From NCBI GenBank assembly GCA_028826165.1, contig JAPDFW010000066.1, positions 62,001-126,000 on the forward strand: a stretch of 64,000 bases of DNA, read 5' to 3'. Made by a program: the position numbers and the translations under genes. This DNA comes from Anaeramoeba ignava BMAN (taxonomy: Eukaryota > Protista > Anaeramoebae). Positions 1-64,000 of the stretch are shown in pieces. Position 1 is the stretch's first letter, and each line of letters starts with the position of its first letter. The notes beneath the pieces are model-generated. The model did not search any database, was not told where the DNA came from, and saw nothing but the letters and a program-made list of their open reading frames with translations.

Positions 1-1495
1 TCAAATTCAAATTAAAATTAAAATCAAAATCAAAATTTAATTAGTTCAAGGATTGAAATATTTATATGAAAAAGGAATTGTTCATCGTGATTTAAAACCT
101 CAAAATATCCTTCTTCAAAAAAATGATGATTCAAAATTTGGATATACAATTAAATTAGCTGATTTTGATTTTGCAAGAAAAATTCCAAAAGATGATTTAG
201 GAAAATCATTAAATATGGAATCATTTGTTGAAGTCCTGCTTATATGGCTCCAGAAGTCTGAAATTTTAATATAAAAATAATTCAAATCAAAATTAAAATC
301 AAAATTATTTCAAAAATAGATTTTATTTCATGATAAATATACTTCAAAATCTGATTTATGGAGTTTAGGTGCAATTTTATATGAATTATTTACAGGAAGT
401 ATACCTTTTCAAGCATTTGATATAAATGATTTAAAAAGACAATATCGACAAATTACAAAAATCACTTCCAAAAGATATTTTAGTAAATAAATTGAAAATA
501 TTTTATTCTATTCCAAAATAAATTAATTAATTGATTTATTTATTTAATCCAAAAAGAATGTTGTTCCAAAAGAATGTAGTGATTTAGTTGAGGATTATTA
601 ACTGTTGATCCAAATTTAAGAATTTCAAGAGAAAAAGTTACATAATCATCCTTTTGTTTTTGAAAAATTAGTAAACTATTTAAATTCCAAAAAAATTATT
701 CAACAAATTTAAAAAAAAATTCATTTTAATAAATAGAAAGAATCAATGGAAAAATCAAAAGAAATACAAAGTTTAGAAAATGCAATGATTGGAATTACAA
801 AAGAAGATTTTGAAAGCAAAGAAAATGATAAACTTTCATTTAAAAAAGGAGATATAATTGAAATTATTAAAATTAAAAAAGATAAAGAAATTTGTGAAGG
901 AATATTAAAAAGAGAAAAAGCAATTATTGAATTAAAATTAATTGATTTATTTCAGAAAATTGAGGATATTTTTTCAATAATTGAATCAAATAATAAAATT
1001 AAAAAATTTCAAAAAAGAATTATTGGAATTGCTAAATATGATTATAAAGCAAATGAATTTTCATTATCAGAAGGAGAAGTAATTGAAATTAATAATATAA
1101 ATAAAGGAAATGATTCTTGTGAAATTCAATTTGAAAATCAAAAAGATGAAATTCCTTTTTTCTTTTTGGATTTTTATGAACAAATTGAACAAATTGAAGA
1201 AAATAATGAAAATCAAAACGAAATTCAAATTCAAAATCTAAATCTAAATCAAAACGAAAATCAAAACGAAAATCAAAACGAAAATCAAAACGAAAATCAA
1301 AATGAAAAAGAAAAAGAAAAAGAAAAAGAAACAAATAAGCATCACCATAAACACAAACATCATCATCATCATAAGCACAAACATCATCATCACAACCACA
1401 CAAAAAATTCAAAATCAAAATCAAAATCAAAATCAAAATCAAAATCAAAATCAAAATCAAATTCTAAATCAAATCAAAATCAAAATCAAAATTAA
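1..1495 (+). pseudogene. ULK/Atg1-like kinase-SH3 array copy 1 (5' part outside window; damaged)
   Basis: Exon at ~46-256 carries [11 protein letters not shown] and [10 protein letters not shown] (DFG changed to DFD). Single-base indels near 230, 460, 592 and 635 break the frame relative to paralogues. The last exon, 737-1495, encodes two SH3-like domains and a His/Lys/Ser-rich tail with no third SH3. The indels could partly be sequencing errors. Confidence 0.7.
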
Positions 1496-2330
1496 AATTA
1501 AAATTAAAATTAAAATTAAAATTAAAATTAAAATCTAAATCAAAATTAAAATCAAAAATCAAATTCAAAATCAAAATCAAAATACAAAATCAAATTTAAA
1601 ATCAAATTCTAAATCAAATCAAAATCAAATCAAAATTAAAATTAAAATTAAAATTAAAATCTAAATCAAAATTAAAATCAAAAATCAAATTAAAATTCAA
1701 AATCAAAATTAAAATTAAAATCAAAATTAAAATTAAAATTAAAATTAAAATTAAAATTAAAATTAAAAATTAAAGTTCTTATTTAAAAAAAAACAAAAAA
1801 TGGGAAAAAAAACAATAAGATCATTAAATTTAAATTTAAAGTTAAATTCAAATGAAAAATTTAAAACGAAACTGAAAACAATAAGATCAAAATCAAAATC
1901 AAAATCAAAATCAAAATCAAAATCAAAATCAAAATCAAAATCAAAAATTAAATTTAAATTTAAAATTAAAATTAAAATTAAAAATTAAAAATTAAAGTTC
2001 TTATTTAAAAAAAAACAAAATGGGAAAAAAAACAATAAGATCATTAAATTTAAATTTAAAGTTAAAATCAAAATCAAAATCAAAATCAAAATCAAAAATT
2101 AAAATCAAAATCAAAATGAAAAATTAAATTTAAAATCAAAATTAAAATCAAAATCAAAATTAAAATCAAAATCAAAATTAAATTATGTCCAATTTTTCTT
2201 TTTGAAAACAATAAGATCTAAAATCAAATTTTAATTCAATCAAAAATGAAAGATCATTTAAAAATAAAAAGGAAAAAAACAATCAAATAATTCAAAATCG
2301 AATTTTAATTCAATCAAAAACAAGATCTAA
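1400..2330 (+). repeat. AAATCA/AAATTA microsatellite with a duplicated ~75-bp element
   Basis: Hexamer arrays. The segment aaagttcttatttaaaaaaaaac...atgggaaaaaaaacaataagatcattaaatttaaatttaaagttaaat occurs at ~1772 and ~1994. Confidence 0.8.
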
Positions 2331-2454
2331 TTCAAATTCAATTGAATATTTCTTTTTTTTAAAAAAAAAAAAATAAAAGGAAAAAAAAAATAAAAAAAAA
2401 AAATTAAAAAATTGAAATTCATTTTTTTTTTCGTTTCTTTTCTTAAAATTTAAA

Positions 2455-2463
2455 ATGAATACA

Positions 2464-2494
<31 letters not shown>

Positions 2495-2752
2495 AGAAAA
2501 ATTTCCTTCAGGAAATAATTTTAAAGCAACAAAATTACTTGGAAAAGGTTCTTATGGTTCAGTTTATTTAGGAGAAACTTTAGATACAAAAGAAAATTGT
2601 GCAATTAAAAGAATTGATTTAAGAAAAACAGAAAATAAAAGAGAAAAAGTTTTGTTAGAAATTAAATTAACGGAAAAAGTTAAATATGAAAATTGTGTTA
2701 AATTATTTTTTATTGAACCAGAAAATTATCAAGATGTAAATTTATTATTTAA

Positions 2753-2783
<31 letters not shown>

Positions 2784-5043
2784 AAAGTGGAAAAATAAAT
2801 TTTGTTTTAATAAATTTTTAAATTATAATTTAAAAGGCAAAAGTTGTTTATCTTGTTATGGAATATTGTGATATGGGTGATTTACAAGGATATATTCATT
2901 CAAAAAACAAAAGAATTTCAATTGAAGAAATAAAAGAAATATTTGGACAAATTGGTATTTTTTTTTAAAATTCATTTATAAAATAAAATTAAAATTCATT
3001 TATAAAATTAAAATTAAAATTAAAATCAAAATTAAAATTAAAATTAAAATTAAAATTAAAATTAAAATTAAAATTAAAATTCATTTAAAAAATAAAAATA
3101 AAATTAAAATTAAAATTAAAATTAAAATTAAAATTCATTTATAAAATAAAATTAAAATTAAAATAGTTAAAGGATTGAAATATTTATATGAACAAGGAAT
3201 TGTTCATCGTGATTTAAAACCTGAAAATATTCTTCTTCAAAAAAATGAAGATTCAAAATTTGGATATTCAATTAAATTAGCTGATTTTGGATTTGCAAGA
3301 GAAATTCCAAGAGATGATTTAGGAAAATCATTAGAAATGGATTCACGTTTAGGAAGTCCTTCTTATGTTGCACCAGAAGTTTGAATTATTCTTTTAAAAA
3401 CAAAATATTAAAAATAATATTAAAAATATTAATTTAAATATTAATTTAAATATTAATTTAAATATTAATTTAAAAAATAGATTTTATTTGGTGAATCTTA
3501 TACTTCAAAAGCTGATTTATGGAGTTTAGGTGCAATTTTATATGAAATTGTTACTGGTAATTCTCCTTTTCAAGCAATGAGCATCATTAATTTGATAAAA
3601 CAATATCGACAAAATACAAAAAAATCACTTCCAACAAATTATTTAGTAAATAATTTATTCAAAATTTAAAATTCAATATTCAATATTTAAAATTCAATAT
3701 TTAAAATTCAATATTCAATAAAATAGGAATTTGTTCCAAAAGAATGTAGTGATTTAGTTGAAAGATTATTAACTGTTGATCCAGAATCAAGAATGACAAG
3801 AGAAGAATTACATAATCATCCTTTTATTTTTGGAAAATTAGTAATTTATTTAAATTCAAAAAAATCAATTTAAAATTTATTCAAAATTTAATATTTAAAA
3901 TTTTATTTTAATAAATAGGAAGAATCAATGGAAAAATCAATAGAAATTGATGATTTAGAAAAGAAAATAATTGGAATTACAAAAAAAGATTTTAAAAGCA
4001 AAGAAAATGATAAACTTTCATTCAAAAAAGAAGAAGTTATTGAAATTATTAAAATTAATAAAAATAAAGGAATTTGTGAAGGAAAATTAAAAGAAAAAAA
4101 AGCAATTATTGAATTAAAAAGAATCGATTTATATCAAGAAATTGAAGATATTTTTTCAATGATCGATTCAAATAATCAAATTAAAAAATCTCAAAAAAGA
4201 ATTATTGGAATTACTAAATATGATTATAAAAAAAAAGAATTTTCATTATCAGAAGGAAAAGTAATTGAAATTAATAATATAAATGAAGAAAACGAATCTT
4301 GTGAAATTACATTTGGAAATCAAAGAGAAGAAATTCCTTTTTTCTTTTTGGATTTTTATGAAAAAATTGAACAAATTGAAGAAAATAATGAAAATCAAAA
4401 TCCTTCAAAACATAAACATAAACATAAACATAAACATAAACACAAACACAATCATAAAAATAAAAATAAAAACAAATACAAAGATAAACATAAAAAAAAA
4501 CATAAAGATAAACATAACGTTAAACACAGAAAAGTATCAAAACCAAAACCGAAATCAAATTCGAATTCAATTTCAAATTCAATTTCAAATTCAATTTCAA
4601 ATTCAAATTCAAAATCAAAATCAAAATCAAGTTCAAAATCAAGTTCAAAATCGAGTTCAAACTCAAATTTAGATTTAAAATTACAATTAGAATTAGAATT
4701 ACAATCAAAATCAAAATCAAAATTAAAATCAAAATTAAAATCAAAATCAAAATCAAAATCAAAATCAAAATCAAAATCAAAAAAAATTGATATTGAAAAA
4801 TCAAATCAAAAAATCAAAAATAAAGAAAATAACAAGAAGAAAATAATTGGAATTGCTAAAATTGATGAAAATGGGAAAAAAATGATGAAAAATGATGATG
4901 AAGATGAAAATGATAATTATCTTACTTTTTCAAAAGGAGATGAAGTTGAAATTCTGGAAATTAATGGAAAAATAGGAATTGCAAAATTAAATGGAAAAAC
5001 AGGAGAAATTTTTATTGATGATTTTGATATTAAAGAAATATAA
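2455..5043 (+). CDS. ULK/Atg1-like kinase + 3 SH3-like domains, copy 2 (6 exons)
   Basis: Motifs [41 protein letters not shown] and [12 protein letters not shown] introns lie at the same positions as in paralogues. The ATG at 2455 is out of frame by one base across A-runs (possible homopolymer error). Confidence 0.85.
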
Positions 5044-5241
5044 AAAAATTTTTCATTTTTAAATTTCATTTTTGATTTACTAAAAACAATTAAATGAAGA
5101 AAAAACTGTCCAATTTTCTTCTTTTTTTTTTTTTAATCAAAATTTTAATTTTTCATTTTTTCTTTCTTTTACTTTTTATAAAATCAAAAATAAAAAATAA
5201 AAAGGAAAAATAAATATAAAATAAAATAAAATTAAATTAAA

Positions 5242-7234
5242 ATGAAAAACGAACGTGAAGATCTTTTATTTCAAAATTTCCAACCAACAAAATTTATTGG
5301 AAAAGGTTCTTATGGAAAAGTTTATTTAGGAAAAATTTTAAAAACAAAAGAAAATTGTGCAATTAAAAGAATTGATTTAAGAAAAACAAGAAATTTAGAA
5401 AATAAAAGAAAAAAATTGAATAGAGAACTCGAAATAATGAAAAAAGTTAAACATGAAAATTGTGTTAAATTATTTTTATTGAACCAGAAAATTATCAAGA
5501 TGTAAATTTATTATTTAAAAAGCAAAAAGTGGAAAAATAAATTTTGTTTTAATAAATTTCGAAATTATAATTTAAAAGGCAAAAAGTTGTTTATCTTGTT
5601 ATGGAATATTGTGATATGGGTGATTTACAAAAATATATTCAATCAAAACAAGAAAGAATTTCAATTGAAGAAGCTCAAGAAATATTTGGACAAATTGGTA
5701 TTTTTCTTTAAATATCAAAAATATCAAAAATTAAAAAATATATAAAATATTAAAAAATATATAAAATCAATTAGTTTTAGGATTGAAATATTTACATCAA
5801 AAAGGAATTGTTCATCGTGATTTAAAGCCTAAAAATATTCTTCTTCAAAAAAATGAAGATTCAAAATTTGGATATACAATTAAATTAGCTGATTTTGGAC
5901 TTGCAAGAGAAATTCCAAGAGATGAAATGGGAAAATCATTAGAAATGAATTCAATTCTTGGAACTATTTTATATGCTGCTCCAGAAGTTTGATTTATCAA
6001 TTTAATTCAATTTAATTCAATTTAATTTAATTTAAAAACAAAAAAAAAAGATTCTATTTGAAGGATTTTATACTTCAAGTGTTGATTTATGGAGTTTAGG
6101 TGCAATTTTATATGAAATTATTACAAAAAATCCACCTTTTCAAGGAAGAAATATTGGTGATTTTGTACAAAAATATAATAGAATAGCAAATAAATCACTT
6201 CCTAAAAATTATTTAGTAAATAAATTGTTAAAAATCCAAATGAAAAATTAAATTAAAAATTAATAAAAAAAAAAGAAATTTATTCCAAAAGAATGTAATG
6301 ATTTAATTGAAGGATTATTAACTGTTAATCCAAATAAAAGAATGACAAGAGAAGAATTATATAATCATCCTTTTATTTTTGAAAAATTAGTAAATTATTT
6401 CATATTCCAAAAAAAATTCATTTTAAATCATTCCAAAAATATTAAAAATTTGTTTTAAATAAATAGGATGAATTAATTGGAAAATCACAAAATTTATCAG
6501 ATTTAGAAAAGAAAATAATTGGAATTGCAAAAGAAGATTTTAAAAGCAAAGAAAATGATAAACTTTCATTTAAAAAAGGAGAAGTAATTGAAATTATTAA
6601 GTTTTATCGGATTTTCTGTGAAGGAATATTAAAAGAAGAAAAAGGGTTTATTGAATTAAAAAGAATTGATTTATATGAAGAAATTAAAGATATTTTCTCA
6701 ATAATTGAATCAAGTAGCAATTCACTTGATTATCAAAAAAAGATGATTGGAATTATTTCAAATGATTATAAATCAGACAAAGTTTCATTATCAATAGGAG
6801 ATTTAGTTAAAATTATCAATATAAATCAAGTAAACAAAACATGTGAAATTGAAATTGGATTTGGAATTGAAAATCAAACAGAAGAAATTCCTTTATTCTT
6901 TTTGTGTTTTTATGAAAAAATTGAAGAAAATAATGAAAATCAAGAAAATAATGAAAATCAAAATTCAATTCAAATGGAAATTGAAGATAATCAAATACAA
7001 ATAGAAGATAATCAAATACAAATAGAAGAAACAAAGAAAACAAAAATCAAAAAGAAAAAGAGTTTAATTGGAATTGCTAAAATTGATTCACAAAATCAAA
7101 ATAAAGATATTCTTTCTTTTTCAAAAGGAGATGAAGTTGAAATTATTGAAATTAATGGAGAAATGGGAATTGGATATTTAAATGGAAAAGAAGGAGAAAT
7201 TTTTATTGATGATTTTGATATAAAAAAAAATTAA
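5242..7234 (+). CDS. ULK/Atg1-like kinase + 3 SH3-like domains, copy 3
   Basis: All kinase motifs present and introns are short. A -1 indel in exon 1 (~5475) is compensated by a +1 indel at the start of exon 2 (~5583). Confidence 0.85.
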
Positions 7235-8595
7235 ATATAAATATAAATATAAAATATAAAATATAAAATATAAAAATAAAAAAAATCTAAAAATATAAAT
7301 CTAAATATAAAATATAAATCTAAATATAAATCTAAATATAAATCTAAATCTAAATCTAAATCTAAATATAAAATATAAATATAAATCTAAATATAAAAAT
7401 ATAAATCTAAAATATAAATCTAAATATAAATATAAATCTAAATATAAATATAAATATAAATATAAATATAAAATCTAAATATAAATATAAATCTAAATCT
7501 AAATCTAAATCTAAATAAAAATATAAATATAAAATAAATCTAAATCTAAATCTAAATCTAAATCTAAAATAAATCTAAATATAAATCTAAAATAATATAA
7601 ATATAAATATAAATATAAATCTAAATATAAATATAAATATAAATATAAATATAAAAAATAAAATATAACCAAAAATCTAAATCTAAATATAAATATAAAT
7701 CTAAATATAAATATAAATATAAATATAAATATAAATATAAATATAAATATAAATATAAATATAAATATAAATCTAAATATAAATCTAAATCTAAATCTAA
7801 ATCTAAATTCAAATCTAAATCTAAATCTAAATCACAAATCTAAATCTAAAATAAATCTAAATCTAAATCTAAATCTAAAATTCAAATATAAATATAAATA
7901 TAAAATATAAATATAAATCTAAAATAAAAATATAAATCTAAATATAAATATAAATATAAATCTAAATATAAATATAAATATAAATATAAATATAAATATA
8001 AAATAAATATAAATCTAAATCTAAAATAAATAAATCTAAATCTAAATCTAAATCTAAATCTAAATATAAATATAAAATAAATATAAATATAAATATAAAT
8101 ATAAATATAAATATAAATATAAAATAAATATAAATATAAATATAAATATAAATATAAATATAAATATAAATATAAATATAAATATAAAATATAAATATAA
8201 ATATAAATATAAATATAAATCTAAATATAAATATAAATATAAATATAAATCTAAATCTAAATCTAAATCTAAATCTAAATCTAAATCTAAATCTAAATCT
8301 AAATCTAAATCTAAATCTAAATCAAAATTAAAATCAAATTCAAATTCAAATTCAAAATCAAAATCAAAATTAAAATCAAAATCAAAATCAAAATTAAAAT
8401 CAAATACAAAATCTAAATTCAAATTCAAATTCAAATTAAAATTCAAAATCAAATTAAAATCTAAATTCAAAATTAAAATCAAATTCAAATTTAAATCAAA
8501 ATCTAAATTCAAATTCAAATTTAAACTCAAAATCAAAATCAAATTCAAAATCAAATTCAAATTCAAAATTAAAATTAAAATTAAAAATTAAAAAG
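7235..8595 (+). repeat. Intergenic ATAAAT/CTAAAT to TCAAAA hexamer microsatellite
   Basis: About 1.35 kb of degenerate hexamer repeats between copies 3 and 4. Confidence 0.9.
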
Positions 8596-8664
8596 CAATT
8601 ATTTTTTGATTTAAAATTTTTTTTTCCATTTTTTTTTTCTATTTTTTTTCAAACAAAAAATTAA

Positions 8665-11087
8665 ATGCAAAGAAAACTTCCTTCAGGAAATAATTTTGAA
8701 GCAATAAAAAAAATTGGAAAAGGTTCTTATGGTTCAGTTTATTTAGGAAAAAGTTTAAAAACAAAAGAAAATTGTGCAATTAAAAGAATTGATTTAAGAA
8801 AAACAAGAAATTTAGAAAATGCAAGAAAAAAAGTGAATAGAGAACTTGAAGTAATGAAAAGAGTTAAACACGAAAATTGTGTTGAATTATTTTTTATTGA
8901 ACCAAAAAATTATCAAAATGTAAATTTAAACAATTTTTAATTAATATAAGTAAAAAGTGGATTAAATTTTTCCTTTTTCCTTTTTTTCTTTTCTTTTTTT
9001 CCTTTTTTTATAAATATAAATATAAATATAAATATAAATATAAATATAAAAGGCTGATTTAATTTATGTTGTTATGGAATATTGTGATAAAGGAGATTTA
9101 AGTGAATATCTTGATTCAAAAAAAGAAAAAAACAAAAAACTTTCTATTGAAGAAATAAAAGGAATATTCAGACAAATTGGTATAATTTTTCAAAATTAAA
9201 ATCAAATTCAAATTCAAAATCAAAATTAAAATCAAATTCAAATTCAAATTCAAATTCTAATTCAAATTTAAAACCAAAATTAAAATCAAATTCAAATTCA
9301 AAATCAAAATCAAAATCAAAATCAAATTCAAAATCAAATTCAAAATCAAATTCAAATTCTAATTCAAATTTAAAACCAAAATTAAAATCAAATTCAAATT
9401 CAAAACCAAAATCAAATTCAAATTCAAAATCAAATTCAAAATCAAATTCAAAATCAAATTCAAATTAAATTCAAATTAAATTCAAATTAAATTTAAATTA
9501 AAATCTAATTCAAATAAATAGTTTTAGGATTGAAATATTTACATCAAAAACGAATTGTTCATCGTGATTTAAAACCTAAAAATATACTTCTTCAATCAAA
9601 TCCAAAATCAAATCCAAAATCTCTATTTCCATATACAATTAAATTAGCTGATTTTGGATTTGCAAGAGAAATTCCAAAAGATGATTTAGGAAAATCATTA
9701 GAAATGGAGTCAAGACTTGGAACACCTTTATATATTGCACCAGAAGTTTGAAATCTTTTTTTAAAAAACAATATTTAATTATATTTAATAATATTAATAT
9801 TTAATAATATATTCAATAAATATTTAATAAAATATTCAATAAATATTTAATAATATTTAATAATATTCAATAATATTTAATAAAATAGATTTTATTTAAT
9901 AAGCGTTATAATCCAAAAGTCGATTTATGGAGTTTAGGTGTTATTTTATATCAAATTATTACAGGAAGTGCTCCTTTTCAATCAATAAATATTGGAGGCC
10001 TTATACAACAATTTTTAAATATAAAAACAAAAAAACTTCCAGAATCATATTTAGTAAATAAATTCAAAATAAATTCAAAATAAATTCAAATTAAATTCAA
10101 TTTAAATTCAAAATAAATTCAAATTAAATTCAAAATTCAATAAAATAGGAAATTATTCCAAAAGAATGTAGTGATTTAGTTGAAAGATTACTAACTGTTG
10201 ATCCAAATAAAAGAATTTCAAGAGAAGAATTATATAAACATCCTTTTATTTCTGAACAATTAGTAAATTATTTCAATTCCAAAAAAAATTTATTTCAATC
10301 CAAAAAATCTAAGACTTATTTTAATAAATAGGAAGAATCAATTGAAAAATCAATAGAAATTGAAGATTTAGAAAAGAAAATAATTGGAATTACAAAAGAA
10401 GATTTTGAAAGCAAAGAAAATGATAAACTTTCATTTAAAAAAGAAGAAGTTATTGAAATTATTAAAATTAATAAAAATAAAGGAATTTGCGAAGGAAAAC
10501 TAAAAGAAGAAAAAGGAATTATTGAATTAAAAAGAATTGATTTATTTGAAGAAATTGAAGATATTTTTTCATTGATTGAATCAAATAATCAAATTAAAAA
10601 ATTTCAAAAAAGAATTATTGGAATTGCTAAATATAAATATAAAACAAATGAAGTTTCATTATCAAAAGGAGAATTGATTGAAATTAATAATATTAATAAA
10701 GGAAAGGATTCTTGTGAAATTAAAATTGAAAATCAAAAAGAAGAAATTCCTTTTTTCTTTTTGGATTTTTATGAACAAATTGGAGAAAACGATGATGAAA
10801 ATGATGATGAAAATGATGATGAAAATGATGATGGAAATGATGATGAAAATGATGATGAAAATCAAGATGAAAATGATGATAATCATATGGATATCGAAAA
10901 CACAAATGCAAAATTAATTGGAATTGCTAAACTTGAGATAAAAAATAATGAAGATGAACATTTTCTTTCTTTTTCAAAAGGAGATGAAGTTGAAATTATT
11001 GAAATTAATGAAAAAATTGGAATTGGAAAATTAAATGGAAAAATAGGAGAAATTTTTATTGATAATTTTGATATCAAAGAAAATTAA
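8665..11087 (+). CDS. ULK/Atg1-like kinase + 3 SH3-like domains, copy 4 (intact, 546 aa)
   Basis: Exons 8665-8919, 9053-9179, 9522-9745, 9889-10053, 10149-10262 and 10332-11087 join in frame (1641 nt) using GT-AG introns. Confidence 0.92.
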
Positions 11088-11602
11088 TTTCAAATTAAAA
11101 ATTAAATTCCAATTTCAAATTAAAATTAAAATCAAAATTAAATTCAAATTCAAATTCAAATTAAATTCAAATTTAAAATTAAAATCAAAATCAAAATCAA
11201 AATCAAAATCAAAATCAAAATTAAAATTAAAATTAAAATTAAAATCAAAATTAAAATCAAAATCAAAATTAAAATCAAAATCAAAATTAAAATCAAAATC
11301 AAAATCAAAATTAAATTCAAATTCAAATTAAATTCAAATTCAAAATTAAAAATTAAATTCAAAATCAAAATCAAAATCAAAATTAAAATCAAAATTAAAA
11401 TCAAAATCAAAATTAAAATCAAAATCAAAATTAAAATCAAAATCAAAATCAAAATCAAAATTAAATTCAAATTCAAATTCAAAATCAAAATTAAAAATTA
11501 AATTCAAAATCAAAATCAAAATCAAAATTAAAAAATTTATTCCACTTTTTTCCATTTTTTTTTTGAATTTTTTTTTTCATTTTTTTTCAAACAAAAAATT
11601 AA

Positions 11603-14600
11603 ATGGAAAGAAAACTTCCTTCAGGAAATAATTTTGAAGCAACAAAAAAAATCGGACAAGGAAATTATGGAAAAGTTTATTTAGGAAATATTAAAACAAA
11701 AAATCAAGTTTGTGCAATTAAAGAAATTAATTTAAGAACAAAAAGAGATGATAAAAAAAAAGTAATAAGAGAACTTCAAATTATGGAAAGAATTCAACAT
11801 GAAAATTGTGTTAATTTATTTTTTATTGAACCAGAAAATTATCAAAATGTAAAAAATTAATTTATTTAAAAAAAAAGCAAAAAAAAAATTTTAATTAAAA
11901 AGTTTTATTAAAAAGTGGAATAAAAAAAATTTTTTTTTATTTTTATAATGTTTTAAAAGGCTAATTTAATTTATGTTGTTATGGAATATTGTGACTTGGG
12001 TGATTTGGGTATATATCTTCAATCAAAAGATAATATTTCTATTGGAGAAGTAAAAGAAATATTTGGACAAATTGGTATAAATCAAAATGAAAATATTTCA
12101 AAATTAATTTCAATTTCAACATCAATTTCAATATCAATATCAATTTCAATATCAATTTCAATTTTAATTTCAATTTCAATTTCAATTTTAATTTCAATTT
12201 CAATATCAATTTCAATTTCAATATCAATATCAATTTCAATATCAATATCAATTTTAATATCAATATCAATTTTAATTTCAATATCAATATCAATATCAAT
12301 TTCAATTTCAATTTCAATTTTAATTTCAATTTTAATTTCAAAATTAATTTCAAAATCAATATCAATTTCAATTTTAATATCAATTTCAATTTCAATTTCA
12401 ATTTCAATTTCAATTTCAATATCAATTTTAATATCAATTTCAATTTCAATTTTAATATCAATATCAATATTAATTTCAATTTCAATTTTAATTTTAATTT
12501 CAATTTTAATTTCAATATCAATATCAATTTCAATTTTAATTTCAATTTCAATATCAATTTTAATTTCAATTTCAATATCAATTTCAATTTTAATTTCAAT
12601 TTTAATTTAAATTTTAATTTCAATTTCAATTTTAATATCAATTTCAATTTTAATTTTAATTTCAATTTCAATTTCAATTTTAAATTTAATTTTAATTTCA
12701 ATTTTAATTTCAATTTTAATTTCAATTTTAATATCAATATCAATATCAATATCAATTTTAATTTCAATTTCAATTTTAATTTTAATATCAATATCAATTT
12801 CAATTTTAATTTCAATATCAATATCAATTTTAATTTCAATATCAATATCAATATCAATTTTAATTTCAATATCAATATCAATATCAATTTCAATATCAAT
12901 ATCAATTTTAATTTTAATTTCAATTTCAATATAAATTTCAATATCAATATCAATATCAATATCAATATCAATATCAATATCAATTTTAATTTCAATTTCA
13001 ATATCAATTTTAATTTCAATTTCAATATCAATTTTAATTTTAATATCAATTTTAATATCAATTTCAATTTCAATATCAATTTCAATATCAATTTCAATAT
13101 CAATATCAATATCAATATCAATTTTAATATCAATTTCAATATCAATTTTAATTTCAATTTCAATATCAATATCAATTTTAATTTCAATATCAATATCAAT
13201 ATCAATTTCAATTTCAATATCAATTTTAATTTTAATATCAATTTCAATATCAATATCAATTTCAATTTCAATTTCAATATCAATATCAATTTCAATTTTA
13301 ATTTCAATTTCAATTTTAATTTTAATTTCAATTTTAATTTCAATTTCAATTTCAATATCAATTTCAATTTCAATATCAATATCAATTTTAATTTCAATTT
13401 TAATATCAATTTTAATTTCAATTTTAATTTCAATATCAATATCAATATCAATTTCAATTTCAATATCAATTTCAATATCAATTTCAATTTCAATATCAAT
13501 TTTAATTTCAATATCAATTTCAATTTTAATATCAATTTTAATTTTAATTTCAATTTCAATTTTAATTTCAATTTCAATTTTAATTTCAATATCAATTTTA
13601 ATTTTAATTTTAATTTCAATTTCAATTTTAATTTTAATATCAAATAAATAGTTTTGGGATTGAAATATTTATATGAAAGTGGAATTGTTCATCGTGATTT
13701 AAAACCTGAAAATTTATTACTTCAATCAAATTCAAAATCTCTATTTCCATATACAATTAAATTAGCTGATTTTGGATTTGCAAGAGAAATTCCAAGAGAT
13801 GATTTAGGAAAATCATTAGAAATGGATTCAAGACTTGGAACACCTTTATATATTGCACCAGAAGTTTGAAATCTTTTTTTAAAAAACAATATTTAATTAT
13901 ATTCAATAATATTAATATTTAATAAAAATATTTAATAATATTTAATAATATTCAATAATATATAATAAAATATTTAATAATATTCAATAATATTTAATAA
14001 TATTCAATAAATATTTAATAATATTTAATAATATATTCAATAATATTTAATAATATTCAATAATATTTAATAATATTTAATAATATTCAAAAATATTTAA
14101 TAATATTTAATAATATTCAATAATAATATTTAATAATATTTAATAATATTCAATATTTAATAATATTTAATAATATTTAATAATATTTAATAATATTTAA
14201 TAATATTCAATAATAATATTTAATATTTAATAATAATATTCAATATTTCAAAAATAGATTTTGTTTTTTGAGCCTTATGCTTCAAAAGTTGACTTATGGA
14301 GTTTAGGTGCAATTTTATATGAAATTGTTACAGGAAGTACTCCTTTTCAATCAATAACTTTCACTGATTTAAGAAGACAATATCAAGGAATAAAAAAGAA
14401 ATCACTCCCAACATCATATTTAGTAATTTAAATAATTATCTTTTATTAAAAATTAAAAATTAAAAATCAAATTAAAATTAAATCCAAAAATTAAAAAAGA
14501 AAATTGTTCCAAAAGAATGTAATGATTTAGTTGAAAGATTACTAACTGTTGATCCAAATTTAAGAATGACAAGAGAAGAATTATATAATCATCCTTTTAT

Positions 14601-15476
14601 TTCTGAAAAATTAGTAAATTATTTCATATTCCAAAAATTCATTTTAAAAAATTAAAAAAAATTCAAATTTTTGATAAATAGAATGAATTAATTGAAAAGT
14701 CGGAAAATATTGAAATGAATATTTCAAACGATGTTTCACAAGAATTGATAAAAACAGAAAAGAGAATAATTGGTATTACAAAAAAAGATTTTAAAAGCAA
14801 AGAAAATGATAAACTTTCATTCAAAAAAGGAGAAATTATTGAAATTATTAAAATTAATAAAGATGAAGGAATTTGTGAAGGAAAACTAAAAAGAAAAAAA
14901 GAAGGACTTATTGAATTAAAATTAATTGGTTTATATGAAGAAATTGGAGATATTTTTTTAAGAATTGAATTAGCCATTAAAAATATTGATAATCAAACAA
15001 TTAATTTTGAAAAAAGAATTATTGGAATTGCTAAATATAAATATAACACAAATGAAATTTCATTAATAAAAGGAGATTTAGTTAAAATTATCAAAATAGA
15101 TGAAGAAAATGAATCTTGCAAAATTGCATTTGGAAATAAAAAAGGAGAAGTTCCTTTATTCTTTTTTGATTTTTATGAACAAATTGGAGGAAGCGATAAT
15201 GAAATTGAAGATGAAATTGAAGATGAAATTGAAGATGAAATTGAAGATGAAATTAAAGATGAAATGGATATCGAAAATACAAATAAAAAATTAATTGGAA
15301 TTGCTAAAGTTGATTCACAACCTGATGAAGATGATGATGAAAATAGTGATTTTCTTTTTTTTTCAAAAGGAGATGAAGTTGAAATTCTGGAAATTAATGG
15401 AGAAATGGGAATTGGAAAATTAAATGGAAAAGAAGGAGAAATTTTTATTGATGATTTTGATATAAAAGAAAATTAA
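11603..15476 (+). CDS. ULK/Atg1-like kinase + 3 SH3-like domains, copy 5 (intact)
   Basis: Exons 11603-11848, 11960-12074, 13652-13863, 14258-14422, 14500-14613 and 14682-15476 join in frame. Confidence 0.92.
12075..13651 (+). repeat. 1577-nt intron 2 of copy 5 filled with ATTTCA/ATATCA/ATTTTA hexamers
   Basis: Boundaries GTATAA...AATAG. The body is a hexamer array that explains the spurious IS/LK ORFs. Confidence 0.9.
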
Positions 15477-15792
15477 ATTCCAATTTAAAATTAAATTTAA
15501 AATCAAATTCAAAATTAAATTCAAAATTAAAATTAAAATTAAATTCAAATTAAAATCAAATTAAAAATTAATTTCAAATTAAAAATTAAATTCCAATTAA
15601 AAATTAAATTCAAAATCAAATTCCAAATTAAATTCAAAATTAAATTCCACTTTTTTAAAATTTAGAATTCAAAATTAAAATCCACTTTTTTAAAATTAAA
15701 TTCAAATTCAAATCAAAATTAAATTCAAAACTAAATTTAAATTCCACTTTTTTTATTTTTTTTTTAATTTTCATTTTTTTCAAAACAAAAAA

Positions 15793-18572
15793 ATGCAAAA
15801 AAATTATTATAATAATAATAATAAAAAGAAAAAGAAAAAGAAAAAAAAGAAAAACAAATTTCCTTCAGGAGAGAATTTTCAAACAACAAAATTAATTGGA
15901 AAAGGGGGTTTTGGAAAAGTTTATTTAGGACAAACAAAAGAAATAGAACAAACTTGTGCAATTAAAGAAATTGATTTAACAACAACTTTTGATAAAAGAA
16001 GAAAAATGATAAGAGAACTCGAAATTATGAAAATAATTCAACATGAAAATTGTGCTAATTTAATGTTTATTGAACCAGAAGATTATCAAAATGTAAATTT
16101 AAATAAAAAAAATTAAAAAATTTAATTAAAAAGTGGAATAATAATAAAATTTTTTTATTTTTATAATGTTTTAAAAGGCTGATTTAATTTATATTGTTAT
16201 GGAATATTGTGATTTGGGTGATTTAAGTGAATATCTTGAATTGAAAAAAATTAAAAAAGAAAAAATTTCTATTCAAGAAATAAAAGAAATATTTGGACAA
16301 ATTGGTATTTATTTTTCATTTTGAAATATAAATCAAAATTAAAATTAAAATCAAAATTAAAATCAAAATTAAAATTAAAAATTAAAATCAAAATCAAAAC
16401 CAAAATTAAAATCAAAATTAAAATTAAAAATTAAAATTCAAAATCAAAATCAAAATCAAAATTAAATTCAAAATCTAAATCAAAATCAAAATCAAATTCA
16501 AAATTAAAATTAAAATTAAAATTAAAATCAAAATTAAAATCAAAATTTAAAATCAAAATTAAAATTAAAATCAAAATTTAAAATTAAAATCAAAATTAAA
16601 ATCAAAATCAAAATCAAATAGTTTTGGGATTGAAATATTTATATGAAAAAGGAATTGTTCATCGTGATTTAAAACCTCAAAATATTCTTCTTCAATCAAA
16701 TGATGATTCTACTTTTGGATACAGAATTAAATTAGCAGATTTTGGATTTGCAAGAGAAATTCCAGAAAATAATTTAGGACAAGAAGCAAATATGGTTTCA
16801 CTTTTAGGAACACCTTTATATATGGCACCAGAAGTTTGAAACATTTTTTTATAAATTAAATTAATAAATAATATTTAATAATATATTCAATAAATATTTA
16901 AATAATATTTAATAAATATTTAATAATATCCAATAATATTCAATAATATTCAATAATATTCAATAATATTTAATAATATTAATAATATTTAAAAATATTT
17001 AATAATATTTAATAAATATTTAATAATATTCAATAATATTTAATAATATATTTAATAATATATTTAATAATATTTAATAATATATTTAATAAATATTCAA
17101 TAAATATTTAATAATATTTAATAATATCCAATAATATTTAATAATATTTAATAATATTCAATAATATTCAATAATATTCAATAAATATTTAATAATATTC
17201 AATAATATTCAATAATATTCAATAATATTCAATAATATTTAATAATATTCAATAATATTCAATAATATTCAATAATATTCAATAATATTCAATAATATTC
17301 AGTAATATATTTAATAATATTTAATAATATATTTAATAATATTTAATAATATTTAATAATTTCAAAAATAGATCTTATGTTTGAAACCTTATTCTTCAAA
17401 AGTTGATTTATGGAGTTTAGGTGCAATTTTATATGAAATTGTTACAGGAAATCCTCCTTTTCAAGCAATAGCTTTCACTGATTTAAGAAAACAATATAAA
17501 AAGTTATCTAAAAAATCACTTCCAACTGACTTTCTTGTAAAAAATTAAAATTAAAATCAAAAATTAAAATTAAAATTAAAATTAAAATTAAAATTAAAAT
17601 TAAAATTAAAATTAAAATTAAAATTAAAATTAAAATTAAAATTAAAATTAAAATTAAAATTAAAAAAGGAATTTATTCCAAAAGAATGTAATGATTTAGT
17701 TGAAAGATTATTAACTGTTGATCCAAAATTAAGAATGACAAGAGAAGAATTATATAAACATCCTTTTATTTTTGAAAAATTAGTAAATTATTTCAAATTC
17801 CAAAAATTCATTTTAAAAAAAAATTTTATTCCAAAAAATTAAAAAATTCAAATTTTTTGATAAATAGAAAGAATTATATCAAAAATCAATTGATTTAACT
17901 AAAACAGAAAATGCAATAATTGGAATTACAAAAGAAGATTTTGAAAGCAAAGAAAATGATAAACTTTCATTCAAAAAAGGAGAAATTATTGAAATTATTA
18001 AAATTAATAAAGATAAAGGAATTTGTGAAGGAAAATTAAAAGAAAAAGAAGAAGGAATTATTGAATTAAAATTAATTGATTTATTTGAAGAAATTGAAGA
18101 TATTTTTTCAATGATTGAATCAATCATAAAAGATATTAATAATAAAAACAACCGAATAAATCAAATCAAAAAATTCCAAAAAAGAATTATTGGAATTGTT
18201 TCAAATAATTATAAATCAAACAAAATTTCATTATCAAAAGGAGATTTAGTTAAAATTATCAAAATTAATGAAGAAAATGAATCTTGTGAAATTGAATTTG
18301 GAAATCAAAAAGAAGAAATTCCTTTTTCATTTTTTAATTTTTATGAAAAAATTGGAGATGAAAATCAAGATGAAAATCAAGATGAAAATTCAAAGAAAAT
18401 AATTGGAATTGCTAAAGTTGATTCACAAAATAATTCACAAGATGATTTTCTTTCTTTTTCAAAAGGAGATGAAGTTGAAATTACTGAAATTAATGGAAAA
18501 ATGGGAATTGGAAAATTAAATGGAAAAACAGGAGAAATTTTTATTGATGATTTTGATATAAAAAAAAATTAA
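15793..18572 (+). CDS. ULK/Atg1-like kinase + 3 SH3-like domains, copy 6
   Basis: Motifs [20 protein letters not shown] and GTPLYMAPE. Poly-Asn/Lys N-terminus and the same five intron positions. Confidence 0.9.
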
Positions 18573-18730
18573 TTTCAAATTAAAAATTAAATTCCAATTT
18601 AAAATTAAATTCAAAAGAAAAAATTAATCTTTTATTCCACTTTTTTTTTTCTCACTTTTAAATGAAAAAGCGAAAATTTTTTCTTTTCTTTTTTTTAATT
18701 TTTTCATTTTTTTTCAAATCAAAAAATTAA

Positions 18731-21299
18731 ATGGAAAGAAATAATTTTCCTGAAGGAAATAATTTTGAAGCAAAAAAGATAATTGGAAAAGGAGGTTTTG
18801 GAAAAGTTTATTTAGGAAAAACTAAAGATACAAATAAAGATTGTGCAATTAAAGAAATTAATTTGGAACAAAATCAAAAATATAGAGACAAAGTTATAAG
18901 AGAAATTGAAATTATGAAAATAGTACAACATAAAAATTGTGTTAAATTATTATTTGTTGAGCCAGAAAATTATCAAAATGTAAATTTAAATAAAAAAACA
19001 AAAAGGGAAAAAAAAGAAAAAAAAAACGGAAAAAAAAATTAAAATAAAAATTAACTTATTCTCTCCTTTTTTTTTAATTTGAAAATAATGTTTTAAAAGG
19101 TGGATTTAATTTATGTTGTTATGGAATATTGTGATTCGGGAGATTTAAAAAATTATCTTGAACCAAAAGAAGAAGTTTCTCTTGAAGAAGTAAAAGAAAT
19201 ATTTGGACAAATTGGTATTATTTATTTTACATTTTAAAATATAAATCAAAAATTAAAATCAAAATTAAAATTAAAATTAAAATATAATTAAAATTAAAAT
19301 TAAAATATAATTAAAATTAAAATCAAAATCAAAATCAAAATCAAAATTAAAATCAAAATTAAAATCAAAATCAAAATTAAAATTCAAAATTAAATTTGAA
19401 ATTAAAATTAAAATTAAAATTAAAATCAAAATTAAAATTAAAATCAAAATCAAATTTAAAATTAAAATCAAAATTAAATTTAAAATTAAAATCAAAATTA
19501 AATTTGAAATTAAAATTAAAAATTAAAAATAAAATTAAAATCAAAATCAAAATCAAAATCAAAATCAAAATTAAAATTAAAATCAAAATTAAAATTAAAA
19601 TTAAAAATTAAAAATAAAATTAAATAAATAGTTTTGGGATTGAAATATTTATATGAAAAAGGAATTGTTCATCGTGATTTAAAACCTGAAAATTTATTAC
19701 TTCAATCAAATTCAAAATCAAAATTTGGATATACAATTAAATTAGCAGATTTTGGACTTGCAAGAGCAATTCCAAAAGATGATTTAGGAAAATCATTATA
19801 TATGGAGTCACGAGTTGGAAGTATTTTTTATATTGCACCAGAAGTTTGGAATATTTTTTTTTTTAAATCAAAAATTCAAAAAAATTAATTTAAAAAATTT
19901 GGAATTGATTAAAAATCAAAAAAATATAAAAATAGATCTTGAATAGCAGATGTTATTCTTCAAAAGTTGATTTATGGAGTTTAGGTGCAATTTTATATGA
20001 AATTGTTACTGCAGTTCCTCCTTTTCAAGCATTTAGTATAGAGAATTTGCAATATCTATACAAGATGAAAGAAAAAAAATCACTCCCAAAAAAATATTTA
20101 GTAAAAATTAAAAATTAAAATTAAAATTAAAATTAAAATTAAAATTAAAATTAAAATTAAAATTAAAATTAAAATTAAAATTAAAATTAAAATTAAAATT
20201 AAAAAATTAAAATTAAAATTAAAATTAAAAAAGGAATTTATTCCAAAAGAATGTAATGATTTAATTGAAGGATTACTAACTGTTGATCCAAAATTAAGAA
20301 TGACAAGAGAAGAATTATATAAACATCCTTTTATTTTTGAAAAATTAGTAAATTATTTCAAATTCCAAAAAATATTTCAAAAAAAGAATTTTATTCCAAA
20401 AAAAAATATTTTAAATTGATAAATAGGAACAATTAAACGAAAAATCAATTGATTTAATCAAAACAGAAAAGAGAATAATTGGAATTACAAAAGAAGATTT
20501 TGAAAGCAAAGAAAATGGAAAACTTTCATTCAAAAAAGGAGAAATTATTGAAATTATTAAAATTAATAAAAATAAAGGAATTTGTGAAGGAAAACTAAAA
20601 GAAGAAAAAGAAGAAGGAATTATTGAATTAAAATTAATTGATTTATTTGAAGAAATTGAAGATATTTTTTCATTGATTGAATCAATCATAAAAGATATTA
20701 ATAATAAAAACAACCGAATAAATCAAATCAAAAAATTCCAAAAAAGAATTATTGGAATTGCTTCAAACAATTATAAATCAAACAAAATTTCATTATCAAA
20801 AGGAGATTTAGTTAAAATTATCAAAATACAACAAAATAATTCTTGTGAAATTGAATTTGGAAATCAAAAAGAAGAAATTCCTTTATTATTTTTGGATTTT
20901 TATGAACAAATTGGAGAAAACAATGAAAATGAAAATGAAATTGAAATTGAAATTGAAATTGAAAATCAAATGGAAATTGAAAATCAAAATCAAAATCAAA
21001 ATCAAAATGAAAATCAAAATCAAAATCAAATGGAAATTGAAAATCAAGATGAAAATCAAGATGAAAATCAAAATGAAAATTCAAAGAAAATAATTGGAAT
21101 TGCTAAAGTTGATTCACAAAATGATTCACAAAATGATTCACAAAATGATTCACAAAATGATTCACGAGATGATTTTCTTTCTTTTTCAAAAGGAGATGAA
21201 GTTGAAATTACTGAAATTAATGGAAAAATTGCAGTTGGAAAATTAAATGGAAAAGAAGGAGAAATTTTTATTGATGATTTTGATATAAAAAAAAATTAA
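18731..21299 (+). CDS. ULK/Atg1-like kinase + 3 SH3-like domains, copy 7
   Basis: Motifs [20 protein letters not shown] and GSIFYIAPE; same exon structure. Confidence 0.9.
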
Positions 21300-21468
21300 A
21301 ACACAAAATTACAAATTTAATTTAAAAAACAAATTCAAAATTAAGAAAGAAAGAAAAAATTTATCAAAAACAAAATCTTTATTTTAATTTTTTTTTTCAT
21401 TTTTTTTTAATTTTTTTTTTCATTTTTTTTTTTCATTTTTTTCATTTTTCAATTTTAAATTAAAAAAA

Positions 21469-24400
21469 ATGGAAAGAAGAAAACTTCCTTCAGGAAATAC
21501 TTTTGAAGCAACAAAAAAAATTGGACAAGGAAATTTTGGGAAAGTTTATTTAGGGAGAATTTTACTTACAAATGAAAAAGTAGCAATTAAAGAAATTAAT
21601 TTAACAAAAAGTCAAGAAGATAAAAAAAAAGTATTAAGAGAACTTCAAGTTATGGAAAAAATTAAACACCAAAATTGTGTTAATTTATTTTCTATTGAAC
21701 CAGAAAATTATCAAGATGTAAATTTAAATAAAAAAATTTAAATAAAAAATTAAAATAAAAAATTAAAATAAAAAAAGGAAAAAAAAGATTTGAATAAAAA
21801 ATTTAATTAAAAAAAAAGGAAAAAAAAAAAATTTAATTAAAAAGTGGAATAAAAATAATTTTTATTTGAAAATGAATATATAATTTAATCAATAAAATAA
21901 AAGGCTGATTTAATTTATGTTGTTATGGAATATTGTGATTTGGGTGATTTAAATGAATATCTTGAATTGAAAAAAGATAAAAATGAAAAACTTTCTATTG
22001 AAGAAGTAACAGAAATATTTGGACAAATTGGTATTATTTATTTTTTAAAATATAAATTAAAATATAAATTAAAATCAAAATTAAAATTAAAATTAGAATT
22101 AAAATTAAAATCAAAATCAAAATTAAAAACAAAATCAAAATTAAAATTAAAATCAAAATCAAAATTAAAATTAAAATCAAAATTAAAATTAAAATCAAAA
22201 TTAAAATTAAAATTAATTTATAAAATTAAAAATTAAAATTAAAATTAAAATTAAAATTAAAATTAAAATTAAAATTAAAATTAAAATTAAAATTAAAAAT
22301 AAAATTAAAATTAAAATCAAAATTAAAATTAAAATTAAAATCAAAATTAAAATCAAAATTAAAATCAAAAATTAAAATCAAAATTAAAATTAAAATTAAA
22401 ATTAAAATTAAAATTAAAATCAAAATCAAAATCAAAATCAAAATCAAAATTAAAATTAAAATTAAAATTAAAATTAAAATTAAAATCAAAATTAAAATTA
22501 AAATTAAAATTAAAATTAAAATTAAAATTAAAATCAAAATCAAAATTGAAATTAAAATTAAAATTAAAATCAAAATTAAAATCAAAATCAAAATCAAAAT
22601 TAAAATTAAAATCAAAATTAAAATTAAAATTAAAATTAAATTTAAAATTAAAATCAAAATCAAAATTAAAATCAAAATTAAAATTAAAATTAAAATTAAA
22701 ATCAAAATTAAAATCAAAATAAAAATTAAAATTAAAATTAAAATCAAAATTAAAATCAAAATCAAAATCAAAATTAAAATTTGAAATCAAAATCAAATTA
22801 AAATCAAAATCAAAATCAAAATCAAAATTAAAATCAAAATTAAAATTAAAATTAAAATCAAATTCAAAATTAAAATTAAAATTAAAATTAAAATTAAAAT
22901 TAAAATTAAAATTAAAATCAAAATTAAAATCAAAATTAAAATTAAAATCAAATTAAAATCAAAATTAAAATTAAAATTAAAATCAAAATTAAATTTAAAA
23001 TCAAAATTAAATTTAAAATTAAATTCAAAAATATAAATAGTTTTGGGATTGAGATTTTTATATGAAAAAGGAATTGTTCATCGAGATTTAAAACCTGAAA
23101 ATATTCTTCTTCAATCAAATGATGATTCTACATTTGGATACAGAATTAAATTAGCAGATTTTGGATTTGCAAGAGAAATTCCAAAAGATGATTATGGTGA
23201 ATCAATAAAAATGAATTCATTTATTGGAACACCTTTATATGTTGCACCAGAAGTTTGAAATCTTTTTTTTAGGAAATAAATATTAAATAAATATTAAATA
23301 AATATTAAATAAATATTAAATAAATATTAAATAAATATTCAATAAATATTCAATAAATATTCAATAAATATTCAATAAATATTCAATAAATATTTAATAA
23401 ATATTCAATAAATATTCAATAAATATTTAATAAATATTCAATAAATATTAAATATTAAATATTAAATATTAAATAAATATTAAATAAATATTAAATAAAT
23501 ATTAAATAAATATTAAATAAATATTCAATAAATATTAAATAAATAGTAAATAAATATTAAATAAATATTCAATAAATATTCAATAAATATTCAATAAATA
23601 TTAAATAAATATTAAAATAAATATTAAATAAATATTAAATAAATATTCAATAAATATTAAATAAATATTAAATAAATATTAAATAATAAATATTAAATAA
23701 ATATTAAATAAATATTAAATAAATATTAAATAAATATTAAATAAATATTAAATAAATATTAAATAAATATTAAATAAATATTAAATAAATATTCAATAAA
23801 TATTAAATAAATATTAAATAAATATTCAATAAATATTAAATAAATATTAAATAAATATTAAATAAATATTAAATAAATATTAAATAAATATTCAATAAAT
23901 ATTCAATAAATATTTAATAAATATTAAATAAATATTAAATAAATATTAAATAAATATTTAATAATATTAAATAAATATTAAATAAATATTCAATAAATAT
24001 TAAATAAAAATTTTTAAATTTAAAAATAGATTTTATTGAATAAACCTTATACTTCAAATGTTGATTTTTGGAGTTTAGGTGCAATTTTATATGAATTAAT
24101 CACAGGATTTCTTCCCATTCAAGCAACAAGTATCAAAAATTTAAAAAAACAATACAAGTATCTAGCAAAAAAATCACTTCCAAAAGCATATCTAGTAAAT
24201 CCAAAATTTCAAAATTAAAAATTAAAAATTAAAAATTAAAAATTAAAAATTAAAATAAAAAAAGAACAAACTTCAACCAGAATGTAATGATTTAGTTGAA
24301 AGGTTATTAACTGTTGATCCAAAATTAAGAATTTCAAAGGAACAATTATATAATCATCCTTTTATTATTGAGAAATTAGTAAATTATTTCAATTCAAAAT

Positions 24401-25090
24401 TCAAAATTCAAAATTCAAAAAAAACTAATTTTTAATAAATAGAAAGAATTAAAGGAAAAATCAATAGAAATACAAGATTTAGAAAAGAAAATAATTGGAA
24501 TTACAAAAAAAGATTATAAAAGCAAAGAAAATGATAAACTTTCATTCAAAAAAGGAGAAATTATTGAAATTATTAAAATTAATAAAGATGAAGGAATTTG
24601 TGAAGGAAAATTAAAAGAAAAAGAAGGAATTATTGAATTAAACAGAATTGATTTATATGAAGAAATTAAAGATATTTTTTCATTGATTGAATCAAATAGC
24701 AATATCGATAATAATCAAATCAAAAAATTCCAAAAAAGAATTATTGGAATTGTTTCAAATAATTATAAATCAAAACAATTTTCATTACCAAAAGGAAATT
24801 TAGTTAAAATCATCAAAATAAATGAGGAAAATGATTCTTGTGAAATTCAATTTGGAAATCAAAAAGAAGAAATTCCTTTTTTCTTTTTGGATTTTTATGA
24901 ACAAATTGGAGAAAACGATGAAAATGAAAATGAAAAAGAAAAAGAAAAATCGAAATCAAAATCAAAATCAAAATTAAAATCAAAATCAAAATCAAAATCA
25001 AAATTAAAGCATCATTCAAAACATGGAAAAAAAGATGGAAAAAAAGATGGAAAAAAACATGAAAAAGATGAAAAAGATGGAAAAAGATGA
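21469..25090 (+). CDS. ULK/Atg1-like kinase + 2 SH3-like domains + K/D/E/H repeat tail, copy 8 (3' end uncertain)
   Basis: Kinase exons are intact. The last exon runs into a repeat region with frame-shifting A-runs; the first stop is at 25088-25090. Confidence 0.8.
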
Positions 25091-26560
25091 AAAAGATGGA
25101 AAAAGATGGAAAAAAAGATGAAAAAAAAGATGGAAAAAAAGATGAAAAAAAAGATGAAAAAAAAGATGAATCAAATCAAAAATCAAATCAAAAATCAAAT
25201 CAAAAATCAAATCAAAAATCAAATCAAAAACCAAAAGATGAAAAAAAAGATGAAAAAAATGAATCAAAACATCAATCAAAACATCATTCAAAACATAATT
25301 CAAAACATCATTCAAAACATGGAAAAAGATGGAAAAAGGAAAAAGATGAAAAAGATGGAAAAAGATGAAAAAGATGGAAAAAGATGGAAAAAGATGGAAA
25401 AAGATGGAAAAAGATGGAAAAAGATGAAAAAGATGGAAAAAGATGGAAAAAGATGAAAAAGATGAAAAAGATGAAAAAAAAGATGAATCAAATCAAAAAT
25501 CAAATCAAAAACCAAATCAAAAACCAAAAGATGAAAAACCAAAAGATGAAAAAAAAGATGAATCAAATCAAAAATCAAAAGATGAAAAAAATGAATCAAA
25601 ACATCAATCAAAACATAAATCAAAACATCATTCAAAACATAAATCAAAACATCATTCAAAACATGGAAAAAGATGAAAAAGATGGAAAAAGATGAAAAAG
25701 ATGAAAAAGATGAAAAAGATGGAAAAAGATGGAAAAAGATGAAAAAGATGGAAAAAGATGAAAAAGATGGAAAAAGATGAAAAAGATGAAAAAGATGAAC
25801 TCAAACTCAAAAACTCAAATCAAAACCAAATCAAAAACCAAAAGATGAAAAACCAAAAGATGAAAAAAATGAAAAAATCAAAAAATCAAAAGATGAAAAA
25901 AAAAATGAAAAATGGATCAAAACATAAATCAAAACATCATTCAAAACATAAATCAAAACATCATTGAAAAACATGGAAAAAGATGGAAAAAGATGAAAAA
26001 GATGGAAAAAGATGGAAAAAGATGAAAAAGATGAAAAAGATGGAAAAAGATGAAAAATCAAAAAATCAAATCAAAAAAGATGGAAAAAGATGAAAAAGAT
26101 GGAAAAAGATGAAAAAGATGGAAAAACATGAAAAAGATGAAAAAGATGGAAAAAGATGAAAAAGATGAAAAAATAAAATCAAATCAAAAAAATCAAAAAA
26201 AAAAATCAAATCAAAAACCAAATCAAAAATCAAAAAGATGAAAACCAAAGTTTGAAAAACCAAAAGATGAAAAATGGATCAAAACATAAATCAAAAACAT
26301 TCAAAAACATCATTCAAAAGATGAAAAAGATGGAAAAAGATGGAAAAAGATGAAAAAAAGATGAAAAAAAGATGAAAAAGATGAATCAAAAGGAAAATCA
26401 AATCAAAAATCAAATCAAAAATCAAATCAAAAATCAAATCAAAAACCAAAAGATGAAAAAAAAGAATCAAAACATAAATCAAAAAATGAATCAAAACATA
26501 AATCAAAACATGAAAAAAAAGATGGAAAATCAAAAATAAAATCAAATCAAAAATAATCAA
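24950..26560 (+). repeat. Coding-like higher-order repeat (GATGAAAAA/GATGGAAAA, AATCAAAAATCA, AAACATCATTCA blocks)
   Basis: Blocks recur about every 300-340 bp (aaacatcattcaaaacatgg-like at ~25008, 25303, 25648, ~25958 and ~26305). Confidence 0.8.
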
Positions 26561-26706
26561 AAGGAAAATTAATAGGAAATTGAGGATTTGATATTCTATT
26601 CAAATCAAAAATAAAAAAGAAAACTATTTTTCTTTGAATTTTTAAAATAAAAAGAAGACAAAAATAATTTTTTTTTTCATTTTTCATTTTCATTTTAAAT
26701 TAAAAA

Positions 26707-29103
26707 ATGCAAAGAAAAAACTTCCTTCGGAAAAAATTTCTATTGAAACAACAGAATTAATTGGAAAAGGAGGTTATTTATTTTTTATTTTTGAAGGAAT
26801 AAATTTTAAAATCAAAATGAAGAAAAATCAAAATTAAAGAAATTAATTTAACAAAAATCAAAATGCAAGAATAAAAGTAATAAGAGAACTTCAAATTATG
26901 CAAAAAATTAAACACCAAAATTGTGTTAATTTATTTTCTATTGAACCAGAAAATTATCAAGATGTAAATTTAAATAAAAAATTAAATAAAAAATTTAAAT
27001 AAAAAAATTAAATTAAAAAAAAAGCAAAAAAATTTAAAATAAAAAGCAAAAAAATTTAGAATAATAAAGTGGAATTAATTTTTTTTTCTCCTTTTTTTAT
27101 TTAAAATTAATTAATAAACAAAAATTTTTTTAATTAATTTTCTTTATTAAAAATTAATAATAAAATAAAAGGCTGATTTAATTTATGTTGTTATGGAATA
27201 TTGTGATTTGGGTGATTTAAATGAATATCTTGAATCGAAAAAAGATAAAAATGAAAAACTTTCTATTGAAGAAGTAAAAGAAATATTTGGACAAATTGGT
27301 ATTATTTATTTTACATTTTGAAATATAAATCAAAATCAAAATCAAAATCAAATTCAAAATCAAAATCAAATTCAAAATCAAAATCAAAATTAAAAATTAA
27401 AAATAATTAAAATCAAAATCAAAATGAAAATCAAAATCAAAATCAAAATCAAAATCAAAATCAAAATCAAAATCAAAATCAAATTCAAAATCAAAATCAA
27501 AATCAAAATCAAAATCAAAATCAAAATTAAATTTAAAATCAAAATCAAAATTAAATTCAAAAATATAAATAGTTTTTGGATTGAAATTTTTATATGAAAA
27601 AGGAATTGTTCATAGAGATTTAAAACCTGAAAATATTCTTCTTCAATCAAATGATGATTCAAAATTTGGATATATAATTAAATTAGCAGATTTTGGATTT
27701 GCAAGAGAAATTCCAAGAGATTTTTTACAAAAATCAATGGAAATGCAATCATTTATTGGAACACCTTTATATGTTGCACCAGAAGTTTGGAATATATTTT
27801 TTAAAAAAAAAATATTAAATAAATAAATACTAAATATTAAATAATAAATATTAAATAAATATTAAATAATAAATATTAAATAATAAATATTAAATAATAA
27901 ATATTAAATAAATATTAAATAAATATTAAATAAATATTAAATAATAAATATTAAATAATAAATATTAAATATTAAATAAATATTAAATAATAAATATTAA
28001 ATAAATATTAAATAAATAATAAATATTAAATAAATATTAAATAATAAATATTAAATATTAAATATTAAATAATAAATATTAAATAAATAAATATTAAATA
28101 AATATTAAATAAATATTAAATAATTATTAAATAAATATTAAATAAATATTAAATAAATATTAAATAAATATTCTTAAATTGAAAAATAGATTTTATCAAA
28201 TACTCCTTATACTTCAAATGTTGATTTATGGAGTTTAGGTGCAATTTTATATGAAATTGTTACAGGAACTCCTCCTTTTCAAACAACCGGTTTAAGTGAT
28301 TTAAGAAAACAATATAGACATTTAAAAGGCAAAAAATTACTTCCAAAAGAATATTTAGTAATTCAAAAATAAAAATAAAAATAAAAATAAATAAAAATAA
28401 AAATTAAAAATTAAAATTAAAATAAAAAGGAAAAAGTTCCAAAAGAATGTCATGATTTAGTTGAAAGATTATTAACTGTTGATCCAAATTTAAGAATTAC
28501 AAGAGAAGAATTATATAAACATCCTTTTATTTTTGAAAAATTAGTAAATTATTTCAAATTCCAAAAATATTTCAAAAAGAATTTATATTCCAAAAAAAAA
28601 TATTTTAAATTGATAAATAGAATGAATTAAAGGAAAAATCAAAAGATATATCAGATTTAGAAAAGAAAATAATTGGAATTACAAAAGAAGATTTTGAAAG
28701 CAAAGAAAATGAAAAACTTTCATTTAAAAAAGGAGATATAATTGAAATTATTGAAATTAATAAAGATAAAGGAATTTGTGAAGGAAAATTAAAAGAAAAA
28801 GAAGGAATTATTGAATTAAACAGAATTGATTTATATGAAGAAATTAAAGATATTTATTCAATAAATGAATTAAATGAATTAAATAATGATAATGATAATC
28901 AAACAATTAATTTTGAAAAAAGAATTATTGGAATTGCTTCAAATGAATATAAATCAAATGAAATTTCATTATCAAGAGGAGATTTAGTTGAAATTATCAA
29001 TATAAATAAAGATAATAATTATTGTGAAATTCAATTTGGAAATCAAAAAGATGAAATTCCTTTTTTCTTTTTTGATTTTTATAAAAAAATTGAAGAGAAT
29101 TAA
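26707..29103 (+). pseudogene. ULK/Atg1-like kinase + 2 SH3-like domains, copy 9 (exon 1 corrupted)
   Basis: Exon 1 (26707-26963) has frameshifts and a destroyed Gly-loop/AIK region. Exons 2-6 look intact, with a stop at 29101-29103. This could be a local assembly error. Confidence 0.65.
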
Positions 29104-29689
29104 ATTCAAAATCAAATTCAAAATCAAAATCAAATTCAAAATTCAAAATCAAATTCAAATTGAAATTCAAATTCAAATTCAAAATCAAAATTAAAATCAA
29201 AATTAAAATCAAAATCAAATTCAAAATCAAAATCAAATTAAAAATTCAAAATCAAAATCAAAATCAAAATTCAAATTCAAAATCAAAATCAAAATCAAAA
29301 TCAAAATCAAATTCAAATTCAAAATCAAAATCAAAATTAAAATTCAAAATCAAAATCAAAATCAAATTCAAAATTAAAATCAAATTTAAAATCAAAATCA
29401 AAATTAAAATTAAAAATCAAAATCAAAATTTTTCAAAATTAAAATCAAAATCAAATTTTAAAATAAAAATCAAAATCAAAATCAAAAATTAATTTTAAAA
29501 TCAAAATTAAAATCAAAATCAAAAATCAAATTCAAAATTAAAAATCAAATTCAACATTAATTCAAAATTCAAAATCAAAAATAAAAAGAAAAAAAAAAAT
29601 AAAAATCAAATTTTTTCATTTTTATTTTTCATTTTTATTTTTCATTTTTTATTTTTTCATTTTTATTTTTATTTTAAATTAAAAAAAAT

Positions 29690-32053
29690 AAGCAAAGAAA
29701 AACTTCCTTCAGGAAATAATTTTATTACAACAAAATTTATTGGAAAAGGAAGTTATGGAAAAGTTTATTTAGGAAAAACTAAAGATACAAATCAAGATTG
29801 TGCAATTAAAGAAATTCATTTATCAAAAAATAAAAAAGAAAGAGAAAAAATGATAAGAGAAATTCAAATTATGGAAAAAATTAAACATGAAAATTGTGTC
29901 GATTTATTTTTTATTGAACCAGAAAATTACCAAAATGTAAAATTAAAATAAAAAAATTTAGAATAAAAAAGTGGAATTAATTTTTTTTCTCCTTTTTTTA
30001 TTTAAAATTAATTAATAAACAATTTTTTTAATTAATTTTCTTTATTAAAAATTAATAATAAAATAAAAGGTGGATTTAATTTATGTTGTTATGGAATATT
30101 GTGATAGTGGAGATTTAAATGAATATCTTAGAACAAAATCAAGTATTTCTCTTGAAGAAGTAAAAGAAATATTTGGACAAATTGGTATTATTTATTTTAC
30201 ATTTTAAAATATAAATCAAAATCAAAATCAAAATCAAAATCAAAATTAAAATATAAATCAAAATCAAAATCAAAATCAAAATCAAATTCAAAATCAAAAT
30301 CATAATCAAATCAAAATCAAATTCAAAATCAAAATTAAAATTAAAATTAAAATTAAAATTAAAATTAAAATCAAAATCAAAATTAAAATCAAAATTAAAT
30401 TTAAAATCAAAATCAAAATTAAATTTAAAATTATAAATAGTTTTTGGATTGAAATTTTTATATGAAAAAGATATTGTTCATAGAGATTTAAAACCTAAAA
30501 ATATTCTTCTTCAATCAAACAATAACTCAAAATTTGGATATACAATTAAATTAGCAGATTTTGGATTTGCAAGAAAAATTCCAAGAAATTTTTTAAGAAA
30601 ATCAATAGAAATGGATTCATTTATTGGAACACGTATATATGCTGCACCAGAAGTTTGGAATATATTTTTAAAAATAATAAAATGATTTTAATTTCAAAAT
30701 CGGAAAAAAAATATTCTTAAATTGAAAAATAGATTTTATCGAATATTCCTTATAAATCAAATGTTGATTTATGGAGTTTAGGTGCAATTTTATATGAAAT
30801 TATTACAGGAAATTCTCCTATTCAAGCTAATGGTCTTGATGACTCAAACAGACAAATAAAAGATTTACCAGGAAAAAAATCACTTCCAGATTCATATTTA
30901 GTAAAATTAAAAATCAAAATTAAAAATAAAATCAAAATTAAAAATTAAAAATCAAAATTAAAATAAAAAGCGAATTGTTCCAAAAGAATGTCATGATTTA
31001 GTTGAAAGATTATTAACTGTTGATCCAAATTTAAGAATTACAAGAGAAGAATTATATAAACATCCTTTTATTTTTGGAAAATTAGTAAATTATTTCAAAT
31101 TCCAAAAAATATTTCAAAAAAAGAATTTATATTCCAAAAAAAAAATATTTTAAATTGATAAATAGAATGAATTAAAGGAAAAATCAATAGATATATCAGA
31201 TTTAGAAAAGAAAATAATTGGAATTGCAAAAGAAGATTTTGAAAGCAAAGAAAATGGAAAACTTTCATTTAAAAAAGGAGAAATAATTGAAATTATTGAA
31301 ATTTATAAAGATAAAGGAATTTGTGAAGGAAAACTGAAAGAAAAAGAAGGAATTATTGAATTAAACAGAATTGATTTATATGAAGAAATTGAAGATATTT
31401 TTTCAATAAATGAATCAAATGAATTAAATAATGATAATGATAATCAATTAATTAATTTTGAAAAAAGAATTATTGGAATTACTTCAAATGAATATAAATC
31501 AAATGAAATTTCATTATCAAGAGGAGATTTAGTTGAAATTAATAATATAAATAAAGAAAATGATTCTTGTAAAATTCAATTTGGAAATCAAAAAGATGAA
31601 ATTCCTTTTTTCTTTTTTGGTTTTTATGAACGTCACGAAGAATATATTTCAATTCCAAATCAACAAAATTTAAATCAACAAAATTTAAATCAGGATTTAT
31701 ATCAAGATTTATATCAACAAAATTTATATCAAAATTTATATCAACAAAATTTAAATCAAAATTTATATCAACAAAATTCAAATCAAGATTTATATCAACA
31801 AAATTCAAATCAAGATTTATATCAAGAAAATTCAAATCAAGATTTATATCAACAAGATTTATATCAACAAGATTTATATCAACAAGATTTATATCAAGAA
31901 AATTCAAATCAAGATTTATATCAACAAGATTTATATCAGCAAAATTCAAATCAACAAGATTTATATCAACAAGATTCAAATCAAGAAGATGAAATGTCTT
32001 TTTCATTCATAAATTATGAATCATCTCAAAATATGGAAATGGATGAATTTTAA
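29690..32053 (+). CDS. ULK/Atg1-like kinase + 2 SH3-like domains + Q/N/Y repeat tail, copy 10 (start codon not intact)
   Basis: The expected atgcaaaga reads ataagcaaaga at ~29688. The rest has GKGSYG, HRD, DFG and APE. The last exon is open to TAA at 32051-32053. Confidence 0.75.
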
Positions 32054-32270
32054 AATTAATCAAAAAAATTGGATTAAATTGATCTCATATTCATTTTGCC
32101 AAAAATAAATGAAATATGTGAAAATGTTCATTGAAAAAAAGAATGAAGAAAAAAATTTTACAATTATTTTCAATACAAGTTTTTATTATATTTTTAAAAG
32201 ATCAAAAAGTAGAAGAAGAAATTTTTCATTTTTCATTTTTTTTTTCATTTTTATTTTAAATTAAAATAAA

Positions 32271-34323
32271 ATGGAAAAAAAGATAATTTTTGAAGGAAAT
32301 AATTTTATTACAACAAAATTAATTGGAGAAGGAGGTTTTGGAAAAGTTTATTTAGGAAAAACTAAAGATACAAATCAAATTTGTGCAATTAAAGAAATTG
32401 ATTTAAATAAAAATAAAGAAAGAAGAGAAAAAATGATAAGAGAACTTCAAATAATGAAAAAAATTAAACATAAAAATTGTATTGAATTGTTTTTTATTGA
32501 ACCAAAAGATTATCAAAATGTAAATTTAATTTGAAAAAGTGGAATCAAATTTAATTAATTTTCTTTATTAAAAATTAATAATAAAATAAAAGGTTGATTT
32601 AATTTATGTTGTTATGGAATATTGTGATTTGGGAGATTTAAATGGATATCTTAGAACAAAATCAAGTATTTCTCTTGAAGAAGTAAAAGAAATATTTGGA
32701 CAAATTGGTATTATTTATTTTACATTTTGAAATATAAATCAAAATCAAATTCAAAATCAAAATCAAAATCAAAATCAAAATCAAAATCAAAATCAAAATC
32801 AAAATCAAAATCAAAATCAAAATCAAAATCAAAATCAAAATCAAATTCAAATTCAAATTCAAATTCAAAATCAAAATCAAATTCAAAATCAAAATCAAAA
32901 TCAAAATAAAAATCAAAATCAAAATCAAAAACCAAAATCAAAATCAAAATCAAAATCAAAATCAAAATCAAAATCAAAATCAAAATCAAAATTAAAATTA
33001 AAATCAAAATTAAAATTAAAATTAAAAATTAAAATTAAAATCAAAAATCAAAATCAAAATTAAAATCAAAATCAAAATCAAAATCAAAATCAAAATTAAA
33101 ATCAAAATCAAAATCAAAATCAAAATCAAAAATAAATTCAAAAATATAAATAGTTTTGGGATTGAAATATTTATCTCAAAAAAGGATTGTCCATCGTGAT
33201 TTAAAACCTAAAAATATTCTTCTTCAATCAAATAATAATTCAAAATTTGGATATACAATTAAATTAGCAGATTTTGGATTTGCAAGAAAAATTCCAAAAG
33301 ATGATTTAGAAAAATCATTAGAAATGGAAATACAAATTGGAACACCTTTATATGTTGCGCCAGAAGTTTGGAATATTTTTTTTTAAAAAAGTGGAATCAA
33401 ATTTTTTTATTGAAATTATTAAATTGAAAAATAGATTTTTGTAAATCAATCTTATTCCTTAAAGGTTGATTTATGGAGTTTAGGTGCAATTTTATATGAA
33501 CTAATTACAGGAAATCCTCTTATTCAATATCTCAGTATCAAGCAAATAATGTTTGAATTTCAAAATTCAACAAACAAATCACTTCCAGATTCATATTTAG
33601 TAAAGAAAATGAAAAATTAAAATCAAAATTAAAATCAAAATTAAAATCAAAATCAAAATTAAAATCAAAATCAAAATCAAAATCAAAATCAAAATCAAAA
33701 TCAAAATCAAATTCAAAATCAAAATCAAAATCAAAATCAAAATCAAAAATCAAAATCAAAATCAAAATCAAAATTAAAATCAAAATTAAAATAAAAATCA
33801 AAAAAAGTTCCAAAATCAAAAATCAAAATCAAAATCAAAATCAAAATTAAAATCAAAATCAAAATTAAAATCAAAATCAAAATCAAAAAATTCAAAATTA
33901 AAATAAAAAGGAAAAAGTTCCAAAAGAATGTCATGATTTAGTTGAGAGATTATTAACTGTTGATCCAAATTTAAGAATTACAAGAGAAGAATTATATAAA
34001 CATCCTTTTATTTCTGAAAAATTAGTAAATTATTTCAAATTCCAAAAAAAGAATTTATATTCCAAAAAAAAATATTTTAAATTGATAAATAGAATGAATT
34101 AATTGGAGATTCAAATACAAAAGGAATTGATCAAAATTCAAAGAAATTAATTGGAATTGCTAAAATTGATTCACAAAGTGATGAAAATGATGATAATTTC
34201 CTTTCTTTTTCAAAAGGAGATGAAGTTGAAATTATTGAAATTGATGGAAAAATGGGAATTGGAAAATTAAATGGAAAAAAAGGAGAAATTTTTATTAATG
34301 ATTTTGATATAAAAGAAAATTAA
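32271..34323 (+). CDS. ULK/Atg1-like kinase + single SH3-like domain, copy 11
   Basis: Kinase motifs are intact. The last exon, 34093-34323, contains only the C-terminal SH3-like domain. Confidence 0.88.
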
Positions 34324-34512
34324 AATTTCAATTTAAAAATTAAAATCAAAATCAAAAGAAGAAAGAAGAAAAAAATATTTTTTAAACAATTCCATTTTTT
34401 TTTTAAATTTAAAAACAAAAAAAAAGCAAAAAAATTAAAATAAAAAAAGGAAAAATAATTTTTTTTCATTTTTTCATTTTTTTAAAAACAAAAACAAAAA
34501 CAAAAACAAAAA

Positions 34513-37614
<3,102 letters not shown>

Positions 37615-37799
37615 AATTTCAATTTAAAATTTAAAATCAAATTCAAAATCAAAATCAAAAGAAAGAAAGAAAGAAATATTTTTTAAACAATTCCACTTTT
37701 TTTTTTTCTTTTAAAAACAAAAAAAAAGCAAAAAAATTAAAATAAAAAAAGGAAAAATAATTTTTTTTCATTTTTTCATTTTTAATTTAAAAAAACAAA

Positions 37800-40669
37800 A
37801 TGGAAAAAAAGATAATTTTTGAAGGAAATAATTTTATTGCAACAAAATTTATTGGAGAAGGTTCTTATGGGCAAGTTTATTTAGGAGAAACTAAAGATAC
37901 AAATCAAGGTTGTGCAATTAAAGAAATTGATTTTGGACAAGGAGAAATAGAAAAAGAAAAAATGATAAGAGAACTTGAAATAATGGAAAAAGTTAAACAT
38001 GAAAATTGTGTTCAATTATTTTTTACTGAACCAAAAGATTATCAAAATGTAAATTTAATTAAAAAAAAGCAAAAAATTAATTAATTAAAAAATGGAATAA
38101 AAATATTAAATATTAAATAAAATAAAAAGGCTGATTCAGTTTATGTTATTATGGAATATTGTGATAGTGGAGATTTAAATGAATATCTTAAATCAAAAAA
38201 AGATAAAAATGAAAAACTTTCTATTGAAGAAGTTAAAGAAATATTTGGACAAATTGGTATTATTTATTTTCCATTTTCAAATTAAAATCAAAATCAAAAT
38301 CAAAATTAAAATCAAAATCAAAATCAAAATCAAAATCAAAATCAAATTGAAAATCAAAATCAAAATTAAAATCAAAATCAAAATCAAAATCAAAATCAAA
38401 ATCAAATTGAAAATCAAAATCAAAATTAAAATCAAAATCAAAATCAAAATCAAAATCAAAATCAAAATCAAAATCAAAATTAAAATTAAAATCAAAATAA
38501 AAATCAAAATTCAAAATCAAAATCAAATTCAAATTCAAAATCAAAATCAAAATCAAAATCAAATTCAAAATCAAAATCAAAATCAAAATCAAAATCAAAA
38601 TCAAAATCAAATTCAAAATCAAAATCAAAATCAAAATTAAAATCAAAATCAAAATTAAAATCAAAATCAAAATTAAAATCAAAATCAAATTGAAAATCAA
38701 AATCAAAATTAAAATCAAAATCAAATTCAAATTCAAAATCAAAATTTAAATCAAAATCAAAATTAAAATTAAAATTAAAATCAAAATCAAAATCAAATTA
38801 AAATTAAAATCAAAATCAAAATCAAAATCAAAATCAAAATTAAAATTAATAAATTCAAAATATAAATAGTTTTTGGATTGAAATATTTATATGAAAAAGG
38901 GATTGTTCATCGTGATTTAAAACCTGAAAATATTCTTCTTCAATCAAATAATAATTCAAAATTTGGATATACAATTAAATTAGCAGATTTTGGATTTGCA
39001 AGAAAAATTCCAAAAGATGATTTAGAAAAATCAACATGGATGAAGTCATTTATTGGAACACCTTTATATGTGGGACCAGAAGTTTGGAATATATATTTTT
39101 TAAAATAATAAAATCAAATTATTTTAATGAATTTTAATTTTGAAATTGGAAAAAATATTTTTTATTCAAATTGGAAAAAATAGATTTTATTTAATATTCC
39201 TTATAAATCAAATGTTGATTTATGGAGTTTAGGTGCAATTTTATATGAACTTATTACAGGATCACCTCCTTTTCAAGCTAAAGATATTGATGATTTAGAA
39301 CGACAATATAACAATACAATCAAAAAATCACTTCCAGATTCATATTTAGTAAATTACATCCAAAAAACAATTAAAATTCAAAATTCAAAATTCAAAATCA
39401 AATTCAAATTCAAATTCAAATTCAAAATCAAAATCAAAATCAAAATCAAAATCAAAATCAAAATTAAAATCAAAATTAAAATCAAAATCAAATTCAAATT
39501 CAAATTCAAAATCAAATTCAAAATCAAAATCAAATTCAAATTCAAAATCAAAATCAAAATTAAAATCAAAATTAAAATCAAAATTAAAATCAAAATCAAA
39601 TTCAAAATCAAAATCAAAATCAAATTCAAAATCAAAATCAAAATCAAATTCAAAATCAAAATCAAAATTAAAATCAAAATCAAAATCAAATTCAAAATCA
39701 AAATCAAAATCAAATTCAAATCAAAATTAAAATTAAAATCAAAATCAAAATCAAAATTAAAATCAAAATCAAAAATCAAATAAAATTAAAATCAAAATCA
39801 AAATCAAAATCAAAATCAAAATTAGATTCAAATTCAAAATTAAAATCAAAATTAAAATTAAAATCAAAATCAAAATTCAAAATCAAATCCAAATTCAAAT
39901 TCAAATTCAAAATCAAATTCAAAATTCAAAATTCAAATTAAAATCAAAATTAAAATTAAAATCAAAATTAAAATCAAAATCAAAATTAAATCAAAATCAA
40001 AATCAAAAATTAAAATAAAAAGGAAAAAGTTCCAAAAGAATGCAATGATTTAATTGAAAAATTATTAACTGTTGATCCAAATTTAAGAATTAAAAGAGAA
40101 GAATTATATAAACATCCTTTTATTTCTGAAAAATTAGTAAATTATTTCAAATTTCAAAAAAAGAATTTATATTCCAAAAAAAAATATTTTAAATTAATAA
40201 ATAGAATGAATTAAAGGAAAAATCAAATAGAATTGTAAAAACAGAAAAGAAAATAATTGGAGTTGCAAAAGAAGATTTTGAAAGCAAAGAAAATGGAAAA
40301 TTTTCATTTAAAAAAGGAGAAATAATTGAAATTATTGAAATTTATAAAGATAAAGAAATTTGTGAAGGAAAATTAAAAGAAAAAGAAGGAATTATTGAAT
40401 TAAAAAGAATTGATTTATATGAAGAAATTGAAGATATTTATTCAATAAATGAATCAAATAATAATAATGATAATCAATTAATTAATTTTGAAAAAAGAAC
40501 TATTGGAATTGTTAAATTTGAATATAAAACAAATGAAATTTCATTATCAAAAGAAGATTTAGTTGAAATTATTAATATAAATGAAGATAATAATTATTGT
40601 ATAATTCAATTTGGAAATCAAAAATATGAAATTCCTTTTTTCTTTTTTGATTTTTATAAAAAAATTTAA
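37800..40669 (+). CDS. ULK/Atg1-like kinase + 2 SH3-like domains, copy 13 (end of array)
   Basis: Motifs [20 protein letters not shown] and GTPLYVGPE. The stop at 40667-40669 follows directly after the second SH3-like domain. Confidence 0.88.
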
Positions 40670-40854
40670 TTTTAAAAAAAAAGAAGAAGATAAAATTAAT
40701 AAAATTAATTGAGAGAAATAAGAATTTAATATTTAAATGGAAAAAAGAAAAAATAATAAGAAATTAATTATAATTTTAATTTAAAAAAGAGAATATTTTT
40801 TTTATTAAAAATTTTTTCCGAAATTTAATTAAAAAAAAAAATAATTCAAAAATT

Positions 40855-40901
40855 TTTTTTCATTTTTTTTTTTCATTTTTCCATTTTTTTTTTCTTTTAA
40901 A
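40855..40901 (+). promoter_or_regulatory. Initiator-like T-rich TCA-T motifs upstream of the ATG (example of a window-wide pattern)
   Basis: TTTTCATTTT(T) repeats lie ~10-90 nt before nearly every start codon, e.g. ~5151, 11575, 15768, 18701, 21395-21445, 32222, 37765, 45511, 53500, 60304, 61494 and 63587; on the minus strand ~50863, 52841 and 56808. Confidence 0.6.
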
Positions 40902-43900
40902 ATGACATTATTTCAATCAAATTTTTTTTATATTTCAGAAAATATTTCAACAAATCCAAAAAAACTTTTTAATATTTTAATTCAAAATGGAGGAAAAGTA
41001 TTAGAAGATTTTAATGAAAATGCATTTATAATTTCAGAAATTGATCCAAATGTTTATTAATAAAAAATAAAAAAGAAAAAAGAAAAAAATTTTAATTTAA
41101 AATTTAAAATTTAAAAACAAAAGAAATTTAATCAATATCCTTCAAATCTTATTACACCTAATTTTATTTATGAATCTATTTCTCTCAGTAAAAAAATTAT
41201 GAAATTAAATCATCCATTTCATTCTTATTGTTTAAATGGAGAAAATATATATTTTAACAATTTATCGACTAATAAACATGTAAATAATTAAATTATAAAT
41301 AAAATTATAAATTAAATTATAAATAAAATTATAAATAAAATTATAAATAAAATTATAAATAAAATTATAAATTAAATTATAAATTAAATTATAAATTAAA
41401 TTATAAATAAAATTATAAATTAAATTATAAATAAATATAAATAAAATTATAAATTAAATTATAAATTAAATTAAATTATAAATAAAATTATAAATAAAAT
41501 TATAAATAAAAAAAAATTATAAATTAAATTATAAATTAAATTATAAATATAAATTAAATTATAAATAAAATTATAAATTAAAATTATAAATTAAATTATA
41601 AATAAAATTATAAATAAAATTATAAATTAAAATTATAAATAAATTATAAATTAAATTATAAATTAAATTATAAATTAAATTATAAATAAAATTATAAATA
41701 AAATTATAAATAAATTAAAATTATAAATTAAATTATAAATTAAATTATAAATTAAATTAAATTATAAATTAAATTATAAATTAAATTATAAATTAATAAA
41801 ATTATAAATTAAATTATAAATTAAATTATAAATTAAATTAAATAAATAAATAAAATTATAAATAAAATTATAAATAAAATTATAAATTAAATTATAAATT
41901 AAATTATAAAAATTAAATTATAAATAAAAAATTATAAATTAAATTAAATAAAATAAAAATATAAATTATAAATTAAATTATAAATAAAAATTATAAATAA
42001 AATTATAAATTAAATTATAAATTTAAAGAAAAAAATTCTGTTTCAAATTCTTTGTATGAATGGTCAATATTCTACAGAAATTACTCCACAAGTTACACAT
42101 ATAATTATTGATATAAGTGAAGAAAATAGACAAATCATTAATGATCCAAGAGTTATTGATATTGAATGGATTGAACAATGTTGGAATAATCATAGAAACA
42201 TTAAATCAATTATTTTCCCACAATTTTCAAAATGTTGCATTTCAACAACTGGATTTTCTGAAGAAGAAACAAAAAATATTGAAAATTTGATTAATAAATT
42301 TTCAGGAGAAATACATTCTGCTTTTATAAAAAAAACCACACATCTTATAACAAAAATATCCTTTATAAAACAATTTATAAATTTATAATTATATTTATAT
42401 TTATATTTATATTTATATTTATATTTATATTTATATTTATATTTATATTTATATTTATATTTATATTTATATTTATATTTATATTTATATTTATATTTAT
42501 ATTTATATTTATATTTATATTTATATTTAAATTTATATTTATATTTATATTTATATTTATATTTATATTTATATTTATATTTATATTTATATTTATATTT
42601 ATATTTATATTTATATTTATATTTATATTTATATTTATATTTATATTTATATTTAATTTCATTTTTCCTTGACTGTTAATAATTTTTTTTATTAATATTA
42701 TTGATAATAATACATATTTAAAGGTTCAAAATACGAATCAGCAATTAGACAGAAAAAAACTATTGTTACAATTGATTGGTTGAAAAAAATGATTTTATTA
42801 ACAGGTAATTTAAATATTTATATATATTTATATAGTTATATTTATATTTAAATTTTTAGAAAGAAATCAATTTTTCCGAAATTGTATATTTTATTTTGAT
42901 CCTAATTCTATTAAAAGTTCAATCATTTCAATTCTTAAAGAAAATGTTTTGAAATTTGGTGGAATATATTTAGATAATTTTAATAATCAAGTTACTCATT
43001 TAATTATTCAAAGAACTGATGGAGAATATTATTATCAACCTGAATGGAGTGAAAATTCTAAAATTATTGATATTGAATGGATAAATGAATGTCTCAGAAA
43101 AAAAAAACTTGTAAATATATCAAATTTCTCCATTTTTCCAACAAATTTAACAGAAGAATCAAGTTTTAGATCAAGTTTAACAGCAAATCAAAATGTATTA
43201 AGTAATGCAATTTCAAGTGATTCAAAAATTTCACAAAATTCAAGAACAAATTCAATTGCTATTGATGATATTTATAAAAGAAAATCAAAATCATTTAATA
43301 AAAAGAAAAGAGATTCAAATATTGATATTGAATTTGGAAATCAAAATCAAAATCAAGATCAAGATCAACAAATAAAAAGACAAAAACAAAGAAAACAACA
43401 AAAAAATACAGAAAAAGAAATTATTCCAAAATCAATTCCAATTAATAATCTTAAAAATCCTGAAATTTCAATTAGTCTAAATAGAAACATAGAAAATATT
43501 TCAATAGAAAATGAAAAAGAAATTTCAAAATTAAATTTATCAGCAAATTATCAACAAAATACTTTAGAATATATTGAAAAACAAAATGAAATATCAGGAC
43601 TTAATTACGAACCTTATGAAGCAAATAATTTATTTCAAGGAATCTCTTTTGTGTTTGTTCAAGTAACAAAAAAAGATGAAGAAGATTGTGCTAAACTTAT
43701 TAAAGAACATGGAGGAAAAATAGAAGATAAAATCACAAATGAAACCAAATACATTTTAGTATCACATGGAGCAAGTATATTGATAAGTGAAAATTTTAGA
43801 GAAACATATGAAGAAATATTAGTTTCTAAAAATTGGTTAGAAAGATGTTGTTTTAAAACATTGATTTATAATCCAAGAGAATATTGTATTTTCAAACCTT

Positions 43901-45465
43901 TAAAAAAAGCTATTCCATTTGAATTTATGAAACAATTCCGAATATCTTTATCAGGATTTAAAAAACAAATGAAAATTAAAAATAAATACATTATCAAACA
44001 ACTTGGAGCAAAATTTACAGGAACATTATCAAGAAAAAATACACATTTGATTTGCAGAGAAGCTAAAGGGAATAAATACAAAAAAGCAATTTTATGGGGA
44101 ATCAAAATTGTAAATGAAAATTGGCTTTGTTATATTGCAGAAAGTGGAGAATATTTAAATGAAAATGATTTTTTATTTTTTAATCAAGAAGAAAAAAATA
44201 CAAATTTAAATACAAATACAAATACAAATACAAATTCAAATCAAAAAACTGAAATTGATCTTTTTGAATTAGATTCAACTCCTCAAAAAAATTCGAAATT
44301 TCAAACATTAGAATATTCTAAACCAAGAAATTCAATAAAATCAATAAATAGTGATTTTAGTTCACCTTTATATCGCAAAAAAATAACAGATAGTAATTAT
44401 TCAGAAAGTAATTCTGATATAAGTTATAGTTTAGATACAGATGCATATAATTATGAAGTTGATGAGTTTTTAGATGATGATACTCAAGAACAATTTATAT
44501 TTTATATTCTTTCAAAAACCAAAAATAAACTCAGATTAAAAGAAATTGTTTCTTCAACATTGAATTCAGCATGTTGTGAAAGATTAATATCAGATGTTAC
44601 TCATGTAATTTATTCAAAAGAAGATGAAGAAAGTGAAGAATATAAAGAAGCATTATCTTTGAAAAAGATTCTTGTTAAAGATGAAGATGTTTATGGATTT
44701 TTTGATGATCCAATTAAACTTACAAATTTTTTAAAATCAAATCGAAAAAATTCAAATGAAAAAACATCAAGTTATAAAAAATCACCAATATTAGTTAATT
44801 CAACAAATTTTGGAGGTTTAAAACAATTACAAACTCCAGAAAAATTTAAGCATGAATTATCAAATGAAAATACACCATTATCAATTAAGAAAATAACAAA
44901 TTCAAAAAATACAAATTTAAAAAATACAAATTCAAAAAATCCAAATTCAAAAAATCCAAATTCAAAAAATCCAAATTCATTTCAAACTATAATTTCACCT
45001 TGTAAAATTGTTTCACCAACAACAACATCTCCAAAAAATAATTTGGAAATTATTGATGTTTTATTTTCTAAACAAAAAAGTCCATCTCATAAAGTTAAAG
45101 AAAAATATTTAGAAAATTTAGAAAATTCAAAACAAAATCAATTTAGAAGATCAGATTTAAATATTTTTTCACAATTTTATGATAATTCACAAGTTGAAAA
45201 AAATGATTTAAAAAAAACAGAATCAAAAGAAAAAAATGAAAATGAAAATGAAAATGAAAATGAAAATGAAAATGAAAATGATAATGAAAATGATGATGAT
45301 GAACCAAATCCAATTGTTATTTGGGAAAATAGTAATCAAGAAAATGGAAAAAATATTCAAACTTTTTCTTCAAATGATAGTGATGTTGATTTATTTAAAA
45401 TTAATGGAAGTGGATCAAAAACATTTATAGAAGCATATCATAAAATGAAAAATAAAAGATTTTAA
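40902..45465 (+). CDS. TOPBP1: TopBP1/Dpb11/Cut5-like multi-BRCT protein (1109 aa, 5 exons)
   Basis: Exons 40902-41051, 41124-41279, 42029-42355, 42714-42804 and 42860-45465 join in frame (3330 nt). Several BRCT motifs (GG..VTHLI..W) are present, including ISLSGF..LGAKFTGTLSRKNTHLIC..GNKYKKA..WGI.IV..NWL, typical of TopBP1 BRCT5. Confidence 0.85.
42356..42713 (+). other. U12-type (minor spliceosome) AT-AC intron
   Basis: 5' site ATATCCTTT at 42356, branch site TTTTTCCTTGAC at 42662-42673 and 3' end TAC at 42711-42713. Removal restores the BRCT motif THLITK|IFKGSKYESA..IVTIDWL in frame. Confidence 0.9.
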
Positions 45466-45551
45466 AAAAAAAAGAAAATAAAATTATTAAATAAAATTAT
45501 AAATAAAAATTTTTCATTTTTTTCATTTTATTTTTTTCATTTTATTTTTTT

Positions 45552-47019
45552 ATGTCAAAATCAAAATCAAAATCAAATTCAAATTCAATAGAAAATGAAG
45601 AATTTTTTTCTTTTGAATCAATTTCAAATGAAGATTCAAATTCAGATTCAAATTCAAATTCAAATTCAGATGAAAATTTAAATCAAAATCAAAATCAAAA
45701 TCAATTATTACAAAGTACAATGTTTATCAGTCAAAATCAAAATGAAATAAAGAAACATTCAAAAAAACAAAAAGATCCATTTTATCATTCAGATTCAGAA
45801 ACAGAAACAGAAACAAATTCAAATTCAGATTCAGATTCAAATTTAAATTTAAATGAAAATTCAATTTTTATAAAAAAACAAAATCAAGAATCAGAAGAAT
45901 TATTAGATAGTATTTATCAAAAAGTTTTAAATAAAAATGAATTAACAAAAGAAGATATTAATGAAAATTATGAATTATTTAATCAAGAAATTGAATCTCA
46001 AACAAAACAAATTGAAAGAGAAATTGAAGTATATAAAAAATTTTTAGATTCAACAATAGAAATAAATTCAGAAAAAGAAAATGAAAATCAAAATCAAAAT
46101 GAAAATGAAGATTTAATAAATTTTAATGATAATTTTTCAAATTCAAATTCAAATCCAAATCCAAATATAAAACAAGAAATTGAAGAATTTAGAAAAGAAC
46201 TTGAAAAAATACAAATTGAAAAAAACAAAATATTATCAAAAATTAAAAGAACAGAAGAAAAAAAGAAAGAATATGATAAAATCAAAAAAATGTTTTGGGA
46301 AAATAATTTAGATTTTCAATATCAAAAAAAAATACAAGAAGATGAATTAGTTTCTTTAAAACATAAAATTGAAAATGCAAAAGAATCACTTTCAGAATTT
46401 GAAAATTTAAATATTTTTGATATTGTTTTTAAATTGAATTTTGATAATAAAATTGCAAGTATAAATGATTATAGATTTGGGAAATTATCACAAAATGAAG
46501 TTAGTTGGCAAGAAATTAATACAGCTTGGGGATTAACAACATTATTTCTTTTTTCATTAGCTAAAAAATTAAATTATGAATTTATTAAGTAACTTTTTAA
46601 AAAAAAAGCAAAAAAAGCAAAAAAAAAAGTGGAACAAAAAAAATTTATTCTTTTTTTCTTTCAAAACAAAATTTATTTTATTTAGTTATCAAATTATTCC
46701 TTTTGGAGAAAAATCTTATATTCAAAAACCACAAAAAAAAGAAATTAAACCTCTTTATAAAGTTGGATCTAGATTTGGGAAATCTAATCCTTTTGAAGAA
46801 GGAATGGTTTGGTTTATTGAATGTGTTGATGAATTAGGAAATTTTTTGAAAAAAAAAGATTCAAAATTTAAATTTGAATTTTTAATTAAAGGAAATTATA
46901 TTGGAAATAAAACAATTAAAGATCATAAAAAATATGAAGAATGGACAAAAGCACTTAGTTATATTTTAAAAAATTTACAACAAATTTCTAATTGGTATTC
47001 AAATTATAGAGAAATGTGA
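45552..47019 (+). CDS. ATG6: Beclin-1/Atg6/Vps30 homologue (2 exons; intron 46589-46685)
   Basis: Coiled coil followed by the BARA-domain motif ASINDYRFGKL..EVSWQEINTAWGLTTLFL..LAKKLNYEFIN|YQIIPFGEKSYI...EEWTKAL. Confidence 0.92.
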
Positions 47020-47446
47020 ACAAATCTTATAAAAAAATTAAAATCAAATTATAAAGAAATTAAAATCAAATTAAAATCAAAATCAAAATTAAAATCAAAA
47101 TCAAAATCAAAATCAAAATCAAAATCAAATTAAAATCAAAATCAAAATCAAAATCAAAATAAAAATCAAAATTAAAATCAAAATTAAAATCAAAATCAAA
47201 ATTAAAATTAAAATTAAAATTAAAATTAAAATCAAAATCAAAATCAAAATTAAAATTAAAATTAAAATCAAAATCAAATTAAAATTAAAATCAAAATCAA
47301 AATCAAAATCAAAATCAAAATTAAAATTAAAATTAAAATTAAAATCAAAATCAAAATTAAAATTAAAATCAAAAATCAAAATCAAAATCAAAATAAAAAT
47401 CAAAATTAAAATCAAAATCAATTTTCATTTTAATTTTAAAAAATAG

Positions 47447-47565
47447 ATAATTAAAGGATTGAGATGTTTAAAAGAAAATGAAATTATTCATAGATATTTA
47501 AAACCTAAAATTATTCTTCATTCAATTAAATTATTATTCAAAATTTAGATATATAATTAATTTAT
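47447..47565 (+). pseudogene. Orphan, decayed kinase exon-3 fragment
   Basis: Follows an AAATCA array and an aatag acceptor. Translates KGLRCLKENEIIHRYLKPK.., homologous to array exon 3 ([17 protein letters not shown]), then decays. Confidence 0.75.
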
Positions 47566-47760
47566 AAAAATATTTAAATTGGAAAATGGATTTTTATTTA
47601 ATATATTTTCTTTAAATATTTATTTATGAAGATTAGATATAAAATTTATATTAAATTATTTATAAGAAATACACTTTTTTTGAATAAAATAATATCTAAA
47701 ATTTAATAATATAAATTTTTAAATTATAATTAAATGAATTATTTCTAAATATTATTTAAA

Positions 47761-47893
47761 AAATCTTTTTTGATTGATTTTTCCATTTTTTTCAAGTTAA
47801 AATAATTTTACCACACAAAAAAAAATCTTTTTGATTGATTTTTCCATTTTTTTCAAGTTAAAATAATTTTACCACGCAAAAAAAAATCTTTTT
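47761..47893 (+). repeat. Tandem duplication (~62 bp x2) directly upstream of the GT61 ATG
   Basis: aaatcttttttgattgatttttccattttt..caagttaaaataattttaccac occurs at 47761 and 47823. Confidence 0.85.
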
Positions 47894-47894
47894 A

Positions 47895-49271
47895 ATGAAT
47901 TTTTCAGAAAAGATAATTATAATTATTTTGTTATTTAGTGCTATTGTTGTGTTATTTCAAAGTAATTTTATTTGGGAAAAAGAAAAAGAAATAAACCAAG
48001 AAATAGAAATAAAAGAAAAAGAAAAAGAAAAAGAAAAAGAAAAAGAAAAAGAAATAGAAACAAATGGGAATGAAAATGAAACATTTAAACCAGCAATATT
48101 ACTAACTGAACTTTGGCAAGATCAAGTTGAAGATTTATCAACTAATTTAGTAACTTCATATATAACTGCAGATCAAGCAATTGCTCAATTTTCTAATTTT
48201 GCAAATTGGGCACTTAATAAACCACGTTCAGATTTAAAAATATCAAACGTTGAAGATCGTTTAAATTTAAATTGTCAAAAACAAGAAAAAAAAAATGTTA
48301 ATATGTTTGGAACAAATATTGAAGCAACAGGAAATCCAGAAGACCCAGTATTGTTTTATATTGAGGTTCCAAGGTTTGAATCTAATATCTATCATGCATT
48401 AGTTTTGGATTATTCAGCGAAAAAATTTTGGTGTGTAATGAATGAAGCTTTTTTCCAAAATCCGGCAAAAAATTATACAATTATGAGAAGACAAGATCAT
48501 GAAGATTCAAGAGACTCATATATGGAAGAACTTTTGGATCGAGTCTCAACAACGAAATGGGATCCTAAAAACAAATACAGCAAGATTATTGAAGTGGTAG
48601 CGAAAAAGGAGTTTTTGGTTGAATGTTGGGAATTTAGACCAAATACTTTAGTTGATAATACAGTTATTAAAATTGCACAAAAAATTGTCACTTTTTTTCC
48701 GCAAAAGAACCGTTCCATTTGTGGCGAATCTGGATGTGTTCTTCTGCTTCAAAGATGCGATGGATCAAGATTACTCTCTGATTACAAAACTGGATCCTTT
48801 ATCACAATAGCATCTGAATTATTAAAACGAGGAATTCCTGTTGAAATTGCGAATTTTTGTTCAACATCCGCTGCAAATCAAATTCAAGCTCTTCAGAGAG
48901 CTTCTGTTTTTGTTGGAGTTCATGGATCTGGATTGACAAATATGATTTGGTTAAGACCTAATACAACCCTTATTGAAATATCACTGAATTTTGGTTGGTG
49001 TTGTTTTGTTCCAGTTCCTGAAATTTATAGAGAATCTGTTTCTAATCCAAATCCTCAACCTTGTACTGATAAGTGTATTAAATATATGAAAGCAGATCAT
49101 TTTAATTTGGCAAAGAGGTTTAATATTAAATGGAGAGATTTTCATCCTTATTTTAGTACTCCTGTTTATAATGAAGGAGAAATTAATAGAAGAATGATTT
49201 TTGTTGATTCTGTTCTTCTTGCTGATCTTATTGAAGAAGAATATTATAAAAATCAAATCAAATCAAATTAA
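47895..49271 (+). CDS. Glycosyltransferase family 61 (DUF563; EOGT/POMGNT2/xylosyltransferase-like), type II membrane protein
   Basis: N-terminal signal anchor and stem, followed by the motif QIQALQRASVFVGVHGSGLTNMIWLRPNTTLIEI. Confidence 0.85.
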   Translation: MNFSEKIIIIILLFSAIVVLFQSNFIWEKEKEINQEIEIKEKEKEKEKEKEKEIETNGNENETFKPAILLTELWQDQVEDLSTNLVTSYITADQAIAQFSNFANWALNKPRSDLKISNVEDRLNLNCQKQEKKNVNMFGTNIEATGNPEDPVLFYIEVPRFESNIYHALVLDYSAKKFWCVMNEAFFQNPAKNYTIMRRQDHEDSRDSYMEELLDRVSTTKWDPKNKYSKIIEVVAKKEFLVECWEFRPNTLVDNTVIKIAQKIVTFFPQKNRSICGESGCVLLLQRCDGSRLLSDYKTGSFITIASELLKRGIPVEIANFCSTSAANQIQALQRASVFVGVHGSGLTNMIWLRPNTTLIEISLNFGWCCFVPVPEIYRESVSNPNPQPCTDKCIKYMKADHFNLAKRFNIKWRDFHPYFSTPVYNEGEINRRMIFVDSVLLADLIEEEYYKNQIKSN

Positions 49272-50381
49272 AATCAAATCAAAATTAAAATTAAAATCAA
49301 AATTCAAATCAAAATTAAAATCAAAATTAAAATCAAAATTAAAATCAAAATTAAAATCAAAATCAAAATCAAAATTAAAATTAAAATCAAAATTCAAAAT
49401 CAAAATCAAAATCAAAATCAAAATCAAAATTAAAAATCAAAATTAAAATCAAAATTAAAATCAAAAATTAAAATTAAAATTAAAATCAAAATTAAAAATT
49501 AAAAATCAAAATCAAAATCAAAAATCAAAATCAAAATCAAAATCAAAATCAAAATCAAAATTAAAATTAAAAATCAAAATCAAAATCAAAATCAAAAATC
49601 AAAATCAAAATCAAAATCAAAAAATCAAAATTAAAAATTAAAATTAAAATCAAAATTAAAATTAAAATTAAAAATCAAAATAAAAATTAAAAATCAAAAT
49701 CAAAATTAAAATTAAAATCAAAATTAAAAATCAAAATCAAAATCAATTTTCAAAATCAAAATAAAAATTAAAATCAAAAAATTAAAATCAAAATTAAAAT
49801 CAAAATCAAAATCAAAATTAAAAATCAAAATTAAAATGAAAAAAAAAATTAAAATTAAAAAATCAAAATTGAAAATAAAATCAGGGAATAAAAACAAATT
49901 AAAATCAAAATCAAAATCAAAATCAAAATCAAAATCAAAATCAAAATCAAAATTAAAATTAAAATTAAAATCAAAATTAAAATCAAAATCTAAAATCAAA
50001 ATCAAAATCAAAATTAAAATTAAAAATTAAAATCAAAATCAAAATCAAAATCAAAATCAAAATTAAAAATTAAAATCAAAATCAAAATCAAAATTAAAAT
50101 CAAAATTAAAATTAAAATCAAAATCAAAATCAAAATCAAAATTAAAATTAAAATTAAAATCAAAATTAAAATCAAAATCAAAATTAAAATCAAAATTAAA
50201 ATTAAAATTAAAATTAAAATTAAAATCAAAATTAAAATCAAAATTAAAATCAAAATCAAAATTAAAATTAAAATTAAAATTAAAATCAAAATTTATTTTC
50301 AAAATCGGATAAAAAATTAAAAATGTTTGAAAAAATTTTTATTGTTTTTTATTATTGAGAAAAGAAAAGAAAAGAAAAGAA

Positions 50382-50822
50382 TTAATTGTTTATGATTGCT
50401 AATAAATCTGATTGATAAAAAAGTAAGTAATCTTTACCGAAAGAATTTAATTGAATACCACCATAATCAGGAATTAAAACAGTATCACCTTTTTTAACAA
50501 TCATTGGAATTCTTTTTCCTTCTTGATTAACTTTTCCATCACCAACACTACAAACTATTGCTTCTTGACTGTTTTTTACCATTGAATCAGGTACATAAAT
50601 TCCTGATTCGGTTTTTGATTGTGTTTCTTTTCTTTTTACTAAAACTCGATCAAATAATGGTTTAAATCCTTCTATAATTTCATTTTGTTTCGTTGAAAAA
50701 CTTTTAATTATATTTGTTGTTTGATTTGTTACTACTTTATATAATTTAAACTTGTATTTTTTTTTGTATTTTTAATTTTTAATTTTTATTTTCAAATTTT
50801 CTTTTATTTTTCTTTTTACCAT
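50382..50822 (-). CDS. CPN10: Chaperonin 10 (Hsp10/GroES) with N-terminal extension; exons 50820-50822 (ATG) and 50382-50750
   Basis: Intron 50751-50819 (GTAAAA..CAAG on the minus strand). Protein: MFKLYKVVTNQTTNIIKSFSTKQNEIIEGFKPLFDRVLVKRKETQSKTESGIYVPDS..VGDG..VKKGDTVLIPDYGG..DLLAII. Confidence 0.93.
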
Positions 50823-51183
50823 TTCTTTTTCTTTTTATAATAAAAATTTTTGAAAAGAAAAAAATGAAAAAATTAATTTCAAAAAAAATATTTTTTCCGA
50901 TTTTAATTAAGATTAAAATTAAAATTAAAATTAAAATCAAAATTAAAATTAAATTTAAAATTAAAATTAAAAATTAAAATTAAAATTAAAATTAAAATTA
51001 AAATTAAAATTAAAATCAAAATTAAAATTAAAATTAAAATTAAAATTAAAATTAAAATTAAAATTAAAATTAAAATTAAAATTAAAATTAAAATCAAAAT
51101 TAAAATTAAAATTAAAATTAAAATCAAAATTAAATTTAAAATTAAAATTAAAATTCAAATTAAAATCAAAAATTGGAAATAAA

Positions 51184-51409
51184 TTTTGTTCTCTTTTGTT
51201 TTTGTTTTAATTTTTTAAAAATGAAGAAAATTGAAAAAAAAGGAAAAGAAGAAAAAGAAAAAGTGGAATTTTTTTGACAAAGAATTTAAGTAAAAATTTG
51301 AATTTGAATTTGAATTTGAATTTGAAAATGGAATTAATAATCTTTTTTTTCTCTTGAATTTTGAATTTTAAATTGAATTTTGAATTGAATTTTGAAAAAT
51401 TATTTAAAG
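51184..51409 (+). repeat. Direct repeat copy A (~220 bp) flanking the FG-GAP gene
   Basis: Similar to 52968-53179 (ttttgttctcttttg..aaaagtggaattttttga..gaatttaagtaaaaatttgaatttg..gaaatggaattaataatctttttt..aattatttaaag). Confidence 0.85.
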
Positions 51410-52789
51410 TTCTTTTTCAGATTTTAAATCATATTCAATTTTTGATTGATTTTGTGAATTATTTTGTTTTTGATTAAACAAATAAACTCTACCTTTATGT
51501 GAATAAATTTTTGGAGCACTAATTACTAAATAATTATCTGAAATTAAAACAGTAAATCCAAACGAATAATTTTCTTCTCCATCATTTGCAGTTAACATTT
51601 GGATTTGATTCCATTTATTTTCATTTTGATTTTTTTGGAAAATATAAACTTTGCCTTGCTCTTCATTATCACCAACTTTTGCATAAGGAGCTCCAATTAA
51701 AAGAATATTCTCATCATTGGAAATTGAAATACTAAATCCAAGCCGATCATTTTCTTTCCCATTATTTGCAGTTAACATTTGGATTTGATTCCATTCATTT
51801 TCATTTTCATTTTTTTGGAAAATATAAACTTTGCCTTGTTCTTTATTATCTCCAACTTTTGCATAAGGAGCTCCAATTAAAAGAATATTATCATCATTGG
51901 AAATTGAAATACTAACTCCAAAATGATCATTTTGTTTCCCATTATTTGCAGTTAAAATTTGGATTTGATTCCATTCATTTTCATTTTCATTTTTTTGGAA
52001 AATATAAACTTTTCCTTGTTCTTCATTATCTCCAACTTTTGCATAAGGAGCTCCAATTAAAAGAATATTATCATCATTGGAAATTGAAATACTCCATCCA
52101 AATAAATTATATTCTTTCCCATCATTTGCAGTTAATATTTGGATTTTATTCCATTTATTTTCATTTTGATTTTTTTGGAAAATATAAACTTTTCCTTGTT
52201 CTTCATTATCTCCAACTTTTGCACCAGGAGCTCCAATTAAAAGAATATTATCATCTTTGGAAATTGAAATACTCTCTCCAAATAAATCATTTTGTTTCCC
52301 ATCATTTGCAGTTAAAATTTGGATTTGATTCCATTTATTTTCATTTTCATTTTTTTGGAAAATATAAACTTTTCCTTGTTCTTTATTATTTCCAACTTTT
52401 GCTCGAGGAGCTCCAATTAAAAGAATATTCTCATCTTTGGAAATTGAAATACTCCATCCAAACCAATCATTTTCTTCTTCATCATTTGCAGTTAATATTT
52501 GGATTTGATTCCATTTATTTTCATTTTCATTTTTTTGGAAAATATAAGCTTTGCCTTGTTCTTTATTATTCTCAAATATTGCACCAGGAGCTCCAATTAA
52601 AAGAATATTCTCATCTTTGGAAATTGAAATACTAAATCCAAATAAATCATTTTCTTTCCAATCATTTGCAGTTAACATTTGGATTTGATTCCATTTATTT
52701 TCATTTTGATTTTTTTGAGTTGAAAAAAGAAAAATTAATAATAAAATTAAGAATTGAATAAAGAAAGTTGATTTTTGAATTGTTTTCAT
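51404..52789 (-). CDS. Secreted FG-GAP repeat (integrin-alpha-like beta-propeller) protein, 461 aa
   Basis: The likely start MKTIQK at 52789 is followed by a hydrophobic signal. It has about 7 repeats of 60 aa/180 bp (LTANDG..D.FG.SISIS..ILLIGAP..EQGKVYIF) and ends in EKEL. Confidence 0.88.
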   Translation of the reverse strand: MKTIQKSTFFIQFLILLLIFLFSTQKNQNENKWNQIQMLTANDWKENDLFGFSISISKDENILLIGAPGAIFENNKEQGKAYIFQKNENENKWNQIQILTANDEEENDWFGWSISISKDENILLIGAPRAKVGNNKEQGKVYIFQKNENENKWNQIQILTANDGKQNDLFGESISISKDDNILLIGAPGAKVGDNEEQGKVYIFQKNQNENKWNKIQILTANDGKEYNLFGWSISISNDDNILLIGAPYAKVGDNEEQGKVYIFQKNENENEWNQIQILTANNGKQNDHFGVSISISNDDNILLIGAPYAKVGDNKEQGKVYIFQKNENENEWNQIQMLTANNGKENDRLGFSISISNDENILLIGAPYAKVGDNEEQGKVYIFQKNQNENKWNQIQMLTANDGEENYSFGFTVLISDNYLVISAPKIYSHKGRVYLFNQKQNNSQNQSKIEYDLKSEKEL

Positions 52790-52967
52790 TTTGTTTTTAA
52801 ATTTATTATTATTATTATTAAAAAATTTTGAAAAGAAAAAAATGAAAAAAAAATGAAAAAAAAAATTTATTTTTAAATTCAAAAAAAGGAAAAAAAAAGG
52901 AAAAAAAGGAAAAAAAAAAAGTGGAAAAAAAAAAAGGATAAAAAAAAGTGGAATCTTTTTATTTAGA

Positions 52968-53179
52968 TTTTGTTCTCTTTTGTTTTAATTTTTTAAAATT
53001 GAAAAAAAAAGAAAAAGAAAAAAAAAGAAAAAGTGGAATTTTTTTGATAAAGAATTTAAGTAAAAATTTGAATTTGAATTTGGATTTGAATTTGAATTTG
53101 GATTTGGAAATGGAATTAATAATCTTTTTTTTCTCTTTAATTTTGAATTTTATTTTGAATTTTAAATAATTATTTAAAG
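52968..53179 (+). repeat. Direct repeat copy B (~210 bp) flanking the FG-GAP gene
   Basis: Similar to 51184-51409, in the same orientation. Confidence 0.85.
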
Positions 53180-53555
53180 AGATTAAATTTATAAATAATT
53201 TCAAAAAAAAAAATTCTAAAATTTGTTTTCAATTCAATTCATCTTTTGAATTCATTTTTTGTAAATTTTGGAAATAAAATTTGAATAAAAAAATAAAATA
53301 AAACAAATTTCAATTTAATTTGAAAAAGTAAATACAATTTATTATTGAAATTTTGTTTTTTAAAAAAAATATAAAATTTTTAAATTATTTTTATTTAAAA
53401 TAATAAATAAATAATTTTATTTAAATTAAAATAAATAATATTTCCAAATTATTTTTAAATTAAAACGATTAAAATTTAAAAAATAATTTTAATTTAAATT
53501 TTTTTCATTTTTTTTTTCATTTTTTTCCTTTTTCCTTTTTAATAAAAAAACAAAA

Positions 53556-54920
53556 ATGGTATTAAATTAATTAACATTTTAACAATTAAATTTTATAATT
53601 AAATTATTTTATAATTATTTTATAATTATTTTATAATTATTTTATAATTATTTTAGATTCGTTTTTTTTTGATTCAAAATAGACAAGGTCAAACTAGATT
53701 ATCAAGATGGTATGTTCCTTATGAAGATGAAGAGAAAACTAAATTAACAACAGAAATTCATAAACTTGTTTCTCATAGAGAAGCAAAAGGTTTAACAAAT
53801 TTTGCTGAAGTATTTATAAATTTATTTATAATTAAAATTCCAAATTAAAATTAAAATTAAAATTAAAATTAAAATTAAAATTCAAAATTAAAATTAAAAT
53901 TAATATTAAAATTAAAATTAAAATTAAAATTAAAATTAAAATTAAAATTAAAATTAAAATTAAAATTAAAATTAAAATTAAAATTAAAATTAAAATTAAA
54001 ATTAAAATTAAAATTAAAATTAAAATTAAAATTAAATTTAAAATTAAAATCAAAATTAAAATTAAAATTAAAATAAAATTCAAAATTAAAATTCCAAATT
54101 AAAATTAAAATTAAAAATTAAAATTAAAATTAAAATTCCAAATTAAAATTAAATTTAAAATTAAAATTAAAATTAAAATTAAAATTAAAAATTAAAATTA
54201 AAATTAAAATCAAAATCAAAATTAAAATCCAAAATTAAAATTCCAAATTAAAATCAAAATTAAAATTAAAATTAAAATTAAAATTAAAATTTAAATTAAA
54301 AATTAAAATTAAAATTAAAATTAAAATTAAAAAATTAAAATTAAAATTAAAATCCAAAATTAAAATTAAAATTAAAATTAAAATTAAAATTTAAATCAAT
54401 ATTAAAATTAAAATTAAAATTAAAATTAAAATTAAAATTAAAATTAAAATTAAAATTAAAATTAAAAAAGTATCGAACATATAAAGTTATTTATAGAAGA
54501 TACGCTGGATTATATTTTGTTATGTGTGTTGATACAACAGATAATGAACTTTCAATATTGGAATCAATTCATTTATTTGTTGAGGTTAATTTCATTCCAA
54601 AAATTTAATTATTTATAAAAAAAAATTAATTAAAACTTTTTTATAAAAAAAAAAGGTTTTAGATTCTTATTTTAAAGATGTTTGTGAACTTGATATAGTT
54701 TTTAATTTCTGGAAGGTAAATTAATTAGAATTTATTTAGAAGAACAAAGAAATATTAACAAAAATATATTCATTTTGATTTTATTATTCATTTTCAATTA
54801 AAAAAAAACTTTTATTAGTGTTATACTGCAATGGATGAAATGTTTTTAACAGGTGAAATTCAAGAAACAAGTAGACAAGTTATTAGAGCAAGACTTGACC
54901 AATTAGACAAATTGGATTGA
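53556..54920 (+). CDS. AP2S1: AP-2 complex sigma subunit (5 exons; missed by ORF track)
   Basis: Exons 53556-53558, 53657-53809, 54471-54584, 54656-54715 and 54819-54920. Protein: M|[32 protein letters not shown]|[24 protein letters not shown]|[20 protein letters not shown]|[23 protein letters not shown]. Confidence 0.95.
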
Positions 54921-55128
54921 TTAACATCTTTATCTTATTAATAACATTTAAATCCCTTTTTCATTGAATTTAAAACTTTATCAAATCAAAAATCAAAAAT
55001 TTTACTTTTAATTTTAATAATTCAATTATGTTCTTTTTCTATTAAAAATTTTCTTCTATTTTTTCTTTCTTTTTGATAACGAAGAAAAAGAAATTAATTT
55101 TCAAAATTAAAAACAATTAAATTAAAAA

Positions 55129-56772
55129 TCAATTCTTTCTTTTTGAAGGTTTTTCTAAATTTCCATCTCCTCCTCTTCTATAATTATATAAATATTTTTG
55201 TTGAATTTTCTTTTTTTCTTTTTCTTCTTCTTCTTTTTCTTTTTCTTTTTGATTTTCTTTTTGATTTTTGAATTGATTTTCCAAATTATCATTCTTATTT
55301 GATTTTGGAAATAGAAAATTATTCTCTTGAATACTATATTTTTCATCTTTAAGATAAGTAGTATCTTGATCAGTTAAATGAGTCCATTTTGATCTTCCTT
55401 TTTTCCCCATATTTTTAACTTGCAAAACTTTTGGAAGAAGTGATTTATCAAAAATATCTCTTTCAGTTGGAGCTGAAATATCCCTTTGGATAATTGGATT
55501 ATCTTCATCTTGGAAAAACACTCCTTTGTGGCGATAAACTTGAAGAAAAGCCCATTTTTGTTTTTCTTTTTGCTTTGCAAACTTTCCAATTTCCAATTTT
55601 TCATCTTCTTTTAATTTTTCTTCTTCATTCATTTTTCTTCTTCTTTTTATCTCTAATTGCTCTCTTTTATATGAAGTTTCCTCTTCTTTTTCTTTTTTGA
55701 TTCTTAAAAGCTCGCGAATTTTCCATTTTTCTTTTTCTTCTTCTTGATTAAATAATTCATCTTTATCAATAAAAAAATTTTCTTGTTGATAATTTCCATT
55801 TTCATCTTCTCCTCCTTTTTTTTCTCTTAAATCTTCTGCTTCTAATAGTGATTCAACTTGCTTTTGAACTTCTATTTTTCTTTCATTTTCTCTTTCTTGT
55901 TTTCTTTTCAATTCTTCTTCTTCTTGTTTTTCTATTTCTTCTATTGAAGGTTGTTGACGTTCTTCTTTTTTCTTAAAAATTGGTTTGAAATTTTTAAATA
56001 ATGAATTTTTTTCATCATCAGAATCAGAATCAGAATCAGAATCATAAGATATTATTTCATTTTCTGATTCTATTTTTTGTTCAAATTCGAATTCGAATTC
56101 CATTTTATTTTGATTATTTTTTTCTTCTTTTTCTTGCAAAAGAATATTTTCAATATCTATATCAACATTTTTATTTAATAATTGATTTTCAATTTTATTT
56201 TTAAATTGATTTTGTTTTTGAATTTGATTTTCATTTTTAAATTGATTTTGATTTTGATTTTGAATTTTAAATTGATTTTCATTTTTAAATTGATTTTGAT
56301 TTTGATTTTGATTTTCATTTTTAAATTGATTTTTATTTTCATTTTTAAATTGATTTTTATTTTCATTTTGATTTTCATTTTGATTTTCAGGTTTTTTAAT
56401 AATTGTTGCTTTATGTATTTTTCTTCCATGTTTTACTTCTGTTTTTTTTATATTCTCAACTTCAGATCTTTTTATATTATCATCTTCATTTTGAATATTT
56501 ATTTCATTTTGTTTTTTATTTTCTTCAATTTTTTTATTTTCTGAAGAAAATTTTTGAAGTCTAAGTAAACGTGAATCAATTTTTTTTAATTTTTCTTTTT
56601 CTTCTTTTTCTTCTTCTTCTTTTATTAATTTTTTTTCCTTAATTCTTTCTTGATTTATTTTTTCGGTTTTATTTCCTTGATTTTTTGATTCTTTTTGATT
56701 TGAATTTTGTGCAAAATCAGGTATTCTTCCTGCAAAATATCTTATTTTTTTAATTGGTTTATTTTTATTCAT
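55129..56772 (-). CDS. MFAP1: MFAP1 (spliceosomal B-complex protein)
   Basis: N-terminal [11 protein letters not shown] and C-terminal [62 protein letters not shown]. Confidence 0.93.
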
Positions 56773-56819
56773 TTTATTTATTTAACAACAAAAAATTGAA
56801 AAGAAAAAAAATGAAAAAA

Positions 56820-57612
56820 TGGAATAAGTTTAATTTAATATTTAATTTATAAATTAATTTAAAAATATAATTTAATATTTAATTTTATTATTAAAATAAT
56901 AATTTATTGTTTTAGATTTAAATATTTTATTATTTAAATATTTAACATATAAATATAAAAAATGGGAATAGATTTGAATTTAATATTAATTTGAAATTAA
57001 TTTTTATTTTATATTTATAAATAAAATTAATACACAAAATATATTATTATTAATTAATTTTTGATATTTAATTAATAAAATATTTTAATTAATTTTATAA
57101 AAGAATGGAAATAGATTTAATTTAATATTAATTTGGAATTAATTTTTATTTTATATTTATAAATAAAATTAATTATTAGAAATATATTTTTATTAATTAA
57201 TTTTTGATATTTAATTAATAAAATATTTTTAATTAATTTTATAAAAAGAATGGGAATAGATTTAAATTAAATATTAATTTGAAATTAATTTTTATTTTAT
57301 ATTTATAAATAAAATTAATTATTAGAAATATATTTTTATTAATTAATTTTTGATATTTAATTAATAAAATATTTTAATTAATTTTATAAAAAGAATGGAA
57401 ATAGATTTGAATTTAATATTAATTTGGAATTAATTTTTATTTTATATTTATAAATAAAATTAATACACAAAATATATTTTTATTAATTAATTTTTTGATA
57501 TTTAATTAATAAAATATTTTAATTAATTTTATAAACAAAATGAAAATAGATTTAAATTAAATATTAATTTGAAATTAATTTTTATTTTATATTTATAAAT
57601 AAAATTAATACT
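56820..57612. repeat. AT-rich minisatellite: one unit of type A, then ~4.5 units of type B (~145 bp)
   Basis: aatgg(g/a)aatagattt recurs at ~56961, 57103, 57248, 57393 and 57538. Confidence 0.88.
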
Positions 57613-57822
57613 AAAAAATGGGATAAATAAATGGAAAAAATTTAAATAAAAAATAAAAAGAAATTTTTTCGAATGAAAAAAAAAATTTTAACAAAAAATT
57701 TAAATTAAAAAATAAAATAAAAATAAAAAGAAAAAATTTAATTAATTTTATTTTCATTCTTTTTCTTTTTTAATAATTTTTTATTATTTTAAATTTAAAT
57801 TTTTTAAAAACAAAAAAACAAA

Positions 57823-58401
57823 ATGCAATCAATTAAATGTGTAGTTGTTGGAGATGGAGCAGTTGGTAAAACATGTTTATTAATATCATATACAACAAAT
57901 GCATTTCCAGGAGAATATATACCAACAGTATTTGATAATTATTCAGCCAATGTAATGGTAGATGGAAAACCAATCAATTTAGGATTATGGGATACAGCAG
58001 GACAAGAAGATTACGATAGATTAAGACCATTATCATATCCACAAACGGATGTATTTTTGATCTGTTTTTCATTGATTTCACCTTCTTCTTTTGAAAACGT
58101 TAGAGCTAAATGGGTTCCTGAAATTCATCATCATTGTTCTAATGTTCCTATGATTCTTGTTGGTACTAAGCTTGATTTGAGAGATGACCAAGATACTATC
58201 ATGAAACTTGAAGAAAAAGGTTTATCTCCTATTAGTTATCAAGCTGGTATGGATATGGCTAAAGAAATTAAAGCGGTTAAATATTTGGAATGTTCTGCTT
58301 TGACTCAGAAAAATTTGAAAACTGTTTTTGATGAATCTATTCGTGCTGTTCTTTCTCCTGTTAAACCTGATAAACCAAAAAAGAAATGCTCTATTTTATA
58401 A
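57823..58401 (+). CDS. RAC1: Rac-family Rho GTPase (intronless)
   Basis: [55 protein letters not shown] and the CAAX motif CSIL. Confidence 0.97.
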
Positions 58402-58544
58402 TTTTCTTTTTTTTTTAAAAACAAAAAACACAAATTTTAATAAAATATCTTGTTATTGAAAAATCAAAAAATAATTTTTATTTTTTTTATTTTTGGAATT
58501 CTTTTTTTTTTTATTCCACTTTTTTCTTTTTTAAAAAACAAATT

Positions 58545-60112
58545 TATTATTTAAATATTTAACATAAAAATATAAAAAATAAGAATAGATTTAATTTAAT
58601 ATTTAATTTATAAATTAATTTAAAAATATAATTTAATATTTAATTTTATTATTAAAATAATAATTTATTGTTTTATATTTAAATATTTTATTATTTAAAT
58701 ATTTAACATATAAATATAAAAAATGGAAATAGATTTAATTTAATATTTAATTTAGAAATTAATTTAAAAATATAATTTAATATTTAATTTTATTATTAAA
58801 ATAATAATTTAATGTTTTAGATTTAAATATTTTATTATTTCAATATTTAACATAAAAATATAAAAATAAGAATAAGTTTAATTTAATATTTAATTTATAA
58901 ATTTATTTAAAAATATAATTTAATATTTAATTTTATTATTAAAATAATAATTTAATGTTTTAGATTTAAATATTTTATTATTAAAATATTTAACATAAAA
59001 ATATAAAAATAAAAATAGATTTAATTTAATATTCAATTTATAAATTAATTTAAAAATATAATTTAATATTTAATTTTATTATTAAAATAATAATTTAATG
59101 TTTTAGATTTAAATATTTTATTATTAAAATATTTAACATATAAATATAAAAAATAAGAATAGGTTTAATTTAATATTCAATTTATAAATTAATTTAAAAA
59201 TATAATTTAATATTTAATTTTATTATTAAAATAATAATTTAATGTTTTTAATTTTAAATATTTTATTATTTAAATATTTAACATATAAATATAAAAATGA
59301 GAATAAGTTTAATTTAATATTTTATTTATAAATTAATTTAAAAATATAATTTATTATTTAATTTTATGTTTAAAATAATAATTTAATGTTTTAAATTTAA
59401 ATATTTTATTATTTAAATATTTAACATAAAAATATAAAAATGAGAATAGATTTAATTTAATATTCAATTTAGAAATTAATTTAAAAATATAATTTAATAT
59501 TTAATTTTATTATTAAAATAATAATTTAATGTTTTAGATTTAAATAATTTATTATTTAAATATTTAACATAAAAATATAAAAATAAGAATAAGTTTAATT
59601 TAATATTTTATTTATAAATTAATTTAAAAAATATAATTTAATATTTAATTTTATTATTAAAATAATAATTTAATGTTTTAAATTTAAATATTTTATTATT
59701 TAAATATTTAACATAAAAATATAAAAATGAGAATAAGTTTAATTTAATATTTAATTTATAAATTAATTTAAAAATATAATTTAATATTTAATTCCATTAT
59801 TAAAATAATAATTTATTGTTTTAGATTTAAATAATTTATTATTAAAATATTTTAACATAAAAATATAAAAATAAGAATAAATTTAATTTAATATTCAATT
59901 TATAAATTAATTTAAAAATATAATTTAATATTTAATTTTATTATTAAAATAATCATTTATTGTTTTAAATTTAAATATTTTATTATTTAAAATATTTAAC
60001 ATATAAATATAAAAAATGGAAATAGTTTTAATTTAATATTTAATTTATAAATTAATTTAAAAATATAATTTAATATTTAGTTTCATGTTTAAAATAATAA
60101 TTTATTGTTTTA
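58545..60112. repeat. AT-rich minisatellite type A, ~11 units of ~143-144 bp
   Basis: aata(g/ag)tttaatttaatatt..ataatttaatgttttagatttaaatattttatta recurs at ~58583, 58727, 58870, 59013, 59157, 59300, 59444, 59587, 59730, 59875 and 60018. Confidence 0.92.
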
Positions 60113-60341
60113 ATTTTGAAAAGAAAAAAGTGGAATAAAATATTTTTTAAATAAGAAATTTAAATGGAAATTAAATAATAATAAATAATAAATCAATTTC
60201 ATTTAATATTTAATTTTATATTTAAATAATAATTTTATATTTTAATTTCATTTTGGGATTAATTTTAAGAAAAAAAAAATTTGTTCTTAATTTGAAAAAA
60301 TATTTTTTCATTTTTTTTTAATCTTTTTTTTGAATTAATAA

Positions 60342-61472
60342 ATGGATCTTGATATACAAGCATTTGTAATTGATAATGGATCTGGTATGACAAAAATAGG
60401 ATTTGCAGGAGATGATGCACCAAGAGCAATTTTCCCATCAATTGTTGAAAGACCAAGATATACAGGAATTATGATGGGAATGGACATGAGAATAAGTAAA
60501 TATGTAGGAGAAGAAGCACAATCCAAAAGGGGAATATTAACATTAAAATATCCAATAGAACGAGGAATAGTAACAAATTGGGATGATATGGAAAAAATAT
60601 GGCATCATGCATTTTATAATGAAGTAAAAGTAGCACCTGAAGAACATCCAATTTTATTAACTGAAGTTCCATTTAATCCAAAAAAAAACAGAGAGAAAAC
60701 AACTCAAATAATGTTTGAAACATTTAACATTCCAGCTTTTTATCTTGCAAATCAATCAGTTTTATCACTTTATGCTTCAGGAATATTAACAGGAATAGTT
60801 ATTGAATCTGGTGATGGTGTTTCTCATATTGTCCCTATTTATGAAGGATATACTTTACCTCATGCAATTATGAGAATTGATTTGGCAGGAAGAGATTTGA
60901 CTGATTATTTAATGAAAATTTTAACAGAAAGAGGATATTCATTTACAACAAGTGCTGAAAGAGAAATTGTTAGAGATATCAAAGAAAAACTTTGTTATGT
61001 TGCTTTTGATTTTGATGAAGAAATGATCATTTCAAATAAATCTTCTTCTATTGAGAAAGATTATGAATTACCTGATGGACAAGTTATCACAATTGGAAAT
61101 GAAAGATTTAGATGTCCAGAAGTTTTGTTTCAACCTTCTTTCTTTGGAATGGAGCAAAAAGGTGTTCATCAAATAACTTATAATTCAATTCTAAAATGTG
61201 ATAATGATATCAGAAAAGATCTTTATGCAAATATTGTTTTATCAGGTGGTTCAACAATGTTTCCTGGAATTGAAGAAAGAATTCAAAGAGAAATTAATCA
61301 ATTAGCTCCTCCTGATATTGATGTTCGTGTTATTGATCCTCCTGAAAGAAAATATTCTGTTTGGATTGGAGGATCTATTTTGGCTTCTCTTTCTACTTTC
61401 CAAAATATGTGGATTTCAAAAGAAGAATATGAAGAATCTGGACCTTTAATTATTCATACAAAATGTTTTTGA
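60342..61472 (+). CDS. ACT: Actin (divergent paralogue, intronless)
   Basis: [61 protein letters not shown] and [22 protein letters not shown]. Confidence 0.97.
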
Positions 61473-61506
61473 AATCAAAAAATTTTTCCATTTTTTTCAT
61501 TTCAAA

Positions 61507-62958
61507 ATGGAAAATTATTTAAATTTAGAAAAACTTTCAAATGATTTAAAAAATTTATTTCAAAATCAACATCAAAATGAAAATGAAAATGAAAATGAAA
61601 ATGAAAGTTATTTTGATTTTCAAATAATTTGTGAACAAAATAAAACTTCATTTAAAACTCATAAATCAATTCTTTCATCAAGAAGTCAATATTTTAAATC
61701 TCTTTTCAAATCAAAAATGAAAGAATATCAAGAAAATAAATTAATTCTAAAAGATGTTTCAAGTTCAATTCTATCTTCAATTTTGAATTATTTTTATTCA
61801 GGAAAAATTGAAATTAATTTAGAAAATGCAATTCAAATTTTAATTTTTTCATCAAAATATTTAATTGATGAATTAATTCAATTTTCATCAAATTTTATCA
61901 AAAAGAATTTACAATTTGAAACTATTATTGATATTCTTAAATTATCTGAATCAATGAACTTAAATCAATTAACAGATTCTTGTTATCAATTTATTTCACA
62001 AAATTTTGAAGAATTTTCTAAAACTTCATTTTTTCTTGAACTTGAAGAAAATCATTTAAATTCAATTTTATCAAATGATGAAATTCCAATAAATGAATTT
62101 GAACTTTTTCAATCAATAATAAAATGGGGAAAATATAAATCAAATATTAATCAAGAAATGAATAAAAAAGAAAAAGAAAAATTACAAAAACAAATTTCAA
62201 ATATTATTGATAAAATCAGATTTATTCATTTTTCAGAACAAGAATTTGAAGATATTTTGAAAGAAGATTTAATTCCAAAACAAATTTCAGAAAAATTAAC
62301 TCAATTCCAAAAACTTCAAAAACAAAATGATGAAAAAGAATTAAATCAATTTATTGAAAAAGAAAATCAAAATTCATTAATTTTCAAAACAAGATTTAGA
62401 TTAGATTCAGAAATTATACAAGAAAAAGAACATTCCAAGAAATTAAAAGAATGGATAAATGATAATGAATTCTTTTCCAAAATGAAAAAAGGATATTCAG
62501 CAAAAAGAGATGGATTTAATTGTAAAAAATGGCATGATAAAGTTGATAATAAAGGAAAAACATTAGTTATTATCAAAACCAAAGATAATTTTATTTTTGG
62601 AGGATTTACTCAAATTGGATGGATTTCAGGAAAAGATGGAGAACATATTGAAGATTCAAATGCATTTATTTTTTCATTAAGAAATGATAAGAATGATAGA
62701 AAACCAGAGAAATTTTCCATTAGAAAAGGGAAAGAAAAATATGCAATTCAATATTTTTCATCAATATGGGGTCCAGTTTTTGGAAAAAATGGACTTGATT
62801 TTTGTATTGGAATTAATTTACAACCTGGTGATGCAACTTTTGGTCGGAGTTACAATTTGCCTAAAGGAATTAATTATGATACAGATGAAGCTAAAAATTA
62901 TTTGGCTGGTTCTCTTAGTGAATGGGTTGTTGATGAACTTGAGACTTATTTTATTTAA
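61507..62958 (+). CDS. BTB/POZ-BACK-TLDc domain protein
   Basis: HKSILSSRSQYFKSLF..MKE (BTB), FLELEENHLNSILSNDEI..EFELFQSIIKW (BACK) and YSAKRDGF..WHDKVDNKGKTLVIIKT..IFGGFT..AFIFSL..GPVFG (TLDc). Confidence 0.92.
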   Translation: MENYLNLEKLSNDLKNLFQNQHQNENENENENESYFDFQIICEQNKTSFKTHKSILSSRSQYFKSLFKSKMKEYQENKLILKDVSSSILSSILNYFYSGKIEINLENAIQILIFSSKYLIDELIQFSSNFIKKNLQFETIIDILKLSESMNLNQLTDSCYQFISQNFEEFSKTSFFLELEENHLNSILSNDEIPINEFELFQSIIKWGKYKSNINQEMNKKEKEKLQKQISNIIDKIRFIHFSEQEFEDILKEDLIPKQISEKLTQFQKLQKQNDEKELNQFIEKENQNSLIFKTRFRLDSEIIQEKEHSKKLKEWINDNEFFSKMKKGYSAKRDGFNCKKWHDKVDNKGKTLVIIKTKDNFIFGGFTQIGWISGKDGEHIEDSNAFIFSLRNDKNDRKPEKFSIRKGKEKYAIQYFSSIWGPVFGKNGLDFCIGINLQPGDATFGRSYNLPKGINYDTDEAKNYLAGSLSEWVVDELETYFI

Positions 62959-63319
62959 TCCACTTTTTTTTTCAAAATTCATTTTTAAAATTTTTTATAA
63001 TAAAGAAAAATCGAAAATGAAAATAGAAATTAATAATTAAATTTAAATTATTTTTTTTAATTAGATAATTTAAGAAAAAATTATTAAAATTTAATTTTTA
63101 TCTTTATTAAAATATTTCAACAAATTTTCAATTTAATTTTTTATTTTCAATATATTTTATTATAATTAAAATTGTATTAATAAATAATCAAAAATATTAA
63201 TTTAATAAATGAAAATATTATTTCATTTTAGAATAAAATAATTTTAAATTAAATTATTATTAGATATTATTAAAATTAAATATATATTTTTATTAAAATA
63301 TTTCAATTTTCTTTTCAAA

Positions 63320-63571
63320 TTTATTAAATTATTGGGTATTATTTTATATCATTTTAAATAAAGAAATATTAATAAAATATATAAAATAAAATTAATTTTA
63401 AATTTAATTATTTAATAATCTTGATTTAAATTTTTAAATAAATTAGTTAAAATATTTTATTAATTTTATTAAATTATTGGGAATTATTTTATATCATTTT
63501 AAATAAAGAATTATTAATAAAATATATAAAATAAAATTAATTTTAAATTTAATTATTTAATATTCTTGATT
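63320..63571. repeat. Two ~105-bp copies spaced 146 bp apart
   Basis: tttattaaattattggg..attttatatcattttaaataaagaa..cttgatt occurs at 63320 and 63466. Confidence 0.85.
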
Positions 63572-63630
63572 CCATTTTTTTAATTTTTTTCATTTTTCAT
63601 TTTTCATTTTTTTTTTCTTTTTCTTTTAAA

Positions 63631-64000
63631 ATGAATCATTGGAAACGTTTTCAATTTTTTGATAAGCAAATTGTAAAAGATGAAGAAAACAAACCAGCAC
63701 AATTTGGGGATTATAAATGTGTTACAACAGGAAGAGGGCATATCATTTCTGCAGGTAAAACTGATAAAATTAAATTCAAAAATAAAAATAAAAATAAAAA
63801 TAAAAATTAAAAATTAAAATTAAAAATTAAAATTTAAATGAAAATTTTTTTGAATCAAAAAAAAGACAACAATGGAAATATTTTATTTTTGAATCAAGAC
63901 TTCAAACCTGTTCAAGAATTTCCTGCATACAAAAATAATGTGTTTCTAATTTATCAAATGAAACATAGTTATAAACTTGTTACTGTTGGAGATGAAGCAC
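63631..64000 (+). CDS. VPS11: VPS11/PEP5 (HOPS/CORVET subunit), 5' part; intron 63755-63865
   Basis: MNHWKRFQFFDK..CVTTGRGHIISA|DNNGNIFIL..FPAY..LIYQMKHSYKLVTVGDE matches the characteristic Vps11 N-terminus (W(K/R)xFxFF). Confidence 0.85.

Follow-up and report, generated by a model that had tools for sequence, protein, structure and literature searches.

A U12-type AT-AC intron in a TopBP1/Dpb11-like gene of Anaeramoeba ignava and the likely retention of a minor spliceosome

A TopBP1/Dpb11-like gene of Anaeramoeba ignava BMAN is interrupted by a U12-type AT-AC intron, and this protist has very likely kept a minor spliceosome, inherited vertically, that splices it out. The intron lies at 42356 to 42713 of the window, the 64,000-nt stretch of contig JAPDFW010000066.1 (positions 62,001 to 126,000, forward strand) that we analyzed. 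That the host may retain such a machinery was part of the original prediction, and it is now the most likely reading, given nine more introns of the same type, three proteins specific to the minor spliceosome, and candidates for the U6atac and U11 snRNAs.

The AT-AC introns of A. ignava and a minor spliceosome deduced from them are already known, in a supplement only. In PMC11550330, Supplementary Note 1 and Table S3B report 33 AT-AC introns in A. ignava BMAN, which were taken to strongly suggest a minor spliceosome; 32 introns start with (G/A)TATCCTTT, 27 of them with A, and 8 and 10 such introns, of the GT-AG type, were found in two A. flamelloides strains. The TopBP1-like intron very probably belongs to the 33. 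Our search of the main text of papers returned no link between Anaeramoeba and the minor spliceosome; it is this supplement that reports one, and the idea that the machinery had been overlooked therefore does not hold. The supplement gives no snRNA or protein evidence, denies that a conserved or U12-like branch point exists, and deems only the donor diagnostic. Its statement on the branch point is contradicted by a canonical branch point in at least 10 A. ignava introns, a set picked by the branch motif itself and hence not a sample of the whole intron class. New here are the evidence for the machinery, the corrected branch point, an upstream element of the snRNA genes, and a long spacing between branch point and acceptor.

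The gene and its AT-AC intron comprise the following features, all on the plus strand.

40902..41051, exon 1, with the ATG and the start of a BRCT domain (BRCT_2, E 1.6e-6); aligns with residues 1-50 of KAJ5080094.1
41052..41123, intron 1, GT-AG, major type, 72 nt; same junction in KAJ5080094.1
41124..41279, exon 2, from the gene model and the alignment to KAJ5080094.1
41280..42028, intron 2, GT-AG, 749 nt, an A/T simple repeat throughout
42029..42355, exon 3, whose end falls within a BRCT domain (position 41 of the profile)
42356..42713, U12-type AT-AC intron, 358 nt, phase 0, 3% G+C
42356..42364, U12 5' splice site ATATCCTTT, fitting RTATCCTTT exactly
42392..42655, (TATATT)n simple repeat inside the AT-AC intron
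42662..42673, U12 branch-point sequence TTTTTCCTTGAC; its branch A, 42672, lies 41 nt from the end of the intron
42712..42713, AC 3' splice site of the AT-AC intron, the first AC past the branch point
42714..42804, exon 4, which supplies the rest of this BRCT domain (position 42 of the profile onward)
42805..42859, intron 4, GT-AG, 55 nt, absent from a spliced contig
42860..45465, exon 5, with more BRCT domains, a low-complexity tail and the stop codon

The donor, branch point, AC acceptor and phase 0 are all as first described. The branch sequence at 42662-42673 is a 10/10 match to the U12 branch consensus TTCCTTRAC, no AG and no other AC occur from the branch point up to 42713, and the U12 donor differs from the GT donors of the gene's other introns. 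The donor 9-mer ATATCCTTT was found twice in the window, against 2.68 occurrences expected; the case for the intron rests on the combined signals, because the donor alone occurs at chance frequency. Its second occurrence, at 62488-62496, was set aside: it is on the minus strand and runs antisense to coding sequence of the BTB/TLD type.

We then searched the 42.8-Mb genome for similar introns, as had been proposed for RTATCCTT donors coupled to the branch motif, and recovered U12-type introns in unrelated genes. The donor followed 39-400 nt downstream by TTCCTTRAC gave 14 matches, against 4 for the reversed pattern, and the donor with TTCCTTGAC gave 10, compared with 0 when TTCCTTGAC was permuted to TTCCTTAGC; the full permuted control, TTCCTTARC, overlaps the true pattern at TTCCTTAAC, and only its TTCCTTAGC part was counted. 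A looser donor and branch pattern matched 56 times in the genome, against 7 for its control. Inspection left nine further introns that have both the U12 donor and the U12 branch point, are low in G+C and are flanked by open frames; they reside in genes that are GPR107/108-like (three introns), ankyrin-DHHC (two) and DNA polymerase delta (two), in a second TopBP1 copy and in a potassium-channel gene. The inspected U12-type introns of A. ignava are 80-411 nt long. Six other donor-plus-branch matches (L007, L023, L024, L029, L030 and L034) were discarded as chance occurrences, with a G+C-rich interior or an inconsistent frame.

Some of these genes deserve a separate description. The DNA polymerase delta gene (G000:C104) holds two consecutive AT-AC U12-type introns, one of 203 nt in phase 1 and one of 411 nt in phase 2 (1096-1298 and 1501-1911 in the numbering of the extracted locus, L035). 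A U12 donor and branch point also mark the intron of the potassium-channel gene (G000:C1; L022:1501-1762), for which non-canonical GT..AT ends, 11 nt past the branch A, are the probable boundaries, as they best fit the frame and the pore motif. About a dozen more A/T-rich stretches, matched by the looser pattern, begin with a U12 donor and end with a branch-like motif, TTTTC(C/T)TT(A/G)A(C/T), for example C13:31031, C46:236450, C64:622628, C67:250935, C84:201761, C93:515892 and C110:19717; they are probably further minor introns. The human AT-AC intron in TMEM87A/B, genes of the same Pfam family as the GPR107/108-like ones, occupies a different position, and we claim no match with the Anaeramoeba genes. 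Human ZDHHC13 and ZDHHC17 carry AT-AC introns (PMC8280824 supplement). When the 10-nt flanks are read in phase 1, the human genes give P-D-L and N-D-L and one Anaeramoeba gene P-N-L, and these short flanks suggest that the ZDHHC13/17-type intron position may be inherited.

Having collected these introns, we compared the distances from the branch A to the intron end, which fall into two groups (11, 12, 12, 13 and 17 nt; 37, 38, 39, 41 and 41 nt). The published optimum is 11-13 nt (PMC3584512), a typical rather than absolute range, and the TopBP1-like intron, at 41 nt from its consensus branch point, lies outside it. The longer group spans three independent intron families, that of the TopBP1-like intron included, and in this group the acceptor is the first AC past the branch point. 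Two short-spaced introns pass over an AC at 10 nt and use the one at 12, which fits a minimum branch-to-acceptor distance. In three GPR107/108-like paralogues, the AT-AC intron sits at the same position but with distances of 12, 38 and 37 nt; the length of the spacer has therefore changed within one family.

The unusual spacing would disappear if the minor spliceosome used a degenerate site closer to the acceptor, TTTTATTAAT, whose A is 18 nt from the intron end. Such a proximal branch would make the distance ordinary and concerns the position of the branch only, being otherwise compatible with a minor spliceosome. The site matches the consensus at 8/10 positions and sits near the known optimum, but it is devoid of the CC core, whereas the distal site scores 10/10, and a perfect distal site in an intron of 3% G+C is hard to explain without selection. 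Across the long-spaced introns, the proximal alternatives are weaker (6-8/10, against 9-10/10 for the distal sites), those other than the TopBP1-like intron reaching only 6-7/10. We therefore regard branching at the proximal site as unlikely and keep the distal branch point.

According to the known mechanism, U11 would pair with the donor of the intron, and U12 RNA, which was not found in the genome, would pair with the branch point and bulge out A42672. U6atac would then replace U11 and catalyze both splicing steps, and the 3' site would be the first AC to occur some 11 nt or more past the branch point. This AC lies 41 nt from the branch A because the A/T-rich spacer contains neither AC nor AG.

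Next, we looked for the components of the machinery, starting with the RNAs. The original prediction had named U11, U12, U4atac and U6atac as targets for an Rfam search: candidates were obtained for U6atac and U11, both below the Rfam cut-offs, and neither U12 nor U4atac was found in the A. ignava genome by Rfam models or sequence patterns. The U6atac candidate (G000:C71:58882-58994) scores 29.9 bits against a cut-off of 33, with an E value of 2.7e-4, and keeps AAGGAGAGA, GGUUAGCA and the stem-loop with an AU bulge. The U11 candidate (G000:C1:50977-51083) scores 26 bits against a cut-off of 39, with an E value of 0.21 that is not significant alone; it has a 5' AAAGGA, an AUCAA loop and a poor Sm site, and the AAAGGA near its 5' end is complementary to positions 4-9 of the TopBP1-like intron. 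We also identified a divergent gene for the major U4 snRNA (G000:C95; L006:1509-1648), which scores 39.7 bits against a cut-off of 46.

The motif TCCATAAT, whose background frequency is ~2e-5 per nt, occurs 68-70 nt upstream of U4 and of both the U6atac and the U11 candidate, and constitutes the main support for the U11 candidate. In all three cases, it is followed by ~60 nt of nearly pure A/T. On these grounds, TCCATAAT probably acts as an snRNA promoter element in A. ignava, and it could be used to find other snRNA genes. Several RNA candidates were rejected. The U4atac (RF00618) match at L006 scores better as the major U4, the U6atac matches L002-L004 are weak and without the TCCATAAT element upstream, and the U4atac pattern matches C111:75721 and C60:1395115 are without a kink-turn motif and probably coding. 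A U12 candidate, G000:C58:345204, resembled the 5' end of human U12 and complemented the U6atac candidate; it was dropped, since it lacks stems as well as the upstream element and reads like the end of an exon with the major donor GTAAGG behind it.

Among the proteins proposed as markers of the minor spliceosome, homologues of SNRNP25 (25K; PF18036, 57.1 bits) and PDCD7 (59K; PF16021, 49.2 bits) were found at the Pfam level, both over the cut-off, and SNRNP48 was without a match. A CENATAC homologue also passes the Pfam cut-off (PF14968, 37.7 bits); both zinc fingers are visible in the locus, and its exon 1 has no match in the PDB. The exon-wise genome search gave no Pfam match for SNRNP48 (zf-U11-48K), SCNM1 (zf-SCNM1) or CRIPT (Cript), the 48K and SCNM1 models being just 25-27 positions long, and TXNL4B was not found, with only one DIM1 gene in the genome. 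Matches to zf-U1 are present in the genome.

Since U12, U4atac, 48K, SCNM1, CRIPT and TXNL4B went undetected, we considered that U12 and U4atac might be lost and the TopBP1-like intron a relic, spliced by a major spliceosome that is modified or hybrid, using U2 and perhaps U6atac. The 37-41 nt between branch point and acceptor, with T-rich spacers in three intron families, would then reflect a 3' site selection of the major type. However, unrelated genes still carry exact U12 donors and branch points, and the three minor-specific proteins are present, as are the U6atac and U11 candidates with their snRNA-type upstream element. The absences are also open to a technical explanation: the Rfam search scored just 41-50 candidates per family, and a divergent, A/T-rich U12 is easily missed when even U4 falls below its cut-off, while the missing 48K and SCNM1 were sought with short models, exon by exon. 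A hybrid machinery is accordingly very improbable in our view. Another proposal is that the minor spliceosome is retained in a reduced or strongly divergent form, with U12 and U4atac unrecognizable or replaced, several activation factors gone, and the spacing relaxed to the point that a canonical branch point functions 37-41 nt from an AC acceptor reached by scanning; we put this forward tentatively, as less probable than not by some distance. Retention of a minor spliceosome remains the preferred reading.

The intron itself is well anchored in the gene model. The five exons form a single open frame of 1109 aa, and translation without the AT-AC splice meets a stop after 221 aa; the full frame and the rebuilt BRCT core that had been announced both follow from splicing 42356-42713. 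Homology searches were run separately on each exon, the joined translation being used just for frame checks, and under this five-exon model, with separate exon alignments, the AT-AC ends restore the reading frame. In the PTCB-BRCT profile, exon 3 stops at position 41, and exon 4 already reaches position 43 with its residue 2. In Schizosaccharomyces pombe Rad4, residue 107 of exon 3 corresponds to Rad4 143 and residue 3 of exon 4 to Rad4 148, and the alignment is therefore gap-free across the intron. Exons 3 and 4, aligned singly, adjoin with an offset of 0 in 23 of 36 distant homologues.

It had been stated that no GT donor exists between the start of this BRCT repeat and the in-frame stop. 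This is correct from 42200 onward with the exception of one GT, at 42234, which is just within the Pfam start of the BRCT domain and whose use would remove most of the domain. The expectation that a standard gene finder would split or truncate the gene was not borne out either, as the deposited annotation, which concerns a second copy of the gene, reads through the AT-AC junction: the closest protein, KAJ5080094.1 ([quoted passage not shown]; NCBI), joins exons 3 and 4 exactly there. The tandem N-terminal BRCT domains of the window gene are also found in the TopBP1, Rad4 (Cut5) and Dpb11 scaffolds, and the best relatives of its product among solved structures are ECT2, Rad4 and TopBP1. The ECT2-type RhoGEF domain is without a Pfam match in the gene, and the TopBP1-like label is given by sequence similarity. 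No A. flamelloides orthologue was retrieved in the homologue search, and TOPBP1 is absent from the searched portion of human U12 intron lists.

Evidence for splicing at the RNA level came from the one public run containing the gene, the kind of which is not on record and whose reads were compared over 42657-43300, on the acceptor side. A 151-nt contig aligns to 42714-42804 and then from 42862, skipping intron 4, and must therefore derive from spliced RNA. Its alignment starts at exactly 42714, the preceding five letters not fitting the intron end, which supports the AC acceptor at 42712-42713 and rules out the AG at 42722. On the donor side, at 42355/42356, the support is indirect, and the deposited protein of the second copy has the junction. 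Of the predicted joining of 42355 to 42714 in reads, the acceptor half was thus seen and a donor-spanning read was not.

A near-identical second copy of the TopBP1-like gene is located near the end of an 80-kb contig (G000:C16:73034-76280) and carries the same AT-AC intron, with a length of 287 nt, or 71 nt less. There are 0 differences between the two copies in exon 3, and the C16 copy provides no independent evidence because it is almost identical to the window copy; it may represent a haplotig or a recent duplicate, or stem from an error of assembly or annotation. KAJ5080094.1 appears to derive from it and has just 598 aa; compared with the window copy, it ends early and misses 41 residues in a gap. 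At two sites that distinguish the copies, the 151-nt contig agrees with the window copy, while another contig from the same run bears the C16 alleles, so both copies are transcribed.

That the AT-AC intron is not real but a chance motif, an assembly artifact or part of a pseudogene, as the chance frequency of the donor 9-mer alone might suggest, can practically be dismissed in view of the gap-free protein continuity, the spliced contig beginning at the acceptor, the same intron in the second copy and the use of the junction in KAJ5080094.1.

Overall, the A. ignava introns resemble the U12-type introns described elsewhere (reviewed in PMC3584512) in their RTATCCTTT donor, TTCCTTRAC branch and AT-AC ends, in making up a tiny share of all introns, of which 32,108 are annotated in A. 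ignava, and in residing in familiar kinds of host genes (ZDHHC13/17-like, replication and checkpoint genes). The homologues of CENATAC, 25K and 59K also agree with the known system, as does an apparent minimum of 11-12 nt between branch point and acceptor. In contrast, the 37-41 nt spacing in three intron families departs from it, as do the failure of Rfam models to detect U12 and U4atac in A. ignava and that of several accessory proteins to appear. The share of AT-AC introns is 27/32 in A. ignava (PMC11550330) and about 26% in human (PMC10639083), and Blastocystis ST1 has hundreds of very short minor introns (PMC10639083), compared with about 30 in A. ignava.

The literature agrees with the earlier statement that the minor spliceosome is considered lost in the well-studied metamonad parasites: Monocercomonoides has no AT-AC introns and no minor components (PMC6759080), and Spironucleus yielded no minor snRNAs (PMC6679479). 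A pan-eukaryotic survey reported no minor introns in the Discoba sampled, and metamonads are unmentioned in the main text of a 2023 survey. If a minor spliceosome is retained in Anaeramoeba, the metamonad ancestor would have possessed one, which was later lost in gut-dwelling and parasitic lines. With candidates for the machinery, an upstream element for snRNA genes and the branch point corrected, this retention becomes testable, and in the long branch-to-acceptor spacing nature offers a test of the rigidity of U12 3' site selection.

Finally, some other genes of the window were noted. A Beclin/Atg6-like gene (45552-47019, plus strand) starts 87 nt past the stop codon of the TopBP1-like gene, and further downstream are the following.

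47895-49271, plus strand, Glycosyltransferase 61
51404-52882, minus strand, FG-GAP repeat protein
55129-56772, minus strand, MFAP1, a splicing factor
60342-61472, plus strand, intronless actin
61507-62958, plus strand, BTB-BACK-TLD protein

Upstream, several SH3-domain open reading frames recur at 746-21299 and about 40200-40670 of the window, which suggests a tandemly expanded family.
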